64,000 bases of DNA from Geobacter sp. (GTDB taxonomy: Bacteria > Desulfobacterota > Desulfuromonadia > Geobacterales > Geobacteraceae). Below are positions 1 through 64,000 of the stretch, piece after piece. The DNA lies in the NCBI GenBank assembly GCA_003314535.1, contig POSG01000012.1:5825-69824 (forward strand), written 5' to 3'. Numbering within the stretch: position 1 is the stretch's first letter; each line of letters begins with the position of its first letter. The notes under the pieces were generated by a model. It saw nothing but the letters and a program-made list of their open reading frames with translations, was not told the origin of the DNA and did no database searches. A program made the position numbers and the translations under genes.

Positions 1-705
1 CTGGTCCGCTGGCTCGACAAGAACGTGCGCCAACCCGACGTGCGCCAGGAGGTCCTGCTCGAATTCCTGCGCCGGACGGTGGCCGATCTTCGGGAGAGGT
101 TCCGTCTCGATATAGCGGCGCTGGTGCGCAGCCGCTTCATCCTCGCCAAGGTGCTGGTGGAAAAGATAAAGGGCTTTCGGCTGGAGGCCTGCAGCCGGGG
201 TTATCAGGAAACCCTCTTCGGCCCTCGGGCCGCAGTGGAAACGACCTTCGACTACTCCTTCAGCTACGACCCGAACGTCTACCCCGCCGGCTGGTACTAC
301 CAGGGGCGCTTCGACCTTTCGAAGAAGCACTTCTACCCCGTAATCGGAGAAATGAAGAACAACGGTGAGGAGTTCGAGTGCGCCTGCGCCATCGCCGCGC
401 TGAAGGAAGTCAACAAATGGGTCCGCAACCTCGCCAACCAGCCAAAGGCCTCTTTCTGGCTCCCGACGGCAACCGACCGCTTCTATCCCGATTTCGTGGC
501 CGAGCTGCAAGACGGGAGGATACTTGTCGTCGAGTACAAGGGAGAAGCCTACAAGACCAACGACGATTCAAAGGAGAAGCGGCAGATAGGCATGCTCTGG
601 GAGGAGAAGAGCGGCGGCAAGGGGCTCTTCCTCATGACGGAAAAACGGGACGCACAGGGGCGTGACGTGCATCGGCAGCTGGCGGAGAAGGTGAGGTTTA
701 GGTGA
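1..705 (+). CDS. C-terminal fragment of a helicase/restriction-type protein with a PD-(D/E)xK-like nuclease tail (type III Res-like); the N-terminus lies outside the window
   Basis: Frame 1 is open from nt 1, and the track start at 25 is an internal GTG. The tail ...FYPDFVAELQDGRILVVEYKGEAYK... resembles the D...E-x-K nuclease core fused to the C-termini of DEAD-box/Res helicases. Confidence 0.5.
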   Translation: MVRWLDKNVRQPDVRQEVLLEFLRRTVADLRERFRLDIAALVRSRFILAKVLVEKIKGFRLEACSRGYQETLFGPRAAVETTFDYSFSYDPNVYPAGWYYQGRFDLSKKHFYPVIGEMKNNGEEFECACAIAALKEVNKWVRNLANQPKASFWLPTATDRFYPDFVAELQDGRILVVEYKGEAYKTNDDSKEKRQIGMLWEEKSGGKGLFLMTEKRDAQGRDVHRQLAEKVRFR

Positions 706-739
706 GATTAAACGAGTGGTTAGCTAAGGAGGGACAGTA

Positions 740-1858
740 ATGCCCCCTGTGTATTATCATGATGGAAAGTTTCCGCCCGAAATCATTGACTGGGGTTCAC
801 TGATTCCGTTGATCGGGCCGGCTGCCGCAGCGGTGGCGCGTTATGACGGCACTCTGTCCGCCATTCCCAATGCGGCTATCCTGCTCAGTCCCCTGACAAC
901 TCAGGAAGCGGTTCTTTCATCCCGCATCGAGGGGACTCAGGCAACCATAGGCGAGGTACTGGAGTTCGAAGCGGAAGGCGAACGAGGCGGTATTCCGGCT
1001 GAACGGCGGGCTGATATCCAGGAAGTCATCAATTACAGAAGAGCCATGCGCCAGGCAGAACAGATGCTTCATGAATTGCCCCTCTGCCAACGGGTCATCT
1101 GTGAAGCGCACCGTGTTTTGATGAACGGTGTAAGGGGTCACGGTAAGTCGCCCGGCGCATATCGCCGCATCCCCAACTGGATTGGCCCCCCTGGTTGTTC
1201 TATTGAAGAGGCCACGTTTGTGCCGATTTCAACCGATAAGCTGGATGGTGCGATGAGCGTCTGGGAGCGTTACGCCCACAGTGAGGCTCCAGACCGACTG
1301 GTGCAGCTTGCTATTCTCCACGCCGAATTTGAGGCCCTGCACCCGTTTCTGGACGGTAACGGCCGTCTGGGTCGGATGGTGGTGCCGCTTTTCATGTGGC
1401 AGGCGGGGTTGATTCATGCTCCGATGTTCTACATCAGTGCTTATTTCGAGCACAATCGCGACCAATATTATGATCGCCTGCTTGCGGTCTCACGCGATGG
1501 TGACTGGACGGGATGGTGCCGTTTTTTCCTGGAATCGGTGCGGAGCCAGGCTGAGGAAAACCAGAAAAAGGCCAGGACTATTCTCACCCTCTATGAGGAA
1601 ATGAAACTCCGCGTTGCGGAGATGACTCGCTCCCAGTATGCGATTCTTGCTCTGGACTGGATCTTCGGGCGGCCAATTTTCAAGACTTCCGACTTCGTCG
1701 CTTCAGCCGGGATACCGGCTCCTACTGCCAAGCGGATTCTGTCAGTTTTGCGAACGGAAGATATCCTCAAGGTCATTGTCGAATCAAGCGGCCGCCGCGC
1801 TGCCGTGGTTACATTCCCTCGTCTTTTGAACATTGCAGAGGGTTACGAAGCATTTTGA
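740..1858 (+). CDS. fic: Fic family protein (AMPylase-type, class II with an N-terminal inhibitory helix)
   Basis: Carries the canonical Fic motif HPFLDGNGRLGR. An [ST]xxxE[GN] inhibitory motif, SSRIEG, lies upstream at nt 917-934. AAGGAGG sits 8-9 nt before the ATG at 740. Confidence 0.9.
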   Translation: MPPVYYHDGKFPPEIIDWGSLIPLIGPAAAAVARYDGTLSAIPNAAILLSPLTTQEAVLSSRIEGTQATIGEVLEFEAEGERGGIPAERRADIQEVINYRRAMRQAEQMLHELPLCQRVICEAHRVLMNGVRGHGKSPGAYRRIPNWIGPPGCSIEEATFVPISTDKLDGAMSVWERYAHSEAPDRLVQLAILHAEFEALHPFLDGNGRLGRMVVPLFMWQAGLIHAPMFYISAYFEHNRDQYYDRLLAVSRDGDWTGWCRFFLESVRSQAEENQKKARTILTLYEEMKLRVAEMTRSQYAILALDWIFGRPIFKTSDFVASAGIPAPTAKRILSVLRTEDILKVIVESSGRRAAVVTFPRLLNIAEGYEAF

Positions 1859-2018
1859 GGCTCACCGATGCGCAACAAACTATTTTATGGCTCAATAAAT
1901 CAATAAAGTGAGCCACAAAAGGATTTGTGATTCATCCATGAGCGAGAAACTGAAAAAACCGGACCTGAAAGGGGTACCCGTACGGTCAGGTTAGACTTTC
2001 AGACACCCGTTCACAGAT

Positions 2019-3272
2019 TCAATCCAATTCCCGCCACCCGGGAACAACCTTGGCGAACTCCTCCTGAAAAGCCGGCCGGCGAAGGTTGTCGTGCTTTACC
2101 TTGCCGGCAAACGTCTTCCATCGACTCTCGTCCTTCAGGACGTCAACCAACATGTGCCGGACCTTGAGCATCACCTTGGCCCGCTCGGCATACCCCTTTC
2201 GAGTGGCATTGCTTTTCAGGTTGCCGAGCCCGGTTAGGTAGTAGGTGAGTATCTGCTCCGGGAAGCGGGTCTCCAGCTGCTTGGCTGTCCGCAGTTCATC
2301 AGCAGATTCCCACGCATAACTTGGATATTTCTCTTTGAGCAGCACCGATACCGCCTGTTCATACTCCTTTCGGTGCATAAGGATCTTCAGTTGTTCCGAT
2401 GCCCAGGCGTGGTCCAACTGCGCCAGGATTTTGGGCTCATGGGTCTTCCACTCGTCGGCGGTACATATCTTTCTGAAGGCCTTGTACTTGGCCAGCGTCA
2501 GATGGTCGGTCGTCTGCTCGAACTGGAGGGCCAGGTACCGCTCCCGGTCGCCACCTTCTCGGGCGCGGTCCGCCAGGAACTTGCGCAGTTCATCCATTCG
2601 CCCCTGACCTTTCCTCATCCCCTCCGCGGCCACGGTAAGAGCATCCTTGCGGTTTCCCTCGTTCCATAAAAACATGGCCAGCTCATGGTAATCGCAGCCG
2701 TACACCAGCTTCTTGCGGCGCAGCTCCAGATATTTTTCACGGTCGCCGAGCTTCCGATAGATCCTGCGGGCATGATCCGTCGGCCAGTCCCGATTCATCG
2801 CCTCCAGCGCCTGGGCCAGGCGGCGCCAGTCCTCGTTGATGTAGCAGGTGGCATAGGCGAGATCGTAGAGGGGATCATCCAGTCCAGCATTGCAGCTCTT
2901 GATGAACGGCAGCACTTCATCCAGGAGTTGCCGGCGGACCTTTTCTTCGATCTGCTTGCCGGCAAGTTTCCGCTGGATATCGTGCATCAGTCCCGCGACA
3001 TGATCCTCGGTAGCGTAGTCACCGCCGCCGTAGCTGTCCAACTCCTCCAGGTCGGGGTACAACTCCCACCAGAGGGCCATGACGATCTCCCCCTCCGACT
3101 TGGTCTTCTGGCCGGCGGTGAGCGAAACATGCTTCTTCAGAAAGTCGAAGCATTCGCGCCGCACATCGGGACGATCTTCCGCAAGCTCGGCAATGAGCCT
3201 GATTAGCGTTTCCGACTTGGCCGCAGTCAGCAGGTCGGTCAGGGGGGCAGCAGTTTTCTTCTTCCTGGCCAC
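2019..3272 (-). CDS. Hypothetical all-helical repeat protein (417 aa), second gene of a two-gene operon
   Basis: Long ORF with a GTG start at 3272, 9 nt after the upstream stop. A GAGGTG Shine-Dalgarno overlaps that stop. No catalytic motif recognised. The C-terminal region resembles the helical tails seen in SWIM-associated proteins, but the resemblance is weak. Confidence 0.6.
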   Translation of the reverse strand: MARKKKTAAPLTDLLTAAKSETLIRLIAELAEDRPDVRRECFDFLKKHVSLTAGQKTKSEGEIVMALWWELYPDLEELDSYGGGDYATEDHVAGLMHDIQRKLAGKQIEEKVRRQLLDEVLPFIKSCNAGLDDPLYDLAYATCYINEDWRRLAQALEAMNRDWPTDHARRIYRKLGDREKYLELRRKKLVYGCDYHELAMFLWNEGNRKDALTVAAEGMRKGQGRMDELRKFLADRAREGGDRERYLALQFEQTTDHLTLAKYKAFRKICTADEWKTHEPKILAQLDHAWASEQLKILMHRKEYEQAVSVLLKEKYPSYAWESADELRTAKQLETRFPEQILTYYLTGLGNLKSNATRKGYAERAKVMLKVRHMLVDVLKDESRWKTFAGKVKHDNLRRPAFQEEFAKVVPGWRELD

Positions 3273-3281
3273 TTCGGCACC

Positions 3282-4289
3282 TCACAGATGAAACTGGACG
3301 ATATGGTCCAGTAGCGGGAGTTTCCTCAGCCGATACTCCTTCATGAACCTTTTGTCGGGATCGAGATCGATCTCCGCCAAGCCGAGGAATTCGGCAAAAC
3401 GTTCCAGAGAGCGGAGCGCAAAACAACGTCCAGCCGAATCTTCCGGGGTCCCGATGGGTGAGGGGTCAATTTCCGTCAGGACCATGGGGAACGCCCGCAG
3501 GAAACAGTCGGGGTAAAACGAGGAGGGCCGCCACTCGGGGCCGTATTTGTGCAGCAGATAGAGGGTGAAGGGAAAGGATTGCTGAATGATCCGGAAATCG
3601 GGATACCGGTCCTGATATCCCCAGTTGTACTCCCCTGCAAAGGCGCGGAATAACCGCGGGTAAACACCGGACGGACCATGTTCCGCCAAAAGCTTCCGAC
3701 ACTCCCTGCCGAGAATGAACTTCCCCTTGTACTTCCTGACCAGACCGGCGATTTCGGCGACCACCCTGGTGACGTGGAGTTTAGAAAAGTCCGTCTCTTT
3801 GTTGATGCCGAAGTGCCTGGTTTTTTCCCGGTAGCCCTCTTCGCCAAGAAAGGCCAGGGCCGCGTCCCGGCAGAACTGGCGGGGGAGGTTGCCGGTTGCG
3901 GTCGCCTTCAGTCCCCCATCGCCGGCCGCTTCCGCCAGGAGCATGAAGAGTTTCATGATCGGGGCATCCGGAGCGACATCGAGGCAGTCAGGGAAGGCGA
4001 GAAGCTGGGGCGATTCGAACGGGAAATAGAGAAAACGGGTCATCTGCTCCGGTGAGAGGCCGTGAAAGTCATCCACGGCCGCTCGGTTGCGCTCCTGCAT
4101 ATGGCCGCTGATAAAGGCATTGGCCTCTTCGATGGATTCGAAGCTCCGCTCCTTGATGAGCTCCCGCAGCTCTTCCATGACCTCTCCGGTGTCGACCGGC
4201 ATCGGACGTGGTTCCTGTTTTCCGTAACAGCACTTCTTGTATTTCAGTCCGCTGCCGCAGGGGCAGGGATCATTTCGACCGATTTTCAT
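3282..4289 (-). CDS. SEC-C motif domain protein of unknown function
   Basis: N-terminal [15 protein letters not shown] is the SEC-C metal-binding motif. The ATG at 4289 has a GGAG 5 nt upstream. The ORF is open up to 4337, so the start is uncertain. Confidence 0.7.
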
Positions 4290-4572
4290 ATCCGCTCCGG
4301 TGGGCATTGAATCACGGGGTCGACAACTCTCACCCATTCCTTTGAACCACCTGCAAGGCTCAAACCAGTGCTTATTTGAAACGGTTGAAACATATCAAAT
4401 TTCTTGTGATTTTTCCAGTTCATGACAGGACAAGTCCACAAATAATCCGAGGACAGCACCGCCACAGTCTCAATTCCATCCCTGGCGTGGTTTTAACCCG
4501 CCTCTACCGCGACCGGTTCGAGATAACGAATTTAACAAGTTGGGCATGGACGGAGCTCTTTGGGACCTGAAG

Positions 4573-4598
4573 CAATCAATTGATACAATCAATTGATC
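4573..4598. promoter_or_regulatory. Tandem duplicated 13-mer (CAATCAATTGATA / CAATCAATTGATC), each holding the perfect 10-bp palindrome ATCAATTGAT; operator-like
   Basis: Read directly from the sequence. Lies in the 670-nt gap upstream of the SEC-C operon. Confidence 0.4.
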
Positions 4599-4955
4599 AA
4601 ATCATGATGCAAAGAGGCCTGTTAGCATCATTGTTTGCTTCAGCGTAGCAAAGGCGCTACTATGGTTGCAATCTCCGGGACGACCCGTTAAGGTTGCCCA
4701 TTAACTTGGCACATGATTTCGATAAGTTATATGTCCATACGGATAGTAGCCGGTTGCAATAAGTTGCAATCCCGAGTGACGCAGTTGCAAAGGACTGGGT
4801 GCCATTACCCACTTTACCTCCCTCCGATCCGAATGGCCTGGATGAATGGTGGGGGCCTTTTTCGGGGCCTTTAATAAAACACTATCGGTTATCACTATTA
4901 AATATCAGTTAGTTATATGAGCGGTTGGAACTCGTCCCTGGCACCACGTAAAACC

Positions 4956-4992
4956 AAGGCCTTCCGTCTCCGACCGGAAGGCCTTTTGTTTT
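4956..4992. terminator. Bidirectional intrinsic terminator hairpin (AAGGCCTTCCG / CGGAAGGCCTT)
   Basis: An 11-bp GC-rich stem is followed by TTTTGTTTTT on the + strand. It sits 17 nt beyond the stop of the minus-strand ndh gene. Confidence 0.7.
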
Positions 4993-5008
4993 TCCATCTT
5001 CCGCACCC

Positions 5009-6289
5009 CTATGCCGAAGCTGGCCCCTCAGGTCCGGCGGCCCGGGGAACGCAGGGCTCGTCCGCCGTGATGACGCGAACCTGCTGGGCACGGAAGAAAT
5101 AGTAGTACCCCCAGTTGAGAAGAACCACGAGCCGGTTGCGAAATCCGACCAGATACATTAGATGGAGGGCCAGCCAGGCAATCCAGGCAGGGAACCCCGA
5201 AAGCCTGATGCCGAAGGCATTCGCAACTGCGGTGCTGCGTCCGATGGTGGCCATGGATCCCTTGTCCCGGTAGCGGAAGGGTGCGACCTCACGGCCCCGT
5301 TCCCGTCTGACAATGGTCCTGGCCGCATATTCTCCCTGTTGCATCGCCACGGGAGCGACCATTGGCAAAGGCCTTCCGTCCTGTTCCACCAGTGCCATGT
5401 CGCCGACGACAAACACGTGGTCGTCACCTGCCACGGTCAGGTCGGGGCCTACCGGGATACGGCCATTCGCGGCCCGGGGCAGTCCGAGAACGGCTGCCAG
5501 CGGGCAGGCCTGAACCCCTGCCGACCAGACGATGGTATGAGTGGGAATGTTGTCACCGCCGGCCAGAACGACCTTGTCCGCTTCCGCCCCATGCACCTGG
5601 GTGTCCAGTAGAACTTCGATCCCCATCCCGCGAAGCCGCTGCGCCGTATAGTGCTGAAGCGTCGCGGGAAGCGCCGGCAGCAGTGCTCCCTTGGCTTCCA
5701 GCAGCAGGATCCTGGTCTCCCCCATATCCAGCTCGGGGTAATCCCGTGAGAACTCATGGCGGATGAGCTCCTGCAGGGCGCCGGCGTACTCCACTCCCGT
5801 GGGGCCTCCGCCGACAATCACGAAGGTAAGCAGAGCACGCCTTTTGACGGGGTCATCCTCTCCGGATGCCCGTTCGAATGTTTCCACGATATGGTTTCGC
5901 AGGCGGACGGCATGGTCCAGACCCTTCAGCTGGAAGGCATGCCGTTCCATGCTTTTCATGCCGAAGAAGTTCGTTGCCCCTCCAGCCGCAAGGATCAGGT
6001 AATCGTAGCGGAGCTCGCCATCGGCGAGAAGCAGTCGCTTCCCCGCGAAGTCCACGCCGGTCACCGTGGCCATGCGGAAGCGGACTCTTTTCCAGTCCCG
6101 CACAATGCCCCTCGCCGGGTATGCTATGGACTCCGCTTCGAGGGAGGACGATGCGACCTGGTAGAGAAGGGGCTGGAACAAGTGATAGTTCCTCCGGTCG
6201 ACGACGACCACCTCCATTCCCTTGCCCGCCAGGGCACGCGCCGCCCTCAGTCCGCCAAAACCCATCCCGACGATGACAGTACGCTTCAT
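5009..6289 (-). CDS. ndh: Type II NADH dehydrogenase (NDH-2), FAD-dependent pyridine nucleotide-disulfide oxidoreductase
   Basis: N-terminal VIVGMGFGGLRAARAL Rossmann motif, then YHLFQPLLYQVA and a second GGGPTGVE dinucleotide motif. The ATG at 6289 has GGAG 9 nt upstream. Confidence 0.85.
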   Translation of the reverse strand: MKRTVIVGMGFGGLRAARALAGKGMEVVVVDRRNYHLFQPLLYQVASSSLEAESIAYPARGIVRDWKRVRFRMATVTGVDFAGKRLLLADGELRYDYLILAAGGATNFFGMKSMERHAFQLKGLDHAVRLRNHIVETFERASGEDDPVKRRALLTFVIVGGGPTGVEYAGALQELIRHEFSRDYPELDMGETRILLLEAKGALLPALPATLQHYTAQRLRGMGIEVLLDTQVHGAEADKVVLAGGDNIPTHTIVWSAGVQACPLAAVLGLPRAANGRIPVGPDLTVAGDDHVFVVGDMALVEQDGRPLPMVAPVAMQQGEYAARTIVRRERGREVAPFRYRDKGSMATIGRSTAVANAFGIRLSGFPAWIAWLALHLMYLVGFRNRLVVLLNWGYYYFFRAQQVRVITADEPCVPRAAGPEGPASA

Positions 6290-6527
6290 GTCCGGTTCTC
6301 CGTAATAGATAAGGTGAATCATCCTGTTCCGCTGGCTTATCGGATGATCACTCGATGAGAAGGTTTTTGCTGCTTTCAGCCGCTCGCTGAATGGTCAGCA
6401 AGTTGCCATGTGTTGGCATGGCTCTTTCCTGATACTGTACACATTTCGCAATGAATTCTTGTCGCCCCGATTATTTGGCACATTATTCCATCTGGTACAA
6501 TTTGTCAACAAGAGAAGCCGCCTTACC

Positions 6528-8339
6528 TTACTCTACGGCTCGCCTCATTATCTCTGTATATCGCTCATGATAAGCCTGCACAGGTTGATAGCATTTATGG
6601 AATTTGGAATATTCGCCTCCGGTCAGCAAATCCAGGACCAATTCGGGGATATAGTAGTGCTTGAAATTGTTCAGCTCTACCGGACGCCAGGCATTCAATG
6701 CAGCTATTGCAGGATAATGGCTCAGGTCATCGCCCCCCCTCCCGAGATAGCCCAGAATACTGTAGGCTTTATATCCGACCGTTTTCAGGCCCACCGGTTC
6801 CAGGTTCGGCAGATGATCGCCAACGATAACAACAATCGCTTGCGGATCAACAGCCTTTAGTTTTTCCAGGAACAAGGCGACTGCTTCGCTCCTGTAATAT
6901 AATTGGTTGGCGAGCATTTCGATCAGCTTTTTGTCAAAACCGGCCGGAACCTCGACATTTATCACTTTTGGCCGTTTAACGTAATCAATTTTGAACGGAT
7001 AATGCCCATAAACACCCAGAATATAGTTGAATAACGGCACTTGCGGCGAGTTGTGCATGTATTGTTCGATAAAATCGAGATTTCTCGTCAACAAGTCGCC
7101 GTCAAAAATAAAGTTTTGCTCTTTTTTCGGGATTTCAATGTCGATGTAACTATTCTGGCCACCGGAATAAGCTTTCGGAAAGTATATGTTTTGAAACCCC
7201 AGCCCCCGATAGGCAAGGTCTTCATTGAAAAACTCCGGCTTAAAGGAATTCGTTGCGTAAGTTCTGTAACCGGCGCGTTGCAAAAGATCAGGGAGCGAGT
7301 AGGTATGGCCCCCGTTGAACAGGTTGAATTCCAGATCGCCGTAATCGGCAAAAGCAGGAACGCCCGTGAGAACCTCAAACTCCGCCTGTGCCGTATGCCC
7401 CCCGAAAACGGGTGAACGGGAAACCCCCAACCTGCCTCCGAAGAGCTTCATGAACCGCGGATGCATTGCAGGTCTTGAAAGCTTGACACCAGACAACCTG
7501 GACAGATCGAAAAAACCTTCCAGAACGATTATATGTACATTCCTTTTTCTTACCGCATCATCAAGGACATTCCGCAGGAAAATCGAATCGTCGAATACGC
7601 GGCCACTCCCTTTAGAAGACTTCAATTTTTGCAATGTCCCGCTTCTTTGCGCCTCCCAATACAGAAGCATCGACATCCGGCCATGGTCTGCGATGCTCTT
7701 CATGTCTGACCAGGTGCAAGCCTGGCCGGAGAATTCAGCAAAGAGGTCGAGGTATGCAGATGGCCATACTTCTACGGCAGAAAAAACTAAACCTCCTGCA
7801 ACAAGACCTGATAAAAGTCTTCGCATGTTTTTAAAATCTATCGTCAAGAGAATCCATAATGGCAGAATGCCCAAAACCGTAATCAACATCAGAAATGTAT
7901 TAAGGTTTGCAACTTGGATCAGCTCGGAAACCTGCCTTACGGCAATTATTTTAAAAGCGGAACCAAAGTATTTGAAATACAGCGCTGATACTCCATATAC
8001 TGTTATTATTGGTACTGCAGCAGTAAAATATTTAGCCCTGCTTCCACGGGAAATATAAAAAAACACGTAGTACATATAAAGAACAATAGCTCCTTCGAAT
8101 ACTGAGGAACCTATCGTATTATTATTATTCAGACTAAAATGACGGAAAACCGTTTCGCATAAAACATATGATGCGAGAACCAGGGCGTGAGGCCATGATT
8201 TTAGAAAAATCGCGTCAAAGCACAACCTGATGTTTCCGGTCGCCGGGATTCCAATATTCACTGCAGACTCCTGAATCCGTGAGTGATGTGAAGCCCAATG
8301 GCTTTTTGCGTCGACCTGTTGGCTTGGATCGTCTCGCAC
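6528..8339 (-). CDS. LtaS/phosphoglycerol- or phosphoethanolamine-transferase-like membrane protein (alkaline phosphatase/sulfatase superfamily)
   Basis: Hydrophobic multi-TM N-terminus. LtaS-type motifs are present: VLEGFF (metal Glu), GGHTAQAEFEVLTG (Thr nucleophile context) and VGDHLPNL (Asp-His metal site). The gene is visibly AT-rich compared with its neighbours. Confidence 0.7.
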   Translation of the reverse strand: MRDDPSQQVDAKSHWASHHSRIQESAVNIGIPATGNIRLCFDAIFLKSWPHALVLASYVLCETVFRHFSLNNNNTIGSSVFEGAIVLYMYYVFFYISRGSRAKYFTAAVPIITVYGVSALYFKYFGSAFKIIAVRQVSELIQVANLNTFLMLITVLGILPLWILLTIDFKNMRRLLSGLVAGGLVFSAVEVWPSAYLDLFAEFSGQACTWSDMKSIADHGRMSMLLYWEAQRSGTLQKLKSSKGSGRVFDDSIFLRNVLDDAVRKRNVHIIVLEGFFDLSRLSGVKLSRPAMHPRFMKLFGGRLGVSRSPVFGGHTAQAEFEVLTGVPAFADYGDLEFNLFNGGHTYSLPDLLQRAGYRTYATNSFKPEFFNEDLAYRGLGFQNIYFPKAYSGGQNSYIDIEIPKKEQNFIFDGDLLTRNLDFIEQYMHNSPQVPLFNYILGVYGHYPFKIDYVKRPKVINVEVPAGFDKKLIEMLANQLYYRSEAVALFLEKLKAVDPQAIVVIVGDHLPNLEPVGLKTVGYKAYSILGYLGRGGDDLSHYPAIAALNAWRPVELNNFKHYYIPELVLDLLTGGEYSKFHKCYQPVQAYHERYTEIMRRAVE

Positions 8340-8440
8340 ATCAGGAAAATGAAAGAGTTGGCACGGCTGGGAATTTCATGACAACGTTGTTTAATACAAA
8401 TATGATGATCTGACAAGACTGAATATCGGTCAAATGCTTT

Positions 8441-8485
8441 TCAAACAAAAGGCCTTCCGTCAACGACAGGAAGGCCTTTGTTTGA
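8441..8485. terminator. Bidirectional intrinsic terminator, near-identical in core to the hairpin at 4956
   Basis: TCAAACAAAAGGCCTTCC ... GGAAGGCCTTTGTTTGA forms a 17-18 bp stem with T-runs on both strands. Confidence 0.7.
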
Positions 8486-8766
8486 AACCCGGATTGATTC
8501 AGCAACTATTCTCATGCAGGATGTGTTTTACCCGCAAAAACGCCACTTGATGAAAAAACAGGGCATGATGGGATTTTATGGCAGCTTTTGAAGCACGGTC
8601 AGCATAGTCCCGCAAAGGAACCCATCATGTCCTGCGGCCATATTTATGAAAAGGAAAATGCCTCAACTGCCACCACCGCGTGAAGTCTTCTTTCTAAATG
8701 CGCTTGCGACTTGAAATCACTTCCAGCAAATCAAGAATCTCTATGCTGCCCTGCAATAGCGCAGGC

Positions 8767-8877
8767 TTAAACCGTCAATTTCGCGTTCCACAATAAAGAG
8801 TAAAACAAGGCAACAGAGGAAAAAATAATCAGGGCTTTTAATACGAGGAATAAAAACTGGACGAATGGGTTTTCCAT
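8767..8877 (-). CDS. Candidate 36-aa hydrophobic micro-protein (MENPFVQFLFLVLKALIIFSSVALFYSLLWNAKLTV)
   Basis: A perfect AGGAGG lies 9 nt upstream of the ATG at 8877. The sequence predicts a single TM helix. The terminator at 8441-8485 lies downstream on the same strand. Confidence 0.35.
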   Translation of the reverse strand: MENPFVQFLFLVLKALIIFSSVALFYSLLWNAKLTV

Positions 8878-9499
8878 GATAGAAACCTCCTGGATAGCAT
8901 GAAATTTAAAGAAAGAAGACGTCACGGGCATCATCTGTTTCCCAAACAGCATATCCTACAGAAGCAAGAGATTCTTGATGAAAAAGAGGAAGGTGACAGT
9001 TCCCCCCCTTACCTGATGGAGTGGGATAAAAGAGGGTTTCCGAACAGGCAATAGCTGGCGCAGTAAATGTTGCGGGCGGGAGACCTATGTCATGGCTGCA
9101 CGTTATATACCACACGGTATATCACTTGTAAAAGGAATATTTCAAACACCGTCTAGGCAGCTTATCGTTTTGTTCATATTGCCTTTGCGCAGGGTGCTCC
9201 TTTCCATTTCAGACAGCAGATCGCCGATTTCATCCATTTCGATTCCCGCCAATTATTCGCACCTTCCGAACAGAATCCACTTCACCACAGCTCCATATCC
9301 GGCTGTCAGAAAAAGTTCTAACCCCATCTCTTTTTCAATCGCGAAAATGCTTTTCATAGAAGCAGACACAGTTGTCGCATTTTAATTATACTATATCAAT
9401 GTCATATTGACATCACACTGCAGCGCGATATTCTCTAATCATTGGTAAAGGCGGCATTTTTTCAACCAGACGACTCTTCGTAACCAAGGAGGCTTGGCC

Positions 9500-12400
9500 A
9501 TGAAGGTTACACGTAGACAGTTCCTCAAAATTTCCGCCGCCGGCCTGGGCAGCTCCAGTATCGCGGCGCTGGGCTTCTCAGCTGCCGAGGCACAGTCGGA
9601 TGTACGCGCGTTCAAGCTGGCCCGCAGCACCGAGACCATCAACACCTGCCCGTACTGCTCGGTGAGTTGCGGCCTGATTATGCACAGCATGGGGGACAAG
9701 GCGAAGAACAACCAGATGTCCATTTTCCACATCGAGGGAGACCCGGACCATCCGGTGAACCGCGGCACCCTGTGCCCGAAGGGCGCGGGCCTGGTGGACT
9801 TCGTCCACAGCCCTGACCGGCTGAAATATCCCGAGTACCGCGCTCCGGGATCCAGCGAATGGAAACGCATTTCCTGGGACGAGGCGCTTTCCCGCGTTGC
9901 ATGGCTCATGAAGGACGACCGGGACAAAAACTTCATCGCCAGGAACGCCGCCGGCGCCACGGTCAACCGCTGGACGACCACCAGCTTTCTCGCCGCGTCC
10001 GCCTCCAGCAACGAGACCGGCTGGCTTACCCACAAGGTCGTGCGCAGCACCGGCATGCTGGGATTCGACAACCAGGCCCGGGTCTGACACGGCCCCACGG
10101 TGGCCAGTTTGGCCCCCACGTTCGGCCGCGGCGCGATGACCAACCACTGGGTGGACATCAAGAACGCCAACGTCATCATCGTCATGGGCGGCAATGCAGC
10201 CGAAGCGCACCCCTGCGGCTTCAAATGGGTTACCGAGGCCAAGGTCCACAACCATGCCACGTTCATCGTGGTGGACCCCCGCTTCACCCGTTCGGCGTCG
10301 GTCGCGGACCTCTACGCGCCGATCCGCACGGGCACTGACATTGCTTTCCTGGGCGGAGTGATCAACTACCTCCTTTCCCGCGACAGGATCCAGCACGAAT
10401 ACGTCAAGGCATACACCAACGCATCCCTCATCGTGAGCGAAGGGTACCGGTTCGATGACGGCCTGTTTTCCGGCTACGACGCGCCGAACCGCACGTACGA
10501 CCGCAGCACCTGGGTCTACGAGATGGGGCCTGACGGCTTTGCCAGGATCGACGAGACCCTTCAGCATCCCCGCTGCGTGCTCAACCTCATGAAGCAGCAC
10601 TATTCCCGCTATACCCCGGAGATGGTAAGCGACATTTGCGGCACGCCGAAGGAGCAGTTCCTCCGGATCTGCGAACTACTCGCCTCCACATCCGTCCCCA
10701 ACCGCACCGCAACGTTCATGTATGCACTGGGGTGGACACAGCATTCGGTGGGCGCCCAGATGATCCGTACCGCGGCGATGGTTCAGCTTCTCCTCGGCAA
10801 CGTCGGCATGCCGGGAGGGGGCGTCAACGCATTGCGCGGCCATTCCAATATCCAGGGGCTGACCGACCTGGGCCTTCTCTCCAACCTCCTCCCAGGGTAC
10901 CTGACGCTGGCCAACGAAAAGGAGACCAGCTACCGCGCTTACCTGGACAAGCGCACCCCGAAGCCCTTGCGGCCCAACCAGTTCAACTACTGGTCCAACT
11001 ATCCGAAGTTCCACGTCAGCCTGATGAAGTCCTGGTGGGGCGACAAGGCGACCAGCGACAACGACTGGTGCTTCGACTGGCTCCCCAAGCTGGACGTGGA
11101 GTACGATATCATGCGCCAGTTCGAACTGATGGGACAGGGGAAGATGAACGGCTACATCTGCCAGGGATTCAATCCCCTGGCTGCGATACCCGACAAGGCC
11201 AAGCTCATGAAGGCCCTGTCCAAACTCAAGTACCTGGTGGTGATCGATCCGCTGGCCACCGAAACCTCGTGCTTCTGGGAGAACCACGGCGAACTCAACG
11301 ACGTGAAGAGTTCCGCTATCAGGACCGAGGTGATCCGCCTCCCCTCCACCTGTTTCGCCGAGGAAAACGGGTCGCTGACCAACAGCGGGCGGTGGCTGCA
11401 ATGGCACTACCAGGGCGCTCCGCCGCCGGGGGACGCCTGGCCTGACGCTGACATCATGGCCGGCATCTTCCTCAGGCTGCGGGAGCTGTACCGGAAGGAA
11501 GGTGGCGCCTTCCCCGATCCGATCCTGAACCTCACCTGGGACTACAGGATCCCCCACGCACCCGCACCCGAAGAACTGGCCAGGGAGTACAACGGCAAGG
11601 CGCTGGCGGATCTCGCCGATCCCAAGGACCCGACCAGGGTGATGGTGAAGAAAGGCCAGCAGCTGGACGGCTACGGCCAGCTCAAGGACGACGGCTCCAC
11701 CGCCTGCGGCTGCTGGCTCTTTTCGGGCTCCTGGACCGAGAAGGGGAACATGATGGCGCGGCGGGACAACTCCGACCCCTCGGGGCTGGGCAACACCCCC
11801 AACTGGGCCTTCTCCTGGCCGGCGAACCGCCGGATCATGTACAACCGGGCTTCCTGCGACCCCCAGGGCCGGCCCTGGGACCCGAACCGGGGGCTGGTCT
11901 GGTGGAACGGCGCCGCGTGGACCGGTGCGGACGTGCCCGACTTCAAGCCCGACTCGCCTCCGGGCGAGGGGATGAATCCCTTCATCATGCAGCCCGAGGG
12001 AGTGGGAAGGCTGTTCGCCCTGGACAAGATGGCGGAAGGCCCACTTCCCGAGCACTACGAGCCGTTCGAATCCCCCATCGGCGCCAATCCCCTGCACCCG
12101 AAGGTGATCAGCAACCCGGCGGCGCGCGTGTTCAAGGATGATTGGGAGTCATTCGGGACCGATAAGGACTACCCCTATGCGGCCACCACCTACCGGCTCA
12201 CCGAGCACTTCCATTTCTGGACCAAGCACACCCGGCTCTCTTCCATCATGCAGCCCGAGCAGTTCGTGGAAATCAGCGAGGAACTGGCCAAAGAAAAGGG
12301 GATCAGGGCAGGCGACAGGGTCAAGGTGTGGTCCAAGCGCGGCCACATCATGGCGGTTGCGGTGGTGACCAGGCGCATAAAGCCCCTCAAGGTGGGCGGC

Positions 12401-12556
12401 AAAACGGTTCATCACGTGGGGATCCCGCTCCATTGGGGTTTCAAGGGCGTTGCCAGGGGCGGCTATCTGACCAACACCCTGACGCCGTTCGTGGGGGACG
12501 CCAATTCCCAGACGCCGGAATTCAAGTCCTTCATCGTCAACATCGAGAAGGCTTAG
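9500..12556 (+). CDS. fdnG: Formate dehydrogenase-N type alpha subunit, selenocysteine-containing (in-frame TGA at 10085-10087)
   Basis: Twin-arginine signal ([14 protein letters not shown]) and an N-terminal CxxCxxC...C FeS motif. The two track ORFs (9494..10087 and 10100..12556) are in the same frame. The junction reads [21 protein letters not shown], which is the conserved Sec context of FdnG/FdoG. AAGGAGG lies 8 nt before the ATG at 9500. Confidence 0.92.
10085..10135 (+). promoter_or_regulatory. Sec UGA codon plus putative downstream bacterial SECIS hairpin
   Basis: The UGA is followed by CACGGCCCCACGGUGGCCAGUUUGGCCCCCACG. GGUGGCC and GGCCCCC can pair around an AGUUU loop. No folding was computed. 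Confidence 0.4.
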
Positions 12557-12566
12557 GAGGTGGATC

Positions 12567-13454
12567 ATGGCTCTTCAATCGCTCGACATAACCCGCCGCT
12601 CCGCCACGACCACCCGCCCGCCGAGCCAGCGCCGGACCCCGGAGGTTGCCAAGCTGATCGACGTCAGCAAGTGCATCGGCTGCAAGGCCTGCCAGGTAGC
12701 GTGCATGGAATGGAACGACACCCGTGACGCCGTGGGCACCAACCAAGGCGTACTCGACAACCCCCCCGACCTGACGGAAAACTCGTGGACGGTGATGCGC
12801 TATGCCGAGGTGGAAACCGGTCGGGGACTTGAGTGGCTGATACGTAAGGACGGCTGCATGCACTGCACCGATCCGGGCTGCCTCAAGGCCTGCCCGGCCC
12901 CCGGCGCCATCGTGCAGTACTCGAACGGCATCGTGGATTTCCAGGAGGAACACTGCATCGGCTGCGGTTACTGCATCACCGGCTGCCCGTTCAACATCCC
13001 GCGCCTGTCGAAAAAGGACAGCAAGGTCTACAAGTGCACCCTCTGCTCGGACCGGGTGGCGGCGGGACTTGAGCCGGCCTGCGTCAAGACCTGCCCCACC
13101 GGCGCCATAGTTTTCGGGACCAAGGAGGACATGAAGCATCATGCGGCAGGTCGCATCGCCGATCTCAGGGAACGGGGATTCGCCGGTGCCGGCCTCTATG
13201 ATCCGCCCGGAGTGGATGGCACCCACGTGATGTACGTGCTGCACCATGCGGACAGGCCGGAACTCTACAACGGCCTTCGCAAAGATCCCTCCATCGGCGC
13301 GATGGTCGGCCTCTGGAAGGGCGCGGCCAAACCCCTGGCCTCCCTGGCTCTCGCCCTGGCAGCCGTCGGCGCGTTTTTCCACTACGTGATCAAGGGCCCC
13401 AACGAGGTCCCGAAAGAGATCGAGAAGGAGTTCGAGGATGAAAAACGATCCTGA
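12567..13454 (+). CDS. fdnH: Formate dehydrogenase beta (4x[4Fe-4S]) subunit with a C-terminal membrane anchor
   Basis: Several CxxCxxCxxxCP ferredoxin motifs ([30 protein letters not shown]...CVKTCP). AGGAGG lies upstream of the ATG. Confidence 0.9.
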
Positions 13455-14070
13455 CAGACTACCCCGTTACACTGCTTCCGAGCGCGCCAACCACTGGCTG
13501 GTCGCGCTCACCTTCTTCCTGGCGGCGCTTTCCGGGCTGGCGTTTTTTCATCCCGTCTTCTATCCTTTGGGCCAGCTGTTCGGCGGCGGCGTGTGGGCGC
13601 GCATCCTCCACCCCTTCTTCGGGGTGGCGATTCTCTTCTTTTTCAGCAGCATGTATCTCAGGTTCCGGAAACTCTGCGTCATGACTCCGGCCGACTGGGA
13701 TTGGCTGCGTCATGTCCGGGAGATGATACGGGGCGACGACCGCGACATGCCCGAATCGGGCAAGCTGAACGGCGGCCAGAAACTGCTGTTCTGGCTGCTG
13801 GCGGCATGCATGGCGCTGCTCGTTCTGTCCGGCATCGTTATCTGGCGCGCTTATTTCTCGCCCCTGTTCCCCGAGGGCCTGATCCGTTTCGCTGCCATCG
13901 TGCACGCCGCTGCGGGAGTGTTTATGGTCGGCCTGATATTCGGCCACATCTACATCGCAATCTGGACCAGGGAGAGCATTGACGCGATGATATACGGCAA
14001 AGTCAGGAGAGCCTGGGCGAAACAGCACCACCCCGCATGGTTCAGGGAGATGACCGGAGAGAATAAATGA
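13438..14070 (+). CDS. fdnI: Formate dehydrogenase gamma subunit (cytochrome b556)
   Basis: [20 protein letters not shown]-terminus, four predicted TM helices with conserved His residues, and a 17-nt overlap with fdnH. Confidence 0.85.
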
Positions 14071-15017
14071 ACAGCGAGCCCCCCATCGTCGAACCGGACA
14101 GGCCAGCCCCCCCGGCCGGGGAGATCCGTCTCCTCTTCCTTCCCGACCGGGACCTGTTCGCGGCCCGCGCCGAGCGCTTCCGCTTTCTGTCTAAAGACCA
14201 TCCCCTGGGGAATTACCTGGCTTTCCTGGCAGATCTCGCAGAGGCTCAGCAGGAAGCCCTGGACCTGTTCCCGCAACTGCCCTTGTCCGCCCCCCGGGAA
14301 CAGGCGCTCTGCCGCGAGCACGTCATGCCGCTTTTAGCCGCTCGCACCTTGCCCAGGAACCCTGTATGGCGAGAGGGATTGGCATCGATCCTGCGGCAGA
14401 TGAAGGATGCCTCGCTGCCAACGGCTACACTGGAAACTGTCGCAGGCCTGATGCTTGAGGGGGAAGCCGGGATCGAGGAATTGGCGGACAGGGTCCTGGC
14501 AGGGGATCCGGCCGACATCCCACCCCAAAAGCTCCCTTTCATTTCCGCAGCCTTGCAGGTCTATTGGGTGCACATGGCGTCATCCCTGCGGGAGCAGTCG
14601 TTCAACAGACAGGAAAAATGGGGGCTATGCCCGGTTTGCGGATCACACCCCGTTGCCGGTATCGTGCAAAGTGGCGGGACGGGGCATGGATTACGCTACC
14701 TTTGCTGCTCACTGTGCGCTTCCCGATGGCACATGGTGCGGATAAAGTGCAGCAACTGCGGTTCCAGCGATGGAATCGACTATTACTCGCTGGATGGGTC
14801 GAACGGCTCGGTCAAGGCGGAGAGCTGCGAGAAATGCCGTGCCTACCTGAAACTTCTGTACCTGGACAAGGACGGCAGCATGGAACCGATGGCCGACGAC
14901 CTGGCCACGATTCCACTCGACATCCTGATGGAGCAGGAAGGAATGGCCCGCGCGGGTCTGAACCCGTATTTTCATCCCGGCAGGTCGGGCGCTCATTCGG
15001 CGACTTCGGCGGAGTAA
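14067..15017 (+). CDS. fdhE: Formate dehydrogenase accessory protein FdhE
   Basis: Paired CxxC motifs (CPVCGS, CSLCAS, CSNCGS, CEKCRAY) typical of FdhE. ATGA start/stop overlap with fdnI. Confidence 0.85.
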   Translation: MNSEPPIVEPDRPAPPAGEIRLLFLPDRDLFAARAERFRFLSKDHPLGNYLAFLADLAEAQQEALDLFPQLPLSAPREQALCREHVMPLLAARTLPRNPVWREGLASILRQMKDASLPTATLETVAGLMLEGEAGIEELADRVLAGDPADIPPQKLPFISAALQVYWVHMASSLREQSFNRQEKWGLCPVCGSHPVAGIVQSGGTGHGLRYLCCSLCASRWHMVRIKCSNCGSSDGIDYYSLDGSNGSVKAESCEKCRAYLKLLYLDKDGSMEPMADDLATIPLDILMEQEGMARAGLNPYFHPGRSGAHSATSAE

Positions 15018-15075
15018 CCGAGCAGGCGTCAAGGCCGGTCAACGCCAGGAAACAGGGCAATTTGGATCCTGGTGT

Positions 15076-16989
15076 TTACTGGGCCTGCTTCATGGCTCTC
15101 ACGATGCCTTCCAGAACGGCCAGTTCCCGTTCAGTCAGTCTCCGGTCGCGGTAAAGCGCACCGTACCGGACATCGGCGAATCTGCGGATATCCGCATCGC
15201 CGGTCACATCCGCAAGCTCCAGCAGCCCCGTGGAGGGGGTAACGGCGATTCGGGGATGCCGTTTCACGACCGACCGCAGGAATTTACGGACCATCCTCTC
15301 CTCGCGCGAGTCCCATCTCCGGAATCTCCAGGCGAAAAACACAGCCAGGGCAACCCCCGGCACGAGCAGCGCCAAAACTGCCTCCCGTAATCCGTAGGGA
15401 AATGACAGCTTGCGAAGCGCCGACCCGGTAGCATTTACCAGGCGGAACTGCTTGTCCAGGTCATAGGCAATGACCGCCTGGTTCCAGTAATAGCTGAAGG
15501 TGTCGGCAATCAGCCTTGCTTTTCCCATAAGGCCCTGTCGGCCGGATTCTCCCCCACCGCTGAAACCGGCGGCAAACGTGCTCGGGTCCCTCCTGACCCA
15601 TCCGGCGCCCTCCAGGAAAACCTCGACCCATACATGCGCCATGCTTTCGGTAACCAGGTAATACCCGCCGAGCTCGTTGAACTCACCGCCGTAGTAACCG
15701 CCGACAAGCCGCGAGGGAATGCCCGCCGTCCTGAGAAGCAGGGCAAAGGACGAGGCGAAGTATTCGCAGTTCCCGGCCTTTTTCTCGAACAGGAATTCAT
15801 CGATGGGATCGACGGCCTTGGGAAGATCACGCTTTGCATATCGGAAGCCGGCAGAATGGAAATAACCTTCCAGCAGGGAAAGCCTCTCCCTGTCAGTTCC
15901 GCCCCGCTCAGCAATGGATCTCCCCAGGGCCAGGACGCGTGGTGACAGCCTTTCCGGCAGCTTAAGATAAAACTTCCGGTCGATTCCGCCTCCAGTCTCG
16001 ATGGAGCTACGCACCGAGGACGCCGTATCATATTTCAGCCTGCCGCCGGAAGCGCCCCTTTTTCTGAAAACAAGATCAGAACTCTTTTCCAGCCGGGCGC
16101 CGCTCACGCTCCACGGGACATCGAGCGCCACAAGATACGGGCTTCCCGTCGTTTCGGGAAATACGGTCTGCCGTATCATCGCCACGGCTTTGGGCGGTCG
16201 GGGTTCCCCCTCCGCAACATCTGACCGCACCCAGGCGTTGCCGCGCGGCATGTTCAACACGACACCCCGCCAGTAGAGGTCGCCGCTGGAAAGCTTTCTG
16301 CTCTGCGCACGCAGGACCGGGGATGCGGCCTCTCCCACGTTTGAAGCGGAGCCGGGTTCCACCCGTTCGCTCAGACCGGCAGTTTTTTCACCGGAAGGGG
16401 CGAGAAAGTCCCACAGCGGAAGCTGGGGACGGGGAAGTATGATGAAGAACAGCAATATCAGGGGTACCGATGCCGCGGGCATGGCCACCGCCACCAGGGC
16501 CACCCGCCTCATGCCCCTGCGGGTCAGCGTCAACCGGCTGTCCACGGCAAAGAACGTCAGGAGTACGAGGGAGACGGCTATGGAAAGCAGCAGCAGGACC
16601 AGGTACAGGAGAAACACACCGCTCAGGCTGAAGGCTGACGAAGCGGCAAGGGCAAACAGGGAAAGGGCATAGATCTGCAGGTAGTTGCGGGGGATTTTCT
16701 CGCCCGCCAACCGGATCGAAAGGAGCGCTACCAGGAGGTTGGCGGCCGGTTCCACTACGTTGTCGCGGGAGAACTGGAGCGCATAGTAGACGAAAAAGAT
16801 CCCCGTCAGGACAGTTGCCCGCCACCCTCTCAGGGGCGGGAGGCCTTTCCAGGTGCAAAAAGAGACGAAAACCAGCGCGGCCGGAAAGATGAACCGGGGG
16901 ATCATGCCCAGGTAGGGAAACAGGGGCGCCGTGCCCAAAATGCCGGTCAGCACAGCCAGGATATCGAGAGCTGTCTTAACGGGCACCAT
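15076..16989 (-). CDS. Transglutaminase-like membrane protein (DUF3488 + transglutaminase core; TgpA-like)
   Basis: Multi-TM N-terminal half. Transglutaminase Cys motif GNCEYFASSFALLLRTAGIPSRLVGGY. Confidence 0.8.
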   Translation of the reverse strand: MVPVKTALDILAVLTGILGTAPLFPYLGMIPRFIFPAALVFVSFCTWKGLPPLRGWRATVLTGIFFVYYALQFSRDNVVEPAANLLVALLSIRLAGEKIPRNYLQIYALSLFALAASSAFSLSGVFLLYLVLLLLSIAVSLVLLTFFAVDSRLTLTRRGMRRVALVAVAMPAASVPLILLFFIILPRPQLPLWDFLAPSGEKTAGLSERVEPGSASNVGEAASPVLRAQSRKLSSGDLYWRGVVLNMPRGNAWVRSDVAEGEPRPPKAVAMIRQTVFPETTGSPYLVALDVPWSVSGARLEKSSDLVFRKRGASGGRLKYDTASSVRSSIETGGGIDRKFYLKLPERLSPRVLALGRSIAERGGTDRERLSLLEGYFHSAGFRYAKRDLPKAVDPIDEFLFEKKAGNCEYFASSFALLLRTAGIPSRLVGGYYGGEFNELGGYYLVTESMAHVWVEVFLEGAGWVRRDPSTFAAGFSGGGESGRQGLMGKARLIADTFSYYWNQAVIAYDLDKQFRLVNATGSALRKLSFPYGLREAVLALLVPGVALAVFFAWRFRRWDSREERMVRKFLRSVVKRHPRIAVTPSTGLLELADVTGDADIRRFADVRYGALYRDRRLTERELAVLEGIVRAMKQAQ

Positions 16990-17842
16990 AAACTGCCAGC
17001 TCCTTCAAAAGGCGCAGCCGGTGCGCACGTGTCAGGTCGGGCAGGACAACCCTGGCGCCGAACTTCAGCCCGACCGGCCGGTTTGCGCGGACAGCCCGGT
17101 TGACCAGGTAGGCCGCACAGGACAGGTTTTCCTCCAGGCCACCCCCGGGAAGGGAAAGGACGTCGATGACCAGGGGGTCTTCGGATGGCATGGCCATCTC
17201 CTTGACCTTCAGCTCCCCGTGGCGTGCGGAAAGCCGCCAGTGAATCAGCTTCAGCGGGTCACTCCCCGTGTAGTCGCGGATCGACGTCAACTCACCAGCA
17301 AACCCCTTTCGCCGTGAAAAGTCCTCTCCCCGCGCTTCCCTCTTCCCGTCGCCGCCCTGCGGCAAACACTCCCGGGGATAAGGGAACACGGTAAATGCTG
17401 CGAAGACCGCGACGCTCCTGCGCCTGACAAAGAAATTGATGGGAAATGGAGAGGAAACCGTAACCTCTTCCAGCAGCTTCGCGCCCCTGCCGTGAAATGT
17501 GAGCGTGACGGCATCCGAATCGGAGCTGCCCCGCTCCACGAGGGGGAACCGGGCTCCCTCGCCCGAGACCCGGACAGTGAGCAGAAAGGCCGGCAGGAAG
17601 CGTTTCCGGTTCACCAGCCGGACAGTTACGAGAGTATCCGTCCCGTCGTAGATCTCGTCGGGAAGGGCGACCGTCACCCCCACTTTGCGGAGGTTCAGCC
17701 AGCCGAGACAGCCGGAAACCGCCATGAACCCAAGGAGCGACGAAACGATGAGGAACAGCAGGTTGTTGCCGGTGTTTACCGCGGCAAACCCCAGGAGCAG
17801 CGTGATGGCGATATACCAGAACCCGGCCTTGGTAATCCTCAG
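16976..17842 (-). CDS. DUF58 domain protein; probable non-canonical CTG (or ATT at 17836) start
   Basis: The track ORF starts at ATG 17725, but the frame stays open upstream. That extension encodes RITKAGFWYIAITLLLGFAAVNTGNNLLFLIVSSLLGF, the typical DUF58 N-terminal TM hairpin. No ATG, GTG or TTG is available there. A CTG at 17842 overlaps the moxR stop as CTGA. Confidence 0.6.
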   Translation of the reverse strand: MRITKAGFWYIAITLLLGFAAVNTGNNLLFLIVSSLLGFMAVSGCLGWLNLRKVGVTVALPDEIYDGTDTLVTVRLVNRKRFLPAFLLTVRVSGEGARFPLVERGSSDSDAVTLTFHGRGAKLLEEVTVSSPFPINFFVRRRSVAVFAAFTVFPYPRECLPQGGDGKREARGEDFSRRKGFAGELTSIRDYTGSDPLKLIHWRLSARHGELKVKEMAMPSEDPLVIDVLSLPGGGLEENLSCAAYLVNRAVRANRPVGLKFGARVVLPDLTRAHRLRLLKELAVYGAR

Positions 17843-18780
17843 ACCATGGGAATCTCGATATTTTTGAGCACGGACTGGAATAGGTCCTCCTTGTCCAGGG
17901 CTTCGTGTTCCGGCCGCAGGATCAGCCGGTGCGCCCCGACGGGCAGGGCCACGGCCTTCACATCCTCGGGAATGACGAAATCCCGCCCTTCCAGGTAGGC
18001 ATGGGCCTGTGCCGCTTCGGCCAGGTTTATCCCTCCCCGCGTGGAAATACCGGTCAGGATGAAGGGGTGGTTCCGGGTTGCGGCAACGATGGAGAAGATA
18101 TACCCGACAATCTTTTCGGAAAGCAGGACCCGCTCCTTCACGGCCTTGCGGGCTTCGACGATATCATCGAGCCCCACAAGCGGGGTCAGGTCCCTGATCC
18201 GGTCGCGGATGCTCCCCCCCTTTATGATCGCCTTTTCGATGTCCACCGGCGGATACCCCACACCGGTCCGGATGAGGAAACGATCCATCTGGGACTCCGG
18301 CAGGGGGTAGGTCCCGACCTGCTCCGCCGGGTTCTGGGTGGCGATCACCAGGAACGGGGAGGGCAGCTGATAAGTGACCCCCTCTACAGTCACCCGCCGC
18401 TCTTCCATGGCCTCCAGCAGGGCGCTCTGGGTCTTGGGCATGGCGCGGTTGATCTCGTCCACCAGCACCAGGTTGTTGAAAACGGGGCCGCGCAGGAAAG
18501 TGAATTTCCCCTCTTCGCGGTTGAAGATGGAAAGCCCGGTGATATCAGACGGCAGCAGGTCGCTGGTGCACTGGAGGCGGCCGAACGTCATGCCCAGCAC
18601 CCCTGATAGCGCCAGGGCGAGGGTCGTCTTGCCCAAGCCCGGGATGTCCTCCAGCAGGATGTGCCCTCCGGATAGCAAGGCGATCATGGACAGCTTGACG
18701 GCCCGTATCTTTCCGCGCAGGTAACGGCCCGTCAGGGTTTCAATGACATGCAGCATCTCGTCGCGCTTCGGCAGGCTCAT
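17839..18780 (-). CDS. MoxR-like AAA+ ATPase
   Basis: Walker A in LLEDIPGLGKTTLALAL and Walker B in LVDEINRA. Start chosen at the ATG 18780, which has a GGAAG-type SD. The ORF is open to 18825. Confidence 0.88.
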   Translation of the reverse strand: MSLPKRDEMLHVIETLTGRYLRGKIRAVKLSMIALLSGGHILLEDIPGLGKTTLALALSGVLGMTFGRLQCTSDLLPSDITGLSIFNREEGKFTFLRGPVFNNLVLVDEINRAMPKTQSALLEAMEERRVTVEGVTYQLPSPFLVIATQNPAEQVGTYPLPESQMDRFLIRTGVGYPPVDIEKAIIKGGSIRDRIRDLTPLVGLDDIVEARKAVKERVLLSEKIVGYIFSIVAATRNHPFILTGISTRGGINLAEAAQAHAYLEGRDFVIPEDVKAVALPVGAHRLILRPEHEALDKEDLFQSVLKNIEIPMV

Positions 18781-19060
18781 GTTTCTTCCTTTGGACTGGG
18801 TTCCGGATGAGTATTCATGTAACAATTATCCCCTGCAGGTAATCTGCTCCTAAAATACAATAACATATCTTGCCTCTGTTTCTTACTAAGGATCGGATAT
18901 GGGCTCAATATAATGGACAGCTTCCCAAAAAACAATTACCCCTGATCACGGCAACTTCGAGGTTCGCCTCTTCAGGCCCACAAAACCTGTGCACTCTTTT
19001 CAGGACATGATCCCCTAGAATACGGAAACCCGTTCTTCCATCACGACGATACCATGAGTA

Positions 19061-19089
19061 TTGACATGGAAGCTTTCTCTTGGTATGTT
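19061..19089 (+). promoter_or_regulatory. Sigma70-type promoter of the ilv leader (TTGACA-17 nt-TATGTT)
   Basis: Perfect -35 hexamer at 19061-19066, a 17-nt spacer, and TATGTT at 19084-19089. Confidence 0.5.
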
Positions 19090-19112
19090 TTGTTTATGGA
19101 GAGTGAAATTAT

Positions 19113-19175
19113 ATGCCAAGTTGTTTACTAACAATAAATGCAGTATCTGTAGCCGTCGTAGTCGTCACTCTGTGA
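19113..19175 (+). CDS. Val-rich leader peptide MPSCLLTINAVSVAVVVVTL (20 aa)
   Basis: ATG with GGAG 11 nt upstream. Six Val codons including four in a row, plus 3 Leu and 1 Ile. Lies between the promoter and a terminator, directly upstream of acetolactate synthase. Confidence 0.55.
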   Translation: MPSCLLTINAVSVAVVVVTL

Positions 19176-19220
19176 CGGCTCGTCGCAAAACCGGAACCGG
19201 AACTGAACGGTTCAATGGGA

Positions 19221-19250
19221 AGCGCGGGCCAAACCCGCGCTTTCTTTTCC
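19221..19250 (+). terminator. Intrinsic terminator (attenuator) AGCGCGGG-CCAAA-CCCGCGCT followed by TTCTTTTCC
   Basis: 8-bp GC stem plus a U-rich tail, 95 nt upstream of the ilvB-like start. Flanked by alternative hairpins at 19151-19180 and 19262-19300. Confidence 0.6.
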
Positions 19251-19344
19251 ATGAACAGGAAAAAGAAAGGCCGCGGGCATAACAACCGCGGCCTTTCTTT
19301 CATCTACAAACAGACGCCATTTCTTTCTGAAAGGGGAACAGACC

Positions 19345-21027
19345 ATGCAAAGCGGTGCGCAGATCCTTCTTGAATGTCTTAAGCTGGAAGGGGTGGACAG
19401 GGTGTTCGGCTACCCGGGGGCCCGGAGCCTGCTGGTCCATGATGCCCTCATGGACGATCCGGACATCCGGCACATCCTGGTACGCCATGAGCAGGCAGCG
19501 GCCCATGCGGCGGACGGTTACGCGCGTACCACCGGGAAAGTGGGAGTGTGCCTCACCACTTCAGGTCCGGGCGCCACCAACCTGGTAACCGGAATCGCGA
19601 CAGCTTTCATGGATTCCATCCCGATTGTTGCGCTGACTTGCCAGGTGACAACCGACACGATCGGCATCGATGCTTTCCAGGAAGCGGACATGATCGGAAT
19701 TTCCCGTCCCATAACCAAGCACAACTACCTGGTGACCGATGCGAAGAACCTCGCCCGGACAATCCGTGAGGCATTCCTCATCGCCCGGACGCGCCGGCCC
19801 GGCCCTGTCCTGGTTGATCTGCCCAGCAATGTCCTGGGAAGCAAAATCAGGCCGAACATACCGGAAACCGTGACCCGTCGGGGTTACCGGGAAAAGATCG
19901 CCGCCAACATGAAACAGCTGAAAAAAGCTGCGGACATCATAAATAAATCGCAAATGCCGATCATTTACGCAGGAGGCGGGGTCGTGCTTGCAGATGGAGT
20001 TGCCGAGCTCCGAAATCTCGCCGAAACCGGCAATATCCCGGTTACCAACACCCTGATGGCCGTTGGAGCCATGGATCCCGCATCACCTCTCGCGCTGGGC
20101 ATGCTGGGCATGTACGGAGCCTGGCACTGCAACAAGGCAGTCAACGAATGCGATTGCCTTGTCGCTATCGGCGCCCGGTTCGACGATCGCGTCACTGGCC
20201 GGGTCGACGGTTTCGCAAGGAATGCCCGGATCATCCACATAGACATTGATCCGGCAAGCATCCGCAAAGTTGTCAATGTTGAGCTCCCCATAGTCGGGGA
20301 CGCAAAAGAGGCCATGAGTGCGCTCAGCAGCCTGCTTCAGCCGCGGGACCGGAGCGGATGGATGGCCCGGATCAGGGCATGGGAAAGGGAGAACCCGCTT
20401 CCCAGGCCGGTCAGGGATCGCCTTGCGCCCCACGAGATCATGGATGCCATAAGAGAAGCGGCCGGCCCCAACCCGATTGTCGCCTCGGATGTCGGCCTTT
20501 CCCAGATGTGGACTGCCAACTATCTGCCTTTTGCCGGGCCAAGGAACTATATCACCAGCGGCGGGCTCGGCACCATGGGGTATGCGCTCCCGGCTGCAAT
20601 GGGAGCCGCAATCGGCAATCCCGGGCGAGCCGCCTTCGCCGTTTGCGGCGACGGCGCCTTCCAGATGAATGTCCAGGAGCTGGCAACCTGCTCCTATTAT
20701 GACATCCCGGTGAAAACGGTTGTGATGAACAATGGCAAGCTGGGAATGGTCCGGCAATTCCAGAGGGTTTTCATGAAGGAGAAATATGCGTCCACGGATC
20801 TTGGCAAACACGTGGATTTCTGCACGGTAGCGCGCGGTTTCGGTGTTGCCGCGATACGCGTGGAAAGGAAAGAGGAGTTGGGGGATGCCCTGAAGAAGGC
20901 TGTATCGCTTCCCGGCCCGGTGGTCATCGATGTGGAAACAGATCCGGACACTTACTGTTTCCCAATGGTTCCCCCGGGGAGGAACTCTGTGGACGCCATC
21001 TTCTCACCTGAAGATTGGAAAGGGTAA
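19345..21027 (+). CDS. ilvB: Acetolactate synthase large subunit (biosynthetic-type, ThDP-dependent)
   Basis: N-terminal GAQILLECLKLEGVDRVFGYPG, the HEQAAAHAADGYAR motif, and the ThDP motif GGLGTMGYALPAAMGA...GDGAFQMN. No small subunit gene follows. Confidence 0.88.
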   Translation: MQSGAQILLECLKLEGVDRVFGYPGARSLLVHDALMDDPDIRHILVRHEQAAAHAADGYARTTGKVGVCLTTSGPGATNLVTGIATAFMDSIPIVALTCQVTTDTIGIDAFQEADMIGISRPITKHNYLVTDAKNLARTIREAFLIARTRRPGPVLVDLPSNVLGSKIRPNIPETVTRRGYREKIAANMKQLKKAADIINKSQMPIIYAGGGVVLADGVAELRNLAETGNIPVTNTLMAVGAMDPASPLALGMLGMYGAWHCNKAVNECDCLVAIGARFDDRVTGRVDGFARNARIIHIDIDPASIRKVVNVELPIVGDAKEAMSALSSLLQPRDRSGWMARIRAWERENPLPRPVRDRLAPHEIMDAIREAAGPNPIVASDVGLSQMWTANYLPFAGPRNYITSGGLGTMGYALPAAMGAAIGNPGRAAFAVCGDGAFQMNVQELATCSYYDIPVKTVVMNNGKLGMVRQFQRVFMKEKYASTDLGKHVDFCTVARGFGVAAIRVERKEELGDALKKAVSLPGPVVIDVETDPDTYCFPMVPPGRNSVDAIFSPEDWKG

Positions 21028-21057
21028 AAAAAGCTGCAAAAAAGTGCAAAAAAAAAT

Positions 21058-21083
21058 AGCCCCTGACCATCCCGTCAGGGGCT
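21058..21083 (-). terminator. Intrinsic terminator, strong on the minus strand and weak on the plus strand
   Basis: AGCCCCTGAC / GTCAGGGGCT is a 10-bp stem. On the minus strand it is followed by a 9-nt T-rich run (ATTTTTTTT). Confidence 0.65.
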
Positions 21084-21252
21084 GTTTCGGTACGTACCAT
21101 AAGGTGATAACCGGCTGTGCGGTACGTTTATGTCAAGACAACGGGTTGCCGCCGTCTTTCATTCGGTTTCATGCTTCGATTTACAGGAGAAAGCGCCTTT
21201 GCCGTCTTCTCACGGGATGAACCGATAGCAGCATATTGCTATGCCGAAAAAA

Positions 21253-21435
21253 CTACCTGATAATGGTCAGTTTGGCTGCAGCAACGTTATCGGGATCAAT
21301 TTCGATCCTGAACATTCCGGAGTTTCCGCCGTTGTCCTGGTCAACGATAAGAGCGTTGTCGAGAACGTTCATTACGTTTGCGCAGTACCCGGTTTCATAC
21401 TTAACAACGTTGCCTTTTTTGAACGGAAGTGCCAT
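21253..21435 (-). CDS. Small hypothetical protein (60 aa, MALPFKKGNVVKYETGYCANV...)
   Basis: ATG preceded by AAAGGAGAAG. The terminator at 21058 lies downstream. No recognised motif. Confidence 0.4.
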   Translation of the reverse strand: MALPFKKGNVVKYETGYCANVMNVLDNALIVDQDNGGNSGMFRIEIDPDNVAAAKLTIIR

Positions 21436-22088
21436 TTTGAATCTTCTCCTTTCGAAGTGAGTCACCCCAAGTGGGTGCTTTATACAACCCGCATGAAAAC
21501 CGACCGTCGGTCCGGCGGATCAAACAATATCCGAATTCCTCAATTCCTTGTATTTGCTCGTGAAAGATGCGGGACCACAGTTCACCGGAGCAAAACACGC
21601 TTCGCGTAGCCCGCAATGGGAAGGAAATTTAATATCACTAAAAAGATCCAGTGCCGACGCCCCCGACAACACTCGCCTGAACTCCGGCGGGATTTTGAGG
21701 CGTTGCCAGCAAACAACGGCTGATTTTAAATGCGTGCAAATAGAATGTCAATAACAAAATAACCCGGCTTCCCCCGATTTTTTTACAAATAGTATAAAAA
21801 CGCAACTTACCCGAGTTGATTTCTTCAGCCCGACCAAGTTTATATCTTGCCTATCGGCGGAAAAATATTGAAACATTAGCCCATTGGAGGTATTATTCTC
21901 GCTCGTGCGGGTTCGGATTGAATTACATCCGCTTTTCAGGAAGATTTATTTTTTTATTAATCTTTATTCCGTATGTGCCGCGGAACTCCTGATTCCACCG
22001 GAGCCCGACCGCGTCTCCCCATAAATATTCACTTGCGGTTTCAATTCACATGATATTCAGGATAAACAATTGACAGGAGGCAGTAGCG

Positions 22089-23234
22089 ATGCAATTTCAT
22101 TTTTCCTTACCTAGTTCGGTGACGTTTGCTCCCGGCAACGCCCAAACAGTCGGACATCTGGTCCTTGGGCTTGAGTTGAAAAAAGTATTCTGCGTCTATG
22201 ATGAAGGGGTCAAGTCGGCAGGCATAGCCGAGACCATTGTATCTTCCCTGAAGGCTGCCAAGCTCGATGTCGTGGAATGGGGTTCACTTGTCACGAATCC
22301 GAGCGATGTCGTGGTAGAAGAAGGGGCCCGGCTTGCCCGCGAGGCAACGGCTGAAGTAGTCGTTGCAGTCGGGGGAGGCAGTGTTATCGATGCAGGGAAA
22401 GCAATTGCCATTCTCATGACCAACGAATCCCCAATAAACCAGTACGAAGGCATCAACCTGGTTAAAAATCCCGGCATTCCGGTTATCGCCGTTCCGACGA
22501 CTGCAGGGACGGCCAGCGAAGTGACCGCATTCACGGTAATTACCGATACCGCAAGGCAGACAAAAATGGTGATAGGCGGGCAGAACGTGGGGCCGCGCTT
22601 TGCTTTGCTCGATCCGCTTCTTACCATTGGAGCGTCACCCGCACTGACAGCCTCGACAGGCATGGGCGCATTTTCCCACGCCGTAGAGGCATATCTTTCG
22701 GCAGCGGCCTCGGTACCGACCGATATAAATGCCCTCAAGGCGATCGAACTGATTTCCCGCAGCCTGCCCAAAGCGGTGGAAAACGGCGCGGATGCCGACG
22801 CGCGGGGGGATATGCTTCTTGGAAGCATGCTGGCCGGTTTTGCCTACAACTCTGCAATTCTCGGCTTGGCACACTCCATTTCACACCCGCTCTGCGTCCA
22901 CGCCGGGCTGCCCCACGGAATCGCCAATGCGGCCGTTCTCCCCCATGTCATGGAATACAACGGAGAGGTTGTTCCCGCAAAGCTCCGCGCGGTGGGATTT
23001 GCCATGGGGCTCGACCTTCAGGGCATGGAACAGCAGGAAGCCGCGCGCAGGACTGTCGATGCCGTAAAAGAGTTGTCAAGACGGATTGGCATACCCACCC
23101 TCAAGGAGGCAGGTGTTTCCAAGGATGACTTCGACCGTATCGCAGCGGATGCTCTCCAGGAGATCAGCACGATCTTCAACCCCCGGAAGCCCGGCAAGGA
23201 TGACGTCCTGGCCATACTGGAAAAGGCGTTCTAG
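22089..23234 (+). CDS. Iron-containing (group III) alcohol dehydrogenase
   Basis: GGGSVIDAGKAIA NAD motif and His-rich metal site (...AHSISHPL...HG). AGGAGG lies upstream of the ATG. Confidence 0.85.
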   Translation: MQFHFSLPSSVTFAPGNAQTVGHLVLGLELKKVFCVYDEGVKSAGIAETIVSSLKAAKLDVVEWGSLVTNPSDVVVEEGARLAREATAEVVVAVGGGSVIDAGKAIAILMTNESPINQYEGINLVKNPGIPVIAVPTTAGTASEVTAFTVITDTARQTKMVIGGQNVGPRFALLDPLLTIGASPALTASTGMGAFSHAVEAYLSAAASVPTDINALKAIELISRSLPKAVENGADADARGDMLLGSMLAGFAYNSAILGLAHSISHPLCVHAGLPHGIANAAVLPHVMEYNGEVVPAKLRAVGFAMGLDLQGMEQQEAARRTVDAVKELSRRIGIPTLKEAGVSKDDFDRIAADALQEISTIFNPRKPGKDDVLAILEKAF

Positions 23235-23361
23235 CCGAGCAGCTGGGGATCGTGACCGGAGCAGCCTGCCAAAATCGTCGAAAGCATTGAATACCGAATC
23301 GGGAAGCGGCGATGCTCTGTGGCGTGCTGTCTCCGGGAGACTGCTTAAGACACCTTCTACA

Positions 23362-23397
23362 AGCCTAACCACGCAAAGTGGTTAGGCTTTAAATTTT
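23362..23397 (+). terminator. Intrinsic terminator after the alcohol dehydrogenase
   Basis: AGCCTAACCAC-GCAAA-GTGGTTAGGCT (11-bp stem) followed by TTAAATTTT. Confidence 0.65.
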
Positions 23398-23413
23398 CCG
23401 TGCAATTCGTTCC

Positions 23414-25144
23414 ATGCAAGGCATCAAAATGAAAAACGGCTCCCCCTTATGCCTGGAAACAGCTTCCTTTATTCTGGTACTGCTTGTTCATGTCCTTTGT
23501 CTTGTGTATCTTCAAGACTTCTTATTCTTTGGTGAAAATGGGCTCAGGCTCGCCCACGTGATCCTTTCGGCCATGCCGGTTATCTGTTCATATCTTGCCA
23601 TCAGGTTCTTTTTGCCATCATTGGTCACAGCAGTGCTCATCTCCGGAACGGTCATTATCTTAAGTGTCATCCATTTTACCAAGTACTCACTTACAAAAGA
23701 AGCCTTGTCATGGTCGGACCTGACGGCAATCGACAATTTTTCAATCATCGCCGGATACTTGAAATGTTGGCACATTTTTATCATCGTCGCCATAATGCTA
23801 TCCGCGGTATTATCCTTCCTGCTGGCCAAATCCATTGATAAGCACAAATTCAATCTTGCGACGCATGTCGGATTGCTTCTTATACCGATCCCTTTCACTT
23901 TTTACTCATATTTTGACGACAGCAATTACAGGATAGAGCAGCTTTTGGATACCGTGAAAGCCAAGTACGGCATAAATTACATAGCATGGGACTGGAACGA
24001 AAACGTAAAAGACAACGGGCTCATGATGCATCTTGTTCACACAAGCAAAAGGAAACTTCCTGATTCGTCGTCAGTCGAAAACAGGCTGGAATTCAACAAA
24101 TTGCTGGCTTACGAGCGAGGTGAGAAAGCCAGGCCGAAACAGATTATCTTCATATCCGGGGAGGCTTTCTGGTTTGACGAAAATAATTTCAAAACACTTT
24201 TCCAACCGTTGAATAAATTGGGGTTCAAAAATTTCAGATCGATTTCCCCTGTCTATGGGGGCGGCACCGTAAATGCTTCCTTCGAGATACTGACAGGCTT
24301 GCCGTCCGTCACCGATACGCTGCAAGGCATCATTTACCAGGAATATGCCGAATTAATGGCGGACAAACCCCATACGCTCCCGCAGTATTTGAAATCGCAT
24401 GGTTATTCAACGGTTTTCATCCATAACCATAACCGGAAATTCTGGAAAAGACATCTCATTGTGCCGAAATTCGGGTTTGACACTTTCATATCAATTGAAG
24501 ATATGAAAGCGAAAGACAAGAGAGGCTTTGCAGACGATGCCATTCTCTATAATTCAGCCTTGAATCAGATCAAGTCGAAAAAGGGCGAAAAGTTATTTCT
24601 TTACTTGGTTACAGTTTACAGCCATGGCCCATACAAGGCAAAAAACGACTTTGGTGAAAGAGATTATAAGAAACGACTATCCCTATCCATTCAAAGATTC
24701 GCAAAATTCGTAAAAAAAGCCCGGAAAATAGCACCTGATGCGCTGATTGTGCTATACGGTGACCATAAACCATCCCTCAACAAATATTTTTATGAGAATA
24801 ATGTCATACCAAAGGATCAATTTCACTCTCAAGGCGACAAGCGGGACAATCCCAGGCTGATAACAGACCACTCCCGTGAAGTGGTTGGTGATGTGCCGGT
24901 TTTCATCAAATATCGTGATGATGGCAGAATTGACGGAATCATCTCTGAAGCGAACGGCTTGCCTCTTTACTGCATGGTTCAACGGATCGATGAAGAATTG
25001 TTAAGCTCTGGTGTGCCGGCCTTTGCTTTCTCAAAGAAATATGTCTGCTCTCAGTACAAAGAAAAAGGGTATGGCGCCTCATCTGAATCATATCCTGACT
25101 GGTTATATTCCTTGTCTCTATTTGAACCGGATATGAAAAGATAG
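23414..25144 (+). CDS. Second LtaS/sulfatase-superfamily membrane protein (distant paralog of 6528..8339)
   Basis: Multi-TM N-terminus. Same motif set as the first copy: ISGEAFW, YGGGTVNASFEILTG, LYGDHKPSL. Strongly AT-rich. Confidence 0.7.
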   Translation: MQGIKMKNGSPLCLETASFILVLLVHVLCLVYLQDFLFFGENGLRLAHVILSAMPVICSYLAIRFFLPSLVTAVLISGTVIILSVIHFTKYSLTKEALSWSDLTAIDNFSIIAGYLKCWHIFIIVAIMLSAVLSFLLAKSIDKHKFNLATHVGLLLIPIPFTFYSYFDDSNYRIEQLLDTVKAKYGINYIAWDWNENVKDNGLMMHLVHTSKRKLPDSSSVENRLEFNKLLAYERGEKARPKQIIFISGEAFWFDENNFKTLFQPLNKLGFKNFRSISPVYGGGTVNASFEILTGLPSVTDTLQGIIYQEYAELMADKPHTLPQYLKSHGYSTVFIHNHNRKFWKRHLIVPKFGFDTFISIEDMKAKDKRGFADDAILYNSALNQIKSKKGEKLFLYLVTVYSHGPYKAKNDFGERDYKKRLSLSIQRFAKFVKKARKIAPDALIVLYGDHKPSLNKYFYENNVIPKDQFHSQGDKRDNPRLITDHSREVVGDVPVFIKYRDDGRIDGIISEANGLPLYCMVQRIDEELLSSGVPAFAFSKKYVCSQYKEKGYGASSESYPDWLYSLSLFEPDMKR

Positions 25145-25338
25145 TGCCTATCCGGAAACTCCTGGGATTGGCGGACAAAAGCCGGGGCAGGGCTTTCGAG
25201 GGAATCATGAGTTGACAGATTATCACGAGCGAGGAGGAAGTTCCGCTCCGGCCCTGGAGAAACATTCCGGACCGACGGATGCATCAGGATTGATAACCTG
25301 TTGACAAATCTCCGGCAAAAGGCTATAAAGTCCATTCG

Positions 25339-25415
25339 CGGGATGTAGCGCAGCCTGGTAGCGCACTTGCTTCGGGAGCAAGGGGCCGCTGGTTCGAATC
25401 CAGTCATCCCGACCA
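25339..25415 (+). tRNA. tRNA-Pro (anticodon CGG), CCA encoded
   Basis: Acceptor stem CGGGATG/CATCCCG. D-arm AGCGCAGCCTGGTAGCGC. Anticodon stem CTTGC/GCAAG with loop TTCGGGA. T-arm GGTTCGAATCC. 77 nt. Confidence 0.9.
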
Positions 25416-25421
25416 GTTTTC

Positions 25422-25455
25422 AAGGGGTTAGCCGACAAGGCCAACCCCTTTTTTC
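25422..25455 (+). terminator. Intrinsic terminator after tRNA-Pro
   Basis: AAGGGGTT ... AACCCCTT stem followed by TTTTT. Confidence 0.7.
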
Positions 25456-25534
25456 GTGGCCGCCCCGCACTGTTCGGGGCATCAAGGGGCTGCGGGATCT
25501 TTCGCGGCGCCGACCCCGGCCTAAATGGCCGGCA

Positions 25535-26896
25535 TCATGCGCCCGAATCCTCGCCGTCACCGTCCATCGCCCCGTTGACGGCATCATTACCCAGGAGTGC
25601 GGCTGCCTCGGGCGCGGCAATTTCCTGCACTCCCCTGAGCTTTCTTTCAATTGCCCTGGTCCGGACCGATGCCGTGTCGATAGTATTGCTCGCTTCGACC
25701 AGCTTTTTGCGAGTCTTTTCCAGGATGTTGCCGAAGCTCGCAAATTCGGTCTTTACCGCGCCCAGCAGAGTCCAGACCTCGCTGGACCTTTTTTCCACGA
25801 CCAGCGTGCGGAACCCCATCTGCAGGCTGTTGAGAAGCGCGGCCAGAGTGGTCGGGCCGGTGATCACGACCTTGAACTCCCTCTGCAGCGTCTCGAAAAG
25901 CCCGGTCCTGCGCAGAACTTCCGCATAGAGCCCCTCGGTGGGAAGGAACATGATGCCGAAATCTGTGGTATGGGGCGGGTCGAGGTATTTGTCCCGAATG
26001 AGGCGGGCCATCTCCTTGATGGTCTTTTCCAGCTGCTTCGAAGTCTCGTCGATGAGGGCGATATTCCCTTCCTCCTGGGCTTCCACCAGCCGGAGATAAT
26101 CTTCCTGGGGGAATTTCGCGTCAATGGGCAGCCATACCGTTTCCCTGCCGGTGTTGTCGCGGCCGGGCAGCTTGACGGCAAATTCCACCTGTGCGGAGCT
26201 TCCTTTCCTGGTCATCACGTTCGCCTCGAACTGCTCGGGGGTAAGGATCTGCTCCATCAGGCTTCCAAGCTGGATCTCGCCCAGCATCCCCCTGGTCTTC
26301 ACATTGGTGAGAACTTTTTTCAGATCACCGACCCCGGACGCCAGGTTCTGCATTTCGCCCAGCCCCTTGTGAACAAGCTCCAGCCTGTCGCTCACCAGCT
26401 TGAAAGATTCCCCCAGACGCTTTTCAAGCGTGTCGTGAAGTTTTTCGTCCACCGTTGCCCTCATCTGTTCGAGCTTCGCGTTATTGTCCTCCTGGAGGCT
26501 GCGGATCCGTATTTCCAGCGTTTCCCTCAGCTTGTCAAGCCTCTGCTCGTTGCCTGCCGTCATGTTCTTCAATTGTGCCGCGAAAAGTTCCAGCTGGTTT
26601 TTCTGCAGAGTTGCGATCTCCATCATTCTGCCTGCGATGGTATCTCCCATTCCCTTGAGGGAATTCCCCAACTCCTCCCGGGCCAGCCTGCCGCTGGCAG
26701 CCGACTCTTCGCGATTCTGCGCCATTTCCGACTTGATGGCCTGTTCGATGCGTGCCTGGTTTGAATCCAGCTGACCCAGCCGGGCAACCATCTCGGCGAA
26801 AGACAATTTCGCCGTGCGGCTGACGAGAACCATGAGCAGAAACACGGCCAGCAGTGAAAGAAAAGCGATGATGAACAGCAGCATTTCAACAAACAT
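25535..26896 (-). CDS. rmuC: DNA recombination protein RmuC
   Basis: N-terminal TM segment, a long coiled-coil, and the conserved RmuC core (...TNVKTRGMLGEIQLG...WLPIDAKFP...). The ATG at 26896 has GGGAG 5 nt upstream. Confidence 0.85.
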   Translation of the reverse strand: MFVEMLLFIIAFLSLLAVFLLMVLVSRTAKLSFAEMVARLGQLDSNQARIEQAIKSEMAQNREESAASGRLAREELGNSLKGMGDTIAGRMMEIATLQKNQLELFAAQLKNMTAGNEQRLDKLRETLEIRIRSLQEDNNAKLEQMRATVDEKLHDTLEKRLGESFKLVSDRLELVHKGLGEMQNLASGVGDLKKVLTNVKTRGMLGEIQLGSLMEQILTPEQFEANVMTRKGSSAQVEFAVKLPGRDNTGRETVWLPIDAKFPQEDYLRLVEAQEEGNIALIDETSKQLEKTIKEMARLIRDKYLDPPHTTDFGIMFLPTEGLYAEVLRRTGLFETLQREFKVVITGPTTLAALLNSLQMGFRTLVVEKRSSEVWTLLGAVKTEFASFGNILEKTRKKLVEASNTIDTASVRTRAIERKLRGVQEIAAPEAAALLGNDAVNGAMDGDGEDSGA

Positions 26897-27142
26897 GGAG
26901 ACTCCCTGCCTTCCCATATTGACAACAAGAGAAAAATAGCAGATTCTGCATGTTTTTCCCAGTTGTTTGACGAAAGTCCGGGCCAAATCGCAGCGGCATG
27001 AGCTTATGGGATTCTCCGGTCAAAAAGAAGCCGGTCCACTGCGCATGGGAGAATCGATTTTTCTTTGCAATCTCCTTGTAATGATGAATAAGTCGGATTA
27101 TGGTAAGAAAACGTCAAGATCCTTTATTCGGCAAAGAAAGAC

Positions 27143-28213
27143 ATGCGCGGAAATTCATTCTTATTGTTGCTTGCAGCTGTGCTGATCGGCTGCATAACCC
27201 ATCTGGCCGCAGCAGGCACGCCCGTCAGGTTGCGGATCAACACTACCCACGGGATCGAGAATGCCAGGGGAGCGGTTGCCGATGCAGGCCTGAACCTTGT
27301 TTCAGAGGTATCGGTCACACCTTCGTCACAGGACAACGGCCGGTCATTCCTCCCGCCTGACCGTTTCTTGGCCGATGGGGAAGGTGCGGGTGCAACGATC
27401 CTGTCCTCCAGCTTCAGCGGCTGGAACTACCTGTTTGATTCGGCCTTATACACCAGGATGGCCGGCAAAGGCATGTTGCATGTCTATGCCTACGTGCCCC
27501 TGTCAGAGCCGCCTGCCAATGTCGCTCCTCCCGCGGCCTTCTCCACGGTCAACAAAGTCGGCGGGAAAACCGGCGACGGCATTGAATTCGGCGTGCCCGA
27601 CGGCTATATGAACGGCAAGGGCGGCAGCGACACGCCATCAGGTGTCACCGCCCAACTGGCCGGTCTGATGGCGTGCCTCAAATATAGCCATCCTTCATGG
27701 AACTGGTTCGATGTAAAAGCAGCGCTTCGGGCAACCGCCTCCAATCATGAGACCGGTTACGATCCGCGGTATTACGGATACGGCATTATCGACTTCCCGG
27801 CAGCCAACGGCCTGAAAGACGCGCAAGCATTGCCGCTCTTCCCCCCGTCCGCCATCGCGTTGCCGCAGCGCGGCAATCTGCTGCGCTTTTTCGTCAATTC
27901 CTTCAGGCAGTCCCGGCGGGTGGAAGACGCTCTCTTCAAGTTCGCATCACCACCCGCCCGTCAGGTCAGGGAACTAAGCCTGTCCGAGTTAACAGCCCTG
28001 GGCGGCAGGCTGGTTTTTTCCGGGGATCCTCCACCAAACTCCAACGTTTTCAATTACCGGGTAACAACAGATGAAACCGCCTATTTCGTTTGGCTGGCAA
28101 AAGACGCTCGAGGCAGGTTTTCCCGGATCGAGCCCTACTCGGTCATCGGCCCGATAAAACTCAGATTCGTCGTGCCGCAGATCTACGGACCGAGGTTGAA
28201 AAAGACCGATTGA
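27143..28213 (+). CDS. Predicted lipoprotein with a divergent subtilase (S8)-like C-terminal region
   Basis: Lipobox LIGC at the N-terminus. TPSGVTAQLAG aligns by eye with the subtilisin Ser motif GTSMAAPHVAG, and GYGIIDFPAANG resembles the S8 C-terminal motif. No clear Asp or His motifs found. Confidence 0.4.
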   Translation: MRGNSFLLLLAAVLIGCITHLAAAGTPVRLRINTTHGIENARGAVADAGLNLVSEVSVTPSSQDNGRSFLPPDRFLADGEGAGATILSSSFSGWNYLFDSALYTRMAGKGMLHVYAYVPLSEPPANVAPPAAFSTVNKVGGKTGDGIEFGVPDGYMNGKGGSDTPSGVTAQLAGLMACLKYSHPSWNWFDVKAALRATASNHETGYDPRYYGYGIIDFPAANGLKDAQALPLFPPSAIALPQRGNLLRFFVNSFRQSRRVEDALFKFASPPARQVRELSLSELTALGGRLVFSGDPPPNSNVFNYRVTTDETAYFVWLAKDARGRFSRIEPYSVIGPIKLRFVVPQIYGPRLKKTD

Positions 28214-28261
28214 AAATCCGCTTTGCGTCACTTGCAATCCCGGGGCATGCCTCCGGCGGCA

Positions 28262-28813
28262 CTATCCTGAATAAGCCATAATCGTCTCGATATTTTCCAG
28301 CAGATATTTCTTCCCTTCTTCATTGAAAAGCACCATCTCGTATTCGTTTCCGTTCTGGTTTCTCTTTTCCGACTCGATGCCGTAATGGGAAGATTCGGCC
28401 TTGACTATGGTTCTCGTCTTTCCATCAGCCAGGACCTGCTCACCCAGCACGCCCATCTTTTTCAGTTGCCTGTTGATTTCAATTCCGGTCAGTTTTCTGC
28501 TCTTGCCGGCATCGATCACCCCGTTCAAGCAACGGGCGAATTCATTGATGCCGATTTTCCCCTTGGGCAACTGCACCCGGTTTTTTTCTTCACCGGATAT
28601 GGCAAAAACAGCCGGTTTCCGTTGGCCTGCCCTGGCCGGATCCTCCAACGCTTTTCTCAGGATTTCCTGCACGAAATGGAGGCACCTCACCATTCTCGGA
28701 TCATGCAAGAAGCAGTCATCATCCAATGGCTGCCCGTCCAGCGGATTGATCCCGCCAGCCATTTTCTGCACCATTTCCCTCGCTTTGGCGATTTTTTCCC
28801 TTTCCTGGATCAT
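28262..28813 (-). CDS. Hypothetical protein (183 aa)
   Basis: AGGAGG lies 6 nt upstream of the ATG at 28813. No motif recognised. Confidence 0.5.
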   Translation of the reverse strand: MIQEREKIAKAREMVQKMAGGINPLDGQPLDDDCFLHDPRMVRCLHFVQEILRKALEDPARAGQRKPAVFAISGEEKNRVQLPKGKIGINEFARCLNGVIDAGKSRKLTGIEINRQLKKMGVLGEQVLADGKTRTIVKAESSHYGIESEKRNQNGNEYEMVLFNEEGKKYLLENIETIMAYSG

Positions 28814-29067
28814 CCTGCCACCTCCTGTGTTATGAACTGCTGCAAACGCAACTGTAAACAACAATACGCATTACGTATTAGCAACTATTAACGATAAATA
28901 CCTTATAATTGTTTAATGGTCAAGGGGAAATTTGCTCTGGACATTCGGATGGAACCATCTGGTTTATGTCTCTTCTGTTCGTTGAATGTGATGATGTCCG
29001 GGGACGAAAAAGGCGACGTTTGCACGCCGCCTCCGGAGGGGTCGTATTGTCCCTTGACAGGCTGCCT

Positions 29068-30144
29068 TCAAGGAGCTGCCATGGCAGGGTCCGGCAGATA
29101 CTGTTCGAAATGCCGCTTTTCCTGGGCGCAACGATAGGCTTCCTCCGGCTTTATCTTCTTCGTTTTCAGAAGTTCCAGGATATGTTGATCCATAAGTTGC
29201 ATCCCGTCCTTTTTGCCTGTCTGGATTATGGATGGAATCTGGAATGTCTTCCCTTCGCGGATAAGGTTGGCAATGGCAGGGGTTCCGGACATGATCTCCA
29301 TGGCTGCAACCCTTCCCTTGCCTTCGGCGGTCTTCAGGAGCTGCTGGCAAACAACGCCCCTCAGGGATTCGGACAGCATGGTCCGCACCTGTTCCTGCCC
29401 GTCCTTTGGAAAAGCGTCTATTATCCTGTCGACCGTCTTGGCAGCCGAGTTGGTATGCAGCGTGCCGAAGACCAGGTGGCCGGTTTCAGCTGCGGTCATG
29501 GCGAGGCTTATGGTCTCGAGGTCGCGCATTTCGCCCACGAGAATGACATCGGGGTCTTCCCTGAGGGCTGCTCTCAAGGCAGCGGAAAAGCTTTCGGAAT
29601 GTTCGCCGATCTGCCGCTGGTTCAACAGAGATTCCTTGTTTTCATGAATGAATTCAAGGGGATCCTCCAGGGTAAGGATGTGGTCCCTGCGGGTGGAGTT
29701 GATCAGGTCGATCATGGCGGCAAGGGTGGTGGATTTGCCCGAGCCGGTCGGCCCGGTAACGAGTACCAGCCCTTTCTTGAGCATTGTCATTTTGCGCACC
29801 CCTTCAGGAAGCCCCAGGTCGTCGGCGGACAGGATTTTGGCCGGGATGATGCGAAAAACCGCCCCTATCCCCTTGTGCTGCATGAAAATGTTGCCGCGGA
29901 AGCGTGCAAAGCCTGGAATCGCATAGGCGAAATCCAGGTCACGCCGGGCATCGAATTCCTGCCGCTGCTTTTCCGACAATATTTCAAAAAGGATGGCCCT
30001 GAGCTCCTCATGGGACAGTGACTTGTAATTGAGGCGCACCATGTCGCCGTGAAGCCTGAATATGGGCGGCGAGCCGGTGGACAGGTGGAGGTCGGAAGCC
30101 CCCTGTTCCTTCATCATTTTGAAAAGCGTATCTATTCTGGCCAT
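29068..30144 (-). CDS. pilT: Type IV pilus twitching motility ATPase PilT
   Basis: N-terminal GASDLHL, Walker A GPTGSGKSTT, Asp box, Walker B ILVGEMRD, and His box TGHLVFGTLHTN. Confidence 0.92.
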   Translation of the reverse strand: MARIDTLFKMMKEQGASDLHLSTGSPPIFRLHGDMVRLNYKSLSHEELRAILFEILSEKQRQEFDARRDLDFAYAIPGFARFRGNIFMQHKGIGAVFRIIPAKILSADDLGLPEGVRKMTMLKKGLVLVTGPTGSGKSTTLAAMIDLINSTRRDHILTLEDPLEFIHENKESLLNQRQIGEHSESFSAALRAALREDPDVILVGEMRDLETISLAMTAAETGHLVFGTLHTNSAAKTVDRIIDAFPKDGQEQVRTMLSESLRGVVCQQLLKTAEGKGRVAAMEIMSGTPAIANLIREGKTFQIPSIIQTGKKDGMQLMDQHILELLKTKKIKPEEAYRCAQEKRHFEQYLPDPAMAAP

Positions 30145-30290
30145 TTTTCGATCTCCTTTTATGTCAACGGAATCCGGGGAATGGGGAAGGGCGCAGAATG
30201 TGGCCCGCCGGATGCCCGGATTGAATATGTCGATTACTGCGCGTCACATGAACTCAAGGGTAACTTTCAACAAGGTGAGACGCCGGGAAA

Positions 30291-31928
30291 TCAGGTGCTG
30301 CCAAGGCCCGCCCGAAGCGAATCGTATTCACTGCGCGTTATTTCCCCGCTGGCAAACAGTTCCTCGATATCCTGCCCGATGCCCCTGTAACCGCTCTTTG
30401 CAAGGTAGCGGAGCAGAACGGAGCTTTCCCTGGCGACGGAAAATTTGTGACGGAATCCTTCATTGAAGGAAACGACATCCAAGAGGTATTTTAATGGTCC
30501 GAAGCCGCTGAAGCTGCACTCAACGCAACCGGAAGCCGATCGGCAAACGTCGACGCCGGTTTTTTCTACCTCCTCCCTGCAATGAGGGCAGAGCGTTTTC
30601 ACTTCGGTGATGGCTACAACTCCGCTTATCCCACCGGAAAGCGATGAGTTGGCAAATCGAGCCTGGAGCAGGTAGGCAAGGCAGGAATCCAGACCATTGC
30701 GGGATATCCCGACGACCACTTTCTTTCCGCGCATGGCCAATTCCCATGCCGCGTTTAAGGAACCGCCATCAGTAACATCCTCCATCACTACCACGTCAGG
30801 GTCATGATCCAGGATGGCGGAGATCAGCATCCCCATATTGGCGCGATCGGCATCAGCAAGGGGAATACGGGGATAGGGACGCTTCCCCCTTCCTATCCCT
30901 TCCCCCAGCAATATCACATTGCCGCTGTGCGCCGCTCCGTCATCAAGGAAAATGTCAATGAAACGATTCCGCAATGGCCGGTCGGTGGATGAGAAAATGA
31001 CCATGCCCGAACCTGTCAACGAGAGGGCCCGGAGCCTTTCAGCCATGGAAGGCTTCAGTCCCGTTTCGCCCAGATCTGCAGGGAGTTCGCTGCACGGGTA
31101 TTGCTTGAGAGTTATACATTCCCCCTCAGCAGCTTTTATCATTGAAACATGGAGCGACACATCACATCCATTATATGCAAAAACGAGTCGACCCTCGGTG
31201 ACCGGTTCTTGTGATCCGTTGATTTTGCTGACTTTCCTCAGGTATGTGATAAGTTGGGGATAGGAAGCAACCGGGAACTCTCCAATTTGCCTGAAGGTCC
31301 CCCTGATTCTGCCGGACACGTGAACGACCCCCCCTGCCGGCTGCAGTGAAAGTGTGGAAAACCCATTCTGGAAGAAGAAAAGGACCAGGCAATCCAGGAG
31401 CTTGGAGCCGCTGGGGTCCGAATTGATTTCTTCCAGCAATTCATGGAAGAACGCAGAAGATGAAAATCCGAAGGAAAAATCTTCCGCCGCAGGCCCATAG
31501 AACAGGTCCAGCATCTCCCGCAGTTCTCTTATGATAGGTATGGAAACGGTTACCTTGCAGCCGGTAATGAGTTCCACCTCTTCAACGGCAGCCCTGTTCA
31601 GCGGATCCGCCAGGGCGATGTGGAGTTCTTCACCGGAACGTATGATCGGTATGAGGTTGAATTTGCGCGCCAATTCGGGCGAGATCAGCCTGGTTGCATC
31701 CCGGTCGATGACCTGCTCGCTCAGCCTCACATAGGGTATTCCCAACTGGTTGGAAAGCGCCCAGTCGATGTCTTCCTGCATCACGATGCCGAGCCTGACC
31801 AGTGCTTCCCCGAACCTGCAGCCTGAAGAAGTCTGTTCCTCCAATGCCGCCGCAATATCCTGTTCCTTGATGATTCCGGATGTGAACAGGATCGTACCAA
31901 GTGTCCCTTTTTTCACCAGATTGTCCAT
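30291..31928 (-). CDS. PilB/GspE-family protein with an intact MshEN (c-di-GMP-binding) N-domain and a degenerate ATPase core
   Basis: Two 24-aa motifs, TLGTILFTSGIIKEQDIAAALEEQ and RFGEALVRLGIVMQEDIDWALSNQ, are separated by 5 residues. The Walker A position reads VIFSSTDRPLRN, with no GxxGxGK[ST]. The His box is degenerate (RGKKVVVGISRN). The C-terminal CPHC...CVEC cluster is retained. Confidence 0.7.
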   Translation of the reverse strand: MDNLVKKGTLGTILFTSGIIKEQDIAAALEEQTSSGCRFGEALVRLGIVMQEDIDWALSNQLGIPYVRLSEQVIDRDATRLISPELARKFNLIPIIRSGEELHIALADPLNRAAVEEVELITGCKVTVSIPIIRELREMLDLFYGPAAEDFSFGFSSSAFFHELLEEINSDPSGSKLLDCLVLFFFQNGFSTLSLQPAGGVVHVSGRIRGTFRQIGEFPVASYPQLITYLRKVSKINGSQEPVTEGRLVFAYNGCDVSLHVSMIKAAEGECITLKQYPCSELPADLGETGLKPSMAERLRALSLTGSGMVIFSSTDRPLRNRFIDIFLDDGAAHSGNVILLGEGIGRGKRPYPRIPLADADRANMGMLISAILDHDPDVVVMEDVTDGGSLNAAWELAMRGKKVVVGISRNGLDSCLAYLLQARFANSSLSGGISGVVAITEVKTLCPHCREEVEKTGVDVCRSASGCVECSFSGFGPLKYLLDVVSFNEGFRHKFSVARESSVLLRYLAKSGYRGIGQDIEELFASGEITRSEYDSLRAGLGST

Positions 31929-32110
31929 TCCTTTCTCCCTCAAGCCTACGACGTTCCCGCATTGCTCCGGATGCCCGGAAAACGGGACTGTTCTGTCCGT
32001 ATCGGACGAACTCGTGTAAACTTTACATTCTTCGGGGCGATATGATAGCCTTCATGGAATACATTGCTCAACCAATCCAACGGGATCCATAATGAACTAC
32101 AGGAGAAACC

Positions 32111-33115
32111 ATGAGACGAAAAGCACTTGCCCTGTTCTCCGGAGGGCTCGATTCCATACTTGCGGTCAAGCTGATGCTGGAACAGGGCATCGATGTGGAA
32201 GCCATCAACTTCACCTCTCCATTCTTCATGTTCAAGGGCGGCAAGGGAAAAAGCGAAACAGAAGCGGTCAGAGCAGCACGGGAGCTTCACATACCCATCA
32301 AGGTGGTCGATCTCGGCATCGAGTTCCTTGAGATGATAAGCAGGCCGAAGCACGGTTACGGAAGCGGCATGAATCCCTGCATAGACTGCCGTATCTATTT
32401 TCTCCGCAGGGCAAAGGAATACATGCCGGAAAGCGGAGCTGACTTCATCATTACCGGTGAAGTCCTGGGACAACGCCCCATGAGCCAGAGGAGGGATGCA
32501 CTCCGCCTTGTCGAACGGGAAAGCGGACTCGAGGGGCTGCTGCTCCGCCCCCTGTCTGCCAGGCATTTCAACCCTACCATACCGGAGCAGGAGGGATGGG
32601 TCGACCGGGAAAAACTCCCGGCAATATCCGGCCGCTCCCGCAGGGAGCAGATGCAGCTGGCTGATGAGCTGGAGGTCAGGAACTACCCATGCCCCACGGG
32701 TGGCTGCCTGCTCACGGAACCGTCGTTTCTTTCAAAGATTCGAGATGTTTTCGGGCATGCGGAAAAGCTTGACCCAAGGGACTTCCATTTGCTGCTGGTC
32801 GGTCGTCATTTTCGCCTGGGCCCGGTTACCAAGGTCATCATAGGACGCAACGAAGCGGAAAACCTGGCGATGGACAAAGCAGTCCATACCGGTGACACTG
32901 TTCTGCACTGGCTCGACGGCGGCAGCCCCCTCGGCATGGTCACCGGGACGGCCGAAACAGATATGCTCGAAACAGCCGCAAAGATTCTGTTGCGCTATAC
33001 CAAGGCAAAGCCCGGTGTCGAGCACACCATTAAAATCACCGCCGACGGTAAAGAAAGCATGCTGAAAGTGCTGCATGAATTTGACGAAGCCGCAGTGGAG
33101 AAATTCCGGATATGA
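32111..33115 (+). CDS. PP-loop ATP pyrophosphatase family protein (ThiI/MnmA-like tRNA thiolation-type)
   Basis: SGGLDS PP-loop at residues 10-15 and an NPCIDCR cysteine motif. Confidence 0.6.
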   Translation: MRRKALALFSGGLDSILAVKLMLEQGIDVEAINFTSPFFMFKGGKGKSETEAVRAARELHIPIKVVDLGIEFLEMISRPKHGYGSGMNPCIDCRIYFLRRAKEYMPESGADFIITGEVLGQRPMSQRRDALRLVERESGLEGLLLRPLSARHFNPTIPEQEGWVDREKLPAISGRSRREQMQLADELEVRNYPCPTGGCLLTEPSFLSKIRDVFGHAEKLDPRDFHLLLVGRHFRLGPVTKVIIGRNEAENLAMDKAVHTGDTVLHWLDGGSPLGMVTGTAETDMLETAAKILLRYTKAKPGVEHTIKITADGKESMLKVLHEFDEAAVEKFRI

Positions 33116-33125
33116 TGGACGGAGG

Positions 33126-34091
33126 CTAATTTTCCCCTCCCTGACGTTCCTGGTCCGACGGTGATGGTTCCTGGTAAGCCGGCGCAGGTCCTTCGGATGC
33201 TCCCGGTTCCGGCGCGGCAAAGGGCTCGGAGCCTTCTCCCTCGGGCTGCGGGGGCATATCCTGCAGAGGTTCCCGCATGACCGCGCCGGTCAGGTTGGAA
33301 AACGCCTCTTCTTTCTTTATGCTTTCGTCGACCTTCTGCTGCAGCCTGTTCACGTTCGGCTGCTGGGAAAGGGCCAGCCTGTATTCCCCTTCAGTCAGTA
33401 TGCCTTTCCTGCGCAACAACCTGAGGATTTCGTCTGACCGATGGACAACCTTGTCCAGGTTGAGGTATGGGTTGTAGGCTACGCGCGGTCCCGGAAGCAT
33501 GGCCGCAAGGAAGGCGCATTCCCTCGGGGTCAGGGAAGAGGCCGGCTTGCCGAAATAATAACGGGCGCCGTGTCCGATCCCGTAAACCATGGGTCCCAGC
33601 TCGACCACGTTGAGATAGAGTTCCAGGATGCGGCCCTTGGTAAGCTGCTCATCCATCCGGCGCGCAAGGACGATCTCCTTGGCCTTTCGGCTCAGGGTCT
33701 TCTCTCGGGAAAGAAAGAGATTCTTCGCCACCTGCTGGGTTATGGTGGATGCTCCGCGTGCGAAGCTCTTCTTCTCTAGGTCATATTTGATGGCGTTCTT
33801 GATGGCCTTGACATCGATTCCCTCATGCTTGTAGAAGCGGGCATCCTCCGCCAGGATCACCGCCCATTTCATTTCCGGGGGGATGGCCGCCGACCTGGTC
33901 CAGTAGGGGTTCTTCGGCCCGACCACAAAGGGATGGTAGTTGCCGTTCCAGTCCTTTACGCGGATGGTCATGCTCATCCGGCGATCCTTGAGAGAATCCA
34001 CCGAGGGAAGGAAAAGTAGAGAAACTCCTATGTAGGCGGCATAGAGCAAAACGGCGCCGATGGTGAAGAACAGGATCTTTTTCAGTTTCAA
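33126..34091 (-). CDS. mtgA: Monofunctional peptidoglycan glycosyltransferase (GT51)
   Basis: N-terminal TM segment. GT51 motifs EDARFYKHEGID, GASTITQQVAKN and RKAKE. Confidence 0.85.
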   Translation of the reverse strand: MKLKKILFFTIGAVLLYAAYIGVSLLFLPSVDSLKDRRMSMTIRVKDWNGNYHPFVVGPKNPYWTRSAAIPPEMKWAVILAEDARFYKHEGIDVKAIKNAIKYDLEKKSFARGASTITQQVAKNLFLSREKTLSRKAKEIVLARRMDEQLTKGRILELYLNVVELGPMVYGIGHGARYYFGKPASSLTPRECAFLAAMLPGPRVAYNPYLNLDKVVHRSDEILRLLRRKGILTEGEYRLALSQQPNVNRLQQKVDESIKKEEAFSNLTGAVMREPLQDMPPQPEGEGSEPFAAPEPGASEGPAPAYQEPSPSDQERQGGEN

Positions 34092-34143
34092 CGTGCTACC
34101 TCTGAGTGTTTACCCTTTACAGGCAATGGGCTGCATGGGTATT

Positions 34144-35316
34144 TTAAGTTTTTTTTCGCCGTGAACTGCCCGCCGGCTTGCTTTCCTGCACTTTCAATTC
34201 CTTGGAGGCGCTGGTCTTTTTCCGTTGCGACGTACTTTTGGTCTTGCATCCGCGAGTCTTGCAACCGGAGCATTCCAGACGCCCATCGGTTTTTCTTTCC
34301 CGCAGGTTGCTCTTTGCGACCCGTGAACGTTTTTCAGCCATTCCGACCGCCATCCTTATGGCTGCAATCATGCTCAGTTCGGAAGCCTTGCCGGTCCCTG
34401 CAAGATCATATGCGGTTCCGTGGTCCACGGAGGTGCGAATGATGGGCAGTCCAAGGGTAACATTCACCCCGTCATCGAAATGGAGCAGTTTCAGCGGGAT
34501 AAGCCCCTGGTCGTGATACATGCAGACCACCCCGTCATAGTCTCCCCTTGCCGCGAAATGGAAAAGCATGTCCGCCGAAAGCGGGCCGTGTGCGTCAATT
34601 CCCTCTTTCCTGGCCAATTCGACCGCGGGGCCGATGACCCGCCGCTCTTCGTCGCCGAAAAGCCCCCGCTCCCCGCAGTGCGGGTTCAGCGCCAGAACGG
34701 CAAGACGCGGATTCTCCCGGAAATAGGTGTGAAGGCCCCGATGGGTGGACCTGATGGTGGCCAACACCCGCTCGATGGTGACCAGCCCCGGCACATCAGA
34801 CAGGGGTTCGTGGATGGTGACGAGGGTGACCCGCAGCCGGTCGCCTGCCAGCATCATAACGTAGTCTTTGCATCCGGTCAGATCAGCCACGAGTTCCGTG
34901 TGGCCGGGATAGCGATGGCCGCCCCTGTTCAATGAAGCCTTGCTTATCGGCGCCGTAACCATGGCGGCTGCTTCTCCGGAAAGGCAGAGGCGAACTGCTT
35001 CCGCAACATAGCGGAACATTGCGTCGCCGGCTTCGGAGGAAGGCCCTCCGTATTCCATGTCTGTCGGGGCCAGGCTGGACAGAGAGCGGAGGAAGATCTT
35101 GCCGGTGGTATCCTGAGTTGGCAAACCGTCGGTCAGCTCAAGGGTGAGAGCTGACCCGGTTACTGCCAGCGCCCGCTCCATGGCCGAGGTATCGCCGATT
35201 ACCAGAGGCCTGCACGCCGACGTTACCGCCGGATCGGCAAGCGCCTTGGCAATCACCTCGGGCCCAACTCCGGAGGGATCTCCCATGGTTATGGCAACTA
35301 TCGGTTTCTTCATCAT
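34144..35316 (-). CDS. pdxA: 4-hydroxythreonine-4-phosphate dehydrogenase PdxA with a ~55-60 aa basic C-terminal extension
   Basis: N-terminal ITMGDPSGVGPE and His-rich metal site (HTE..., NPHCGE..., HG). At 390 aa the ORF is longer than the PdxA lengths I expect from memory (about 330 aa). The tail is Lys/Arg/Ser-rich and contains CSGCKTRGC. Confidence 0.8.
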   Translation of the reverse strand: MMKKPIVAITMGDPSGVGPEVIAKALADPAVTSACRPLVIGDTSAMERALAVTGSALTLELTDGLPTQDTTGKIFLRSLSSLAPTDMEYGGPSSEAGDAMFRYVAEAVRLCLSGEAAAMVTAPISKASLNRGGHRYPGHTELVADLTGCKDYVMMLAGDRLRVTLVTIHEPLSDVPGLVTIERVLATIRSTHRGLHTYFRENPRLAVLALNPHCGERGLFGDEERRVIGPAVELARKEGIDAHGPLSADMLFHFAARGDYDGVVCMYHDQGLIPLKLLHFDDGVNVTLGLPIIRTSVDHGTAYDLAGTGKASELSMIAAIRMAVGMAEKRSRVAKSNLRERKTDGRLECSGCKTRGCKTKSTSQRKKTSASKELKVQESKPAGSSRRKKT

Positions 35317-35458
35317 ACTTTCCTCGCATGGAATCAGTAGTCCGCAGCCGGCTGAATCATTATTGCAGCCCGGTTGACTCTCCGGACCGCGGCGTGTATA
35401 TATGAACGGGCGGTGTCAATCTCCGCCCCGAAAAACTGTCATTCAGGGTTGAAAAACC

Positions 35459-36040
35459 ATGAAAATTACGATCTGCCTTGTGGCGCTCGCCACCTTCCTT
35501 GCCTGCGATGTGTCGGCAAACCGTTCCCTGCCCGTGGACAACGGCAGGGTGACATCGGTTGTCGGCTGGCGCATGGACCCTTTCGGAAGCGGGCGCATGC
35601 TTTATCACCGGGGCATTGACATCGCGGTTCCCACAGGGTCGCGGGTGTATTCAGTGCGAAACGGAACCGTGCTTTTTGCCGGGAGCAGCAAAGGATACGG
35701 GAACCTGGTGGTTGTGGACCACGGTGACGGTTACGTCTCGTTTTACGGGCACAACTCCGCTCTCATGGTTTCACCGGGCCAGCGGGTCGACAGCCGCACG
35801 GTCATCGCGCTTTCCGGAAATTCCGGCCGTTCCACCGGGCCCCATGTCCATTACGAGCTTGGCAGAACAAAGGATTACCAGGGACGATGGCCCTCCCATC
35901 CGAGGAGAGCCCCTGAAATGGCGCTGGACAATGAGTTCATCGAAATAATCGACGGCCTTTCAATCAAAGGAGAAGCCGTTTTTTCCCAGCCCTCCGAGTC
36001 GGCTGACACGTCGGATCTCATAGCCCTCCAGCCCAATTAG
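35459..36040 (+). CDS. M23 family metallopeptidase
   Basis: HRGIDIAVPTGS and GPHVHYE (HxxxD / HxH) motifs. N-terminal signal sequence. Confidence 0.85.
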   Translation: MKITICLVALATFLACDVSANRSLPVDNGRVTSVVGWRMDPFGSGRMLYHRGIDIAVPTGSRVYSVRNGTVLFAGSSKGYGNLVVVDHGDGYVSFYGHNSALMVSPGQRVDSRTVIALSGNSGRSTGPHVHYELGRTKDYQGRWPSHPRRAPEMALDNEFIEIIDGLSIKGEAVFSQPSESADTSDLIALQPN

Positions 36041-36100
36041 TTTTCATCCGGAAAGTCTCTATGGGGCCAGAGCGGAAAAAGACCGTTTCCGGATGAAAAC
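36040..36100. terminator. Long perfect inverted repeat between convergent genes (GTTTTCATCCGGAAA ... TTTCCGGATGAAAAC)
   Basis: 15-bp perfect arms with a 31-nt loop, positioned exactly between the two stop codons. Confidence 0.5.
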
Positions 36101-36103
36101 CGA

Positions 36104-36439
36104 CTAACGAGCCGCCAGCCCCAGTATCAGGTTCACATAGCAGGCAAAATCCCCGATCTCTTTCCTGTCGTAACCCAGATCGGCCCTCCAGGCCACATCC
36201 TCGCCTTCCTCCCGCATAACCTGCTCCAACATGTCGCAGGCCCTGATGAAAGCGTCATGGGCCTCGGTTCTGGCGGAATTCATCCCGGCCCTCCCGTCCT
36301 GGGACGCAAGCTGCCATTCGGCCCTCATGCAGGCATAAGCTGCTGCCGCGCGAAAGAACACCATCCTCTGTTCAGCCAGTTTCGACCTGCCGATCGCATA
36401 GGCGAGACGGGTAGCCTTTTCCCAATCCATTCGGTCCAC
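36104..36439 (-). CDS. Hypothetical protein (111 aa)
   Basis: ORF with coding-like composition. No motif recognised. Confidence 0.4.
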   Translation of the reverse strand: MDRMDWEKATRLAYAIGRSKLAEQRMVFFRAAAAYACMRAEWQLASQDGRAGMNSARTEAHDAFIRACDMLEQVMREEGEDVAWRADLGYDRKEIGDFACYVNLILGLAAR

Positions 36440-36557
36440 CTTACGGATTTTTTTGGCCCCACTGCCATGTCAGGCAATGGCTGCCACACATGAAAACGTT
36501 CCGATCATATATACCCCACACTGAAGCAAAGAAAAAGGGCTGATTTCACCATGGCGC

Positions 36558-36587
36558 AAAAAAACCCCCGGTTTGAGCGACCGGGGG
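36558..36587 (-). terminator. Intrinsic terminator of the rubredoxin-ferredoxin operon
   Basis: CCCCCGG/CCGGGGG stem followed on the minus strand by TTTTTTT. Confidence 0.7.
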
Positions 36588-36616
36588 CCATGGAAAGACT
36601 CTTTTTTTGCCGGAGT

Positions 36617-36808
36617 TCAGTCCTGCCAGTAGATGCAGTTGACCGGACAGCCGTCGATCGCCTCCTGAATCTTCTGCTCTGAAGCGCCGGCGGGGTCGTA
36701 CACCTCTGCCAGATTGTCATCGGTCAGGCGAAAGACCTCCGGAGCGGTATCCACGCAGAGGCCGCAACTGATGCAGGCATCCTGGTCAACATAGGGGATT
36801 CTTGCCAT
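36617..36808 (-). CDS. Small single-cluster ferredoxin
   Basis: The CISCGLC ... CP motif fits a [3Fe-4S]/[4Fe-4S] ferredoxin of about 63 aa. Confidence 0.75.
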   Translation of the reverse strand: MARIPYVDQDACISCGLCVDTAPEVFRLTDDNLAEVYDPAGASEQKIQEAIDGCPVNCIYWQD

Positions 36809-36828
36809 TGGAATCGACCTCCTTCTTG

Positions 36829-36987
36829 TCAAACCTTCTCGAAAAAGCTCTTCTCAGCTCCGCAGACCGGGCAGACCCAGTTGTCCGGAAGATTTTCGAA
36901 TGCCGTTCCCGGGCTGACGCCGTTAGGGGGGTCACCCGCTGACGGGTCGTAGATATAGTCGCATATCGTGCATCGGTAGCTATCCAT
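36829..36987 (-). CDS. Rubredoxin
   Basis: CTICDYIYD ... WVCPVCG are the two CxxC knuckles. AGGAGG lies upstream of the ATG at 36987. Confidence 0.88.
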
Positions 36988-37278
36988 TTTTTCCTCCTCT
37001 TGCTCAAGTTGAACGAAACGATTCCAGTGTACCCCGTTTTTCCAGCGTGGCAAGCAGCGCGGATTTTCAGCCCGGTATTTGCCGAGTCGAATCCGACTAC
37101 CTGGTGTTCATCCTGAAACTCAAGACAAACACAATGCAGTTTCCAGATCGGAAAGAGGGGATTTTTTGTCCTGGCAAAGAGATCAAAGGTTTGCGCAGAG
37201 GCATACTTCAGTATGTCGCACAAGCAATCCCGCAGATTGACACCGCCAGGGCTAAAAAGCACCCTTTCCGGATGGAAA

Positions 37279-37881
37279 CTACCTCACGATAACCTCGACC
37301 CTTCTGTTGCGGGGCTCGGGAGTCTCGTCCGGCGTGCGGACCAGCGGGTTGTCTTCGCCGTGGGATGCCAGCTCCAGGCTGCCGGGTGCAATGCCGCTTG
37401 AAACGAGGAGATCCCTTACCGTTCCAGCGCGATCCAGGGCAAGGGCGAAATTGGCCTCCCGTGAACCGACGCTGTCCGTATGCCCCACGACGCTGACATC
37501 CGAGGAGTTGCGGGCCACCGCCGCTGGAAGTATCTCGTCGAAAAGTTTCCTCGATTCCGGGGTCAGCGTCGTGGAGCCCTGGATGAAGTAAAGGGTGAAA
37601 TGGATGGGTGGGAGGGGGAGCGCATCAAGCGATTCGGAGAAAATGCCCCTTACCTGCTCTTCGGTGAGGTGAAACGGTGCGGAAGGGGCTGACTCGAACG
37701 ACTGCAGCGAGGTTGCCTGTCCCGGTTCGCCGAGGGACTGGCTGCCTCCCTTGTTGGACACCACGATCCGGCCGGTTTTTCCGTCGGTATCCGGGAGCAG
37801 GACGATCATGTTTCCGGTCTGTGCGCATGAGAAACAGGAAACAACTGGTAGAACGACGATAAAAAGCCATCTTATGCTCAT
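37279..37881 (-). CDS. OmpA-family (peptidoglycan-binding) protein
   Basis: C-terminal VVGHTDSVGS...NFALALDRAGTV...NRRVEVIV is the OmpA_C motif. N-terminal signal sequence. Confidence 0.8.
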   Translation of the reverse strand: MSIRWLFIVVLPVVSCFSCAQTGNMIVLLPDTDGKTGRIVVSNKGGSQSLGEPGQATSLQSFESAPSAPFHLTEEQVRGIFSESLDALPLPPIHFTLYFIQGSTTLTPESRKLFDEILPAAVARNSSDVSVVGHTDSVGSREANFALALDRAGTVRDLLVSSGIAPGSLELASHGEDNPLVRTPDETPEPRNRRVEVIVR

Positions 37882-37941
37882 TCAAGCACCTCGTACACAT
37901 CCGGTAAAACGTCCCCAGGAGAAGCTGCGCTTCCGCCCATT

Positions 37942-38406
37942 CTACTCCCCGCCGCCTTCTTCGATTCGGACAGCAAACCGCGTTCCCCGAAGGCCTATGG
38001 TAGCCACCGGGGTTTCAAAGCGAACGGATTCCGGAGCCAGCTTTCCGATTATCCCTGAGACATAAGCTGCCGTTCCCTTGAGCATCCTGGTGACCAGGGA
38101 CAGCTTCCCCTCCGCAGGCGAGTAGAGAAATTCATTAACGACAATTTCGCTGCCCGGCCCGATGGACAGCAGGGTGTCGTCCCTGAAGACCATGGCCAGG
38201 GATCCATGAGCGCCGGTTTTCAGGGTGTCGTTCCGGTACACCCTGGCGCCGATCGCCGCGGCAACGGGCTTGGAGCCCCTGACGATCGAAGCGTCGCCTT
38301 TGACCGTCTTGATGCTGCCGACATGGGTTTCCATGGCGCTGATCGCGCATGGACAAAGCCATAGCAGCAAGGTCAATACGAGCAGTATCTTTTTCTTTTC
38401 GCTCAT
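37942..38406 (-). CDS. FecR-domain protein
   Basis: Signal peptide. The region GSIKTVKGDASIVRG...GARVYRNDTLKTG...SLAMVFRDDTLLSIGPGSE is typical of FecR domains. Confidence 0.65.
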   Translation of the reverse strand: MSEKKKILLVLTLLLWLCPCAISAMETHVGSIKTVKGDASIVRGSKPVAAAIGARVYRNDTLKTGAHGSLAMVFRDDTLLSIGPGSEIVVNEFLYSPAEGKLSLVTRMLKGTAAYVSGIIGKLAPESVRFETPVATIGLRGTRFAVRIEEGGGE

Positions 38407-38485
38407 TTATGGTCCGCCTTTCAGCAGGCAACATGATTGATGCATTTTCATCAATTGTATCCAACTTTGCGGATTTCGCAAAAAG

Positions 38486-41400
38486 TCATTCGTCCGTCGG
38501 AACTGGCAAAGCCTTGGCAGGTTCCGGAACGATTTTAACGAAGCCGGTCCGGCAGCGCGAAATGACCCCCTCCAGCCAGTCGGCCTCGTCATCCTGGTGG
38601 GAGTGGAGCAGCTCGCGGTGATACTGAAGAAGAAGCGATTCGACCTGTGTGATGTCTTCCTCCTCCAGGTCCAGTATCTCCACGTGCGCCCCCATCGCGA
38701 TTCGCGTTCGAAGCGCTTCCCTGGTCATCCCCATCCCCGGGTCGAGGCGGCAGAAAACTATTCCTCCCGTCATGCCGGAGCAGATCCATGGCCCAGGGTC
38801 GCCAAGCACCACCACGCGGCCGTCGGTCATGTACTCGAAAGCGAAGCCCTTGAGATTCGCCCGGTCCGCCAGGCAGCCGAGGGAATCCTCAAGGGGACTG
38901 CGGATGCGGCCCCCCAGCACCACGTCAGCACCGGAAAGCCTGATGCATGCCCTGCTGTCGGCGTCACCCTGGATTATGAATGTCCCGCCCAGCGCGCCGT
39001 ATGCCAGGCCTTTCCCCACCGAGCCGCCGACTCGCAGCCCGTTGCGGTTCTCCCCCTTGAGCACGACGATCCTGCCGCCGCTGGCCGATTTCCCCACCCC
39101 GTCCTGCGCGCCTCCTTCCACGTAGACGGTGATGCCTTTCGTGGAAAACGCCCCCAGCCCGTTGCCGGGTATGGAGTCGCGGCGGAAATGGAGGATCGCC
39201 TCGCGGTCTCCCGCCAACCGGCCTTCTCGCCTGGCGCGGATGACAGCCCCGGCCAGGTAGGTGCCGATGGCCCGGTCAGAACTGGATGCGCTGTCGTCGT
39301 CATAGTGCACCCGGTCGTCACCTCCGGCGAAGGCCTCGGTAACCAGCCCTGAAATCAGTGAAGTAAGATAATTGAGCGGCTTGCGGATTATGCGCACCGC
39401 ATCAGGGCTCCGCGCCACATCTCCTTTCTCCTGCGGCGCCAGGAGGCCTCCGAGGTCAAGGCAGTCGAAGCCCCTGTTCTGCTGGAGCAGGTGGGCTTTC
39501 CCCACCAGGTCCTGGGTTCGGTGGAATCCGAGCTTGGCAGTCAGGGTGCGGATTTCCCGCCCGAGAGCCCGGAAAAAAGTGGTCTGGTAGATGACCCCGT
39601 TCTCCAGGACACGGGGCACGAAGCGCTTCATTCCCCGTTCCCTGGCCTCTTCCAGCGTCTCGATCTGGGTGGCGATTCCCACGTGGCAGGTTCCCAGGTG
39701 GCAGCCGCGGCACACCGTGCAGCCGATGACCACCATGGCCATGGTGCCGAAGCCGACCCGGTTTGCGCCCAAGAGCATCAGCTTCACCACATCCCGGCCA
39801 GTCTTGGCGCCGCCGTCCGCCCAGATTTCCACCCGGGTACGCATACCCGCCTCCACCAGGGCGCAGTGGGCCTCCCTGACCCCGATCTCCACCGGAAAGC
39901 CGACGAACTTGACGGCATGCCTGCGCGCGGCGCCCGTGCCGCCATCGTAACCGCTGATGGTGATGATGTCGGCGCCTGCCTTCGCGATACCCAGGGCAAT
40001 GGTGCCGATTCCGGCGACCGCCGGAACCTTGACGGAAATCCTGGCGCGGGGGTTGGCAGTGCGCAGCTCTTCCACGATCTGCGCCAGGTCCTCTATGGAA
40101 TATATGTCATGATTGTTCGAGGGGGATATCAGGGTTACCCCCGGTGTCGAATGGCGGGCGGCGGCGATCTTTTCCGTCACCTTGAACCCGGGCAGGTGCC
40201 CGCCTTCCCCGGGCTTGGCTCCCTGGCCGACCTTGATCTCGAGGAAGTCCACAGAGTTCAGGTAGTCCATGGTTACCCCGAACCTGCCTGAAGCGATCTG
40301 CTGTCCCCGGTTGGCGCGGTATGCCCCGAGCATGTCCGCGATCTCCCCCCCTTCACCGTTCATGCACACGATGTTCAGCCTGCGCGCGGATTCGGCGTAG
40401 ATCCTGAACGGGGTCTCCCCCTGGGAACCGAAGCTCATGGCCGAGATCAGGATGGGCATGTCATGGGAGCCGACGCGCATGTCCACCTCCTCCGGGTCCA
40501 CCGAGACTTCCTCGCCGAAGCGGAAATCCGCAAGGTGCCGTATGGCTAGGGGGTGTTCCTCTTCGAGACGCCTCACGAGACGTGAAAACTCTGCGTAATT
40601 CTCTTCCATCTTGGCCACTTCCCCGGCGGTCTTCCAGATGCGCGGGTAGAGGCGGAACTGGGTTTCGACCGGCCGGGGCCTGCGACTCTGGGCAACAGCG
40701 CAACGGTCCCTCGCATCTGCCTCCAGCCGGGGAAAACCCAGGCCGGCCGTGCCGGAGCCGCAGAAATTCGGCGATGCGAAGATTTCCGCCAACTCGTCCG
40801 TCAGTCCGACCGAGGCGAAATACCTTCCATACCCCTTGATTTCATGGGTTCCCATGGTCGACATGACCTTTTCCAGGCCGCTTTTCAGGGCCGAGAGAAG
40901 ATTGGCGAGGCCGTTGCCGACCATGTCGGCCAGCTCCCACATCAGGTAGGGGCATAGCGCATCAGCGCCCATCCCCAGCAGGAAGGCGATATCGTGCAGG
41001 TTGCGGACCGCGCCGGAGCGGACCACGAGTGAAGCCCGGCGGCGCAGGCTCACTCCGTCGTCATCGGCCGTTTCCCTCAGGATCCGGTCCACTGTCGCCG
41101 TGGCCAGGGCGGGGTCGAGGAAGCCCGTGGAGCCGCGCAAGGCTGCGCTGTCATCCAGCAGGATGATCCTGCTTCCGCCGGAAACCGCGGCCACCGATTC
41201 GTCTGCGATCCTGCCGAGGCACTCGCGGATCGACTCTCCCGGAGGAAGTGCGCAGGAAACGGTCCGACAGCGGCGCCTGCCGGTCCCGAAAAATTCCAGC
41301 AACGACTCAAGGGAGCAGGTCCCCATCTCCCGGGCAAGTCTGCCGTCATCTTCGGAATGGCCACCCCGCCTTCCCCCGGTAAGGAGCGGGAAAGCAAGGG

Positions 41401-43021
41401 ATACCGCGGCCCGTCCACCCTTGCGCAGCATGGGACGGGGCCCCAGATACACCCTGGTGGAAAAATGCGCCGTTTCACGTTCGCGGTCGATTGCCGGGTT
41501 GGTCACCACTGCAACCTGCTCCTTGAAGTAGTCGGAAACGTTCTGCCTGGAAGTCGACAGCGCCGCCAGGGGACCGTCATAACCGAGCGAGGAAACCGGT
41601 TCCCTGCCGTTTTGCGCCATGAGGCGGAGCGATGCCAGGTCACTGGTCTTCCAGGCATTTGCAGCCAGCAGGTTTTCCTGCCTCAGCCCGGACGTCTTCC
41701 TGAAAGCCGGAACGCGCGCCCCGTCCGTGGGGAGAGCCGCTCCGTCCGCAAGCTCCAGTTCGTGTTTTTTCAGCCCGGTCCTGCGGGACATGGCAGAAAC
41801 CACTTCGCACATGTATTCATGATGCTCCAGGACCTGTACCGGTTTTCCCGGCTGCATCCGGATTCCCACCTTTTCACCCGGCGCCAGCGGCCTTGGATCG
41901 GAAAGGATTTCCCCGTGCGGCACCACACCCAGTTCGGATGAGGCGAAATACTCTTTCTCAGTCTCGCCGAACCAGAGAGGACGCAGGCCAAGGGCGTCGA
42001 CGCTGAAAACGCATTGCCCGCCACAGCGGGCTATGATCGCGGCAGGCCCCTGGGCGCTGGTCATGAAGAAACGGCGGAAAAACGTATAGGCGGACCCAAG
42101 CTCCGGCGACATGGCATCCAGTTCGCTGAAGATCGGGGGAAAAACCATCTCCATGGCCTCGAACAGGGAAAATCCGTAGAGGTGGATCAGTCCTTCCAGC
42201 GTGCGGTTCAAGTCCTGGGAATCGCTTCCTCCTGCCGGGATGCGGATGCCCATCATGCCGGACTCTTCACGAAACCGCTCGATGGTGTTGATTTCTCCGT
42301 TGTGACCGAGAAGGCCGAAGGGTTGGGCACGCAGCACCGTGGGCAGCGTATTGGTCGAATAGCGGCTGTGCCCGATGGTCAGCGCCGACAAGAAGTCGCG
42401 CCGCTTGAGGTCGGGGTAGTAGCGTGGAAGAATTTCCGGGGCGCCGTGAACCTTGTACACTACGCTGTCAGTTGACAGGGAGGCCACGTGTACCGGGAAT
42501 TCCTCTTCAAGAGACGCTGAGAGCCGGGACAGCAATCCCTGAGCCTGGCCGGACTCCGGGCAGCTGAGGGCAACCTGCCAGAAAAGCGGCTCGTCCCTTC
42601 GGGCGTTGGAGCCGAGGATATCGCTTCTGACCGGACCTGGACGCTCCAGGAGGACTTCCGTGTTGCTGCCCGCAAAGCGGCGGTGGACCCTGTCCAGGAG
42701 TGCGGGGTCGGAAGCAAGGGCATCACGGGGCACGAGAAGGTGCCCCACGGCGAAATTCGGCGCATCAGCCTGGGTGGAGTCCCTGCCGGCCTCTTCCAGG
42801 GCCTCTTTCCAGACGACCCGGGGAATATCGGTCAGGACACCGCAGCCGTCCCCCTCCCCGTTTATCTCCCCGGATCGGTGTCCCATCTTGACCAGCGCTT
42901 CGATGGTCCGCTGGAGATTGCCGTGAGTCGGCTTTCCCGCCTTGTTGCAGTAACAGATGATGGCGCAGGAATCGCGCTCATCCCGTAACGTAGGGCCGGT
43001 TCCGTTCCGTAAAAATTTCAT
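38486..43021 (-). CDS. gltB: Glutamate synthase large subunit (GATase-2 + central + FMN + GXGXG domains)
   Basis: About 1510 aa. FMN domain motifs are present (ISAMSFGS..., GEGGE, VKVP...GIG), and the C-terminal domain has repeated GxxGxG. The ATG at 43021 has GGAG 5 nt upstream. No gltD is adjacent. Confidence 0.88.
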   Translation of the reverse strand: MKFLRNGTGPTLRDERDSCAIICYCNKAGKPTHGNLQRTIEALVKMGHRSGEINGEGDGCGVLTDIPRVVWKEALEEAGRDSTQADAPNFAVGHLLVPRDALASDPALLDRVHRRFAGSNTEVLLERPGPVRSDILGSNARRDEPLFWQVALSCPESGQAQGLLSRLSASLEEEFPVHVASLSTDSVVYKVHGAPEILPRYYPDLKRRDFLSALTIGHSRYSTNTLPTVLRAQPFGLLGHNGEINTIERFREESGMMGIRIPAGGSDSQDLNRTLEGLIHLYGFSLFEAMEMVFPPIFSELDAMSPELGSAYTFFRRFFMTSAQGPAAIIARCGGQCVFSVDALGLRPLWFGETEKEYFASSELGVVPHGEILSDPRPLAPGEKVGIRMQPGKPVQVLEHHEYMCEVVSAMSRRTGLKKHELELADGAALPTDGARVPAFRKTSGLRQENLLAANAWKTSDLASLRLMAQNGREPVSSLGYDGPLAALSTSRQNVSDYFKEQVAVVTNPAIDRERETAHFSTRVYLGPRPMLRKGGRAAVSLAFPLLTGGRRGGHSEDDGRLAREMGTCSLESLLEFFGTGRRRCRTVSCALPPGESIRECLGRIADESVAAVSGGSRIILLDDSAALRGSTGFLDPALATATVDRILRETADDDGVSLRRRASLVVRSGAVRNLHDIAFLLGMGADALCPYLMWELADMVGNGLANLLSALKSGLEKVMSTMGTHEIKGYGRYFASVGLTDELAEIFASPNFCGSGTAGLGFPRLEADARDRCAVAQSRRPRPVETQFRLYPRIWKTAGEVAKMEENYAEFSRLVRRLEEEHPLAIRHLADFRFGEEVSVDPEEVDMRVGSHDMPILISAMSFGSQGETPFRIYAESARRLNIVCMNGEGGEIADMLGAYRANRGQQIASGRFGVTMDYLNSVDFLEIKVGQGAKPGEGGHLPGFKVTEKIAAARHSTPGVTLISPSNNHDIYSIEDLAQIVEELRTANPRARISVKVPAVAGIGTIALGIAKAGADIITISGYDGGTGAARRHAVKFVGFPVEIGVREAHCALVEAGMRTRVEIWADGGAKTGRDVVKLMLLGANRVGFGTMAMVVIGCTVCRGCHLGTCHVGIATQIETLEEARERGMKRFVPRVLENGVIYQTTFFRALGREIRTLTAKLGFHRTQDLVGKAHLLQQNRGFDCLDLGGLLAPQEKGDVARSPDAVRIIRKPLNYLTSLISGLVTEAFAGGDDRVHYDDDSASSSDRAIGTYLAGAVIRARREGRLAGDREAILHFRRDSIPGNGLGAFSTKGITVYVEGGAQDGVGKSASGGRIVVLKGENRNGLRVGGSVGKGLAYGALGGTFIIQGDADSRACIRLSGADVVLGGRIRSPLEDSLGCLADRANLKGFAFEYMTDGRVVVLGDPGPWICSGMTGGIVFCRLDPGMGMTREALRTRIAMGAHVEILDLEEEDITQVESLLLQYHRELLHSHQDDEADWLEGVISRCRTGFVKIVPEPAKALPVPTDE

Positions 43022-43249
43022 TTCCGCTCCCTTCTTCCTTCCCGCGCGAATCCATCCCACATGGCTTTGAATCTGGCGAAGGAAAGCTCTCCCCGCCGAA
43101 TGAATTCATCCTGGCATTCAGGTTATTGTGCGCTGATCCCAATAGCTGTACAATTCAAAACAATGTCCGCCAACAGGCAATCGTTATTGACGGTGACATT
43201 ACGATTCAATTTTGGCAGGAACAGTGTCCCGTTTCCCAAGGAGGTGTCC

Positions 43250-43597
43250 ATGAAAGGTTTTCTTCTCCGTTGGCTTATCAACTCGGTATCGCTTCTCGCA
43301 GTAGTCCACATCGTTGCCGGTGTCAGCGTCGACCGCTTGCTCACCACTGTCATCGCCGCACTGGTGATCGGACTGCTCAACGCCTTCATCCGCCCCATGC
43401 TCCTGATATTGACCCTGCCAGTGAACGTGCTTACCCTGGGGCTTTTCACCCTGGTCATAAACGGCTGCCTCTTCTACCTTGCCGCATGGCTTGTCAGGGG
43501 TTTCCATGTCACGGGATTCTGGACGGCATTTATCGGCGCACTGGTGTTCAGCATCATCAGCTGGTGTCTGAATCTGCTGATCAAGCCGACCCTCTGA
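43250..43597 (+). CDS. Phage-holin family IV / DUF360 membrane protein
   Basis: MKGFLLRWLINSVSLLAVVHIV... with 3-4 predicted TM helices. AGGAGG lies upstream of the ATG at 43250. Confidence 0.65.
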   Translation: MKGFLLRWLINSVSLLAVVHIVAGVSVDRLLTTVIAALVIGLLNAFIRPMLLILTLPVNVLTLGLFTLVINGCLFYLAAWLVRGFHVTGFWTAFIGALVFSIISWCLNLLIKPTL

Positions 43598-43698
43598 GCA
43601 ATGGACAAACGGCGGCTGATGGAACTAAGTGTACCAGATTATTCCCGCCTTCACTGTTATGTTGACGCCAGAGCCATTTTTATGGTCTACTTGACAAA

Positions 43699-44187
43699 AT
43701 GAAAAGTACCGCGTATCTGGCTCTCGGATCGAACATGGGCGACCGCGAGCTGAACCTTCTCAGAGCCGTGGCCGAGATAGGCAGGATTCCCGATGTGCGG
43801 ATAACCGCCCTGTCCGGGTTCTACGACACCGAGCCGGTGAGCCCGGTGCCACAGGATCCGTTCATAAACGCCGTGCTCCGCTGTGAAGTCTCAATGAGGC
43901 CTTATCAGCTCCTCGACGAGCTGCAGCGGATCGAAACAGAGGTGTTCAGGCGGAAAAGGGACGTTCCCCAAGGCCCCCGCACCATGGACCTGGACATATT
44001 GTTCTTCGACGATCTGGTGATCAGTGACATCAGGCTGACCATCCCCCATCCCCGACTCCACCAGCGCCGTTTCGTTCTGGTTCCCCTGTGTGAAATCGCT
44101 CCTGACCTGGTGCACCCCCTGATCTGCAGCAGTGTAAAGGAAATCCTCGAATCGCTGCCCGGGGAAGAACGGGTGGTCAGGGTTTAG
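43699..44187 (+). CDS. folK: 2-amino-4-hydroxy-6-hydroxymethyldihydropteridine pyrophosphokinase
   Basis: AYLALGSNMGD, GPRTMDLDIL and PHPRLHQRRFVLVPL motifs. Confidence 0.88.
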   Translation: MKSTAYLALGSNMGDRELNLLRAVAEIGRIPDVRITALSGFYDTEPVSPVPQDPFINAVLRCEVSMRPYQLLDELQRIETEVFRRKRDVPQGPRTMDLDILFFDDLVISDIRLTIPHPRLHQRRFVLVPLCEIAPDLVHPLICSSVKEILESLPGEERVVRV

Positions 44188-44203
44188 AAGCGCGGAGCAA
44201 AAC

Positions 44204-44458
44204 ATGCTGAGATTGTTGGTACTGGCAGCATTCGGTTACCTGGCGTTCCGCCTTGTCAGAAGCCTGCTGCGCAGGCATGAGATTCCCCGTCCCGCACAGG
44301 GCAGGGGGGTGGAAACCTTTCGCGATCCGGTGTGCGGCACGTATGTGACCATGGATGACGCGATCGTCGGAAGACTTGAAAACGGGGAGAAATTGTATTT
44401 CTGCTCCATGGAATGCCTGGACAGGTATCGTGAAAGCCTGGGGGATAAAAACACTTAA
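44204..44458 (+). CDS. YHS/TRASH-domain membrane-anchored protein
   Basis: N-terminal TM segment. DPVCGTYV...YFCSMECLDRY is the YHS motif. Confidence 0.7.
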   Translation: MLRLLVLAAFGYLAFRLVRSLLRRHEIPRPAQGRGVETFRDPVCGTYVTMDDAIVGRLENGEKLYFCSMECLDRYRESLGDKNT

Positions 44459-44479
44459 AAGCGAATCAGGAGGAAGGAA

Positions 44480-45124
44480 ATGAAGTTTTTCATCGACACG
44501 GCAGATGTCCGGGAAATCAGGGAAGCCAATGCTCTCGGAGTGCTCGACGGGGTCACGACCAACCCGTCCCTGGTTGCCAAGTCAGGCCGCAAGTTCATCG
44601 AAGTGATAAAAGAGATAACGGAGATCGTGGACGGTCCCATCTCCGCGGAAGTGGTGGCGCTGGACCATGAAGGAATGATCCGGGAGGCGGAGGAGCTCGC
44701 GGCAATCCATCCCAATATCGTCGTGAAGATACCCATGACGCCGGAAGGGCTGAAAGCCGTAAAAACCCTTCACGGAAAAGGGATCAGGACCAATGTCACC
44801 CTGATTTTCTCCCCGCTGCAGGCCCTTCTTGCCGCCAAAGCCGGGGCGTCGTATGTCTCCCCCTTCGTGGGCAGGCTGGACGACATATCCCAGGACGGCA
44901 TGGGGATCATCGAAGATATAAGAACCATCTTCGACAACTACGGCTACGAGGCGGAAATCATAGTGGCAAGCGTCCGCAACCCGATCCACGTGCTCAACGC
45001 CGCCTTGATCGGCGCGGATATAGCCACCATTCCATTCTCAGTCATCGCCCAGCTTTCCAAGCACCCGTTGACCGACATCGGCATAGACAAGTTCCTGAAG
45101 GACTGGGAAAAGGTGCCGAAGTAG
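44480..45124 (+). CDS. tal: Transaldolase family 3B / fructose-6-phosphate aldolase
   Basis: [13 protein letters not shown]...GVTTNPSL... and the active-site Lys in the VKIP context. 214 aa. Confidence 0.88.
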
Positions 45125-45168
45125 GGACCGGTGAATCGCCGTATCAGCTGATTGCGTGATACACTGTA

Positions 45169-45197
45169 GGGGCGGGTTTCCAACCCGCCCTTTTTTC
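45169..45197 (+). terminator. Intrinsic terminator after tal
   Basis: GGGCGGGTT-TCC-AACCCGCCC followed by TTTTTT. Confidence 0.8.
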
Positions 45198-45288
45198 ATT
45201 TTCGCATGCCGGCACAACCCTGTACCTCTCGCGAGTCCAGACAGACGAAAACATCATCACCCTCTCCATCAAGGGAGAGGGTGACTGC

Positions 45289-45308
45289 GCGCTGAAGCGC
45301 TTCGGCGC
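45289..45308. repeat. REP-like 20-nt palindromic unit GCGCTGAAGCGCTTCGGCGC (copy 1)
   Basis: Its exact reverse complement occurs at 57644-57663. Both copies are intergenic and each lies next to a separate hairpin. Confidence 0.55.
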
Positions 45309-45403
45309 TCAAGCGTGGGCTAAGCCCGGCTGAGGGGTGAACTGCCAACCGGCAGCAGATCGGATTTTGCGCGGCAACATTTTTCACACAGCGAGGGAAC
45401 ATC

Positions 45404-48067
45404 ATGACCGACACACCCCATGCCACAATTTACCGAAAGGACTATACTCCGCCCGACTTTCTGGTCGACACCATCGACCTCCTCTTCGAACTGGGCGAGG
45501 AAACCACACGGGTCCATTCCAAGCTCGCAGTCAGGGCGAACCCTGCTGCCGGGCCGGGAACGAAGCCGCTCCGCCTGGACGGTCAGCGGTGCGTTCTCAT
45601 AAAGCTGACCCTTGATGGGGCGGACCTGCCCGGCGACAAATATACGATCGACGGAGAAGGGCTGACCATCCCGGAAGTCCCGTCCGCCTTCAGCCTGGAA
45701 GTTACCACCGAACTCCGGCCCCAGGACAACACCTTCCTGGAAGGGCTGTACCGGTCGGGCGGCATGTTCTGCACCCAGTGCGAAGCGGAGGGGTTCCGTT
45801 CCATCACCTACTTCCCCGACCGGCCCGACGTGCTGGCGGTCTACACGGTGACCATCGCCGCCGACCGGCAAGGCTATCCGGTTCTGCTTTCCAACGGAAA
45901 CCTGAAGGAGAGCGGTGAATTGCCCGGCGGCCGCCATTACGCGGTCTGGAACGACCCGTTCCCCAAGCCCTGCTACCTGTTCGCCCTGGTGGCCGGTGAC
46001 CTGGTATGCACCGAAGGAAACTTCACCACCTGTTCCGGCAGGGAAGTGACCCTTCGCATCTTCGTCGAGGAAAGAAACCGGGACAAGTGCGGCCATGCCC
46101 TCCGCTCCCTGCAGAAGGCCATGCGCTGGGATGAAGAGACCTTCGGCCGCGAGTACGACCTGGACCTGTTCATGATCGTGGCAGTGGACGATTTCAACAT
46201 GGGCGCAATGGAAAACAAGGGACTGAACATCTTCAACTCCCGCTACGTGCTGGCCAGCCCGGAAACCGCCACCGACGACGACTACCGGGCCATCGAAGAG
46301 GTGGTCGGCCACGAATACTTCCACAACTGGACCGGCAACCGCATCACCTGCCGGGACTGGTTCCAGCTGTCCCTCAAGGAAGGGCTGACCATCTACAGGG
46401 ACCAGGAGTTCTCCGCAGACATGGAGTCCCGAGGGGTGAAACGGATCAGCGACGTGCGCCTTTTGCGCACCCACCAGTTCCCCGAGGACGGTGGTCCCAT
46501 GGCTCACCCGGTCCGTCCAGACTCCTACATGGAAATCAACAATTTCTATACCATGACTGTCTACAACAAGGGCTCCGAGTTGATACGCATGATGCGAACC
46601 ATTCTGGGAGCTGACGGTTTCCGCAGGGGCATGGATCTCTACTTCCAGCGGCATGACGGCCAGGCGGTCACTGTCGAAGATTTCGTCCGCGCCATGGAAG
46701 ACGGAGGAAAAAAGGAGTTGGGGCAGTTCCGCCTCTGGTACGAGCAGGCAGGCACCCCGATCCTTTCAGTCGACGGCAGTTTTGACAAGACAACGGGAAT
46801 CTTTACCCTGAAGGTCCGCCAGTCATGCCCGCCTACGCCGGGCCAACAGGAAAAGAAACCCTTCCACATCCCCCTTGCCATGGGACTCCTGGGCCGGGAT
46901 GGACGCGAGCTCCCCTGCAAGCTGGCCGGGGAAACAGCCCCGGGACCGGCTACCCGCATTCTCGAAATCCGGAATGCCGAAGAAACCTTCGTCTTCACCG
47001 GCCTGCCGTCCGAGCCGGTTCCGGCTCTCTTGAGAGGCTTCTCGGGCCCGGTCCGCCTCTCCTATCCGTGGAGCCGCGAAGACCTCGTGCTGCTGATGGC
47101 ACATGAAAAGGATCCGTTCTGCCGCTGGGAAGCCGGGCAGCAACTGGCGATCCAGCTCATGCTCGGACTGGTGGCGGACCTCCAGGCAGGCCGGGAATTA
47201 CGCCTCGATCCAGGTTTCGTTGCTGCTTTCAGGGAAACACTTGCCAGTGGAGAACATGACAAGGACTTCCTGGCAGAGGCGCTCACCCTGCCGTCCGAGG
47301 CCTACCTTTCGGATTTGATGAGTGTGGCCGATCCGGACGCTGTCCACCAGGCCCGCCAGTTTGTCCGCAAAAGCCTTGCAGAGCAGCTTCGCGCCGAATT
47401 CCTCGACGTCCGCGAGCAATGCCGCGGAACCGCGCCGTATGCCGTGGATGACGGCCGGGCAGGCAGGCGGCGGCTGGCGAACCTGTGCCTCTCCTACCTC
47501 ATGACCCTGGAAAAGCAGGAGATCATCGACCTGTGCCTCGGGCAGTTCCGGAGCGCGGACAACATGACCGACGTCATGGGCGCCCTGGTCCCGCTCGCTT
47601 CCTGCGACTGCCCGGAGCGGCCAGTTGCCCTGGACGAATTCTACGGGAAATGGCGGGACGACCGCCAGGTGGTGGACAAGTGGTTCTCCGTGCAGGCCTC
47701 CTCGACGCTTCCCGGAACCCTGGACGAAGTGACGCGGCTCCTGGAGCATCCTGCATTCGAGCTCACCAACCCCAACCGGTTCCGATCGCTGGTGGGGGTC
47801 TTTTCCCAGGCCAACCTGGTCCGCTTCCACGCCGCGGACGGCTCCGGATACAGATTTTTCGGCGGGCAGATGGTACGCCTCATCCCGGTCAACCCCCAGG
47901 TATCGGCCAGGCTCCTCACCCCGCTGACCCGCTGGCGGCGCTTCGACCCTGCGCGCCAGGCGATGATGCTCGATCAGCTGCGGCGCATCAAGGCGCTGCC
48001 CGATCTGCCGCGGGATGTGTTCGAAGTCGTGGAGAAGAGTTTGGCGGGAAGCGGGGATATCTCCTGA
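45404..48067 (+). CDS. pepN: Aminopeptidase N (M1 family)
   Basis: GAMENKGLNIFN and HEYFHNWTGNRITCRDWFQLSLKEG (HExxH-18-E) motifs. Confidence 0.92.
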   Translation: MTDTPHATIYRKDYTPPDFLVDTIDLLFELGEETTRVHSKLAVRANPAAGPGTKPLRLDGQRCVLIKLTLDGADLPGDKYTIDGEGLTIPEVPSAFSLEVTTELRPQDNTFLEGLYRSGGMFCTQCEAEGFRSITYFPDRPDVLAVYTVTIAADRQGYPVLLSNGNLKESGELPGGRHYAVWNDPFPKPCYLFALVAGDLVCTEGNFTTCSGREVTLRIFVEERNRDKCGHALRSLQKAMRWDEETFGREYDLDLFMIVAVDDFNMGAMENKGLNIFNSRYVLASPETATDDDYRAIEEVVGHEYFHNWTGNRITCRDWFQLSLKEGLTIYRDQEFSADMESRGVKRISDVRLLRTHQFPEDGGPMAHPVRPDSYMEINNFYTMTVYNKGSELIRMMRTILGADGFRRGMDLYFQRHDGQAVTVEDFVRAMEDGGKKELGQFRLWYEQAGTPILSVDGSFDKTTGIFTLKVRQSCPPTPGQQEKKPFHIPLAMGLLGRDGRELPCKLAGETAPGPATRILEIRNAEETFVFTGLPSEPVPALLRGFSGPVRLSYPWSREDLVLLMAHEKDPFCRWEAGQQLAIQLMLGLVADLQAGRELRLDPGFVAAFRETLASGEHDKDFLAEALTLPSEAYLSDLMSVADPDAVHQARQFVRKSLAEQLRAEFLDVREQCRGTAPYAVDDGRAGRRRLANLCLSYLMTLEKQEIIDLCLGQFRSADNMTDVMGALVPLASCDCPERPVALDEFYGKWRDDRQVVDKWFSVQASSTLPGTLDEVTRLLEHPAFELTNPNRFRSLVGVFSQANLVRFHAADGSGYRFFGGQMVRLIPVNPQVSARLLTPLTRWRRFDPARQAMMLDQLRRIKALPDLPRDVFEVVEKSLAGSGDIS

Positions 48068-48113
48068 TAAAGAATGGCTTCCAGTGCTTCGGTGCGGTAC
48101 GGAAAAGAGCTTT

Positions 48114-48281
48114 ATTAGAAATATTGACACATATCGTTACAATACGGTAATAAATCCAGACCCATGGTAGTTCATGAAAAGGTGTTCCGGGAGTCGCCAC
48201 GTGTTTTGCATCGCCGTGAAGAACGGATCTGGAAAAGGCCGCTTTCATCAGCCCGGAGCTGACGGAGGCGGCTTTTGTTTT
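48114..48281 (+). ncRNA. Candidate small transcription unit, copy 1 (promoter-like element, ~115-nt transcript, terminator); sRNA or 32-aa micro-ORF
   Basis: About 85 percent identical over the first ~78 nt to 59602-59678 by hand alignment. The terminator architecture is homologous. Contains TTGACA (48124) and TACAAT (48138). The hairpin at 48237-48272 is followed by TTTTGTTTT. Confidence 0.45.
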
Positions 48282-48450
48282 ACAGAGATGCGGAACCCGA
48301 ACATCAAGAATCTGTGACCATATGCCGATATGAATTCCAGCCCGCAGGGAAGGGTTTCCTAACCACTCCTTATTCGGAGCATAGTTTTTTCAAGGCCGGA
48401 ATCCGGGTCCTTATATTCCAGGAATGCCATCTTTAACACGGGAGAAACCA

Positions 48451-49407
48451 ATGACCTTTTCAGGAAAGATCAGTTTCATTTTGTGGCTGCTCATCGTATC
48501 CTTCGCCGGCACTGCCCCGGCCATGACCGTGTACCTGAATGACGAATCCGAGATCGAGGCGCAATCGGCATGGAAAGATGGAGAAAAAGTCTATGTGCGC
48601 ATAAACCCGGAACTCTGCCTCGATTTCCCGGCTTCCGAGGTGAATACCCTAAAATCCGGGATCTCGGACAGACGGCAGCAGGGGACGACAAAAGTCGAAC
48701 AGGGAGCACGGGCACCCGAGCCGGTCCGGTCCCGTGATACCATGGACGAACTGATCGTGGCTTCCGGCCACCGGAGAGAATTCGAAGACCTCTTCGGACG
48801 AAGCGGTCGTGGCGAGATCGAGCAGCTTCTTGCAGACACCTTCAGCCCCTCCCTCGCGGAGAAGACATTCAAGAGATGCCTGGAACGAAGGCTCGGCAAC
48901 CGGGAAGCGGCCACGGCACTGGCATGGTACAGGTCTCCGGCCGGACGAAAGGTTGTAGAGGCAGAGTCGGTCTGGGATTTCAACCTGCAGGAAAACGCGT
49001 ACAATTACGTCAAGGTGGACTCTGCGCCCGGCTTCAAGGAGAGGATGAACCTGACATCCCAGATAGTGAAGGTCACAGGCGCTTCGGAAATTGCGACGAG
49101 ACTCACCCAGAACATGCTGAAAAAAATGATGAGCTCGATTCCGCCTGATTATCCGCATGCACAGGAAATCAAGGCGCGGATCCAGGAAGAAATCCCTTCC
49201 CTGGAGATAAACCGCAAGATAAATGTTCAAATCACGGCATATACCTACCGCGGCCTTTCGACGCAAGAACTCCGCAATTATCTCAATTTCCTCCATTCCG
49301 CGGCGGGAAGTAAGTACATGGCCGCCGTCCGGGCGGCTACCGAAGAAATCTTCAGGAAAGTTGCGCTGAATATCGAGAAAGATTTCCGCCGGTATGTGCG
49401 CTCGTGA
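48451..49407 (+). CDS. Hypothetical secreted protein
   Basis: Signal peptide (FILWLLIVSFAGTAPA). GGGAGA lies upstream of the ATG at 48451. No catalytic motif. Confidence 0.55.
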   Translation: MTFSGKISFILWLLIVSFAGTAPAMTVYLNDESEIEAQSAWKDGEKVYVRINPELCLDFPASEVNTLKSGISDRRQQGTTKVEQGARAPEPVRSRDTMDELIVASGHRREFEDLFGRSGRGEIEQLLADTFSPSLAEKTFKRCLERRLGNREAATALAWYRSPAGRKVVEAESVWDFNLQENAYNYVKVDSAPGFKERMNLTSQIVKVTGASEIATRLTQNMLKKMMSSIPPDYPHAQEIKARIQEEIPSLEINRKINVQITAYTYRGLSTQELRNYLNFLHSAAGSKYMAAVRAATEEIFRKVALNIEKDFRRYVRS

Positions 49408-49423
49408 CAAGGGAGCAATAACC

Positions 49424-50107
49424 ATGGAAATCCCGGATATTTACGGAAAATTCGACCGGATCGGCTGTCTCACCTTCGCCACCGTTGACAACGGCATCCC
49501 CCAGACCCGCATCGCCCACCTGTTTGCCTTTGACCATGAGGGATTGTATTTTCGCACCATGATCACCAAGCCCTTCTACGAACAACTCAAAAAGACGGGG
49601 AAGGTATCAGTCTGCGGCATGTTTCCCGAAACATCCGTCAGCCACGACGAACAGGGGATGCCCCGTTTCAAGCCCGGCTACACCATCCGCGCGACCGGGG
49701 ATGTCAGGGAAATATCTTTCGGGGTACTCAAGGAAAAGGCTGCTTCCAATGAAATGTTCATGCTGGGCGTAAAGGACACCGAGAAGTATCCTGCCATGAC
49801 AACATTCTGCCTGTTTCGCGCCTGGGGGGAAGTGTATGACTTCGATTACGAGATGGAGCAGCGCCCCCATAAATTGCAGCGCACCGGCTTCTGCTTCGGC
49901 GACATGCGCATTCCGTTCAGGGGCGTCCGCATCACGGATGCATGCACTGGCTGCGGGAAATGCCTGGAGCGGTGCTCTTTCAAGGCAATTTACAAGGACG
50001 GTCAACGATACGTGATCGACCACGGCAGATGCGATGTCTGCGGCGACTGCTACAAGATCTGTCCGGTTGGAGCCGTGGAAATCGTTATCGAAGAAATACA
50101 GTCATAG
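49424..50107 (+). CDS. Pyridoxamine-5'-phosphate-oxidase-like FMN-binding domain fused to a 2x[4Fe-4S] ferredoxin domain
   Basis: The N-terminal split-barrel-like region matches by eye. The C-terminus carries CTGCGKCLERC and CDVCGDCYKICP. Confidence 0.6.
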   Translation: MEIPDIYGKFDRIGCLTFATVDNGIPQTRIAHLFAFDHEGLYFRTMITKPFYEQLKKTGKVSVCGMFPETSVSHDEQGMPRFKPGYTIRATGDVREISFGVLKEKAASNEMFMLGVKDTEKYPAMTTFCLFRAWGEVYDFDYEMEQRPHKLQRTGFCFGDMRIPFRGVRITDACTGCGKCLERCSFKAIYKDGQRYVIDHGRCDVCGDCYKICPVGAVEIVIEEIQS

Positions 50108-50178
50108 ACTCGTGTTCATCCGGAAACTCCAGATAAACAATTTGCAGGGGCGGAATACCATTCGCCCCCTTCACGGCC

Positions 50179-51057
50179 CTACTCCGCCGATGTAGCCTGG
50201 CTACGAAGGCCGAGGCTCGGGCTGTAGTGCCTCTTGAGCCAGCGGCTCAGGCCGTCCAGCCCCGGGAACAGCACCCGCTCGTTCACATTGGCCTGATCGA
50301 GCTTGTCGCGTATTTCCCATTTCAAGGGGGCGGGGATGACGATTTTCCTGGCCAGCTCGGGATGGTTCTTCAGCCAGTCGTCCAGGACCAGGCTTGAATC
50401 GGAAATTACCGAACAAAAAGCGAACTGGTTGACGATCCGGTCATCTATGGACGGAGGTTCGAAAAAAATGACCACCTTCTCACCCGACTGGGTATCCAGC
50501 GAATCGAGATCTTTCAAAGAATTTATCGCCTCGTTCATGAGATTAAGGGTCATGACGTTCGCGCCTTCTTCCTCGAGCCTGTCCCTCAGGAATTGTGGCA
50601 GCAACTCGTGCGCCTTCACGTAGTTGACCGCCCAGATCACGCCGTCCCGATCGAACTTCTCGATGTTCGCCGTCGCAAAATGCATTGCGATAAAAGGGGA
50701 ATAGGTCCAGTCAAGGATGCGGGTGGGCAAACCGAAATGCTGGGCCACGGAAAGCCAGTGCCATACCGAGTCGCGCTCCACGACGGCGCGATGGGCGTAT
50801 TTTCGGAAATTTCGCAGAAGATGGCGTTCCAGTTTGACAAAGTCGCCTCCGAGTCGGATCAGGCTTGTCTCGAGACGATATGAGGCATCCGAAAGTCCGC
50901 GGAAGGCAAAGCGGGATCGGAAACGCCCGATCTTCTCGTTCCATGAATCGGCGAACAGTTCGTGCTGCAGTTCGTCCCACGAATTTACCGTTATGATTTC
51001 CACTTTATGCACCCCTTTTCCCCGGGCAGCGAAATGGAGCCTCGGTTTGCGTGTCAT
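50179..51057 (-). CDS. FRG-domain protein
   Basis: The eponymous AFRGLSDASYRLETSL motif lies near the N-terminus. Single-gene unit. Confidence 0.6.
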   Translation of the reverse strand: MTRKPRLHFAARGKGVHKVEIITVNSWDELQHELFADSWNEKIGRFRSRFAFRGLSDASYRLETSLIRLGGDFVKLERHLLRNFRKYAHRAVVERDSVWHWLSVAQHFGLPTRILDWTYSPFIAMHFATANIEKFDRDGVIWAVNYVKAHELLPQFLRDRLEEEGANVMTLNLMNEAINSLKDLDSLDTQSGEKVVIFFEPPSIDDRIVNQFAFCSVISDSSLVLDDWLKNHPELARKIVIPAPLKWEIRDKLDQANVNERVLFPGLDGLSRWLKRHYSPSLGLRSQATSAE

Positions 51058-51330
51058 GCATGCAATTTAAAACCATTACCGTCCAATTTGCAAGATACCC
51101 GTGGAATGGGGATATCCATCCGCCAGAAGAGAGCGTCACCCTTCACTTCCTTGCCCCGCCGCAACCAGCCGGCAGCTTTAAAGCCTGCGTCATCGACACA
51201 GCAGCAACCTTGCAGCGCAGCACCAGGGATGCCACACGCAAATTGAAAAGCAGCATTCCTTATGGTAAGATAATAAACTTATATTTTCATATCTGCGGAA
51301 ATCCACCAACTGTTTGACGGAGCAACCACA

Positions 51331-52367
<1,037 letters not shown>

Positions 52368-52371
<4 letters not shown>

Positions 52372-55300
52372 CCGACCGCCCCGGTTTCGAGGCCGAGCTT
52401 CAGGAGTGCCTCACTCAGGGAGACACCGGGGAAAGCTGCAACCGATTGTCAGCCCTGCTGGAATCACTGGGCTTCCTCAACTGTTCCAGTTCTGTCGCCA
52501 ACCTGCGGCTGCTTGCCGAGTGCATCCCCGTCGAGTTCCTGGCGCCGATCGTCTTGGATTCCCTCCTTGCCCCTTCGCCGGGCCAGGCATTGAACGGGTT
52601 GGAGCGGATCAGCTCCTCGGTTCCCCGCGAGGAGCTTGCCAGCGTCTGCGCTCAACCGCTGCAACGGGCCCATCTCCTCACCATATGCGGCTCGTCCCCC
52701 TTTCTCGCCTCCATCATCTGCCGCTACCCCGAATACTTCCGGAGCCTCTTCCTGGGAAACCGGATAAACACCGCCGGGTCTTTTCACGAAAACCTCGCTG
52801 TCCTGCGTTCCGCGTGCGCCGGTGCAACCGACTTCACAGCCCTCCTTCCCATCCTGCGACGCTTCAAATACGGAGAGATACTCCGGATAGCGGCACGGGA
52901 CCTGGCAGGCCTTGCCTCGCTTGAAGACACCACCGGCGAACTCTCGGACCTGGCGTCCGCCTCCCTGGAAGCGGCCCGCGAGTCCTGCCTGCGCCTCCTG
53001 GTCAGGGAACACGGCAGGCCGCTCGTGCGGACCCCGTCGGGTGAGACGGAAGCTGATTTCCTGGTCCTGGGCATGGGCAAGCTGGGCGGGAGGGAACTGA
53101 ATTTCTCTTCCGACATCGATCTCGTTTTCTTTTACTCATCAGACGAAGGGGAAACAGAAGGCGTAACCCTTCCGGACGGCATGATCCGCGGCAGGATGTC
53201 TCTGCACTCTTTTTTCGCCAAGCTGGCGGAAATGGTCACCAAGGCCCTTTCCCAGGTAACGGAGGACGGTTTCGTCTTCAGGGTGGACCTGGGGCTGCGG
53301 CCCGAGGGGAAAAGCGGCGACCTGGCACTGTCGCTCAGGTCGGCGGAAGTCTACTACGAAGCCTGGGGCCAGTCCTGGGAACGCTCGGCCATGCTGAAGG
53401 CCTGGCCCGTGGCCGGCTCCCCGGAACTGGGGGAACGCTTCCTGCGCATGATCGAGCCGTTTGTCTACCGCAAATACCTGGACTATACCCTGGTGGAAGA
53501 CATGATGGCCATGAAGAAGAAGATCGACCTCTCCCTGGCCAGGGAGAAGGGGGGCGAAACCAACATCAAGCTGGGCCGCGGCGGCATCCGGGAAATCGAA
53601 TTCTTCATCCAGGCGCTGCAGCTGGTATTTGCCGGGAAAAACCCCGCCCTCAGGGTGAGGAACTCGCTCCAGGCTCTGGAGGCGCTTTGCGACTCCCACA
53701 TCATCAGCAGCGAAGACTGCGACACCCTCAGTTATGCATACCGCTTTCTACGCATGGTGGAGCACCGCATACAGGTGGTCCAGGAACGCCAGACCCACAG
53801 CCTCCCGACAAGCGAAGAGGAAATCCTCGTCCTGGCACGCCGCTGCGGATACCTTGAAGCCGACGGGCCGCGGAAATTCCTCGAAACTCTCGAGTTCCAC
53901 CGGTCGAAAGTGTCCGCAATCTACGGCGGACTGTTCCTCTCCCGGGACAAGAGGCTGAAGGAGGATGTCAGCCCCGAAACCTACTTCTTCTTCGATTCGG
54001 GCGTGGACCCGGACCTGGTCAAGGACATGCTGGCGGAACGCCGCTTCGAAGATGTGGATGCTGCCTATGAGAATCTCGGCATCCTCAGGGACGGCACGCC
54101 CCGCATCAGGCTTTCCCAGAAGGGTCAGCGCCTGCGCGAAGCAATAGTCCCCCTCATGTTCCAGGAAATCATCTCCTCACCCGACCCGGACATGGCACTG
54201 GCAAACAGCGAGAGCTTTCTCCATTCCGTGGGCCAACGGGCCAGCTTCTACGCCCTGCTTGCAGAAAACCACGAAATCCTGAAGCTTTTGGTGTCACTGT
54301 TCGGCATGAGCAGGTTTCTCTCCAAGATATTCATCCACACTCCGGAACTGCTGGACAACATGGTGTCCCGTTCTTTGCCCGCCCTGAAGGAACTTTCCGA
54401 TGCCAAAGGCGAGCTGGAATCGCTTCTTGCGAACGCGGAAGACTTCGAAGAAAGCCTTGACATCCTGCGCAGGTACCGGAACGAAGAATTCGTACGTATC
54501 GGGATGCAGGACATCTTCGGAGAGATCAACCAGGCAGAGATAGCCGGGCAGCTGTCCAACCTGGCCGAGACCTGCCTTGATGCCGCCTGCGGGCTGGCGG
54601 CGAGGGAGCTCTCCCGGTTCGGCACACCGACCTGGATCGATGCCGGGGGGATCGAACGGCCGGCGAGCCTGGCCGTTCTGGGCATGGGCAAGCTGGGCGG
54701 AAGGGAACTGAACTACCATTCCGACCTGGACATAATCTATGTCTACGATTTCCAGGGAATGACCAATGGCGAGAAAAAAATATCAAATCACGAATACTTC
54801 GCCAAGCTGGGGCAGAAGATCATCTCGATCCTCTCCACCCCCACCCGCGAAGGTTATGTCTACAAGATCGACACCCGGCTGCGCCCCTCGGGCAACGCAG
54901 GCCCGCTGGTCACCTCGCTGGAGTCCTTCCGCAGTTATCACAGGAACGAGGCCCTGATATGGGAACGGCAGGCCCTGACCAAGGCAAGGGTGGTCCTGGG
55001 GGAAAGCCCCTTGAAGGATGACATCGAAGGGATCATAAGGGAAACGGTTTATGGACGCAGTGCCGGCGAAGATGTGCGCAGCGAGATTCATCGCCTGCGG
55101 ATGCGGATGGAGACCGAGCTGGCCCGTGAGACCCTGGGAAGCTACAATATCAAGACCGGCCGCGGCGGCATGGTGGACGTGGAGTTCGTTGTCCAATACC
55201 TGCAGCTGAAGCACGGGATGGACTGTCCGGACATACGTGGTTTCTCCACCCTCGAAGCCCTGGAGGCCATACACTGCCACTCGCTGGTCACCGACGGCGA

Positions 55301-55547
55301 TTTCGCTTCCCTCCATGACGGTTACGTCTTCCTGCGCCACCTGGAAAACCGGCTGCGGATCATCCATGACTATTCAATGAACGACCTGGGCGGCTCCAGG
55401 GCATACCTGAACAAACTTGCCCGCCGGCTGGGCTACGACGAACGGCTGCGCAACCCCGGCGAAGCGCTGATATCGGATTACGAGCGGATCACATCGTCCA
55501 TCCGGGAGGTGTATGACCGGATTCTGGGAACGGAAAAACCTGTCTGA
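52368..55547 (+). CDS. glnE: Bifunctional glutamine synthetase adenylyltransferase/adenylyl-removing enzyme
   Basis: Two nucleotidyltransferase cores, [18 protein letters not shown] and [22 protein letters not shown] overlap with mtnA. Confidence 0.9.
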
Positions 55548-55594
55548 ATCCTGCTCGACGCCTTCCCAGTTTTTGATAACAAGGAGTTCATACA

Positions 55595-57607
55595 ATGGAA
55601 AACCGAATCGACCAACTGTGCATCAATACCATCCGCACCCTGGCAATGGATGCCGTGCAAAAAGCAAACTCGGGCCATCCGGGCGCTCCGATGGGACTTG
55701 CTTCCATCGGCTACATCCTGTGGACCCGTTTCCTGCGCCACAACCCGGCCAATCCCCGTTGGTTCGACCGGGACCGGTTCATCCTCTCCAACGGTCACGC
55801 CTCCATGCTCCAGTATGCACTGCTCCATCTCACGGGCTATGACCTGTCACTGGACGATCTGAAAAATTTCCGCCAGTGGGGAAGCAAGACCCCAGGCCAT
55901 CCCGAATACGGCCACACCCCTGGCGTGGAAACCACCACCGGCCCGCTGGGACAGGGATTCATGAACGGCGTGGGCATGGCCATGGCGGAAGCCCACCTGG
56001 CGGCAGTCTTCAATCGCAAAGGCCACGAAATCGTCGACCACCATACCTACGTCTTCTGCGGAGACGGCGACCTGATGGAAGGAGCGTCCCACGAGGCGGC
56101 CTCCCTGGCCGGACACCTGGGTCTGGGCAAGCTCATTTGCATTTTCGACGACAACCGCATCACCATCGAAGGAAGCACCTCCCTGTCCTGCTCCGATGAC
56201 GCGGCCCGGCGTTTCCAGGCCTACGGCTGGCACGTGCAGGACCTGGGGGACGCGGCGGAAGACCTGGAAGCCCTTTCAAGGGCCTTGGATGCTGCCAGCG
56301 AGGAGCGGGAACGCCCTTCCCTCATCATCGTCCGCTCACATATCGGCTTCGGCTCCCCCCACCGCCAGGACACCTCCTCTGCCCACGGCGAGCCCCTCGG
56401 GGAAGAGGAGATCCGCCTGACCAAACGGTTTTACGGCTGGCCCGAGGAAGAGGAGTTCCTCGTACCGCCCGAAGTGTCGGCGCACATGGGCCACACCATG
56501 GAAAAGGGTAAAGAGCTGGAGATGGATTGGGACCGGCGCTTCCAGGCATACCGCCTGGCCAATCCCGATCTGGCGGACCGCTTGCTGGCCGCGCTCGATG
56601 GCAAGCTTCCCGACGGCTGGGATGGCGATGTCCCCGAGTTCTCCCCGGAGAAGGCCGTCGCGACCCGCGCCGCGGCAGGCACGGTGCTCAACGCCCTGGC
56701 CGGGAAGATCACCTGGCTGGCTGGAGGAAGCGCCGATCTCTCCCCTTCCACCAAGACCCTCATATCCGGCAGCGGCTATTTCTCCGGGGATGATCGCAGC
56801 GGGAGAAACTTTGCCTGGGGCATACGGGAACACGCCATGTGCGCCTGCGCCTCGGGCATGGCCCTCCATGGCGGAATTCGTCCTTTTGCCGCCACGTTTT
56901 TCGTTTTCACCGACTATGCCCGGCCGTCGATCCGCCTTGCCGCCCTCATGGGGTTGCCAGTGATCTACATCATGACCCACGACTCCATCGGCGTGGGAGA
57001 GGACGGCCCCACCCACCAGCCCGTCGAGCACCTTGCGTCCCTGCGCGCCATGCCCAACCTGTGCGTCATCCGCCCGGCGGACGCCAACGAGACGGCCTTT
57101 GCCTGGCGCGCCGCTCTGGAGCGCACTACAGGCCCCACCATGCTGGTCCTCACCCGCCAGAACCTGCCGGTCTTCGACCGTTCCTTGGCCGCCCATGCCG
57201 ATGGAGTGCTTAAAGGCGGCTACATCCTCTCGCGGGAAAAGGGCCCCAAAACCGACGTGATCCTCATGGCCACCGGCTCCGAGGTGCAGCTTGCCATGTC
57301 GGCGCAGAACGCGCTCGCGGCCGGTAATATCGCCGCGCGGGTGGTGAGCATGCCCAGCTGGGAGCTGTTCCGGGATCAGCCGCCTGAGTACCGTGACCAG
57401 GTTCTCCCCCCGGACGTCACGGCGCGGCTCGCAATAGAAGCGGGCGCATCAATGGGCTGGCGCGAATGGGTGGGCGACCGGGGTGCGGTCATCGCCCTCG
57501 ACCGGTTCGGCGCCAGCGCCCCGGCAGGGGAGCTGTTCAGGCAGTTCGGCTTTACGGTGGAGAACGTGGTGACCACGGCGCGGGAGCTGGTGAGAACAGC
57601 GGGGTAA
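55595..57607 (+). CDS. tkt: Transketolase
   Basis: [17 protein letters not shown] and [16 protein letters not shown] motifs. Confidence 0.93.
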
Positions 57608-57643
57608 CGTGCTTTCGGTCGTAGGGGCGATCCTTGCTCTTGC

Positions 57644-57663
57644 GCGCCGAAGCGCTTCAGCGC
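57644..57663. repeat. REP-like palindromic unit (copy 2, inverted relative to 45289-45308)
   Basis: GCGCCGAAGCGCTTCAGCGC is the exact reverse complement of copy 1. A flanking hairpin lies at 57691-57711. Confidence 0.55.
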
Positions 57664-57726
57664 ACAGGTGTGTGAGTGCCCCATTCCGAAGGGCAAACAC
57701 AAGGTTTGCCCCTCCAGGAAAAAACC

Positions 57727-58299
57727 ATGACCCTCCAAAAATACCACGAAAAGCGCGACTTCTCCCGCACGCCGGAACCGGCGGGAAAGCGAGAACCGGC
57801 TTCGGAATGCTCTGAGGGAGCAAGCCGGTTCTTGATCCAGAAGCACCATGCCCGCACCCTCCACTACGACCTCCGCCTGGAAGATGATGGTGTCCTGAAG
57901 AGCTGGGCGGTTCCCAAGGGGCCGAGCCTTGACCCGGCCGAGAAGCGGCTCGCCGTCGAGGTGGAGGACCATCCGCTGGAGTACGGCGATTTCGAGGGGA
58001 GCATCCCGGAAGGTGAGTATGGCGCAGGGAAAGTCATCGTCTGGGACCGGGGCACCTTCGAGCCGGCCGGCGAAGGGGAAACCTTCGGAGAAATGCTCGG
58101 CAGTGGGGCAGCCAAGATCAGGCTTAGCGGACAAAAGCTCCGGGGAGGATATGCCCTGGTCCGGACCCGCTGGGGCGGCAAGGCGACCAACTGGCTGCTC
58201 ATCAAGGAAAAGGACGGGCATGCCCGGCCCGGGTACGATGTGACTGCCGAAGAGCCCTTGTCCGTGCTCTCGGGGCGGGATGTGGACGAAGTAGAGTAG
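57727..58299 (+). CDS. Stand-alone LigD-type 3'-phosphoesterase (PE) domain protein
   Basis: The stretch YHEKRDFSRTPEP...FLIQKHHARTLHYDLRLE...KSWAVPKGPS...VEDHPLEYGDFEGSIPEGEYGAG matches the LigD PE domain. No ligase, polymerase or Ku gene is adjacent. Confidence 0.8.
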   Translation: MTLQKYHEKRDFSRTPEPAGKREPASECSEGASRFLIQKHHARTLHYDLRLEDDGVLKSWAVPKGPSLDPAEKRLAVEVEDHPLEYGDFEGSIPEGEYGAGKVIVWDRGTFEPAGEGETFGEMLGSGAAKIRLSGQKLRGGYALVRTRWGGKATNWLLIKEKDGHARPGYDVTAEEPLSVLSGRDVDEVE

Positions 58300-58330
58300 G
58301 AGTGTTACGTTTTACCCTGGCAGGGAAACT

Positions 58331-59527
58331 ATGAACAGCTTCCATTCCAATATCGCCAAACTCTACGCCTTCGCTTTCCTGCAGCGGACACTGTTCCCCA
58401 TGGCGATCATTACCCTGTTCTGGAAGGACCATATCGGCCTGAGCCTGTCCCAGATCATGCTTCTCCAGAGCATATTTTCCGCCGCCTCGGTCCTCCTGGA
58501 ATACCCGTCAGGTTACATAAGCGACCGCCTCGGTTACCGGACCGCCCTCACCATCGCCACCGTTCTCGGCACTGTCGGTTGGGGATTCTATACCATGGCC
58601 GACTCCTTCGCCGACGTGCTGGTTGCCGAGATACTCCTGGGAATTTCCCTCTCCTTCATCAGCGGCTCTGACAGCGCCCTCCTCTTTGAGACACTGAAGG
58701 AGGAAAAGGCGGAAGGTATCTATGCCCGCCTCGAAGGGCGCATGAACGGCTTCTCCCAGACCGGCGAAGCCTTGGGCGCCCTGTTCGCCGGCCTCATGTA
58801 CGCAGCCGCGCCCCTCTTGCCTTTTTTCCTCCAGGTAGGCGTGTGGGCACTGGCGTTTTCCGTGGTCCGCACCATGAAGGAGCCTCCCCGGGATACCTCC
58901 ATCCAGGCCCGTTCCCACCTGGCGGAAGCCCTCAAGGTCACCCGCTACGCCTTCCTGGAAAACCGCCGTCTCCGGGCCATCATTCTGCTCAACACCGTCC
59001 TGGGCATCGCCTCATTCTATCCGGTCTGGCTGATCCAGCCCTACATGCAGCAGCATGCCGTGCCGCTGGGCTGGTTCGGCCCTGCCTGGACCGGGGCCAA
59101 CCTGACCGTGGCGCTCTTCGCCCTGGCCAGCCACCGGGCCCACGTGACCATGGGAGACCGGAACAGCATCCTCCTCTTCTGCGCCATGATCCTGGCCGGC
59201 TATTTCGGCCTCGGGCTCATAGGCGGGACCTTCGGCTTCCTGTTCTACTACATCCTCACCGCCATGCGCGGGCTGCGCGGCCCCATATTCCTCTATTACA
59301 CCCAGGTCGAAACCCCCTCCGCCAACCGGGCCAGCATACTCTCCCTCCAGTCGCTCGCGTTCCGCCTCATGTTCATCGCAACCGGCCCCCTGGTGGGCAA
59401 ACTGGCCGACAAGGTGGGCGTGCAGGAAGCGTTTCACTACCTGCTCTACGCGTTTATGATCACCCTGCCGCCGCTTGTCTGGCTTTTCTTCAGGAATAAC
59501 CAGCGCGGCATTGAAGCTGACGCCTGA
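58331..59527 (+). CDS. MFS transporter
   Basis: About 12 predicted TM segments. GYISDRLGYR is an MFS loop motif. Confidence 0.75.
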   Translation: MNSFHSNIAKLYAFAFLQRTLFPMAIITLFWKDHIGLSLSQIMLLQSIFSAASVLLEYPSGYISDRLGYRTALTIATVLGTVGWGFYTMADSFADVLVAEILLGISLSFISGSDSALLFETLKEEKAEGIYARLEGRMNGFSQTGEALGALFAGLMYAAAPLLPFFLQVGVWALAFSVVRTMKEPPRDTSIQARSHLAEALKVTRYAFLENRRLRAIILLNTVLGIASFYPVWLIQPYMQQHAVPLGWFGPAWTGANLTVALFALASHRAHVTMGDRNSILLFCAMILAGYFGLGLIGGTFGFLFYYILTAMRGLRGPIFLYYTQVETPSANRASILSLQSLAFRLMFIATGPLVGKLADKVGVQEAFHYLLYAFMITLPPLVWLFFRNNQRGIEADA

Positions 59528-59601
59528 GCATCCGCTTTCCGTCTCATCACGGGAACAGAAACGTGCGACAGCATAACTTTCCCGGGATCAGAAGGAATCA
59601 C

Positions 59602-59768
59602 ATTAGAAACATTGACAGGCATCTTTACAATACGGTAATAAAACCTGACTCATGGTGATTCATGAACAGGTATTCCGGAGGGATGCGGTGATGTGCGCCA
59701 CGGTAGTATTCGGTTTCAAATAGGGCCGCTTTGTCAGCAATTGGCTGATTGAGCGGCCCTTCTTTGTG
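59602..59768 (+). ncRNA. Candidate small transcription unit, copy 2 (paralog of 48114-48281); sRNA or 23-aa micro-ORF
   Basis: Same promoter-like block (TTGACA 59612, TACAAT 59626) and a conserved 5' transcript. The 9-bp-plus terminator stem AGGGCCGCT/AGCGGCCCT is followed by TCTTTGT. Confidence 0.45.
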
Positions 59769-59797
59769 GGCACGGGACCGCCTTGCAAGAGGTTTCC

Positions 59798-60151
59798 ATG
59801 TTCAAGGATATGAAGGCATATGCCCACCTGAAACCCGGGCAGAAAGGGACTCTCAGGTTGGTCGAAAAGTACGGCGATTCGCTTCTTTGCGTACGATACC
59901 GTTACGATGCCAGGCGCAGGATGCGGCTGAAAACGGTGGAAATTATCGTTGAGGAAAAGGCGGGCAGCCATCGTTTCCCCTTCCGGAATGACGATATTGT
60001 TTCCGTGATGGTCCCTTATGCCGAAAAAAACCTGCGTGATCAGCTCAAAGTTGCGGGAGGCAGGTGGGACCCTGGCGCAAAGATATGGAGGGTGCGTTAC
60101 GGCTCGATTCGCACTATGGCGGAAGTGGTTGAAAGAATCGTACGGGAATGA
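59798..60151 (+). CDS. Small protein with a DUF5710-like C-terminus (mobile-element associated)
   Basis: C-terminal LKVAGGRWDPGAKIWRV resembles the A-x-G-A-x-W-D-x-x-x-K-x-W motif of DUF5710 domains from plasmid or phage primase/topoisomerase proteins. Recalled from memory, not searched. Confidence 0.45.
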   Translation: MFKDMKAYAHLKPGQKGTLRLVEKYGDSLLCVRYRYDARRRMRLKTVEIIVEEKAGSHRFPFRNDDIVSVMVPYAEKNLRDQLKVAGGRWDPGAKIWRVRYGSIRTMAEVVERIVRE

Positions 60152-60169
60152 GAGTGATGAGGCAGGAAG

Positions 60170-60283
60170 AGTTACTTATATAGGTGACTTGGGAAGCGAG
60201 AGGAAGTTACCTATATGTGAAACGTTGAAGTTCCTTATATAGGTAATAACTTACCTATATAAGTAGCAAATTACTTATATACG
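60170..60283 (+). repeat. Five direct iteron-like repeats, consensus (A)GTTAC(C/T)TATATA(G/A)G
   Basis: Copies at 60170-60184, 60205-60219, 60229-60243, 60249-60263 and 60269-60283. Start-to-start spacing is 35, 24, 20 and 20 nt. Each has a palindromic TATATA-centred core. Confidence 0.75.
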
Positions 60284-60320
60284 GAAACCTACTAACAATT
60301 TGTTATGCGAGGAAATGAGT

Positions 60321-61151
60321 ATGGAGAACGAAACAGTCAACGTGACAATCAATCTAGATGCCCTTCGGAATGAGCTACGAGTAGCACTCCAGCGAGTGAT
60401 ATATCTTGTTTCCGCCGGATTAAAAGCTGCCGAAGGAATCGACTCAGAAAATCTTCAGCTCCCCACTGTTAGCATGGCAGTAACTTACGCCTCGAATTTG
60501 AAATTTACCCCTGAAGAAATCAAGCAGCAATATACATCCTGGATACTGACGAATGGATTTAGAGATTCTATTGAATGCGTGAGCGCTTTCCTTGAGTCTG
60601 TCCACAAAGTCCTATCAATATGGAAGCTAACAGGAAAGCAAAACGAGACTGTACAAATTAAGGCAGCAGATTGGAATGCAACCTTTGTGGATGGAGTAAA
60701 GAAATTTCACCGGCTTGGCTTCCCTGACAAACTTGATCATATAAAAGACGAACATGACATTGAAATGGATGAGAAGTTTGTTGATTTATTGTTATCAATT
60801 AATACAGCTCGAAATTGTTTGGTTCACCGGCATGGCATAGTCTCAGACAGAGACATCACTGCCGATTGCAAACTAGAAGTCAAATGGACAACACTTATGT
60901 TCGTTCTGAAAAATGAGGATGGTGAAAAGGAGTTGGTCATTGGCGAGCTAGTCGAAAAAGAAAGCTGGGTTGGCGTACGCCTAGTTGGACAGGTAAAGAC
61001 GTTCGACCTGGGAGCCAAAATAGAATTTTCGACCAAAGAATTTTCAGACATCACGTGGACATCCTTTTTATTCGGTGAGGACCTTGTCACGAAAATACAC
61101 TCTTACGCTGTCAAAAGTGGCATCATTGAAGGAGCAACAGACAATGCATAA
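60321..61151 (+). CDS. Hypothetical protein with an RNxxxH (HEPN-like) motif
   Basis: AT-rich ORF. GAGGAA lies 8 nt before the ATG at 60321, and the ORF is open from TTG 60300. ARNCLVH at nt 60810-60827 fits the HEPN Rx4-6H RNase signature and follows about 165 aa that I judge helical by eye. The C-terminal ~100 aa look beta-rich by eye. Confidence 0.55.
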   Translation: MENETVNVTINLDALRNELRVALQRVIYLVSAGLKAAEGIDSENLQLPTVSMAVTYASNLKFTPEEIKQQYTSWILTNGFRDSIECVSAFLESVHKVLSIWKLTGKQNETVQIKAADWNATFVDGVKKFHRLGFPDKLDHIKDEHDIEMDEKFVDLLLSINTARNCLVHRHGIVSDRDITADCKLEVKWTTLMFVLKNEDGEKELVIGELVEKESWVGVRLVGQVKTFDLGAKIEFSTKEFSDITWTSFLFGEDLVTKIHSYAVKSGIIEGATDNA

Positions 61152-61596
61152 CAAGCGCCAAGACCGGCCAAAAACCAAGCCGGTCAGGCTTTGGGCGTTG
61201 GCAGGAAAGGAATTGAGAAAATTGATGGAAATAAATTTTCAATGCAGGTCGTGCAAAAGAGTCTTCAACTGTGATGTCGGATCAGTTGACATCGATGAGG
61301 AGACGCTTCGCCCCATTTTCCTCAACAAGATCATTTGTCCTAGCTGTGGCGAGCGGTCTTTGGACGATGTATTTCTCACTGAACTCGGCCAAAGCCAATT
61401 AACTGAGGCTACATTTGATTTTGACGGAGACAATAACGGGGATTTTTGGGGAGATACCGATGGCGATTGCAATGGTTGCGACAGTTTCCTTCCGCTGAAT
61501 GATCTCGGTCTCTGTAACGAATGCGCAGAAAAACTTGATCGAGATTTAATCAGGCAACGCGATTGGAGTTATTCTACTGCCGTTTGTCACTGGTAA
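61144..61596 (+). CDS. Double zinc-ribbon protein, overlapping the upstream gene; native 3' end replaced by IS21 insertion
   Basis: The ATG at 61144 overlaps the upstream stop (ATGCATAA). Zinc-ribbon pairs are CRSC...CPSC and CNGC...CNEC, with an acidic DFDGDNNGDFWGDTDGD linker. The last codons, TGT CAC TGG TAA, are the first nucleotides of the IS. Confidence 0.5.
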   Translation: MHNKRQDRPKTKPVRLWALAGKELRKLMEINFQCRSCKRVFNCDVGSVDIDEETLRPIFLNKIICPSCGERSLDDVFLTELGQSQLTEATFDFDGDNNGDFWGDTDGDCNGCDSFLPLNDLGLCNECAEKLDRDLIRQRDWSYSTAVCHW

Positions 61597-61681
61597 TGCA
61601 ATAATGATCCAAAAACGGTAATAAAAAGTGTACCACCCTGGGACCCTGTGGTATCCCTCTCTCAAGAAGGGAGGGATGCCG

Positions 61682-62938
61682 ATGATTTCCACGGAGGTGT
61701 ACATGGACATTCGTGCTTATAAGCGCCAAGGTCACAGTCTTCGTTGGATCGCCAGGAAACTCGGCATCCATCGCAAAACCGTCAAGAAGCACCTGGAAAG
61801 CAACTCATTTCCAGCTTACACCCGCACTACAGCCAAACCGTCGATCCTTGATCCCTATCACCAGGTCATCCGGGATTTCCTCGACGAAGACGATTACCAG
61901 GCCACCTGGATCTTCGAGCGCCTCAAGCGCATAGGGTACGCCGGCTGTTACGACACCGTCAAGGTGTTTGTCCGCTCCATCAAGGAGCAAAAATGCCGGA
62001 TCGCCTATACCCGCTTTGAGACCGAACCGGGGCTTCAGGCCCAGGTCGATTGGGGTGATTTCAAGATCACCGACAACTCAGGCAAGACCACGACGATCTA
62101 TGCCTTCGTCATGGTCCTCGGTTTCTCGCGGGCTATGTATGTCGAATTCGTCGAGCTCTGCACGATGGAGGTCTTCATGGACTGTCACCTCCGGGCATTC
62201 AGACAGCTTCGCGGCGTGCCCGCCGAGATCCTCTACGACAATATGAAGCACGTAGTCATCGGCAGAGAAGACGGTAAGCCGGCCTTCAACATGGAGTTCC
62301 TCCACTTCTCCAAGCACTACGGCTTCACGCCCCGTCTCTGCCCGCCCTACAGCCCCTGGGTCAAGGGGAAGGTGGAGCGCCCTATGGACTATCTGCGGGA
62401 AAGCTTCTGGCGAGGGTACGTATACTGCTCGCTCTCCCAGGCCAATAAGGATGTCACCACCTGGCTGGTCGAAACTGCTCACCAGCGGATTCACGGAACC
62501 TACCGGCAGCAGGTGAAGCTGCGCTGGGAGCAGGAAATCCCTCATCTGGGGCCGCTTCCGGCGAACGATTACGACACCTCCCTCAAGTTCTTCCGCAAAG
62601 TGTACAAGGATTGCCTGATCTCCTTTGGCGGCAACCGCTTCCATGTCGCTTCCCACGTGGTCGGCAAGAAGGTGCTCCTCAAGGTCAAGAACGATGTTAT
62701 CCGCATCTACCACGACGCCGAATTGCTCCGGACTTACACTATTCCGGAGGGTAAAGGGCTGGCGCTCGGAATCCCGTCACGACCATCCCGGACACCACAG
62801 GAAACCCCTCGCTACGGACGAAACAAGGGAAAGGCAACCAGGGGGCTCGTCACTCACACCCTCTATCCCGAAGTCTACCGCCGCCCCCTTGCCGAGTATG
62901 ACCGTTACGTCGCCGGAGGTGTCTCATGGAACAACTGA
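61682..62938 (+). CDS. istA: IS21-family transposase IstA
   Basis: N-terminal HTH (GHSLRWIARKLGIHRKTVKKHL) and a DDE core (QVDWGDF..., LYDNMK..., ...KGKVER). GGAGGG lies 6 nt upstream of the ATG at 61682. Confidence 0.9.
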   Translation: MISTEVYMDIRAYKRQGHSLRWIARKLGIHRKTVKKHLESNSFPAYTRTTAKPSILDPYHQVIRDFLDEDDYQATWIFERLKRIGYAGCYDTVKVFVRSIKEQKCRIAYTRFETEPGLQAQVDWGDFKITDNSGKTTTIYAFVMVLGFSRAMYVEFVELCTMEVFMDCHLRAFRQLRGVPAEILYDNMKHVVIGREDGKPAFNMEFLHFSKHYGFTPRLCPPYSPWVKGKVERPMDYLRESFWRGYVYCSLSQANKDVTTWLVETAHQRIHGTYRQQVKLRWEQEIPHLGPLPANDYDTSLKFFRKVYKDCLISFGGNRFHVASHVVGKKVLLKVKNDVIRIYHDAELLRTYTIPEGKGLALGIPSRPSRTPQETPRYGRNKGKATRGLVTHTLYPEVYRRPLAEYDRYVAGGVSWNN

Positions 62939-63705
62939 CCTTTGACCGTCTCCAGGACAATCTCAAGCGGCTGAAGCTGTTCAAGGCAGTGGAGATTCTC
63001 GACGACGTCGCAACCCTTTCACAAGCGAACGGCGGCTCCTACCTCTCCTTTCTCGACCAACTCCTGGAGGAAGAGGTGGCGGCCAAGGACAAACGCCGCG
63101 TCGATACCGCCATGAAGATTGCGGGCCTTCCCATGGCAAAGACCATCGAAGAGTATGATTTCACTTTCCATCCCCATCTGGACAAGAAGTCGGTCATGGA
63201 ACTCTTTGACCTGACGTTTCTTTCCAGACACGAAAACGTCATCTTCCTGGGGCCGCCGGGAGTCGGCAAAACCCATCTCGCCATCGCCCTGGCCATCAAG
63301 GCTTGCTACCACGGTTTCAGGGTCTATTTCACCACCATGAACACCTTGATCGCCAAGCTCAAAGAGAGCCAGGCCAAGGGCAAAGCCTATCTCAACTCCA
63401 GCCTCGTCATCGTCGATGAGGTCGGCTATCTCCCGGTCACCAGCCAGGAGGCGTATCTCTTCTTTCAGTTCGTCACCTACCGCTATGAGAAGAGCTCGAC
63501 CATCATCACTTCGAACAAGAGCTTCTCCGACTGGCAGGAGCTCTTCGGTGATCCGGTCATCGCATCGGCCATCCTGGATCGACTTCTGCACCATTGCCAG
63601 GTGATCAACATCAAGGGGCATAGCTACCGCTTGCAAGGTCATGCCTTCGCCAAACAACTCTCCCAGAAAGGAGGTGACTCTACGATCTCAGATTCCCCAG
63701 ATTGA
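62926..63705 (+). CDS. istB: IS21-family helper ATPase IstB
   Basis: Walker A GPPGVGKTHLA and Walker B LVIVDEVGY. 13-nt overlap with istA. Confidence 0.92.
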   Translation: MEQLTFDRLQDNLKRLKLFKAVEILDDVATLSQANGGSYLSFLDQLLEEEVAAKDKRRVDTAMKIAGLPMAKTIEEYDFTFHPHLDKKSVMELFDLTFLSRHENVIFLGPPGVGKTHLAIALAIKACYHGFRVYFTTMNTLIAKLKESQAKGKAYLNSSLVIVDEVGYLPVTSQEAYLFFQFVTYRYEKSSTIITSNKSFSDWQELFGDPVIASAILDRLLHHCQVINIKGHSYRLQGHAFAKQLSQKGGDSTISDSPD

Positions 63706-63843
63706 GAGATGCTCTCCCAGGAAGTGGTACACTTTTCAATTCCCGTAACTGGTACACTTTTACGTTCCCATTGACACCGTTTACGGACTCAATTCACTCC
63801 AAAGGGAAGAACTTCGAAAGAAAGTTATGGAGTACTCAACCGG

Positions 63844-64000
63844 TCAACGCAACATGTCGTGAAATTCTTCTGCTGGAGATCGATACCCCAGCGTTTTCCG
63901 TGGTCTCTGGTTTAACTGTGCTGCAATTAAATCCAATTCTGGCTGGGAAAAGCCATACAACACAGTGCCTTTCGGGAAATACTGCCGAAGAAGCCGGTTC
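63844..64000 (-). CDS. C-terminal fragment of an IS30-family transposase (continues beyond the window)
   Basis: The minus-strand translation NRLLRQYFPKGTVLYGFSQPELDLIAAQLNQRPRKTLGYRSPAEEFHDMLR* matches the conserved IS30 C-terminus (LRQYFPKG...LN.RPRK.LG). The piece is too short to appear in the ORF track. Confidence 0.75.
   Translation of the reverse strand, partial: NRLLRQYFPKGTVLYGFSQPELDLIAAQLNQRPRKTLGYRSPAEEFHDMLR

What the first reader, a model, noticed from the sequence alone, without database searches (positions are those of the whole stretch)
60321..61596. Overlapping HEPN-like / double zinc-ribbon gene pair on an AT-rich mobile island: candidate undescribed abortive-infection or toxin-antitoxin module
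- Two ORFs in strongly AT-rich DNA are translationally coupled. The ATG at 61144 lies inside the last codons of the upstream gene (ATGCATAA).
- ORF1 (about 277 aa) carries ARNCLVH at nt 60810-60827. This is an exact fit to the R-N-x-x-x-H form of the HEPN Rx4-6H ribonuclease signature. It follows about 165 residues that look helical to me and precedes a C-terminal domain that looks beta-rich.
- ORF2 has two CxxC...CxxC zinc ribbons joined by a very acidic DFDGDNNGDFWGDTDGD linker.
- HEPN RNases in defence islands typically work with a small cognate partner that acts as antitoxin or sensor. I do not recognise this particular pairing as a named system.
- The context supports a mobile, defence-like role. 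Iterons lie immediately upstream, a DUF5710-like gene comes before that, and two IS elements lie downstream.
- The module may be inactivated here, because an IS21 element has replaced the ORF2 3' end.
Basis: partly seen in the sequence, partly recalled or inferred. Interest (0 to 1): 0.75.

Follow-up and report, generated by a model that had tools for sequence, protein, structure and literature searches.

The report
Two independent integron cassettes, not a pair
The supposed toxin-antitoxin gene pair is really two unrelated mobile gene cassettes that sit side by side in a chromosomal integron-type array; the first encodes a large, unstudied protein family with a ribonuclease-like motif.

Summary
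The sequence features are real. ORF1 (60321-61151) has an RNCLVH motif. ORF2 has two zinc ribbons and an acidic linker. The DNA is AT-rich, with five upstream repeats and two IS elements downstream.

The two-gene module is not supported:
- A 58-nt attC-type recombination site (61146-61203) lies between the genes.
- The "overlapping ATG" sits inside its R'' box (GCATAAC). The ORF2 family starts at 61225.
- A 92%-identical ORF1 copy and a 98%-identical ORF2 copy each sit beside a different gene, and homology breaks at the GTT core.
- No ORF2 relative occurs near ORF1 relatives in 80 metagenome loci plus the looked-up contigs. No ORF1 relative occurs in 54 ORF2 loci.

This is the start of a chromosomal cassette array with no integrase in 64 kb. 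A conserved 117-aa gene, five palindromes and a GTT junction precede it.

ORF1 belongs to an unannotated family of about 1,700 clusters. R164 is invariant and N165/H169 nearly so. Its confident model matches no known fold, so HEPN membership is unproven. A self-contained RNase toxin or defence role is inferred, not shown.

ORF2 is a stand-alone cassette protein, cut here by IS21 (5-bp duplication) and IS30.

The parts
59798..60151 (+). 117-aa 'DUF5710-like' platform gene that precedes the cassette array
   Evidence: The family has 996+ members of constant length at 60-72% identity (alignment). In window, L156, L157, L159 and L160 it is followed by the same repeats and a junction. The Pfam DUF5710 hit is below threshold. 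The AF2 model has pLDDT 74 and no fold match.
60170..60284 (.).
   Evidence: Detected. They are conserved downstream of the 117-aa gene in four other loci with different flanking genes. They are not part of the ORF1 cassette, because L066 homology starts at 60292.
60290..60308 (+). attI-like junction TACTAACAATTTGTTATGC, with crossover between G60302 and T60303
   Evidence: Window and L156 are identical up to GTTATGCGA and then carry different first genes. L159 and L160 are identical up to cgaGTTG and then differ.
60303..61197 (+). Cassette 1 (the ORF1 cassette)
   Evidence: It starts TTATGC, and its own attC R'' box is GCATAAC, the exact complement of G+TTATGC. It is 92% identical to L066 over 60292-61216, in a different context.
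60321..61151 (+). ORF1 coding sequence, 276 aa, from an uncharacterised family
   Evidence: 52 close relatives. 1,732 clusters at E<=1e-3. AF2 model pLDDT 91. No hit in Pfam, PADLOC, NCBIfam, PHROGs or PDB. No fold match.
60810..60827 (+). R164-N-C-L-V-H169 motif, of HEPN Rx4H type
   Evidence: R164 is invariant, and N165 and H169 are conserved in at least 90% of 125 diverse relatives. In the model the motif lies at the C-terminal end of helix 151-169.
61146..61203 (+). attC site, from R'' GCATAAC through an imperfect hairpin to R' GTTGGCA. The ORF1 stop TAA lies inside R''.
   Evidence: Single-hairpin fold at -10.7 kcal/mol with AAC/GTT paired. Unconstrained ssDNA MFE is -13.2, z -2.28. The homology breakpoints of both L066 and L011 fall at GCGTTGG.
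61198..64000 (+). Cassette 2 (the ORF2 cassette), interrupted by two IS elements and running off the window
   Evidence: 98% identical to L011 from 61195 to 61585. It resumes at 63782-63828.
61225..61584 (+). ORF2 coding sequence, 5' part (double zinc ribbon with acidic linker)
   Evidence: The family's consensus start is MEINF. There are 136+ relatives, typically about 177 aa.
61585..63776 (+). IS21-family element (istA 61628-62938, istB 62926-63705), with ends TGTCA...TGACA
   Evidence: IS21 transposase E 2.7e-90 and IstB E 4.4e-81. CCGTT is duplicated at 61580-61584 and 63777-63781. Removing the IS restores the ORF2 frame.
63782..63828 (+). ORF2 coding sequence, continuation (YGLNSLQREELRKKV)
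   Evidence: It matches P0053/L011.
63829..64000 (-). End of an IS30-family element. The transposase C-terminus with its stop is encoded on the minus strand at 63844-64000.
   Evidence: NCBIfam transpos_IS30 E 3e-9, covering the last 35 profile positions. ORF2 homology stops at 63828.

Best explanation
Window 60303-64000 is the first part of a chromosomal integron-type gene-cassette array.

SHOWN
- ORF1 and ORF2 are two separate single-gene cassettes. Each was captured independently by site-specific recombination at a G|TT core.
- Cassette 1 runs from the attI-like junction (60302|60303) to the G of its attC R' box (61197). Cassette 2 starts at 61198.
- The ATGCATAA 'overlap' is the attC R'' box (GCATAAC) lying over the ORF1 stop codon.
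- The array follows a conserved platform: a 117-aa gene, five 16-bp palindromes and a GTT junction. No integron integrase lies within the 64-kb window.
- ORF2 is broken here by an IS21 and an IS30 insertion.

INFERRED
- A tyrosine integrase encoded elsewhere in the genome moves the cassettes.
- The co-oriented platform gene probably supplies read-through transcription, so ORF1, in first position, would be the best-expressed cassette.
- ORF1 is most likely a self-contained, metal-independent RNase of HEPN type. It would use R164, N165 and H169, probably across a dimer, and its beta insert would keep it inactive until a phage or stress signal arrives. This would make it a single-gene abortive-infection or toxin cassette. 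I give this step about 0.35.
- ORF2 is a stand-alone small protein with two zinc ribbons, an acidic linker, a conserved helix and a Lys/Arg-rich tail. It probably binds nucleic acid.
For: (1) Breakpoints.
- L066 matches the window only over 60292-61216. After GCGTTGG it continues into a different gene.
- L011 matches only over 61195-61585 and is preceded by a different gene and its own hairpin site.
- L156, the same chromosomal locus in a related Geobacteraceae genome, is identical up to GTTATGCGA and then has a different first gene.

(2) attC anatomy.
- The site has an R'' ending in AAC, an imperfect hairpin and an R' beginning GTT. Its length is 58 nt and the stop codon lies in R''.
- The cassette's first bases, TTATGC, are the exact complement of its own R'' box.

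(3) The same signature recurs.
- A perfect 7/7 match between R' and R'' is seen in 14 of 109 ORF1 or ORF2 loci, against 1.9% for cross-locus pairs (P = 2e-8). For ORF1 alone it is 12 of 60.
- Textbook sites such as ACCTAAC...GTTAGAC follow ORF1 relatives.
- The hairpins have z-scores of -2.3 to -5.8 in 11 of 13 sites.

(4) No synteny between the two genes.
- Neighbours of both families are unrelated to each other and mostly co-oriented.

(5) The platform is conserved next to variable arrays in three different chromosomal contexts.

(6) For the RNase inference.
- R164 is invariant, and N165 and H169 are conserved in at least 90% of 125 relatives at 25-49% identity.
- The most recurrent weak Pfam hit is DUF4145, which I recall as a HEPN-clan family (4 of 125 members).
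- hhalign places R164 and H169 on the R and H of a HEPN_Swt1 protein.
- Integron cassettes are known to carry compact defence genes, including a HEPN-like single-gene system (bioRxiv 10.1101/2024.07.02.601686, read).
Against: - No integron integrase is present in the window. None was seen within 10 kb in L156, L157 or L159, and phmmer over the ORF1 and ORF2 loci found none.
- Only one complete attC lies inside the window. The standard attC covariance model (IntegronFinder or HattCI) could not be run.
- The window attC hairpin is only modestly better than shuffles (z -2.28, 5 of 200).
- Sites in the L156 array are short or degenerate.
- For the RNase step:
  - Foldseek found no HEPN or any other match in PDB or BFVD, despite pLDDT 91.
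  - No Pfam or PADLOC family is hit.
  - The hhalign result is not significant (E 0.9).
  - No defence phenotype is known, and defence genes are not clearly enriched among neighbours.
Confidence: 0.82

Rival explanations
1. ORF1 (a HEPN toxin or effector) and ORF2 (a zinc-ribbon antitoxin or sensor) form one translationally coupled two-gene abortive-infection or toxin-antitoxin module.
For: The two genes are adjacent and co-oriented. An ATG at 61144 overlaps the ORF1 stop. HEPN toxins often have small partners (established knowledge). ORF2 gives one weak PADLOC candidate hit, PDC-M14A at E 6e-4.
Against: - 0 of 80 metagenome loci with ORF1 relatives carry an ORF2 relative, and none of the screened ORF1 contigs does either. 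0 of 54 ORF2 loci carry an ORF1 relative.
- The nearest copies of each gene have different neighbours.
- An attC site with recombination breakpoints separates them.
- The ORF2 family starts at 61225, not at 61144.
- ORF1 is intact although ORF2 is destroyed by two IS elements. That would be unexpected if ORF2 were a needed antitoxin.
Confidence: 0.04
2. ORF1 is a cassette gene but not a HEPN RNase. The conserved R/N/H/D cluster would serve another chemistry or a binding role. Examples are a nucleotide- or phosphate-binding enzyme, or a regulatory protein with a new fold.
For: - The confident model has no structural neighbour.
- No HEPN profile hit reaches significance.
- The motif sits at the C-terminal end of a helix and is followed by a 45-residue beta insert.
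- Other near-invariant residues (R81, K137, R170, D178, W189) extend beyond the HEPN signature.
- There is a local resemblance to the kinase catalytic loop, AARNCLV..G.V..D..W, at E 0.058.
Against: - The R-N-x3-H spacing and the polar residue after R fit the HEPN signature exactly and are the most conserved positions in the family.
- The kinase-like stretch lacks the HRD aspartate, and the model is not a kinase fold, since Foldseek returned no kinase.
- Weak signals point to HEPN families rather than to others.
Confidence: 0.4
3. The AT-rich segment is a remnant of a plasmid, ICE or phage replicon. The five repeats would be replication iterons bound by the DUF5710-like protein, and ORF1 and ORF2 would be ordinary island cargo.
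For: - There are five regularly spaced repeats next to a small putative DNA-binding gene.
- DUF5710 occurs fused to Rep_3 initiators in Acinetobacter plasmids (PMC11233732, read).
- The N-terminal half of the 117-aa protein occurs as a 75-aa ORF beside SSB and what its sequence suggests is a replicative helicase, on a viral contig.
Against: - No rep, par, conjugation or phage genes are nearby.
- The 117-aa gene and its repeats are chromosomal. They keep synteny with transketolase, LigD_N and MFS genes in relatives.
- They are always followed by a GTT junction and variable co-oriented genes with attC sites.
- The repeats are palindromes rather than the direct repeats expected of replication iterons (my own knowledge, not tested).
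Confidence: 0.05

Closest known systems
Integron gene cassettes in sedentary chromosomal arrays, or CALIN (clusters of attC sites lacking a nearby integrase; Cury et al. 2016, PMC4889954)
   Same: - Single promoterless genes, all co-oriented.
- Each is followed by an imperfect-hairpin site with an R'' ending in AAC and an R' beginning GTT.
- Crossover occurs at G|TT.
- The stop codon lies inside R''.
- The same cassette is found in different arrays.
- IS elements have accumulated in the array.
- No integrase is nearby, as in CALIN.
   Different: - The array begins at a conserved platform: a 117-aa gene followed by five 16-bp palindromes and a GTT junction. That platform recurs at different chromosomal sites without an adjacent intI.
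- A classical attI lies next to a divergently transcribed intI.
- I could not run the standard attC covariance model.
Cassette-borne streamlined defence genes of the Vibrio cholerae superintegron, for example the single-gene HEPN-like system 'Esos' (bioRxiv 10.1101/2024.07.02.601686)
   Same: A small stand-alone protein in an integron cassette whose only recognisable feature is HEPN-like.
   Different: No sequence comparison with Esos was possible. ORF1 has no detectable Pfam HEPN domain, and no phage phenotype is known for it.
Single-protein HEPN abortive-infection RNases (Abi_2/AbiD/AbiF, AbiJ C-terminal domain, DUF4145; listed from my own knowledge of Anantharaman et al. 2013)
   Same: An Rx4H motif with Asn after the Arg, embedded in a helical domain. 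The gene is stand-alone and sits on mobile DNA.
   Different: - No significant profile or fold match.
- A 45-residue beta insert lies between the motif helix and the last helix.
- Additional invariant residues are present (R81, K137, R170, D178).
HEPN-MNT and other two-gene HEPN toxin-antitoxin systems
   Same: Only the motif in ORF1.
   Different: There is no conserved partner gene of any kind next to ORF1 relatives. ORF2 is not a nucleotidyltransferase and does not co-occur with ORF1.
attI1 of class 1 integrons, a simple site plus the integrase-binding direct repeats DR1 and DR2 (from my own knowledge)
   Same: A GTT crossover site preceded by an L-like TAAC box a few bases upstream, with repeated elements further upstream.
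   Different: - Here the repeats are five 16-bp palindromes with a TATATA centre.
- The neighbouring gene is a 117-aa protein of unknown fold, not intI.
- Which protein binds the repeats is unknown.

Membership tests
Two-gene toxin-antitoxin or Abi module (ORF1 + ORF2) | The two genes co-occur across genomes | tested here: not met
   0 of 80 metagenome ORF1 loci carry an ORF2 relative, and none of the screened ORF1 contigs does either. 0 of 54 ORF2 loci carry an ORF1 relative. The nearest copies have other neighbours.
Two-gene toxin-antitoxin or Abi module (ORF1 + ORF2) | One operon with coupled translation | tested here: not met
   A 58-nt attC site with recombination breakpoints lies between the genes. 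The ORF2 family starts at 61225, 73 nt after the ORF1 stop.
Two-gene toxin-antitoxin or Abi module (ORF1 + ORF2) | The partner neutralises the toxicity of the effector | not testable with these tools
   This needs co-expression experiments. Indirectly, ORF1 is intact although ORF2 is disrupted twice.
HEPN superfamily RNase | A conserved Rx4-6H motif with a polar residue after the Arg | tested here: met
   R164-N165-C-L-V-H169. R164 is invariant, and N165 and H169 are conserved in at least 90% of 125 relatives.
HEPN superfamily RNase | A helical-bundle HEPN fold, recognisable by profile or structure comparison | tested here: inconclusive
HEPN superfamily RNase | Metal-independent RNA cleavage that depends on the R and H residues | not testable with these tools
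   Biochemistry is required.
Integron gene cassette | An attC site 3' of the gene: R'' ending in AAC, an imperfect hairpin, and R' beginning GTT | tested here: met
   The site spans 61146-61203. It folds as a single hairpin with AAC and GTT paired at -10.7 kcal/mol, with z -2.28. Homologous sites in L066, L011, L157 and L159 were compared.
Integron gene cassette | Cassette boundaries at G|TT, with the same cassette found in different arrays | tested here: met
   L066, L011 and L156 all break at the GTT cores.
Integron gene cassette | The cassette's first bases complement its own R'' box (signature of a circular intermediate) | tested here: met
   TTATGC against GCATAAC, 7 of 7. The same holds in 14 of 109 loci against a 1.9% null, P = 2e-8.
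Integron gene cassette | Recognised by the curated attC covariance model (IntegronFinder or HattCI) | not tested
   The model is not in Rfam. An Rfam scan of 59000-64000 found nothing. No tool here carries it.
Complete integron | An intI integron integrase adjacent to attI | tested here: not met
The gene tables list no integrase within 10 kb of the platform in L156, L157 or L159. The locus is therefore CALIN-like.
IS21 family insertion | IstA transposase plus IstB helper, terminal inverted repeats, and a target-site duplication | tested here: met
   NF033546 at E 2.7e-90 and NF038214 at E 4.4e-81. The ends are TGTCA...TGACA and CCGTT is duplicated. Excision restores the ORF2 frame.

The most novel reading that the evidence does not exclude
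Two linked novelties remain open.

(a) The platform may be a previously undescribed cassette-capture platform. It consists of the 117-aa gene, five TATATA-centred palindromes and the GTT junction. The gene family has about 1,000 members. The full platform was seen in the five loci examined, representing three distinct chromosomal contexts, always at the head of a variable cassette array and never beside an integrase. It would be an attI equivalent organised by a small accessory DNA-binding protein and served by an integrase in trans or by another recombinase.

(b) ORF1 may define a new, structurally unmatched branch of HEPN-like nucleases. These would act as single-gene defence or toxin cassettes in environmental integrons.
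Probability: 0.25. Interest if true: 0.7.

Novelty: new member of a known kind. Interest (0 to 1): 0.42.

Why it matters
- The finding should be removed from the list of candidate new two-gene defence systems. Adjacency inside a cassette array does not imply a functional link, and start/stop 'overlaps' there can be attC boxes.
- ORF1 still represents a large family of about 1,700 clusters at 50% identity. The family is unannotated and has an invariant nuclease-type motif and a confident but unmatched fold. It is carried on integron cassettes in sediment and soil bacteria, which makes it a cheap and well-defined target for toxicity and phage-defence screens.
- The integrase-less platform that heads the array, if general, bears on how clusters of attC sites without an integrase arise and are expressed.

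Tried and rejected
ORF1 family and fold searches
- Pfam, PADLOC, NCBIfam and PHROGs scans of ORF1 found nothing.
- The ORF1 profile against PDB sequences gave nothing with A1.
- With the broader A3 profile the only hits were to the BTK catalytic loop, AARNCLV..G.V..D..W, at E 0.058. I rejected a kinase reading for three reasons: the hit is not significant, the HRD aspartate is absent, and the AF2 model finds no kinase by Foldseek.
- Foldseek of the ORF1 model found nothing in PDB. The best BFVD hit was an uncharacterised siphovirus protein at E 8e-3, TM 0.43.
- A Pfam scan of 125 diverse ORF1 relatives gave only scattered weak hits.
- tblastn of ORF1 against plasmids gave one partial hit. Against phages it gave none.

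Search for a conserved partner or an integrase
- Neighbours of ORF1 and ORF2 relatives share no family. There are only sporadic IS110, RelE, PsyrT and TIR hits.
- A tyrosine recombinase near one ORF1 relative (L003/L004) is not an integron integrase. The one in L061 is Xer-like.
- IntI1 searches of the window and the loci found nothing.

Upstream region and platform gene
- I tested the upstream repeat region (60140-60320) as a long attC. No AAC...GTT hairpin was found.
- The Rfam scan and the promoter/terminator scan were uninformative.
- The AF2 model of the 117-aa protein is only moderately confident and has no fold match.
- A viral-contig scan for the 117-aa family found one partial relative.
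Full report
1. WHAT IS IN THE SEQUENCE

ORF1 runs from 60321 to 61151 (276 aa). A GAGGAAA ribosome-binding site lies 7 nt upstream of its ATG.

An ORF overlapping the ORF1 stop can be read from the ATG at 61144 to 61596. It has CxxC...CPxC and CxGC...CxxC ribbons joined by an acidic linker.

G+C falls from 59-68% in the upstream transketolase, LigD_N and MFS genes to 40-46% over 60200-61600.

Five copies of a 16-bp imperfect palindrome, AGTTACYTATATARGT, start at 60170, 60205, 60229, 60249 and 60269.

Downstream lie an IS21-family element, with IstA at E 2.7e-90 and IstB at E 4.4e-81, and the end of an IS30-family element.

2. THE TWO GENES ARE NOT A PAIR

ORF1 has 52 close relatives, all unnamed. 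ORF2 has more than 136.

I fetched 54 genome loci with ORF2 relatives, 80 metagenome loci with ORF1 relatives, and contigs carrying several individual homologues.
- No ORF2-family locus encodes an ORF1 relative.
- No ORF1-family locus among the 80 metagenome loci or the contigs screened encodes an ORF2 relative. The contigs fetched later show other genes downstream.
- Genes next to ORF1 relatives include a TIR protein, an M50B-like membrane protein and a HEPN_Swt1 protein, or nothing on the same strand.
- Genes upstream of ORF2 relatives include a dehydrogenase, an AMP-ligase, an RsgA GTPase, methyltransferases and a DUF2971 protein.
- All-against-all clustering and Pfam and PADLOC scans of 147 ORF1 neighbours found no recurrent partner.

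The nearest copies give the clearest evidence.
- L066 encodes a 94%-identical ORF1. It matches the window only over 60292-61216.
- L011 encodes a 96%-identical ORF2. It matches only over 61195-61585.
- In L066 the gene after ORF1 is different. In L011 the gene before ORF2 is a 451-aa Mrr_cat-like protein.

3. WHAT SEPARATES THEM

Between the ORF1 stop and position 61203 lies this sequence:
GCATAAC AAGCGCCAAGACCGGCC AAAAACCAA GCCGGTCAGGCTTTGGGC GTTGGCA

Its features are those of an integron attC site, as described in PMC4889954 and from my own knowledge of attC-aadA7:
- a 7-nt box ending in AAC that contains the TAA stop;
- an imperfect hairpin;
- a box beginning GTT.

It folds as a single hairpin with AAC and GTT paired at -10.7 kcal/mol. 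As free single-stranded DNA it reaches -13.2 kcal/mol, with z -2.28 against shuffles.

L066 and the window are alike through GCGTTGG and diverge immediately after. L011 becomes alike at the same GCGTTGG. This is the behaviour expected of recombination at G|TT.

The ORF1 cassette begins TTATGC at 60303. Its own 3' box is GCATAAC, the exact complement of G+TTATGC, as expected for a cassette that circularises.

I tested this signature across all loci. A perfect 7/7 match between an upstream GTTNNNN and an NNNNAAC at the stop occurs in 14 of 109 non-redundant loci, against 1.9% when flanks from different loci are paired (P = 2e-8). For the ORF1 family alone it occurs in 12 of 60 loci, and 18 of 60 have the stop inside TAAC.

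Several ORF1 relatives are followed by textbook sites, such as ACCTAAC...GTTAGAC and ACTTAAC...GTTAAGT. A crude hairpin scan found 8 of 73 such sites downstream of ORF1 relatives, against 1 of 124 in control windows inside genes. Eleven of thirteen sites fold with z between -2.3 and -5.8.

Many ORF2 relatives end ...CGCTAAC and are preceded by GTTAGCG.

The ATGCATAA 'overlap' is therefore the R'' box. In the alignment of 39 relatives nearly all start at MEINF, which is 61225 here. A protein starting at 61144 would be a chimera across a cassette boundary.

4. THE LOCUS AS A WHOLE

The gene upstream (59798-60151, 117 aa) belongs to a very conserved family. It has more than 996 hits, 76% mean column identity and constant length. 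Its DUF5710 match is below threshold.

In a related Geobacteraceae genome (L156, GCA_034933285.1) the same chromosomal synteny holds: IF-2B, GlnE, transketolase, LigD_N, MFS, then this gene. It is followed by the same palindromes and by ...GAAACCTACTAACAATTTGTTATGCGA. After that comes a different first gene and a run of small co-oriented genes (GNAT, SnoaL_2, GyrI-like, PEMT) before the core gene thiC.

In two other genomes the 117-aa gene sits at unrelated chromosomal positions. It is again followed by five palindromes, by ...TATATAC(G/T)GAAACC plus 12 nt plus GTT, and by arrays of unrelated co-oriented genes separated by attC-like hairpins. Those hairpins resemble the window's site in sequence (AACAAGCG..CAGCGG..CCGCTG..CTCTCAGCCGTT).

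L159 and L160 share the platform and diverge right after cgaGTTG.

No integron integrase is present. The gene tables show no integrase within 10 kb of the platform in L156, L157 or L159.

The locus is therefore best described as the head of a CALIN-like chromosomal cassette array with an attI-like junction at 60290-60308.

Their binding protein is unknown. The adjacent 117-aa protein is the obvious candidate, but its AF2 model is only moderately confident (pLDDT 74) and has no fold match.

5. ORF2 AND THE IS ELEMENTS

The IS21-family element spans 61585-63776, with ends TGTCA...TGACA. It is flanked by a CCGTT duplication at 61580-61584 and 63777-63781.

Removing it restores the reading frame...RDWSYSTAVYGLNSLQREELRKKV, which matches P0053.

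At 63829 an IS30-family end interrupts the gene again. ORF2 is thus inactivated by two insertions. Its conserved C-terminal helix (ELRKxVIxxYGxxLELI) and Lys/Arg-rich tail are lost or displaced.

The ORF2 family occurs in Desulfobacterota, Aminicenantes, Bacillota, Nitrospirota, Planctomycetota, Chloroflexota and archaeal MAGs at 50-65% identity. Its two halves also exist as separate small genes. Its function is unknown. No PDB or family match goes beyond generic zinc ribbons.

6. ORF1

A profile search of 1.84 billion representative proteins finds 1,732 clusters at E<=1e-3 and 396 at E<=1e-30. The 150 best-scoring hits that were listed are mostly about 275 aa, apart from some shorter fragments.

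In 125 diverse members (25-49% identity to the window protein):
- R164 is the only invariant residue;
- W74, R81, K137, N161, N165, C166, H169, R170, G172, D178 and W189 are each conserved in at least 90%.

The AF2 model is confident (pLDDT 91, pTM 0.86). It shows helices 12-37, 64-104, 115-130, 134-145 and 151-169, with the motif at the end of the last of these. A beta insert follows at 184-229, and then helix 238-265.

Nothing in PDB or BFVD resembles the model. No Pfam, PADLOC, NCBIfam, PHROGs or PDB-sequence match exists.

The only pointers to HEPN are these:
- the motif itself;
- DUF4145 as the most recurrent weak Pfam hit, in 4 of 125 members with best E 0.026. DUF4145 being a HEPN-clan family is my own knowledge;
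- an insignificant hhalign alignment that puts R164 and H169 on the R and H of a HEPN_Swt1 protein (E 0.9).

A local likeness to the kinase catalytic loop was rejected.

ORF1 relatives have no conserved neighbour, so any activity must be self-contained.

Integron cassettes are documented carriers of compact defence genes, including a single-gene HEPN-like system (bioRxiv 10.1101/2024.07.02.601686, read).

My working model is a stand-alone HEPN-like RNase whose beta insert or C-terminal helix gates its activity. This is inference, at about 0.35.

7. VERDICT

The interpretation as an overlapping two-gene module is wrong. The region is two independent integron-type cassettes at the head of a chromosomal array, and the second is wrecked by IS21 and IS30.

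Interest lies in two things. One is the large unannotated ORF1 family. The other, as a side observation, is the conserved integrase-less platform.

Noticed in passing
window 59798-60308; L156 10001-10520; L157 10001-10541; L159 10001-10513; L160 119-631: A conserved platform heads variable cassette arrays in three different chromosomal contexts. It consists of a 117-aa gene, five TATATA-centred 16-bp palindromes, and GAAACC plus 12 nt plus GTT. No integrase lies within 10 kb. It may be an undescribed attI-type platform with an accessory DNA-binding protein.
   Followed up: partly
window 59722-59760 (also L156, L159 and L160, about 40 nt before the 117-aa gene): An imperfect hairpin, GGGCCGCTTTGTCAGC..GCTGATTGAGCGGCCC, followed by a T-run is kept upstream of the 117-aa gene even where the flanking genes differ. 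It may be a terminator or the left edge of the platform unit.
   Followed up: partly
L152-L155 (last 30 nt of each contig), corresponding to window 60271/60272: Four contigs from a close relative (97% identity in the 117-aa protein) all end shortly after the fourth palindrome, with the unrelated sequence AGAGGTGGCCCCGGTTATTAGGACAGGTAG. This suggests another insertion or population-level variation at this spot.
   Followed up: no
L023, L026, L029, L031, L034 (66-aa genes); L042, L046, L059, L060 (about 100-aa genes): The two halves of the ORF2 family also occur as separate small genes in other genomes. The halves are the N-terminal ribbon with LTELGQSQLTEAT, and the C-terminal ribbon with KLDRDLIRQRDW and the basic tail. 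The family is modular.
   Followed up: partly
window 60807-60890 (ORF1 residues 163-189): The stretch AARNCLVHRxGxVxxxD...W resembles the tyrosine-kinase catalytic loop through DFG to the P+1 region (BTK, E 0.058). N165 and D178 fall on the kinase Mg-binding Asn and the DFG Asp. The HRD Asp is absent and the predicted fold is not a kinase, so this is probably chance.
   Followed up: partly
L157 13514-14458; L159 15677-16360: REP-associated tyrosine transposase (RAYT, Y1_Tnp) genes sit co-oriented inside two of the arrays that follow the 117-aa platform. In L159 the gene is flanked by short tandem and inverted repeats. This may be coincidental colonisation by a mobile element.
   Followed up: no
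L161 9998-10225: A 75-aa ORF on a 90-kb viral contig carries only the N-terminal half of the 117-aa protein (GTxRLxEKFGDxLVCVRYRYD). It lies between an SSB-like gene and what its sequence suggests is a replicative DNA helicase (identities judged by eye, not scanned).
   Followed up: no
L007-L009 (ORF1 relative P0046): One distant ORF1 relative lies between a GTPase/GAP1/caspase (EAD1) conflict-system cluster and a HEPN_Swt1 protein. Another (P0014, L001/L002) lies just upstream of a TIR protein. These are defence-like neighbourhoods, but they are not recurrent.
   Followed up: partly
window 63829-64000: A second IS (IS30 family, with its transposase on the minus strand) is inserted in the ORF2 3' region, only 52 nt after the IS21 element. 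The array head is a sink for IS elements.
   Followed up: yes
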